In this document: positions 1 to 20,000 of the stretch, one piece after another
Layout: every line of letters starts with the position of its first letter
Numbering within the stretch: position 1 is the stretch's first letter
DNA from: an uncultured virus (IMG/VR IMGVR_UViG_2724679570_000003)
Taxonomy: Duplodnaviria; Heunggongvirae; Uroviricota; Caudoviricetes
IMG/VR virus record: IMGVR_UViG_2724679570_000003
Strand: one strand, 5' to 3'
Length of the DNA: 20,000 bases
Notes under the pieces: generated by a model
Told to the model about the DNA's origin: nothing
The model's input: the letters and a program-made list of their open reading frames with translations, nothing else
Database searches by the model: none
Program-made: the position numbers and the translations under genes

Positions 1-29
1 TTGTTGTAAAAGCAATATTTCATTTCATT

Positions 30-221
30 TTAACTTATTAATCTATTCCATTTATCAGATAATTCTTTTAAAACTTCTTTTAAAGGTTTATATGTGCTAT
101 CATTATTACTTATATCAATATTAAAATTTTCTTTTAAAATTTGATTAGGATGACTTATATTATTTATTTTCATTTTATCTAATACTAATCTTTTACTTAG
201 CTGTTTTTGATATTTATTCAA
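30..221 (-). CDS. hypothetical phage protein (63 aa)
   Basis: ORF track; GGAGG RBS upstream of TTG start. Confidence 0.6.
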   Translation of the reverse strand: MNKYQKQLSKRLVLDKMKINNISHPNQILKENFNIDISNNDSTYKPLKEVLKELSDKWNRLIS

Positions 222-253
222 TATTAAAACCTCCTTAATTTTTCTCTTTTTTC

Positions 254-571
254 TTAAGGTTTAGCTAATAACTCATTTATTCTTTTTGTTAATTTCTTTT
301 TAATTCTAAATTTTTTAGTTTTATCATAAATATTTATTAGATTTATAATTTGTGCTTTATATGTTAGTTCTTCTATAAAGCTTTTACATGCTTTAATACT
401 TTCATTTGCTAATTCTATAGATATAGGTTTATTTAATAACTCTATTGTATTTTGAATGTTATTTGATTGATTTTCTTCTATGTTCTCAAAATACGTTTTA
501 TCTATGGATGCATCACAAGGTTGTCCATCAATATACACAGTCAATTTGTCTAAAAATATATCTTCTCCCAT
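254..571 (-). CDS. hypothetical phage protein with basic C-terminus
   Basis: ORF track; AGGAG RBS; start overlaps the upstream stop (TAATG). Confidence 0.7.
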   Translation of the reverse strand: MGEDIFLDKLTVYIDGQPCDASIDKTYFENIEENQSNNIQNTIELLNKPISIELANESIKACKSFIEELTYKAQIINLINIYDKTKKFRIKKKLTKRINELLAKP

Positions 572-801
572 TATATCAACTCCTTTGTTAATTCATTTTT
601 TAATATGTTTAATTCTAATAAACCTCTAATCATTCTTATTTCATATCTGCTAGGAGATTTTATTTTATAAGAATTTCCCTCTCTACATCCGCAATTTTGG
701 CATTTATACTCTACATCTTTATATACTTCACCAAAAGGTTTTGCTTTTCTATATTTTGTTTTTATTATAATCTCTCCACCACAAAGTTCACAAATCTCCA
801 T
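571..801 (-). CDS. zinc-ribbon protein
   Basis: CELC...CQNC pairs; AGGAGG RBS. Confidence 0.7.
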   Translation of the reverse strand: MEICELCGGEIIIKTKYRKAKPFGEVYKDVEYKCQNCGCREGNSYKIKSPSRYEIRMIRGLLELNILKNELTKELI

Positions 802-829
802 TGAGTTTCCTCCTTTTTTATTTTTTAAA

Positions 830-1300
830 TTATTGTTTATTATCTTCTTTAACTTTTAATTTAATCTTATATATTTCGCCATTCTTTTTCTTATATAAAG
901 TTTTATAACCTTTTACCTTATCACCTTTATTAAGTGCATTATATAATTTTATATTATCTATGGTTTCTTCATTTTCTCCATCTGTTACGATTATATTATT
1001 TTGCTCGGCATGATATATACAAGAAGTAGATTTACCATTAGAAATAACTTGAGTATATGCGTTTCTATGCTCTTTATTTTCAATTTCTAAAACAACTGGT
1101 ATTATATCTTTTGTTGCTTTTGAATCTTGGGTATAGTCATAAAAAGCACCTAAGGGCAATCCTAACGTTATTAATATAATTATTACACATATAAAACAAA
1201 CAAAGACATCTCCTTCTTTAATACCTTGAATTAAAGTATATATTGCATAAAAACCTATTAATACTAAAATGGATAGTATTATTGTATTGACTATATTCAA
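830..1300 (-). CDS. membrane protein with two N-terminal TM helices and a beta-rich soluble domain
   Basis: Two hydrophobic stretches (about aa 3-24 and 32-54); AAGGAG RBS. Confidence 0.7.
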   Translation of the reverse strand: MNIVNTIILSILVLIGFYAIYTLIQGIKEGDVFVCFICVIIILITLGLPLGAFYDYTQDSKATKDIIPVVLEIENKEHRNAYTQVISNGKSTSCIYHAEQNNIIVTDGENEETIDNIKLYNALNKGDKVKGYKTLYKKKNGEIYKIKLKVKEDNKQ

Positions 1301-1352
1301 TTAAAATCACTCCTTATTATTAAATTATTGTGTATAAAATTAACTTTTTATG

Positions 1353-1517
1353 TTATCTATTAATAACATTTAATTCTAAAATATCTTCTAAAACACATAC
1401 TTCTTGTCTAAGAGTTTTGTAGATAAGAATATTTTCCGTATCTCCTTTTTCCAAACTATCAGCTTGTTTTCTTAATATATTTATTAATCGTTTTTCTATT
1501 TGTTCTTGGGTTTTCAA
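1353..1517 (-). CDS. small hypothetical protein (54 aa, MKTQEQIEKRLINILRKQ...), not in ORF track
   Basis: Hand-translated; GAGGTG RBS before TTG; fills the gap between neighbouring genes. Confidence 0.65.
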   Translation of the reverse strand: MKTQEQIEKRLINILRKQADSLEKGDTENILIYKTLRQEVCVLEDILELNVINR

Positions 1518-1521
1518 ACTA

Positions 1522-1716
1522 TTACACCTCTCTTTTTATAAAGCTTTTTCCGTTACATTGTCTACATGGAAAAATAAAATTATGTTTGATATAAGGATTA
1601 TTACTACTATGTACAATTCTAATATTATACTTTAAACATTTATGATCTATTTGTTCTTCTTCAGTTAAATTAATAAATTGACATTCATTACAATTAATGT
1701 TATCTATATTCGTCAT
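1522..1716 (-). CDS. small Cys/His-rich protein
   Basis: CNEC...HKC...CRQC. Confidence 0.65.
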   Translation of the reverse strand: MTNIDNINCNECQFINLTEEEQIDHKCLKYNIRIVHSSNNPYIKHNFIFPCRQCNGKSFIKREV

Positions 1717-2233
1717 TGTACATCTCCCTCATAGTTTTTCCTCCACCTTTTATAACAGGTAAGCCGTATTCATTTATAGATATAATATTTTGGTTTTCAT
1801 TAATAACTTCTTCTTGTGATATTATACAAGCTACTTGCCAGTATGCTTGTAATAAATTATCACCGCAATCTTCAAACCATTTTACATTTTGAGTAGGTGA
1901 ATTTTTATTTAAAACTAAGCCAATTGAATAACCACCAATTGTATCTAAATAATCATATATGATTTTTGAGTTTGTTTTATTCTCTATAAACCGTCTTAAT
2001 CGTTCTTCTGTTAATAGCGGTATTACTAAATCTGTTTTATAATGTATTTTCCCCTCATAATCTTCAAAATGTTTTTTATTAATAGGCACACAACCTACTA
2101 TATTTATAATGCTATCTATGTCCCAATAATCTTCAATAAATAAATCTCCAAATTCAGGTTGCCACCAATTTAAGAATACTTCTTGTATTTCTTTAGGCTG
2201 TTTTAAAAAATTCTCAGCACTTATATAATTCAC
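1700..2233 (-). CDS. hypothetical clostridial phage protein
   Basis: 177 aa ORF; start overlaps the upstream stop. Confidence 0.75.
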   Translation of the reverse strand: MNYISAENFLKQPKEIQEVFLNWWQPEFGDLFIEDYWDIDSIINIVGCVPINKKHFEDYEGKIHYKTDLVIPLLTEERLRRFIENKTNSKIIYDYLDTIGGYSIGLVLNKNSPTQNVKWFEDCGDNLLQAYWQVACIISQEEVINENQNIISINEYGLPVIKGGGKTMREMYNDEYR

Positions 2234-2601
2234 ACTATCCCACCTTTAATATTATTTATCATAATTAATTCTTTAGCATATTCAATATTATTATCAGTTA
2301 ATGTTAAATAAGAATTAAATACATTTTGACTTATCGATAATGATTGTAAAGTTTTTGTATAGTTTTTTTGATATTCACTCGCAGATTTTAGAGCTGCATT
2401 ATAATCTTCACCTTGCAAAAGCAAGGATTTTAAATACATTAAGTTTTCTTTATTAAATTGTTTTAATTTTAGTTGTTCCTTATTAGATATCATTTTTATT
2501 TCAGTAATTAAGTTGTCAATTTCAATAAGTTCTTTAACTTCTTTATTTGAATAATTAGATTTTAACTGTTTTGCTAGGAAATCCAAGTTTATTATAATCA
2601 T
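2230..2601 (-). CDS. hypothetical helical protein
   Basis: 123 aa ORF; AAGGAG RBS. Confidence 0.65.
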   Translation of the reverse strand: MIIINLDFLAKQLKSNYSNKEVKELIEIDNLITEIKMISNKEQLKLKQFNKENLMYLKSLLLQGEDYNAALKSASEYQKNYTKTLQSLSISQNVFNSYLTLTDNNIEYAKELIMINNIKGGIV

Positions 2602-2830
2602 CTCCTTTGAATATTTCTGATTTCATTATAGTAAAAGTTCCATTTTTATTACATCGCATATAACATACACAAGAACAATCATACTCATCTTGTTTGGCTA
2701 AATCTATACCTAATATATATGTATCATCACTTTTGTCTAATATTTTAAATTCTTTTGTAAATTGTTTGCTATTACTTAAAAATTTATTTATTTCATCTTT
2801 GGTATTATCAGAAAATATCTTTTTAATCAT
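2555..2830 (-). CDS. hypothetical protein with RNase H-like first-strand motif YILGIDLAK
   Basis: GAGGGTG RBS before ATG at 2830; motif seen in translation. Confidence 0.6.
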   Translation of the reverse strand: MIKKIFSDNTKDEINKFLSNSKQFTKEFKILDKSDDTYILGIDLAKQDEYDCSCVCYMRCNKNGTFTIMKSEIFKGDDYNKLGFPSKTVKI

Positions 2831-3089
2831 ATACACCCTCATCTAGTACATAATCTATTAATCCTGTTATTTCACATCTTTCAGATTTAATCCTATCAGG
2901 GTATTTACTCCAATTAATAGGTCTCAATGTTATTTGACATCCTATCTCTGAGTTAAAATCTAATTCAGTAATAGTATCAGATATTTCATTCATTATATTT
3001 TTAATCACTTGCTTTTCTATATGATTCTTATTATTGTTTACATCATAATCTATGACTGAACATAATTTCATCCTTTTAGTAGGCAACAT
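2823..3089 (-). CDS. hypothetical phage protein
   Basis: 88 aa ORF; AAGGAG RBS. Confidence 0.7.
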   Translation of the reverse strand: MLPTKRMKLCSVIDYDVNNNKNHIEKQVIKNIMNEISDTITELDFNSEIGCQITLRPINWSKYPDRIKSERCEITGLIDYVLDEGVYD

Positions 3090-3143
3090 TATTATAGTTC
3101 TCCTTTTTTTAATTATTTTATATAAAATCTAAAGTTTATATCG

Positions 3144-3455
3144 TTATTTATTTATATTTACATCATTTGAATTATCTTTTATTTTGCCAAACTCTCTATA
3201 ATACTCATGATAATTGCATTTTGGATAATTTGAACAACCTCGGAATTTACCGTACTTACCTTTTCTGGTTATCATTTTACTACCACATTCAGAACAATAT
3301 TTGTTCATATCTCCATAATCATCATATTCCTTTTCCAAATCATTCATGTTTTTTAACAAAGCTTCATATGTCCATCTAAGTATATTTTCAGATTCACCCT
3401 CATACCTAAATTCTATTATTTCTTTTAATTCCTCCCACATTTTCTTATAATACAT
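3144..3455 (-). CDS. protein with topoisomerase-type C4 zinc finger (zf-C4_Topoisom)
   Basis: CSECGSKMITRKGKYGKFRGCSNYPKC matches the CxxCG.M..R.G.yG.F.gCs.YP.C pattern. Confidence 0.8.
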   Translation of the reverse strand: MYYKKMWEELKEIIEFRYEGESENILRWTYEALLKNMNDLEKEYDDYGDMNKYCSECGSKMITRKGKYGKFRGCSNYPKCNYHEYYREFGKIKDNSNDVNINK

Positions 3456-3470
3456 CTTTACCCTCCTAGA

Positions 3471-3851
3471 CTATCTATAATCAGTTTCTTCTAGTTCTTC
3501 CGCATCATATAAACCTTGTATATAATTCTTACAATTAACTGCTTCACTTTCTTCATCGAGAATAGCCATTAAAGCACATTTATACATACAACAAAATCCA
3601 TCATAGAATTTACAATTATAACAATCTTTTTTTATATTAGGTAGCTTATTATAAATTTGATTAATACAATTTCTATAATTTTTAAGTTGAACCTTATATT
3701 TTTCACTTTTCACCACAATATTTTCAGGTACATAAGTTATTTTTACTCCATATGATTGATGCTCCAAAGTATCTTCTTTTACTTTATCAGGCTTATAAGT
3801 TTCTATTTTTAAATCTTTTTTACTTAATCCAGTTGGCAAATATCCTTTCAT
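3471..3851 (-). CDS. RF-1 (peptide chain release factor) domain-like protein lacking GGQ, with Cys-rich C-terminal module
   Basis: DLKIETY-x15-GVKITYVPENIVVK-x5-QLKN aligns with RF-1 DLRIDTY-x15-AVRITHxPTGIVV-x6-QxxN; C-terminal CYNC..CC..C..C. Confidence 0.6.
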   Translation of the reverse strand: MKGYLPTGLSKKDLKIETYKPDKVKEDTLEHQSYGVKITYVPENIVVKSEKYKVQLKNYRNCINQIYNKLPNIKKDCYNCKFYDGFCCMYKCALMAILDEESEAVNCKNYIQGLYDAEELEETDYR

Positions 3852-3868
3852 TGTTTTTTATCCCTCCT

Positions 3869-4021
3869 CTATATTAATCTAATTTTTCTTAATATTTTAC
3901 CTAAGAATGTTAGGTTCTCTTTAAAGGCTATTTTACAATACCAACATTCCCATTCTTTATTTCCATCTACATATTCAGTTTCTATCATATTTTGTTTGCA
4001 TAGTGGACATTTTTTTAGCAT
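3869..4021 (-). CDS. small zinc-ribbon protein (50 aa, MLKKCPLCKQ...WECWYC), not in ORF track
   Basis: Hand-translated; AAGGAG RBS; CxxC...CxxC. Confidence 0.7.
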   Translation of the reverse strand: MLKKCPLCKQNMIETEYVDGNKEWECWYCKIAFKENLTFLGKILRKIRLI

Positions 4022-4068
4022 AGTTATATTTTCTCCTTATAATATTTTTGTATTGTGTAGTAAAATTA

Positions 4069-4296
4069 TTATATTGTCGGATTTGTTATAGCCATCCAAA
4101 ACTTGGGTTGTCTATAACTATATTTAAAAACATCTTCATTTACATCAAAATAATAAAACCCCTCTTTTTCAAAAATAATATCACCATCAGCATATTTAAA
4201 ATAATTTTGAAGACTATAAGTTTCATTTTTTATGTCTAAACACACTAAATATTCCTTTTCATGTATCAATTTATTTTTAATATTGTCCCATTTCAT
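4069..4296 (-). CDS. DUF551-like small phage protein
   Basis: N-terminal KW..K..L, EYLV and C-terminal WM.I..P pattern; AAGGAG RBS before ATG at 4296. Confidence 0.5.
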   Translation of the reverse strand: MKWDNIKNKLIHEKEYLVCLDIKNETYSLQNYFKYADGDIIFEKEGFYYFDVNEDVFKYSYRQPKFWMAITNPTI

Positions 4297-4352
4297 TATT
4301 CTCACTCCTTCGTAATAAATTCAAATTGTAATTCATTTGATCAACCATACAT

Positions 4353-4592
4353 TTAGTTTAATTTAACTACACAATCAACATATCTACCTAAATCTCTATT
4401 TACTAATGATTCAATGTCTACAAAAGTTTCTTGTAGATAATTAATATCTGGTTTTCCTACTAATTGTTTATTATCTATTCTTACTATCTCTAAAAAGAAC
4501 ATTTTTCCTTTTATGTATTTAAAAATAATTTTATCCCCTTTATTTAGTTTTAAAAAATCTTCTTTAGTTTTTAATTCTTCAATATTTATCAT
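4353..4592 (-). CDS. hypothetical small beta-barrel-like protein
   Basis: 79 aa ORF; AGGAG RBS; LNKGDKIIF motif. Confidence 0.65.
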   Translation of the reverse strand: MINIEELKTKEDFLKLNKGDKIIFKYIKGKMFFLEIVRIDNKQLVGKPDINYLQETFVDIESLVNRDLGRYVDCVVKLN

Positions 4593-4623
4593 TTATTTCT
4601 CCTCTCTTAGAATAGTTAAATCA

Positions 4624-4914
4624 TTAGAATATATTAGATATCTCTTTCTCTTTAATTTCATCATAATTTTTAAATTGCTTGATTGAATCTATTAAAAGTT
4701 CCTTACTATAAAATTCTTGAAGAATTAGAAGTAACATATCTAAACTTATATGTCTCATTATACCCTTACCAAAATCTATAGTTAGTATTTTATTTCGTTC
4801 ATATTCTTTTCCTTGTGGAGTTGATTCTGTTAATGCAAATGGTGTACTGCTATAAAGATTATTAATAATAAATTGGTCTTTAGATGCTCTTTTTATCAAA
4901 TCTTCTATTTTCAT
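4624..4914 (-). CDS. hypothetical protein
   Basis: AAGGAGG RBS before ATG at 4914, a more likely start than 4953. Confidence 0.65.
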   Translation of the reverse strand: MKIEDLIKRASKDQFIINNLYSSTPFALTESTPQGKEYERNKILTIDFGKGIMRHISLDMLLLILQEFYSKELLIDSIKQFKNYDEIKEKEISNIF

Positions 4915-4942
4915 AAGCTTCCTCCTTTTTAAAATTAAATTA

Positions 4943-5503
4943 TCAATTTTCAATCACTTCTTTTACTTGAAAAACATAAATCATATCTATGTTTTTTTCA
5001 TCTGCAAGATATTCATGTTGAGGATTTTGGACACCTATATAACTCCCCCATTTATGCCAACGCCAACCATATTCATCTTGACTACTTTTAAATATTGGTG
5101 TCATTACAGCTATATATTTCTTTTTTTTATATTTTTCGTATTCTTGTATTTCTTTATTGCAATAATCTAATACCTGTGAAGCATTATCACATACTCCATA
5201 ATCAAATTCATTGTACTCATTTACAAATTTATAATCTGTCAAATCTTGCAAACTATGTTTCCAATTTAAATTAGATATATAGATATTGTTTATATCTTTC
5301 ATAGTATCTTTTATTGTTTTAATAGTCTTTTCTTGACCTAATTCTTTTAGCCATAATTCATAAGGGCTAAATCGGTCATTTATGTTTTTTAATTTTACTT
5401 TTTCCCAATTTATATTAGGTTCAGAATTTTTTAATTCCTCACATAAATCATTGTGTTTCTTTATTTTCTCTTCGTTATTTATTAATTTAACTAATTTAAT
5501 CAT
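4943..5503 (-). CDS. conserved phage protein with GWRWHKWGxYIG motif
   Basis: GGAGGG RBS before ATG at 5503; YGVCDN and GWRWHKWGSYIG motifs. Confidence 0.75.
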   Translation of the reverse strand: MIKLVKLINNEEKIKKHNDLCEELKNSEPNINWEKVKLKNINDRFSPYELWLKELGQEKTIKTIKDTMKDINNIYISNLNWKHSLQDLTDYKFVNEYNEFDYGVCDNASQVLDYCNKEIQEYEKYKKKKYIAVMTPIFKSSQDEYGWRWHKWGSYIGVQNPQHEYLADEKNIDMIYVFQVKEVIEN

Positions 5504-5565
5504 TTTACCCTCCAATAAATTTATTATATCTTTGAATTGTTAACTAGAAATTCTTTAATATAACC

Positions 5566-5739
5566 TTAATCGTCAAATCCTCCATCATGTGTACCTATAT
5601 AGAAATGTTCTTCATAACATTTACTACAAGCTATATGTTTAAGATGACAATTATTACTACATTCCTTACTCTTGTCACATTGTATACAACATTTGTTACA
5701 CCCAGAGGTCAACAAATTACCCTCGTTTAATTTCCACAT
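5566..5739 (-). CDS. small Cys-rich protein
   Basis: CNKCCIQC...C..C...CSKC; GAAGGGG RBS before ATG at 5739. Confidence 0.6.
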   Translation of the reverse strand: MWKLNEGNLLTSGCNKCCIQCDKSKECSNNCHLKHIACSKCYEEHFYIGTHDGGFDD

Positions 5740-5771
5740 AAAATCCCCTTCCTTCAATTACGATAAATCAT

Positions 5772-5942
5772 TTATTTTATTAAATTATTCTTTTTCATTT
5801 TAGAAACATATAATGCAGGATAAATATAAGATAAAGTATGTGCTGGTGTAAACTCTTGAATACTCCAATTTTTATACATGTTTTCAAGAATTTTATTAAC
5901 TTCCTCATCTACTTCTTTAATAATATCTTCCTTACTTATCAT
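5772..5942 (-). CDS. small hypothetical protein
   Basis: GGAGGT RBS before ATG at 5942, overlapping the end of the upstream ORF. Confidence 0.6.
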   Translation of the reverse strand: MISKEDIIKEVDEEVNKILENMYKNWSIQEFTPAHTLSYIYPALYVSKMKKNNLIK

Positions 5943-7171
5943 TTTTTGCACCTCCAATACAATAGTTCAGTATTGTAATTACTTTCATCTGGGGTGTCCT
6001 TCTTAATATAATAATTATTATATTTTATATTGATTTGATATTTATCCTTCAAATATTTGATTATAATATTAAACTTTCTATTTTTTTGTAGCTTATCTTC
6101 ATTTAATTTTACTAAAAATTCGTCTAATATAAAATGCGTTCTATTAATACCTGTTATAATTTTTTGTTCATTATTTATGTTGTATTCTAAAACCGTTTCA
6201 AATATTTTATATATTAATTTATCCATTTTTTGAAATAATTCAATTAATAAATTTTGTATTAATTCATAACAATAATCTATTTCTTCTTGTCTATCTTTTG
6301 GAGTATCTTCATGGCGAAAAGTTGGCATATGTTTATTTAAATAATCTTTAGTTAAAGATTGAAATAATTTTATTATTGCTTCATAAGTATCAAAATCTGA
6401 GAATTTAGGAAGTATTAATTCTTTTATATAGCCTCTAAAAGCCATGTGACAATTATATTTTACAATGTTGTCGTCTCCTCCTAAATAATAATATATATTT
6501 TGAAAATATAGATACACTCTACAACCTAATGTATCAACTTCCCATTTCTTTTCATTATTTGTATTGATATATGTTTCACCCCAATTTACATCTTTAATAA
6601 GGTTTGGCAAATCAAAAGAATTATCAACTATCATTTTTGATATTAAATATATTCTTTCAATCCAATCATCAGTTAAAATTATTTCATTATTTTTATTTAT
6701 TATTAAAAATTCATTTTCCAAATCATCTTGTTTATTTTTTCTTTCTCTTTCTTTTATTGCTTTTATACGCTTTTCTTCTGCAATCTGTTTTTGCCTTTCG
6801 ATTTCTTGTTGTTTTCTTAATTCTTCTGCTTTTTTACGTTCTTCTTCTTTTTGTTTTTCTTTTGCTTCTCTTAACATTGATCTCAACATATCTGTATCTG
6901 AATGCCCACAAAAACTTGATAAAGCTGTTTCATATTGTAAAATTTCTTTTTCTGTTCTACAATTTTTATATTTGCCACCCAAATAAGGATTCTCCATTGT
7001 TGTAAAAGAATCAGAAAGTAAATGGTCATAATACAAAAAAGTATTTGGATTAGTGCAATCATATACTGTAACATTAAAAAAATCATCTTGAATTTTCTTA
7101 ATCATTTTACTATTATATTCATCTCTTGCAATGCTTGACTCTAAAGCCTTTTCTATTTCTTCTATTGTCAT
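5939..7171 (-). CDS. 410 aa hypothetical protein with central charged coiled coil (about aa 98-150)
   Basis: Long ORF; AGGAG RBS; E/K/R/Q-rich helix. Confidence 0.8.
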   Translation of the reverse strand: MTIEEIEKALESSIARDEYNSKMIKKIQDDFFNVTVYDCTNPNTFLYYDHLLSDSFTTMENPYLGGKYKNCRTEKEILQYETALSSFCGHSDTDMLRSMLREAKEKQKEEERKKAEELRKQQEIERQKQIAEEKRIKAIKERERKNKQDDLENEFLIINKNNEIILTDDWIERIYLISKMIVDNSFDLPNLIKDVNWGETYINTNNEKKWEVDTLGCRVYLYFQNIYYYLGGDDNIVKYNCHMAFRGYIKELILPKFSDFDTYEAIIKLFQSLTKDYLNKHMPTFRHEDTPKDRQEEIDYCYELIQNLLIELFQKMDKLIYKIFETVLEYNINNEQKIITGINRTHFILDEFLVKLNEDKLQKNRKFNIIIKYLKDKYQINIKYNNYYIKKDTPDESNYNTELLYWRCKK

Positions 7172-7241
7172 CTTTTACTCACTCCTATCGTTAAATTATT
7201 TTACGTTATAAAAGAATGGTTTTATTAACTTATTTATGTAA

Positions 7242-7829
7242 TTAATCTTCCTTGATATACCATTCTCCTTCAGCTATTAAATAAGGGGTTATACTATCTT
7301 CTTCAGCGATACACCATGCATCTCTCACAAAAGAAGGTATATATTCTTTTGTTTCTTCTTTTTTATTTAAAGAATTTATATACTTAACTTTTATAGTTTT
7401 ACCTTGTTCAAAAGCTTTCATGGCTTCTATACACTCTACTTTCTTATCTTTTTTAACTAATTTGAATTTACTTTTAAGCCATTCTGAAGTTATATAACAT
7501 TTGTCCCATATTTTTTCGTAATCATCATCCTTTACCATTAAAAATCCATTTTCAAACTTAATTACAAGCCTATCTTCTTCCAAATAAACTTCAAATTCAG
7601 TACGTTCTGGAAATTCTATTGCTTCATGTATAGAATATTCTCTATCATAATCTATTTTATTTTCAATTGTATTATTATTTACGAAAAAAGCTTTCAAATA
7701 AAATTCTTTCTTACCATAATTAATGTCCCAATCTACTATTTTATACCCTAATTTTTCATAATGCTCTTTTGTTTTTTGCCATTCTCCATCATTGTCGAAA
7801 ATCATTTCTACACATTGTTCTCTTAACAT
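7242..7829 (-). CDS. hypothetical phage protein (195 aa)
   Basis: ORF track; AAGGAG RBS. Confidence 0.75.
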   Translation of the reverse strand: MLREQCVEMIFDNDGEWQKTKEHYEKLGYKIVDWDINYGKKEFYLKAFFVNNNTIENKIDYDREYSIHEAIEFPERTEFEVYLEEDRLVIKFENGFLMVKDDDYEKIWDKCYITSEWLKSKFKLVKKDKKVECIEAMKAFEQGKTIKVKYINSLNKKEETKEYIPSFVRDAWCIAEEDSITPYLIAEGEWYIKED

Positions 7830-7890
7830 ATTATCTTCTCTCCTTAAATTTAATATTTTTTATTTATTAACCTTATGTATTAGAGTGTTA

Positions 7891-7980
7891 TTATCCAAGT
7901 TTTTGACTTAACTTAAAAGCACATACAAAACATAATATTGTAAAACAACATATAAATAAATTAATAATTAAATCTATCAT
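7891..7980 (-). CDS. 29 aa single-TM Cys-rich peptide MIDLIINLFICCFTILCFVCAFKLSQKLG, not in ORF track
   Basis: Hand-translated; AAGTGGTG RBS-like site. Confidence 0.5.
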   Translation of the reverse strand: MIDLIINLFICCFTILCFVCAFKLSQKLG

Positions 7981-7996
7981 TTGTTCACCACTTTCT

Positions 7997-8212
7997 TCAT
8001 ATTGTTTTATTAAATTGTTTATAGATAAGTTTAAATATATCACATCCTAAACACATTATTAAACATAATGTTGCAACTGAATTTATTATAGGACATAAAG
8101 CAACTATAACATCTTTTATTGATATTTTATGGTTTATATCGTGTTTCATATATAAACCACACAATAAACTTCCTATTAAAGAAATTATGTAAATTGATAT
8201 TAAAGTATTCAT
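7997..8212 (-). CDS. small two-TM membrane protein
   Basis: Two hydrophobic segments; AAGGAG RBS; first gene after the promoter. Confidence 0.7.
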   Translation of the reverse strand: MNTLISIYIISLIGSLLCGLYMKHDINHKISIKDVIVALCPIINSVATLCLIMCLGCDIFKLIYKQFNKTI

Positions 8213-8237
8213 ATTTTCTCTCTCCTTTCATGATTCT

Positions 8238-8266
8238 ATATTACCAAATTATTTTATATTAGTCAA
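8238..8266 (-). promoter_or_regulatory. sigma-A-type promoter TTGACT-N17-TAATAT with extended -10 TG
   Basis: -35 at 8266-8261, -10 at 8243-8238, 17 nt spacer ending TGG; AT-rich upstream region. Confidence 0.7.
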
Positions 8267-8300
8267 GCTTTAAATAATGTTTTTAAAAATTATTGCATAT

Positions 8301-8332
8301 AAGAATAGCTCCCTGAAAATCAAGAAGCTATT
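8301..8332 (-). terminator. intrinsic terminator after the pspC-like gene
   Basis: AATAGCTTCTTG-ATTTT-CAGGGAGCTATT stem (G.U pairs on minus-strand RNA) followed by CTT. Confidence 0.6.
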
Positions 8333-8354
8333 AATTGATGTCTATTTATTTAAT

Positions 8355-8657
8355 TTAAAACATGACAAAATAAAATATAAAATAAGCTATAATACCTACG
8401 CCATAACAAATTGCTAACAGTCCCCAAATAACCCTAATAAAAGCTGGATCAATATTAAAGTATTCAGCAATTCCACTGCAAACCCCAAGTATCTTCTTAT
8501 CTTCTGATAATTTTAATTTTTTAGGCGGTTTGTTTTCCTTTGTTTGTTGAGTAATAGTTGAATTATTATCTATAGCTTTGATAATGTTTATATCTTTCAC
8601 GAAAGGTATAGATAATAAAATAAAAACTAATAATATTGATAACATTTTATATCTCAT
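8355..8657 (-). CDS. PspC-domain membrane protein with N-terminal signal-peptide/TM extension
   Basis: KKLKLSEDKKILGVCSGIAEYFNIDPAFIRVIW...GIIAYFI matches the PspC pattern; AGGAGG RBS. Confidence 0.85.
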   Translation of the reverse strand: MRYKMLSILLVFILLSIPFVKDINIIKAIDNNSTITQQTKENKPPKKLKLSEDKKILGVCSGIAEYFNIDPAFIRVIWGLLAICYGVGIIAYFIFYFVMF

Positions 8658-8676
8658 TTAATTTTCCTCCTGCTAT

Positions 8677-9273
8677 TTATTTAATTATTCCTAGTTTCCA
8701 ATTCTTCCTTGTTATTGGTTTATATTGAGTATCACCTACTTCTATTTCATCTCCATTTTTAATTATTCTATTATTAAAAATTTTTGCATTTACATTTGGT
8801 ATATTCCCTTCACTATCTCTAGTAACCATAAATCTAATACAATCATGGTCAACCAATTCTATTAATCTTTTACTTCCTTTAAATAGATATCCTTTAAAAT
8901 TAGTTAATAAAGAATAACAGTAGCAATCTATATTTAAAATATCTACTATATCTGATATTTGGTTTATTTGTTCTTCTGAAAGAAAATTACATTCATCTAT
9001 AATAATTGCTTTAATATTTCCTTCAGTATCTATGTATTCCATTACTTTTGTAAAAATATTTTCATCAGTATCAATCCATTGTGCAGGAATTTTATTTCCA
9101 TTCCTTGAAGATATGTAACATTCCTCTATGCCTTCTCTAGTGTCTATTCTGCTTTTTAAGGCTAATACATTCATTTTATTTAGTTTATATGAATTATATT
9201 CTCTAATTAAGTCTTCTGATTTTCCAACGCCCATACAAGCAAATATTACGTGCAGTTTAGCTATATTAATCAC
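8677..9273 (-). CDS. tdk: thymidine kinase (TK1 type)
   Basis: P-loop ACMGVGKS, RIDTR, ISSRNG, Walker B IIIDECNFL, LLTNFKGYLFKGSKRLIEL, IEVGDTQY. Confidence 0.9.
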   Translation of the reverse strand: MINIAKLHVIFACMGVGKSEDLIREYNSYKLNKMNVLALKSRIDTREGIEECYISSRNGNKIPAQWIDTDENIFTKVMEYIDTEGNIKAIIIDECNFLSEEQINQISDIVDILNIDCYCYSLLTNFKGYLFKGSKRLIELVDHDCIRFMVTRDSEGNIPNVNAKIFNNRIIKNGDEIEVGDTQYKPITRKNWKLGIIK

Positions 9274-9917
9274 TCTCCTTTATGTAATTTATTTTCATAA
9301 TGAAATTTTAAATTGTGTAAATCTATACTTTTTTCTGCATTGTTATTTATTAAATTGTTTTGTATTTGATGAATTAGAGTGTAAAATTCTTTATGGTTAC
9401 TTACTCTTAACCCTTTCCATTTGTCATTCCAATGCTGAGAAAAAGCTACAGATATCCCGTCTTTTCTTTTCCATTCTATTAAGTTGTTTATATTGTCATC
9501 AAGCAACACTCGATTATCTCTAGCTAATAATGATTTATCTCCAGTAAACACTAAATCTTTTTCAACATTTATAAAAGGTAAATATTCTTTTATCCATTTA
9601 ACTTTTTCACTAACACAATAATCTGAATTGTATTGAGGTAAAGTTATTATTTTAATTTTAAAGCCTTTTTCATGTAATATTGTAGCAATATTTATTGAAT
9701 TATTGACAGGGCTGCTTTTATAAAAAGCACCCTTTTCTAATAATAAATTTTTAAAATACTCTTTACTGGCTTTATTACAATCACTCCACCAATATGATTT
9801 ATTGTCATTAGGTTTCATATCATCATTAAAATCCTTATTATATTTATTTATAATATATGAACTTAGATCATATAATACTTCATCCATATCATAATATATT
9901 TCTAATTGCTTAGTCAT
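9270..9917 (-). CDS. 5'(3')-deoxyribonucleotidase, NT5C family HAD phosphatase
   Basis: YDMDEVLYD motif I, EKVKWIKEYLPF, GDKSLL, LLDDN, QHWN; GAGGT RBS before ATG at 9917. Confidence 0.9.
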   Translation of the reverse strand: MTKQLEIYYDMDEVLYDLSSYIINKYNKDFNDDMKPNDNKSYWWSDCNKASKEYFKNLLLEKGAFYKSSPVNNSINIATILHEKGFKIKIITLPQYNSDYCVSEKVKWIKEYLPFINVEKDLVFTGDKSLLARDNRVLLDDNINNLIEWKRKDGISVAFSQHWNDKWKGLRVSNHKEFYTLIHQIQNNLINNNAEKSIDLHNLKFHYENKLHKGE

Positions 9918-10509
9918 CTGATACCTCACTTTCTATACTATCTTCAAAAATTTTCCATAGTTTTGTAAAACAATCTCCTAGTTTTTCATAGCAGCCTAAA
10001 CTATTTTCAATTTCTCCTTGGCAGTATTGATTTAAATAACCTACTTGATTTTTAAATGAAGGTTGATTAATATTAGGTTTAGTTTTAAATCTTATGTCAT
10101 CAGCCCACCCTACAATACCTTTATATTTATTAGGTTCATATTCTATCATAGTTTTAAATCTACTTATTTCTCCACCTACTCCTTCATCTAATGGCAATTT
10201 AAGATGTGCTAATACAAAATTACAAGTTCGTAGTTGTGAATTATCTCCTTCTGCTATCATTCCTCCTGTTATAGTAAAGTCTTCTGTATCTTTCTTATTA
10301 AAATCTGCATGTTGTGGTAAGTAATAATCTAAATTAACTTGTTCACATATATCAGCTATTAGTTCTAATCCTATTTGATCTAATTCACTAAATAATCCTT
10401 CAGATGCAATATAAACCTTTGCTTTATGTTTAAAATCATAGTTATCTATAACTTCTTGTAGTTTGTGTTCCTGAACAAATTCTTTTACTCTTTTTTTAAA
10501 GTTTTTCAT
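9910..10509 (-). CDS. nucleoside 2-deoxyribosyltransferase family protein
   Basis: VYIAS..LF, YLPQ, D..QL, DEGVGGEI (nucleophile-type Glu retained). Confidence 0.75.
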   Translation of the reverse strand: MKNFKKRVKEFVQEHKLQEVIDNYDFKHKAKVYIASEGLFSELDQIGLELIADICEQVNLDYYLPQHADFNKKDTEDFTITGGMIAEGDNSQLRTCNFVLAHLKLPLDEGVGGEISRFKTMIEYEPNKYKGIVGWADDIRFKTKPNINQPSFKNQVGYLNQYCQGEIENSLGCYEKLGDCFTKLWKIFEDSIESEVSDD

Positions 10510-10523
10510 AAATTAAATCCTCT

Positions 10524-10751
10524 CTATTCTAAATTTAATTGCTTTTTAATTTCTACTACATGAAATGGTGTGTCTTTAGGTATTAAACTCTCTATTAAAA
10601 TACTTTCTTGCTTATTATTTGAAAATGCTTTAATAGTCAATATTTTATCCACATCAAAATTATATCCTTTTGTAGTAAAAACTTCTAGGTTATTATTTCT
10701 TAGTATATCTGCAATTTCTTGACTTTGTTTTGTTGATTGAGGTAATATCTC
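10524..10751 (-). pseudogene. 75-codon reading frame (EILPQSTKQSQEIADILR...QLNLE*) separated from its start by the IS insertion
   Basis: Open from the IS right end to TAG at 10524, which abuts the RBS of the next gene; the frame has a stop inside the IS hairpin. Confidence 0.65.
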
Positions 10752-10964
10752 CTGAACCTCACACGACTAAAGTCGCGTGGTTCTTATTTCCTTAGACTTC
10801 CAATATACTCTCATTTATAGGATTTACATTATTTCGATAACCTATATCTTACAACATATAATGACTCATCTAATTATAATAAGACTTTTACTACCAAAGA
10901 CATCATTATGTCCATTAACGATAATATAACGGCTCGGTTCAAAACCATATTTATTAACATTTAA
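10752..10964 (-). ncRNA. TnpB omegaRNA (reRNA) scaffold region; guide is the flank starting near 10751
   Basis: About 210 nt non-coding between tnpB stop and right end; local hairpins (GACAT-AATG-ATGTC; TATAGG...CCTATA); TGAACC (10941-10936) complementary to terminal GGTTCA (10758-10753). Confidence 0.7.
10760..10783 (-). repeat. IS right-end hairpin CACGCGAC-TTTA-GTCGTGTG with guide GAAC
   Basis: Seen directly; GAAC predicts cleavage motif TCAG (10755-10752) by the IS608 pairing rule. Confidence 0.85.
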
Positions 10965-12500
10965 TTATATTCCCATACTGCTTATTAATTTAATACCGTT
11001 TTTCTTTAATTCTTTTAATCTATTTATTTCTTTGTCATGTAATTTTTTAAAATTATTATAAGTTTCAATACATTTTTCTCTATCTATTTTATCTAATTTC
11101 TTACCTGTAACATTCATAATTAAAAATGCACTATACATATCTCTTTGTATCTTTATATCACTATTCCATCTATCTTTTAATTCTTTTTTATTATACTCAT
11201 CTGTGAAATGATTATATTGACTTGCTTTGCACTTCTTAGTATCTATCTTTAGTATTCCTAATTTCTCATATTTAAGTTTTCTACTAATCATTTCAATTAA
11301 CATTGCTGGTGCTTTGTTTGCTAAACTCTTGCCAAATCTTTTCTTTTTGTTATACTTACCATTTTTATTAATAGTGGTTTTCTTACTTCTTCTTTGCAAA
11401 CCTTTATAATTCATAGCTTCAACTAAAATTCTATTACCTAAGGATATTATATAATTAGCCAATTTTTCATGACTTTGTTTTCTGATACTAGCTTGTTTCC
11501 TTTGTATATCTCTTAATTCATTTTGTATTTTAATGTATTTATTAGATTTATACCATTTTAATTTGATTCCTCTTTTTATAGTACCATCTTCATTATAATT
11601 ATTAAGATTATTAGCTCTACGTTGTCTATCTAATTTTCTTTGCAATATTATTTTTTTATGTTCTATATTTTCAATTTTTGGACATAACTCCAATAGTTTT
11701 ACATCATATTTACTTGATATAGCAATAGTTTGAGTTCCTATATCTATTCCTACACTTCCTTGACCTATACTACCTTTTATTTCACCAGTTTGTTTATTAA
11801 TCTTTTGTGGTGGAATTCCTTCCAGTATCAATTGTACGTAGTATTTATATTTACCCCTTATTAATTTTCTAAGTATTCTACAGTATTTAACTCTATCTTG
11901 AATTGCCTTTTGTGCATACAAGTCATTATTTTTAATAATTATAGGAATATTTAATTTATTCCATTTAATCGTATTTGTATCTTTATCATATTTTAAACCA
12001 CTTTTATTCCACTTATTTTCAATAGAATTATATTGACCATATCTACTAAAATATACTTTATTAGCATCTCCATGTAATAACCTATCAAACTTACTCCATA
12101 CTCTATCAGCTATTGTTTGTGCTTCTAAGCTATTTATATTACTTTTAAAATGTTTATACATAGGTTTTATATCTTCATAAAGTAAATATTGTGATAGACT
12201 ATACTTTAAACATACTTCTTCTAGCTGTTTATACAACCATTTTCTTTGTTTTTCTAAAGACTTTTTAATCTTTTCATTGTCTGAATTATGATATTTTTTA
12301 TTAATAGGATTTAATTGTTTTTTAATTTGTTTATATAGTTTAGATTCCATCATAAGATTATATCTTTTTAACACTTTTCCTGTTAAGGCATTAGATATAT
12401 TTCTTGCTATCTCCAACCTTTTATTAATTATATCTTCTTGATATTTTTCTGTATGTAATGACAGAGTTAATACATAACTCGGAGTTTTATTTTTCTTCAC
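10965..12500 (-). CDS. tnpB: RNA-guided endonuclease TnpB (IS200/IS605), about 511 aa
   Basis: RuvC-I GIDIG, RuvC-II LVEAM, RuvC-III QRDMYSA; YYVQLILEG; AAGGAAG RBS before GTG at 12500. Confidence 0.9.
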   Translation of the reverse strand: MKKNKTPSYVLTLSLHTEKYQEDIINKRLEIARNISNALTGKVLKRYNLMMESKLYKQIKKQLNPINKKYHNSDNEKIKKSLEKQRKWLYKQLEEVCLKYSLSQYLLYEDIKPMYKHFKSNINSLEAQTIADRVWSKFDRLLHGDANKVYFSRYGQYNSIENKWNKSGLKYDKDTNTIKWNKLNIPIIIKNNDLYAQKAIQDRVKYCRILRKLIRGKYKYYVQLILEGIPPQKINKQTGEIKGSIGQGSVGIDIGTQTIAISSKYDVKLLELCPKIENIEHKKIILQRKLDRQRRANNLNNYNEDGTIKRGIKLKWYKSNKYIKIQNELRDIQRKQASIRKQSHEKLANYIISLGNRILVEAMNYKGLQRRSKKTTINKNGKYNKKKRFGKSLANKAPAMLIEMISRKLKYEKLGILKIDTKKCKASQYNHFTDEYNKKELKDRWNSDIKIQRDMYSAFLIMNVTGKKLDKIDREKCIETYNNFKKLHDKEINRLKELKKNGIKLISSMGI

Positions 12501-12518
12501 AATATTCACTTCCTTTCT

Positions 12519-12662
12519 ATAAATAATACAAGAACTCAATTGACTATTTCAAAAGATTTGAAAAAGCAACTAGAAGAGATAGCTAAAAAACAAAATAGAA
12601 GTTTTAATAATTTAGTTATCACTATATTACAATCATATGCAGGAAATTCATCCCATGACTAA
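12519..12662 (+). pseudogene. ribbon-helix-helix (Arc/CopG-like) ORF inside the IS, lacking a canonical N-terminal start
   Basis: INNTRTQLTISKDLKKQLEEIAKKQNRSFNNLVITILQSYAGNSSHD*; stop lies in the left-end hairpin loop. Confidence 0.7.
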
Positions 12663-12684
12663 AGTCACGGGTGTTCTTTCCTGC
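12639..12684 (-). repeat. IS left-end hairpin CCCGTGAC-TTTA-GTCATGGG with guide AACA, inside an outer GCAGGAAA/TTTCCTGC stem
   Basis: Seen directly; AACA predicts target TTAT, present at 12691-12688. Confidence 0.85.
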
Positions 12685-12718
12685 CTTATAAATTCCTCAT
12701 TTATTAAATTGTTTTTAA

Positions 12719-13261
12719 TTAGGATGCAAGTGCTAATTCGTTTTGTAATTCTTCTATATCAAGTTCTAATTTGTTTCTTTCTTCTAACATTTGATTTAAT
12801 TTTTCTAGTTTTTGCTGTAATCTAAATTTTTTTAGTTTATTCTCTGTTTCTATTTTAATTTTATGTAACATATTAACATCTGTATTTTCTTCTGTTATAG
12901 TTTGTTTTTCCACAATATGTGTTATTGTATATTCATGTGTAAGAACACATTCTTCATTTTCATAACAATCACCTATCATATTTTCTTTCCATATAAGTTT
13001 TATGTTATATTCTGTTTTATTATTTAAATATACAATAATGTCTCCATCAGTATATCCCATATCTTCATTTACATATGTAATATAAGCTAATCCATTTTCT
13101 AATATATCTTTAAATATGTCATCATGTTTATCTAAATTGGCTATAATTAAGTTATAATAACTAAACAAGTCTTCATTGCCATTCCTTATAATTTCTTGAT
13201 ATATTCTTTCAAATAAATCTTTTGTAAATTGATTTTTAACTTCTTGTAATTGATTTTCCAT
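12719..13261 (-). CDS. hypothetical protein with C-terminal coiled coil
   Basis: 180 aa ORF; GGAGGG RBS. Confidence 0.75.
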   Translation of the reverse strand: MENQLQEVKNQFTKDLFERIYQEIIRNGNEDLFSYYNLIIANLDKHDDIFKDILENGLAYITYVNEDMGYTDGDIIVYLNNKTEYNIKLIWKENMIGDCYENEECVLTHEYTITHIVEKQTITEENTDVNMLHKIKIETENKLKKFRLQQKLEKLNQMLEERNKLELDIEELQNELALAS

Positions 13262-13300
13262 TAAATTCCCTCCAAAATATATTTGTTTAAAACTAAAATT

Positions 13301-13615
13301 TTATAATATTTTGTTCCTTAATTGAATAATTTCTTTAAGCTTATTTCTTCTACATTCTTTCAAACTTTCTGTCCCTTTATCAACTTGATATTCTACCTCT
13401 TCTATTAGCAAAGCAATTCCTTCGTGCAAAAGTTGCTTTTCTCTTTCATTTAATAAATCCTCATATAAATAATGGATTTCTTCATCTCCATTACCGCAAT
13501 ATGGACAAATATAGGTAATTAAAACTTCATTCTTTTTAATTCTTCTACAAGACATAACGTCTGCTTTTTCATTACAGTTTGTACATATTATTTTAATGTT
13601 TTCTATAACCAACAC
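13301..13615 (-). CDS. zinc-ribbon protein
   Basis: CTNC...CPYCG; AGAGG RBS. Confidence 0.7.
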   Translation of the reverse strand: MLVIENIKIICTNCNEKADVMSCRRIKKNEVLITYICPYCGNGDEEIHYLYEDLLNEREKQLLHEGIALLIEEVEYQVDKGTESLKECRRNKLKEIIQLRNKIL

Positions 13616-13623
13616 CTCTTTTA

Positions 13624-13944
13624 TTATTCTATTTCTTCGACTTCAACTTCTGTTTCATAGGGACTATCTTCACTAACAACATTGATATTAATTGTTTCAT
13701 TAACCTCATCTTTATCGCAAAACCATGGCTTTTCTCCATCAATTAGAGGATTTCCATATCCCTCTATAAAACCCTCTCCAAACCTAGCTCTCATTTGTGC
13801 TATATGTTCTGCATGTTCTTCGTATGTATCAAAATCAAACATACATTCTCTAAAATTTTTCATCCATTTTTCGTCCAATTGTTTATCATCTATTTCTATT
13901 TCATATTCATCTGTTCTATGTACTACACATTTATATTTTTTCAT
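13624..13944 (-). CDS. acidic hypothetical phage protein
   Basis: 106 aa ORF; AAGGAG RBS. Confidence 0.75.
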   Translation of the reverse strand: MKKYKCVVHRTDEYEIEIDDKQLDEKWMKNFRECMFDFDTYEEHAEHIAQMRARFGEGFIEGYGNPLIDGEKPWFCDKDEVNETININVVSEDSPYETEVEVEEIE

Positions 13945-13958
13945 AACAAGTCTCTCCT

Positions 13959-14138
13959 TTATTCTTCTACCCTAAATTTTGAATCTATACTAATATCTAC
14001 TTTTCCACCAATTTCATCTTCTAAAACTTGTTTAACACACTTATCGAGCTGTTCTTTAGGATTATCTATCAAATCCTCTTTATCTTTAACTTCGCCTATT
14101 GCGGTTAGTTTAATCGTAGCTTCATATTTAGCTTCCAT
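13959..14138 (-). CDS. small hypothetical protein (59 aa, MEAKYEATIKLTAIGEV...), not in ORF track
   Basis: Hand-translated; GGAGGT RBS. Confidence 0.7.
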   Translation of the reverse strand: MEAKYEATIKLTAIGEVKDKEDLIDNPKEQLDKCVKQVLEDEIGGKVDISIDSKFRVEE

Positions 14139-14159
14139 ATTATCTATATACCTCCATTT

Positions 14160-14321
14160 TTACAATATGTTATTATAACTATAAGAACTTCTTATTATAT
14201 CTTCATACACTTCTTCTATTTCTTTTGTTTGAATTTTAAATATCTCATCTATTTCTTGTATTGCAGTTGCTTTATCTACATTGAATTGTTGCATATAGGA
14301 TTCTATATCTTGTTCTGACAT
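14160..14321 (-). CDS. small acidic protein (53 aa, MSEQDIESYMQQFNVDKATAIQEI...), not in ORF track
   Basis: Hand-translated; AAGGAG RBS. Confidence 0.7.
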   Translation of the reverse strand: MSEQDIESYMQQFNVDKATAIQEIDEIFKIQTKEIEEVYEDIIRSSYSYNNIL

Positions 14322-14350
14322 ATAATTCTCCTTCACGTATTATCTTGTAA

Positions 14351-14899
14351 CTAAAGATTTTCCCAATCTGTATACATAAGTACTTCATAAAGTTTTGTCA
14401 CCTGTGGACTTCTCCATGCTGTCATGGCATATGGATGAGGATTTTTATAATGATAATTATTTGATTTAACATGTTCTTTGCATTCTCTTAAAGTTAGAAA
14501 CATTGTATTTGGTGCAATTTGTTTCTCAATTCTATAATTAACTAAACTTATATTTTCTAAATGCAATTCATCATTCATAAAATCAAAAGCATCTCCTATT
14601 GTATTCATTGGTTCAAATCCATCAATTAATATTGATCCATTTAAAAATTTAATTGTATATTCTAAACAGTTGTCATAAATGTAATCCAATAAAAAATCAC
14701 AAGCTGCTTCTAAAGTATCTCCAATTTCTTCGCTACCATAATAAATTGTTTGTCCTGTAATATCAAATCCATCATCAATTCCATATATTTTTACATCTTG
14801 TATAACAACCCAAAATCTCGGATTGGCTTGACCAACAGTATCTTGAGTTAACATTTCATGTTGTAATTGTTTTAGAAAATCTTTATCTTCTTTTTTCAT
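14351..14899 (-). CDS. conserved phage protein, possibly Ead/Ea22-related
   Basis: TQD..QANPRFWVV and FLTLRECKEH..NNYHY..PHPYAMTAWRS motifs; AAGGAG RBS. Confidence 0.65.
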   Translation of the reverse strand: MKKEDKDFLKQLQHEMLTQDTVGQANPRFWVVIQDVKIYGIDDGFDITGQTIYYGSEEIGDTLEAACDFLLDYIYDNCLEYTIKFLNGSILIDGFEPMNTIGDAFDFMNDELHLENISLVNYRIEKQIAPNTMFLTLRECKEHVKSNNYHYKNPHPYAMTAWRSPQVTKLYEVLMYTDWENL

Positions 14900-14901
14900 T
14901 C

Positions 14902-15051
14902 TTATCTCCTTATTATTCTTATGTATTCACTATATAACATTGGACTTATAACAAATTCTTGAAAACAATCCTGACAAACTGTTGAATATACAACTTTGTC
15001 GCCTTTTTTATCATATTCAATAATTGGTTTTCTGTTTTTATGATTACACAT
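14902..15051 (-). CDS. small CxH...CxxC zinc-binding protein (49 aa, MCNHKNRK...VCQDC), not in ORF track
   Basis: Hand-translated; fills the gap; RBS spacing is suboptimal. Confidence 0.55.
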   Translation of the reverse strand: MCNHKNRKPIIEYDKKGDKVVYSTVCQDCFQEFVISPMLYSEYIRIIRR

Positions 15052-15070
15052 TACTTTCCATGTTCTCCCA

Positions 15071-15433
15071 TTACTTAATTTTAAATGGAATATAACTATC
15101 GCTTAAACCATTTGTTAATAAAGCACATTCTAATTCTAATTTTGTATTAATAAATTCTCTATATTTTTCAAGTATTTTTAATCCTTCTTCTATTGGTATT
15201 TCTGTGAATTTATCCTCGCAACCATAATCACCTTCATACATTATTCCATCTTCATCTACACCTAATTCTATAGAAAATTTTTCTTTAACTTGTGGGTGAG
15301 ACACATATATTAATATTCCTGAAAATGTTTCAAAATGGTGTGTTGACTTTAAATCTATTTTACAAGTTTTGTTACACTTAATTAGTTCATCAAATGATAT
15401 ATTCATATCAAAATTTTTAGACACTTTATGCAT
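15071..15433 (-). CDS. hypothetical protein
   Basis: 120 aa ORF; GGAAGGG RBS. Confidence 0.7.
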   Translation of the reverse strand: MHKVSKNFDMNISFDELIKCNKTCKIDLKSTHHFETFSGILIYVSHPQVKEKFSIELGVDEDGIMYEGDYGCEDKFTEIPIEEGLKILEKYREFINTKLELECALLTNGLSDSYIPFKIK

Positions 15434-15497
15434 TTTATTCCCTTCCTTATTTTAAAATTGTTTTATATTATAAAATTGAACTTTTATCATATTTTTT

Positions 15498-15899
15498 TCA
15501 AATAATTATTTCTTTTATTCTTTGTATAGTTTTGTCAATCATTCGATTTCTACTTAATTCCCATTTCTTTTTATCTTCATCATATGGAAATTTATCATTC
15601 AATTCACCATAGTTGACCCAAGTTTTTTTATCTTCTAGCAAATATCCGTATTTTTGTCCTTCTAACCATTTGATTAATTCAATGAATTTTTGATTATTAA
15701 AATTAAAATCTTTTGAATGATTGAAGGGTTTGCAAAACTTGCCGTTTATACATCTTGTTGTAACTAATATATCTTTACCACAATACTTGCATTTATAAAT
15801 TCTAATTGTTCTGTTGTCATTCTCAAAATCTTCTGTATTACAATCAGTTGTTTTTGTAAGTCTTAAAGGATGATGTAATAAACATATTAACTTTTTCAT
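15498..15899 (-). CDS. hypothetical protein with N-terminal C..HH...CxxC zinc motif
   Basis: LICLLHH...YKCKYCGK; AAGGA RBS. Confidence 0.7.
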   Translation of the reverse strand: MKKLICLLHHPLRLTKTTDCNTEDFENDNRTIRIYKCKYCGKDILVTTRCINGKFCKPFNHSKDFNFNNQKFIELIKWLEGQKYGYLLEDKKTWVNYGELNDKFPYDEDKKKWELSRNRMIDKTIQRIKEIII

Positions 15900-15985
15900 A
15901 TTTATTTCCTTTCTTTTAAGTTTTATTAAAATAATTTAAACTGTATAAAAGGTTCTGTTAACTTATAGTTGTATTGGGCATTACT

Positions 15986-16201
15986 TTACAATTTAACTTG
16001 CCCTTTAGAATCTGCTTTATCTAATATTTTCTTACACCTTTTACACGTTACCTCTGAAGAATTTCCTTTATTAGTTTCATCATCATGTTTCCACATACGA
16101 TTGCATACACTTGTCATTAAATATTCAGTACCATTCCACATTCTTATACCACAGTGTATAAGTTTATTTCTTTTAATTAAATTAATTCTACCTTCAAACA
16201 T
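15986..16201 (-). CDS. small H/C/CxxC zinc-finger protein (71 aa)
   Basis: AAGGAG RBS before ATG at 16201; IHC...VC...VTCKRC. Confidence 0.7.
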   Translation of the reverse strand: MFEGRINLIKRNKLIHCGIRMWNGTEYLMTSVCNRMWKHDDETNKGNSSEVTCKRCKKILDKADSKGQVKL

Positions 16202-16229
16202 ATTTTCACTCCTTTTTTTGAATTGCAAC

Positions 16230-16439
16230 TTAATCTAATGTAATAAACACCTTACCATTTTCATATTTTGCATCAATCCCTGCCCCACTAACTATTTCTA
16301 AAATAGTTTTAGAATGTTGTTCAAACATCTCATTATTTACTGGTTCAAAGCTCTCTTTCCTTTCGTTGTAAGCATTGATAATTTCATCTGCTGACGGACT
16401 TAATTTCTCCATTAACATTATTTGCTCCATAAAATTCAT
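16230..16439 (-). CDS. small hypothetical protein (69 aa)
   Basis: AAGGTGG RBS before ATG at 16439. Confidence 0.65.
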   Translation of the reverse strand: MNFMEQIMLMEKLSPSADEIINAYNERKESFEPVNNEMFEQHSKTILEIVSGAGIDAKYENGKVFITLD

Positions 16440-16506
16440 AATAGTTCCACCTTTCCAAAATATCTCGTGTACTTGCTTGTACACTGACTTGATTTATTGA
16501 TTTTAT

Positions 16507-16539
16507 ATATAGACTACATATAAACAATGTAGTCTATAT
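16507..16539. repeat. perfect 13-bp inverted repeat with 7-bp spacer, ATATAGACTACAT-ATAAACA-ATGTAGTCTATAT
   Basis: Seen directly; overlaps the tnpC stop codon. Confidence 0.85.
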
Positions 16540-16908
16540 TTTTTCATATAATTTACCTCTAAGAACTTCTAATTGTTCTTTGAGCTTTTTATTTTCTTGT
16601 TCCAATTCTTTAATTTTTTTATCTTTAGCCATTATAATAATGTCTTTAGATTTTGAAGTTTTATCATATTTGGCTCTTTGGTTTATAGTTTGACTTACTT
16701 GTTTATCTCTAAGTTCTTCAATTCTTGCTTTTACTTCTTTGTTGTTGTAGAGGAATGTCTTAGACACTCCACTGATTGTTGCCACACTATTAAAGTTAAT
16801 CTTTTCTCCATTAAGTGAAAGTTCTCTAATGGCTTTATCAACTTTTTCTAAAGTAATTTTTGTTTTCTCTTCTGCATACTTTTTTAATCCTTTAGTATTT
16901 CCAGCCAT
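16534..16908 (-). CDS. tnpC: Tn554-like TnpC (DUF6262 family, HTH plus coiled coil)
   Basis: KINFNSVATISGVSKTFLY...I..LR motif; C-terminal coiled coil; third gene after two recombinases. Confidence 0.85.
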   Translation of the reverse strand: MAGNTKGLKKYAEEKTKITLEKVDKAIRELSLNGEKINFNSVATISGVSKTFLYNNKEVKARIEELRDKQVSQTINQRAKYDKTSKSKDIIIMAKDKKIKELEQENKKLKEQLEVLRGKLYEKI

Positions 16909-16910
16909 TG

Positions 16911-18872
16911 TTAAACATCCTCCCTTGAAGCTCCATTTTTATGGAGTATCTTTTGTTCTGTAACTCTTTGTAGTGTATTTTCAAGCAGTTTTAAGTATGT
17001 TTTATTTTTCTCAGCCCAAAGTTCTCTACCACATCTTTCACTAACTTCAATTTGCTTTTTAACATGGTCAATTTCTTCCTCATATTCTGGAATATTCTCA
17101 GTTGTGGTGCAGAAACTTGCACAAGTTAAACAATGATTCATTTGTTGCTTACAAGGTAGTTTAGAAGGCTTAAAACATACACCGAAAGGCACTCTTACTG
17201 CATCTAAATTCTTTTTAACATATTCATATCTTATAAGATTTTCTCCATCATCAGAGTTTAAGTCTACTTGTTCAAATTTATTTGTTTCAGTATTAACTCT
17301 AAATAAGCCTAAATCCTCGGTGTTTTTCCATTTTTCATAAAGAATATTTTCACTAACAGTTGCATAATGGACTGTCATTTGTAGGCTCTGATGTCCTAAT
17401 ATTTGCTGTATAATGCTAATACCCATACCTTGTTCTATATACTCTTTAGCCCTTGTATGCCTTAGTGAATGAAGTCTAAAATGATATAGTTCGCCATTAA
17501 CATCTCTAATATCTTTTTTATTTATTAGCCTTTTAATAGTTAATAATAAAGCTGATTTTGATAACGGTTTTCCTTTTGATTTCCCTTCATAAATATTAAA
17601 TAAATACTTTTTAGGGTTATTTTCTTCTGTACTCGATTCTTTAGTCTTATCGATAGATTTTCGAACCATTTCAGCAACTTTATTTCTTATAGGAATTTTA
17701 AGTTGTGCTATACCTGTCTTAGTTATTTCACCACAAAGATAATAGTTATATTTTTGTTCTTTGCTATTCCAAATCTGTTCTAAACAATTGTTATATCTAA
17801 GGTTTAATATATCAGTTCCACGCCATCCTGTTTCACGAAGTAAGATATAAATAGGTATAAACTGTGGTCTATCTAAATCCATAATATTATTATCTAATTG
17901 CTTTAATATAGGCTCTGGAATAAATTTAATTCTCTGTAATCTATTCAAATCTCTTTCTCTTGAAGGAATATCATTTTCAAATATTAAAAGTGATACTTCC
18001 TTATTAGGTGCTTTATCATATTGAGCTATTTGTATATATTCTAAAAATGTTCTAATAAATGATATGAATTTTTGCCAATATGAAACATTATTTGTTGAAT
18101 GTTTAGAAGAAATTTTAAATATATACTTTTCAATATCTTCACGATTTAAATTTTTGACAAATCCATCTTTATATCCTATTTCATAAAATATATTAAAAAA
18201 CTCATTGATAACAGTTAATATATTAAAACAATAACTAAAAGATTTTTTAGTTATTATTGTTCTCAGGTAATCCTTAACCGTATTCCTATAAAATTGAGGT
18301 ATTTTTGTAAAGTCCAATCTTGAAATTTTTCTATCCTGACTTGCACTAATTCTAACTCCTTTAATATTCTTTGCGTACCATATGTCTTTTTCAGTTTCTT
18401 CTCTATCATCATAAAAATCTTTGATAAAATCTACAATAGAAGTCATTATTCCATTGCATAATTGTAAACTACTCTGAGTGTTTATATTTAATTCAGTCAA
18501 ATAACTACGCCATTTAATTAGAGTTTTTTCATTTTTAATTTCATTTAAAGTAACTATGTTTTTGTAGTATATGTCAAAAAAATTTCCCATTGGAGTTAAT
18601 CTATAACTTACATTTAACAAATGTGATTTTTTAATGTATTGTTCTTTAACATAAAATAATACATAGTATTTCACTTCATTTTTTATATAATCATTCTTAA
18701 AAGAAGAAAAATCAATATATTTTGAACTATAAATTTTTTTACCTATAAAAAATAATTCTGTAAAATCCCATTTATCATTTTCTAACCAATATCCATCATC
18801 TTGTTTTAAATATTCAATTATTTCATCATATTTACTTTGTTGACTATTTTTTATCAGTTGTAAATTATCCAC
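16911..18872 (-). CDS. tnpB: Tn554-like TnpB tyrosine recombinase
   Basis: ETGWR, K in ITKT, HSLRH, LGH, Y in TVHY; C-terminal C..C..CxxC..C cluster. Confidence 0.9.
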   Translation of the reverse strand: MDNLQLIKNSQQSKYDEIIEYLKQDDGYWLENDKWDFTELFFIGKKIYSSKYIDFSSFKNDYIKNEVKYYVLFYVKEQYIKKSHLLNVSYRLTPMGNFFDIYYKNIVTLNEIKNEKTLIKWRSYLTELNINTQSSLQLCNGIMTSIVDFIKDFYDDREETEKDIWYAKNIKGVRISASQDRKISRLDFTKIPQFYRNTVKDYLRTIITKKSFSYCFNILTVINEFFNIFYEIGYKDGFVKNLNREDIEKYIFKISSKHSTNNVSYWQKFISFIRTFLEYIQIAQYDKAPNKEVSLLIFENDIPSRERDLNRLQRIKFIPEPILKQLDNNIMDLDRPQFIPIYILLRETGWRGTDILNLRYNNCLEQIWNSKEQKYNYYLCGEITKTGIAQLKIPIRNKVAEMVRKSIDKTKESSTEENNPKKYLFNIYEGKSKGKPLSKSALLLTIKRLINKKDIRDVNGELYHFRLHSLRHTRAKEYIEQGMGISIIQQILGHQSLQMTVHYATVSENILYEKWKNTEDLGLFRVNTETNKFEQVDLNSDDGENLIRYEYVKKNLDAVRVPFGVCFKPSKLPCKQQMNHCLTCASFCTTTENIPEYEEEIDHVKKQIEVSERCGRELWAEKNKTYLKLLENTLQRVTEQKILHKNGASREDV

Positions 18873-20000
18873 TTATCTTTCCCCCTCATTATAAATATCC
18901 AAATCTAAATTAGGTTGAGTTTTTTCAAACTCTCTTGTTATATTTTCATCTGAGGGGTGTATATAAGTATTTATAGTGGTATAAATATTTTTGTGACCAG
19001 CTCTTATTCTTAAAAGTTCTGGTTGCCATCCTGCTATTCTAAGAACCGTCAAAGAACTATGCCTAAACATATGTGGTGTAACATATATTCCTGTTTTCTT
19101 TTTTAATGTTCTAAATAAATTATCAACATCAATATAATTCATAGCTTGATTTTTATTACTACCATTTATTTTTATGAAAATATGATTAGTTTCTACTTCT
19201 TCATTATGGTATTCTGATATATATTCCATAAACATATTAGCTAAATTCTGTGATATATCTATTCTTCTTGGACTTGATACAGTTTTAATTTCAGCATTAT
19301 TTTCAAGTTGACCTCTATCTTTAATATCAATAACCATATCACTTATATCAATATCTTCAATCCATAATGACAAGGCTTCGCCTATCCTCATTCCTGTTTC
19401 ATAAAGCAATGATAGCAAAAATTTATCTCTTAAATTATTACAAGCTCTAACGAGCATTTCTACTTCTTGTTTAGATAATGTCTTAGGCTTACTTTTAGGT
19501 ACTTTTAATTTAAGGATATTACTGGTTACTTTTTTCTGTTCATAAGCTATCCCATATAGGAAACCTTTGAAGCTTCTATTTGGAGTAGATACAAATTTTT
19601 TAAGTCTATCTGATATGTTATTACTATATTGTTCATGCCTTAAAATATAGTCATAAAACATTAATACAGTATTTACTATAATATTTACTGTTCTTGGACA
19701 CCTTGCCATATCTACAGGTGTTACAGGTATTACATTTAAACTCTTATAAGGATTCTGTAGCCAATTCACAAACAATGATAAATCATCAATAGTAACCTTC
19801 TGAAAATTTAAATCTCTTTGCTGTAGATATTCAAAGTAAAGTTTTAGGTGTTGACAATACATTCTTAAAGTATTTCTTGCATAATTAGTATTATCCTTAA
19901 ACCTTATGAATTTTAATATTGGTTCTATTGGTAATCCTAAATCATCTGCAACAAAGTACCTCTCTTTTCCTTCCTCTGTTCTAGCCTTTACTACTTCCAT
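18873..20000 (-). CDS. tnpA: Tn554-like TnpA tyrosine recombinase
   Basis: ETGMRIGE, IKT, PHMFRH, AGH, Y in INTY; N-terminal SAM-like region ARNTLRMY. Confidence 0.9.
   Translation of the reverse strand: MEVVKARTEEGKERYFVADDLGLPIEPILKFIRFKDNTNYARNTLRMYCQHLKLYFEYLQQRDLNFQKVTIDDLSLFVNWLQNPYKSLNVIPVTPVDMARCPRTVNIIVNTVLMFYDYILRHEQYSNNISDRLKKFVSTPNRSFKGFLYGIAYEQKKVTSNILKLKVPKSKPKTLSKQEVEMLVRACNNLRDKFLLSLLYETGMRIGEALSLWIEDIDISDMVIDIKDRGQLENNAEIKTVSSPRRIDISQNLANMFMEYISEYHNEEVETNHIFIKINGSNKNQAMNYIDVDNLFRTLKKKTGIYVTPHMFRHSSLTVLRIAGWQPELLRIRAGHKNIYTTINTYIHPSDENITREFEKTQPNLDLDIYNEGER

Follow-up and report, generated by a model that had tools for sequence, protein, structure and literature searches.

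The window analysed here, a stretch of 20,000 nt of DNA with a G+C content of about 25%, carries all of its convincing genes on the minus strand. One of these, given at 3471..3851 (-) in the list of open reading frames (ORFs), starts with ATG and encodes 126 amino acids followed by a stop codon; the whole ORF comprises an RF-1-like (release factor) domain and a Cys4 module, and it contains exactly the KKDLKIETY... peptide quoted in a previous sequence-only reading of this DNA. A Shine-Dalgarno motif, GGAGGG, can be read from the sequence at 3862..3867 (-), 10 nt upstream of the ATG, where it adjoins, just on the 3' side, the stop codon (3869-3871) of an upstream gene for a 50-aa zinc-ribbon protein. 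This upstream gene ends 17 nt before the 126-aa gene in a tight co-directional run, and a 103-aa gene with a GGAGGG of its own starts 15 nt downstream. The 126-aa gene is real. Its neighbourhood is made up of small zinc-ribbon and nucleotide-metabolism genes. A promoter scan remained at background level (37 sites, against 35 expected), no minus-strand terminator was found in positions 2000-6000, and PADLOC gave no match for the 126-aa protein or its neighbours.

The product divides into two parts of opposite charge. The N-terminal domain, aa 1-73 (3633..3851, -), is basic (pI 9.4) and is an RF-1/GGQ-domain homologue of the RF1/RF2 type. Within it lies a degenerate 'GGQ loop', aa 20-34, KPDKVKEDTLEHQSY (3750..3794, -), which was delimited from alignments and has the length of the RF1/RF2 loop, and inside this loop the residues aligned with GGQ by both HMMER and MAFFT are K25-E26-D27 (3771..3779, -). 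The C-terminal module, aa 74-126 (3474..3632, -), is acidic (pI 4.3) and belongs to phrog_20311.

Taken alone, the 126-aa protein matches the Pfam RF-1 model (PF00472) at E=3e-5 with a score of 24.4 bits, which falls short of the curated cut-off of 35 bits, residues 9-73 falling on profile positions 7-72 of 116. It also matches phrog_20323 ('RF-1 domain peptide chain release factor') at E=1.1e-3, and its best PDB chain is RF2 (9fy1_8, E=0.025); release factors account for 17 of the 19 PDB matches listed at E<=10, and the remaining two do not rise above chance. Only the region around positions 211-290 of the NCBIfam prfA and prfB models is matched, and the scores of 21-28 bits stay far below the respective cut-offs (370-423). 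Just eight residues precede the RF-1 match, and neither PCRF nor any other Pfam domain was found in the protein at E<=10. Relatives of the protein give a graded picture against the same Pfam model: at 45.5 bits P0017 clears the 35-bit threshold, the scores of P0001-P0004 lie between 26 and 28 bits, and for P0005 Pfam returns nothing. Two small GGQ-less proteins, P0026 and P0031, are recognised by the NCBIfam model prfA with E-values of about 1e-12. Some of this kinship is already visible in database tags, as P0001-P0004 carry precomputed PF00472 assignments and one relative bears the name 'peptide chain release factor 2'.

To keep the homology argument non-circular, a profile was built solely from seven GGQ-less N-domains (those of the window protein and P0001-P0005, and the C-terminal part of P0017). 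In a search of all PDB sequences, this profile reaches RF1 (2fvo) at E=1e-8. The 44 matches listed at E<=1 are without exception RF-family chains, namely RF1, RF2, mtRF1, mtRF1a-like, C12orf65/mtRF-R and PrfH; ArfB/YaeJ and ICT1 are not among these 44. Because GGQ-less sequences alone lead to so exclusive a set of chains at such an E-value, the relationship to release factors at the level of the family lies far beyond chance. The proposal in the sequence-only reading that this is an RF-1-domain homologue is thus borne out, and the profile comparison through which it was to be checked becomes significant once the family profile is substituted for the single sequence. By sequence profile and by predicted structure, residues 9-73 are homologous to domain 3 of RF1/RF2.

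A first AF2 run, using 21 sequences of which six covered the N-domain and none was a release factor, yielded a pLDDT of 46, which was unusable for a fold search; even this poor model had a strand at 14-19, a strand at 35-40 and a helix at 60-68, the same order of elements as in the later model. A second alignment of 46 rows consisted of the query, five fused relatives, two GGQ-less and six GGQ-bearing minis (small RF-1-domain proteins), 10 domain-3 segments of true release factors and 22 C-module proteins. The resulting model (pLDDT 79, pTM 0.67) predicts a strand at 14-19, a long loop at 20-34, strands at 35-40 and 45-49 and a helix at 55-69, followed by a compact C-module; the beta-loop-beta-beta-alpha fold of the GGQ domain is present in this model, with RF rows in its input alignment. 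The presence of true release factors and GGQ-bearing minis in the input biases the model towards the RF fold, and the inclusion of these rows is justified by the homology that the GGQ-less-only profile reveals. Confidence within the N-domain core is lowest in the GGQ loop region (pLDDT 64 for block 21-30).

Foldseek against the PDB returned only RF-family chains among the matches listed, superposed over some 60 residues at roughly 2 A; RF2 (8p16_6, E=3.2e-4, 62 columns, rmsd 1.7) headed the list, and a TMt of 0.86 was obtained to the 63-residue fragment 6c4h_v. VIA, an aligner independent of Foldseek, placed RF1, mtRF1, RF1, PrfH, mtRF-R, PrfH, RF2 and YaeJ at ranks 1 to 8 (Z 8.9-6.6), with RF1 at the top at Z 8.9. 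The structural comparison suggested in the sequence-only reading therefore brings RF-family chains to the top, with YaeJ (ArfB) eighth in the VIA ranking, at Z 6.6. Below the RF chains stand generic alpha-beta-beta-beta-alpha domains, such as dsRBDs, at Z<=6.5. The turn between beta2 and beta3 is only four residues long in the model (41-44), and it is this short turn, with no inserted helix, that assigns the N-domain to the RF1/RF2 type and not to the ArfB type. The gapless alignment to RF/ArfB domain 3 described previously accordingly stands for RF1 and RF2 and fails for ArfB, which has a helix inserted between beta2 and beta3.

The HMMER alignment of residues 10-70 with RF2 residues 234-294 is free of gaps and places GGQ on K25-E26-D27, exactly the GGQ-to-KED replacement that the sequence-only reading had noticed. 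For a comparison by column, 19 GGQ-bearing sequences (13 full-length release factors from a genome scan and six minis) were set against the GGQ-less set. The GGQ-bearing sequences conserve G23, G25, G26 and Q27 at 95-100%, all five GGQ-less lineages lack these residues, and GGQ itself occurs in 19 of the 19 comparison sequences; since the pattern DLKIET[YF] was used to fish the latter, it accounts for part of the conservation seen in columns 13-19. The status of GGQ across homologues, which had been put forward as a check, is consequently uniform on each side. What stands in place of the loop motif has no common form: KVKED in the family of the window protein, DLKKE with a three-residue insertion in P0005, LSDPR in P0017, RMKVD in P0026 and a shortened GCK in P0031. 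Among close relatives the GGQ-loop region is the most variable part, with KED, KKD or EED replacing GGQ to give an acidic loop.

The scaffold around the loop has been treated quite differently. The RF signature of the N-domain comprises D13-L-K-I-E-T-Y19, V36-K-I-T39, P42, Q55 and N58; V36, K/R37, I38, T39, P42, N58 and L/I66 are kept in the GGQ-less lineages, and Q55 is retained in three of the five. Two further positions set the groups apart. At position 62, Ala is invariant in the GGQ-bearing set and Cys is found in four of five GGQ-less lineages; at position 35, Ala is 95% conserved in the GGQ-bearing set, Gly occupies three GGQ-less lineages, and P0026 has Ser. The shared A62C and A35G changes hint at a single origin of the GGQ-less forms.

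In the genome and metagenome relatives found with the same profile, GGQ is carried by 13/13 and 27/27, respectively, and its loss here is therefore specific and derived. A collection of 5.8 billion proteins yielded 12 small proteins, eight of them GGQ-less (P0001-P0005, the fragment P0025, P0026 and P0031) and four with GGQ, and pattern scans of viral contigs combined with domain alignments yielded nothing beyond the four close relatives and two minis with GGQ. By these sequence surveys the GGQ-less state is rare. The only phage match covering at least 80% of P0026, H47, was set aside, since it is an ordinary RF1 of full length and comes from a faecal scaffold that is unverified.

The catalytic consequence follows from the role of the lost residue. 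According to PMC5799190, the main-chain amide and the side chain of the GGQ glutamine position the hydrolytic water. As GGQ is absent in all five lineages, we infer with some firmness that peptidyl-tRNA hydrolysis by the known mechanism has very probably been lost, and the description of a catalytically dead derivative in the sequence-only reading was sound, GGQ being missing from every relative of the lineage. The 126-aa protein is a clear descendant of the RF domain that lacks the GGQ by which a functional RF domain is defined. One might still imagine a peptidyl-tRNA hydrolase that works by some other chemistry, given the retention of the scaffold and of Q55/N58; both glycines and the glutamine are gone in all five lineages, however, the loops that replace them share no motif, and the glutamine positions the water (PMC5799190), which leaves continued hydrolysis extremely improbable.

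Residues 74-126 match phrog_20311 at E=4.9e-18 over profile positions 2-54 of 54. C77, C80 and C88 never vary across 21 sequences, and C107 hardly does (>=90%), a pattern repeated in a 13-sequence alignment of the C-module; D84, G113 and L120 are conserved as well, and the module closes on a conserved tail, G-x-[YF]-x4-LE-x2-[DN]-Y. The simplest reading of the four conserved cysteines, judged from the alignment, is that they probably form one Cys4 metal site of the zinc type. In the C-terminal 53 aa, 12 Asp and Glu residues stand against six Lys and Arg (pI 4.3). The Cys cluster reported in the sequence-only reading is real, yet the suggestion that it replaces the basic tail of ArfB does not hold, for the region is acidic and constitutes a domain family in its own right.

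An exhaustive search of a representative library gave 19 hits at E<=1e-3, of which 16 matched the C-module alone, P0001 and P0005 matched over the full length, and P0017 matched only the N-domain. The relatives with only the C-module are mostly free proteins of 53-67 aa. Elsewhere the module is fused to zinc-ribbon-like CxxC pairs (P0007, P0012, P0038) or to a beta-rich domain (P0014, P0036), and it occurs in P0018, a 329-aa protein named NTP pyrophosphatase by its source. Free copies with 54% identity are encoded by the Bacillus phages Evoli, CAM003, Anthony and Vinny; that of Evoli is gp8, a 54-aa protein whose gene lies in a series of small hypothetical ones, and it is also the top structural match of the C-module in BFVD (TMt 0.89). 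A profile of the module gave no significant match in Pfam or the PDB, and no defence-system model matches the module. In the ESM Atlas, the C-module leads to unnamed viral clusters (<0.9) and the N-domain to nothing usable. On the distribution of its sequence, the C-module is a separate, portable module and not a mere tail.

Among named records, those closest to the window are Clostridium botulinum plasmids, non-mobilizable and 197-215 kb in size, three of which carry the gene with the annotation 'hypothetical protein'; no deposited phage matches at the nucleotide level. In IMG/VR, four relatives lie on viral contigs of 130-200 kb. The nearest virus record, G001, is 197 kb long and 99% complete by CheckV, and it contains a terminase-like ORF that scores 26.8 bits, above the cut-off, against Terminase_6N; searches of G001 with one portal family (PF04860) and one sheath family (PF04984) gave no match, a result that, with a single family each, does not argue that such genes are missing. 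A phage-plasmid of about 200 kb is the best description of the carrier element, which refines the plain 'phage' label given before: the closest named records are C. botulinum plasmids of that size, and the relatives are classed as viral by IMG/VR.

G001 matches the window on both sides of the locus, with a gene for a 245-aa HTH protein in place of this gene and the 103-aa zinc-ribbon gene. The absence of the 126-aa gene from its slot in G001 marks it as accessory and dispensable for the element. The 245-aa HTH protein was also considered as kin of P0017, in which an HTH protein is fused to the RF-like domain, and this was ruled out (BLASTP E=0.77). Among carriers the downstream partner varies between the 103-aa Top1-type zinc-ribbon protein and an unrelated protein of 116 aa, and the flanks of the 126-aa gene are mosaic.

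These features, together with the lost catalytic loop and a nearest virus record without the gene, might be expected of a phage mini release factor that is degenerating and has no present function. Such decay is nevertheless very unlikely. At least eight intact copies are known, with 80-100% identity, and the reading frame is unbroken in every one of them; dN/dS lies at 0.17-0.40 overall, at 0.22 for the N-domain and at 0.11-0.33 for the C-module; the ribosome-binding site is strong; and P0005, a full-length fusion only 45% identical, has kept the architecture. Both modules are under purifying selection. Intact mini release factors are known from phages and plasmids alike. A scaffold that is maintained by selection and from which the catalytic loop has been discarded points to a binding role on a mobile element.

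Comparison with known systems helps to place this combination. The N-domain shares with domain 3 of RF1/RF2 a homologous sequence and fold, gapless over about 62 residues, the short beta2-beta3 turn, and the residues D-L-K-I-E-T, V-[KR]-I-T, P42, Q55 and N58. In contrast to those factors, it is without GGQ, the codon-recognition domains 2/4, PCRF and domain 1, and a protein of about 360 aa there corresponds to 126 aa with a Cys4 module here. Closer in size are the phage RF-1 minis of the type found in Mycobacterium phage Bxz1 (phrog_20323), known from 257 phage records of which 205 are Mycobacterium phages; they too are small and phage-borne, contain the same domain and begin with KKDLKIETF. 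The minis examined (P0023, P0024, P0027-30 and those from metagenomes) differ in keeping GGQ, in being strongly basic throughout (pI about 10) and in having no Cys4 module.

ArfB/YaeJ and ICT1 resemble the 126-aa protein in their small size, in their GGQ-type domain (structural Z 6.6) and in an appended C-terminal part that decides targeting. In PMC3950681, ArfB and ICT1 are described as carrying an inserted alpha-i helix between beta2 and beta3, the basic tail of ArfB as binding the empty mRNA channel, and the isolated GGQ domain of ArfB (delta101-140) as 100% soluble and without ribosome binding. GGQ, the alpha-i helix and the basic tail are all three absent from the 126-aa protein. The phrog_20311 proteins represented by Evoli gp8 are matched over their whole profile, with 54% identity and the same predicted fold; they are free-standing, whereas here the module follows an RF-like domain.

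Relatives of release factors without GGQ have precedents among cellular proteins. Plant PrfB3/mtRF2b and an extra ICT1 in ticks are GGQ-less paralogues of the RF family, and PrfB3 acts in the stabilisation of petB mRNA (PMC5897788, PMC3472500). Balon, of the aeRF1 lineage, also lacks GGQ and is described in PMC10901736 as a ribosome hibernation factor that occupies the ribosomal A site and peptidyl-transferase centre. Those that have been studied act by binding. All of them are full-length or nearly full-length cellular proteins, in contrast to the isolated domain 3 with a Cys4 module on a mobile element described here, and Balon has the unrelated aeRF1/Pelota fold.

Our best explanation of the whole, which we hold tentatively and at a little less than even confidence, is that of a two-module, non-enzymatic binder. 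The gene encodes an accessory protein of a C. botulinum phage-plasmid of about 200 kb. Its first module (aa 9-73) descends from domain 3 of a class I release factor whose scaffold has been kept while the G-x-GGQ loop became a charged, variable loop, and its second (aa 74-126) is a portable, acidic mini-domain with a probable Cys4 metal site, usually encountered as a free phage protein. RNA, or a partner in translation termination, could then dock onto the basic RF-derived domain, with the Cys4 module providing a second contact. The protein thus described probably binds rather than cuts.

Whether that binding is directed at translation is a separate matter, and a target within the translation apparatus seems to us possible rather than probable. 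It is favoured by the retention of Q55/N58 beyond the core, by the basic nature of the domain and by the GGQ-less precedents that act through binding. Against it, a replacement loop that is acidic in the close family would fit poorly into the RNA-rich peptidyl-transferase centre; the same domain also turns up on an HTH protein; the failure of the isolated ArfB GGQ domain to bind ribosomes implies that ribosome targeting would need another part; the differences in the replacement loop between lineages mean that no shared new site is defined; and the association of the C-module with several unrelated fusion partners also counts against it.

Several of the same observations are compatible with a fold that has been turned to purposes unconnected with translation. 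The domain would then bind RNA or protein in a generic way, or act as a sensor, and the protein would function in the regulation of the phage-plasmid, in nucleic-acid handling or in anti-defence. This deserves to be taken seriously while falling well short of probable. dsRBD-type RNA-binding domains match the model at Z 5-6.5; the same GGQ-less domain forms the C-terminus of the HTH protein P0017, which points to a module of general use in binding or sensing; the C-module is joined to unrelated partners, an NTP pyrophosphatase among them; the gene sits among small zinc-ribbon and nucleotide-metabolism genes; and the lack of ribosome binding by the isolated ArfB domain (PMC3950681) is in keeping with such a role. 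On the other side, the dsRBD-like Z-scores fall within the range that the tool calls a 'common arrangement', and Q55 and N58, which belong to the beta/alpha loop of the RF active-site region (PMC3950681), are retained in most lineages.

A more specific proposal starts from the fusion itself. The two modules are found both apart and joined, their charges are complementary (pI 9.4 and 4.3), and the pTM of 0.67 for the two-domain model suggests a defined mutual arrangement. In a Rosetta-stone interpretation, the Cys4 module would bind GGQ domains of the RF type, being tethered in this protein to a dead one, and its free phage copies would bind domain 3 of host RF1/RF2. Several unrelated N-termini occur on the C-module, however, and a general adaptor fits them better than an RF-specific binder does; we consider this interpretation quite unlikely. 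A decoy acting on the termination machinery, which would fill the A site and peptidyl-transferase centre or titrate a partner of RF1/RF2, with the phrog_20311 proteins as binders of RF domains, is likewise unlikely. A decoy placed in the A site might produce Balon-like silencing or an anti-rescue or anti-termination action in which the peptide stays unreleased.

Returning to the two-module binder, its significance depends on the target. Should this be the ribosome or the host release factors, the protein would give mobile elements a novel means of adjusting termination or ribosome rescue, and would offer the first functional handle on the orphan family phrog_20311. If the decoy were correct, the widespread phrog_20311 mini-proteins of Firmicute phages would form a previously unrecognised class of RF-domain binders. 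If the target proves unrelated, an essential translation-factor domain would have been recycled as a generic binding module. Parts of the setting are already known, among them the RF-1 tag in databases, the GGQ-bearing phage minis and GGQ-less RF relatives in plants, in ticks and in the form of Balon. A full-text search, by which subscription journals are mostly uncovered, found no paper on a GGQ-less RF-1-domain protein of bacteria, phages or plasmids and none on the Cys4 module.

A minor observation concerns variation among the closest copies. Relative to L002 and L004, the sole differences of the gene form a patch at nt 260-320. A recombination breakpoint at the domain junction had been considered for the comparison between the window and L002, and it was dropped, as the divergent patch maps inside the C-module.

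The gene for the GGQ-less release factor (RF)-like protein occupies a slot whose content differs between the window and the nearest virus record, the 197-kb G001, with conserved flanks on both sides. Window 3152-3868 corresponds here to G001:C1:88602-89448 (positions 1791-2528 of the extracted locus L012); the former holds the RF-like gene and a gene for a 103-aa topoisomerase 1-type zinc-ribbon protein, while the latter encodes a single 245-aa helix-turn-helix (HTH) protein instead. This difference is a cassette swap between close relatives.

The RF-like gene is adjoined by two further small cysteine-rich proteins, one on each side and both encoded on the minus strand: the 103-aa protein (3144-3455), whose C4 zinc ribbon is of the topoisomerase type (PF01396, E=2.6e-12), and a 50-aa CxxC...CxxC protein (3869-4021; phrog_30325, E=2.7e-22). 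The latter lies ahead of the RF-like slot in every relative, G001 included.

Variation is also seen within the gene itself. Against L002 and L004, the loci of close relatives that carry the RF-like gene, 14 mismatches fall within 60 nt at gene nt 260-320 (window 3532-3592), a patch inside the cysteine-rich C-terminal module at approximately aa 87-107. Over the preceding 720 nt (L002 4540-5260), a span that takes in gene nt 1-260, the window and L002 do not differ. Because the mismatches are confined to the patch and the 720 nt ahead of it are identical, the comparison suggests a short gene-conversion tract, for which the donor would be another copy of the C-terminal module.

The RF-1 domain recurs in other settings. 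In P0017, a 290-aa protein that matches only the N-terminal domain of the RF-like protein, a GGQ-less RF-1 domain scoring above the Pfam cut-off forms the C-terminus of an XRE-type HTH protein, the HTH part of which gives weak matches to HTH_3 and capH-like. This architecture, an HTH joined to a GGQ-less RF-1 domain, suggests that a dead RF domain may act as a sensor or partner-binding module in a transcription regulator. Small GGQ-bearing RF-1-domain proteins of 76-130 aa are found on viral contigs (L005 4986-5351; L006 5001-5357) and metagenome contigs (L059/L061 and L063). Their N-terminus is conserved (MSKELLFS.TKKD[LF]KIETF) and their C-terminus is extended by a basic stretch. They resemble the 'RF-1 domain' proteins of the Mycobacterium phage Bxz1 type, with an identity of approximately 46-51%.

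At the end of the window, positions 16433-20000 form a separate mobile unit encoding a DUF6262 protein and two tyrosine recombinases, one of 653 aa and one of 375 aa that extends past the window end. Homology of G001 to the window ends at 16455. The unit is 99.9% identical to another C. botulinum plasmid and approximately 80% identical to stretches of C. beijerinckii, Acetoanaerobium and Clostridioides records. A two-tyrosine-recombinase mobile element is described as moving between a C. botulinum chromosome and plasmids (PMC10868621). A 524-aa transposase-like ORF (10965-12539; phrog_506, E=4.6e-44) has a 78% nucleotide match within another C. botulinum plasmid.

A nucleotide-salvage cluster (8677-10509) comprises thymidine kinase, an NT5C-type 5'-deoxynucleotidase and a nucleoside 2-deoxyribosyltransferase-like protein. 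Within the intergenic stretch at 8213-8300, between a 71-aa gene and a PspC-domain gene, approximately 30-65 nt match at least eight further scattered sites in G001 at 78-94% identity. This appears to be an intergenic repeat dispersed over the element, and it may represent a common regulatory or terminator-like sequence.
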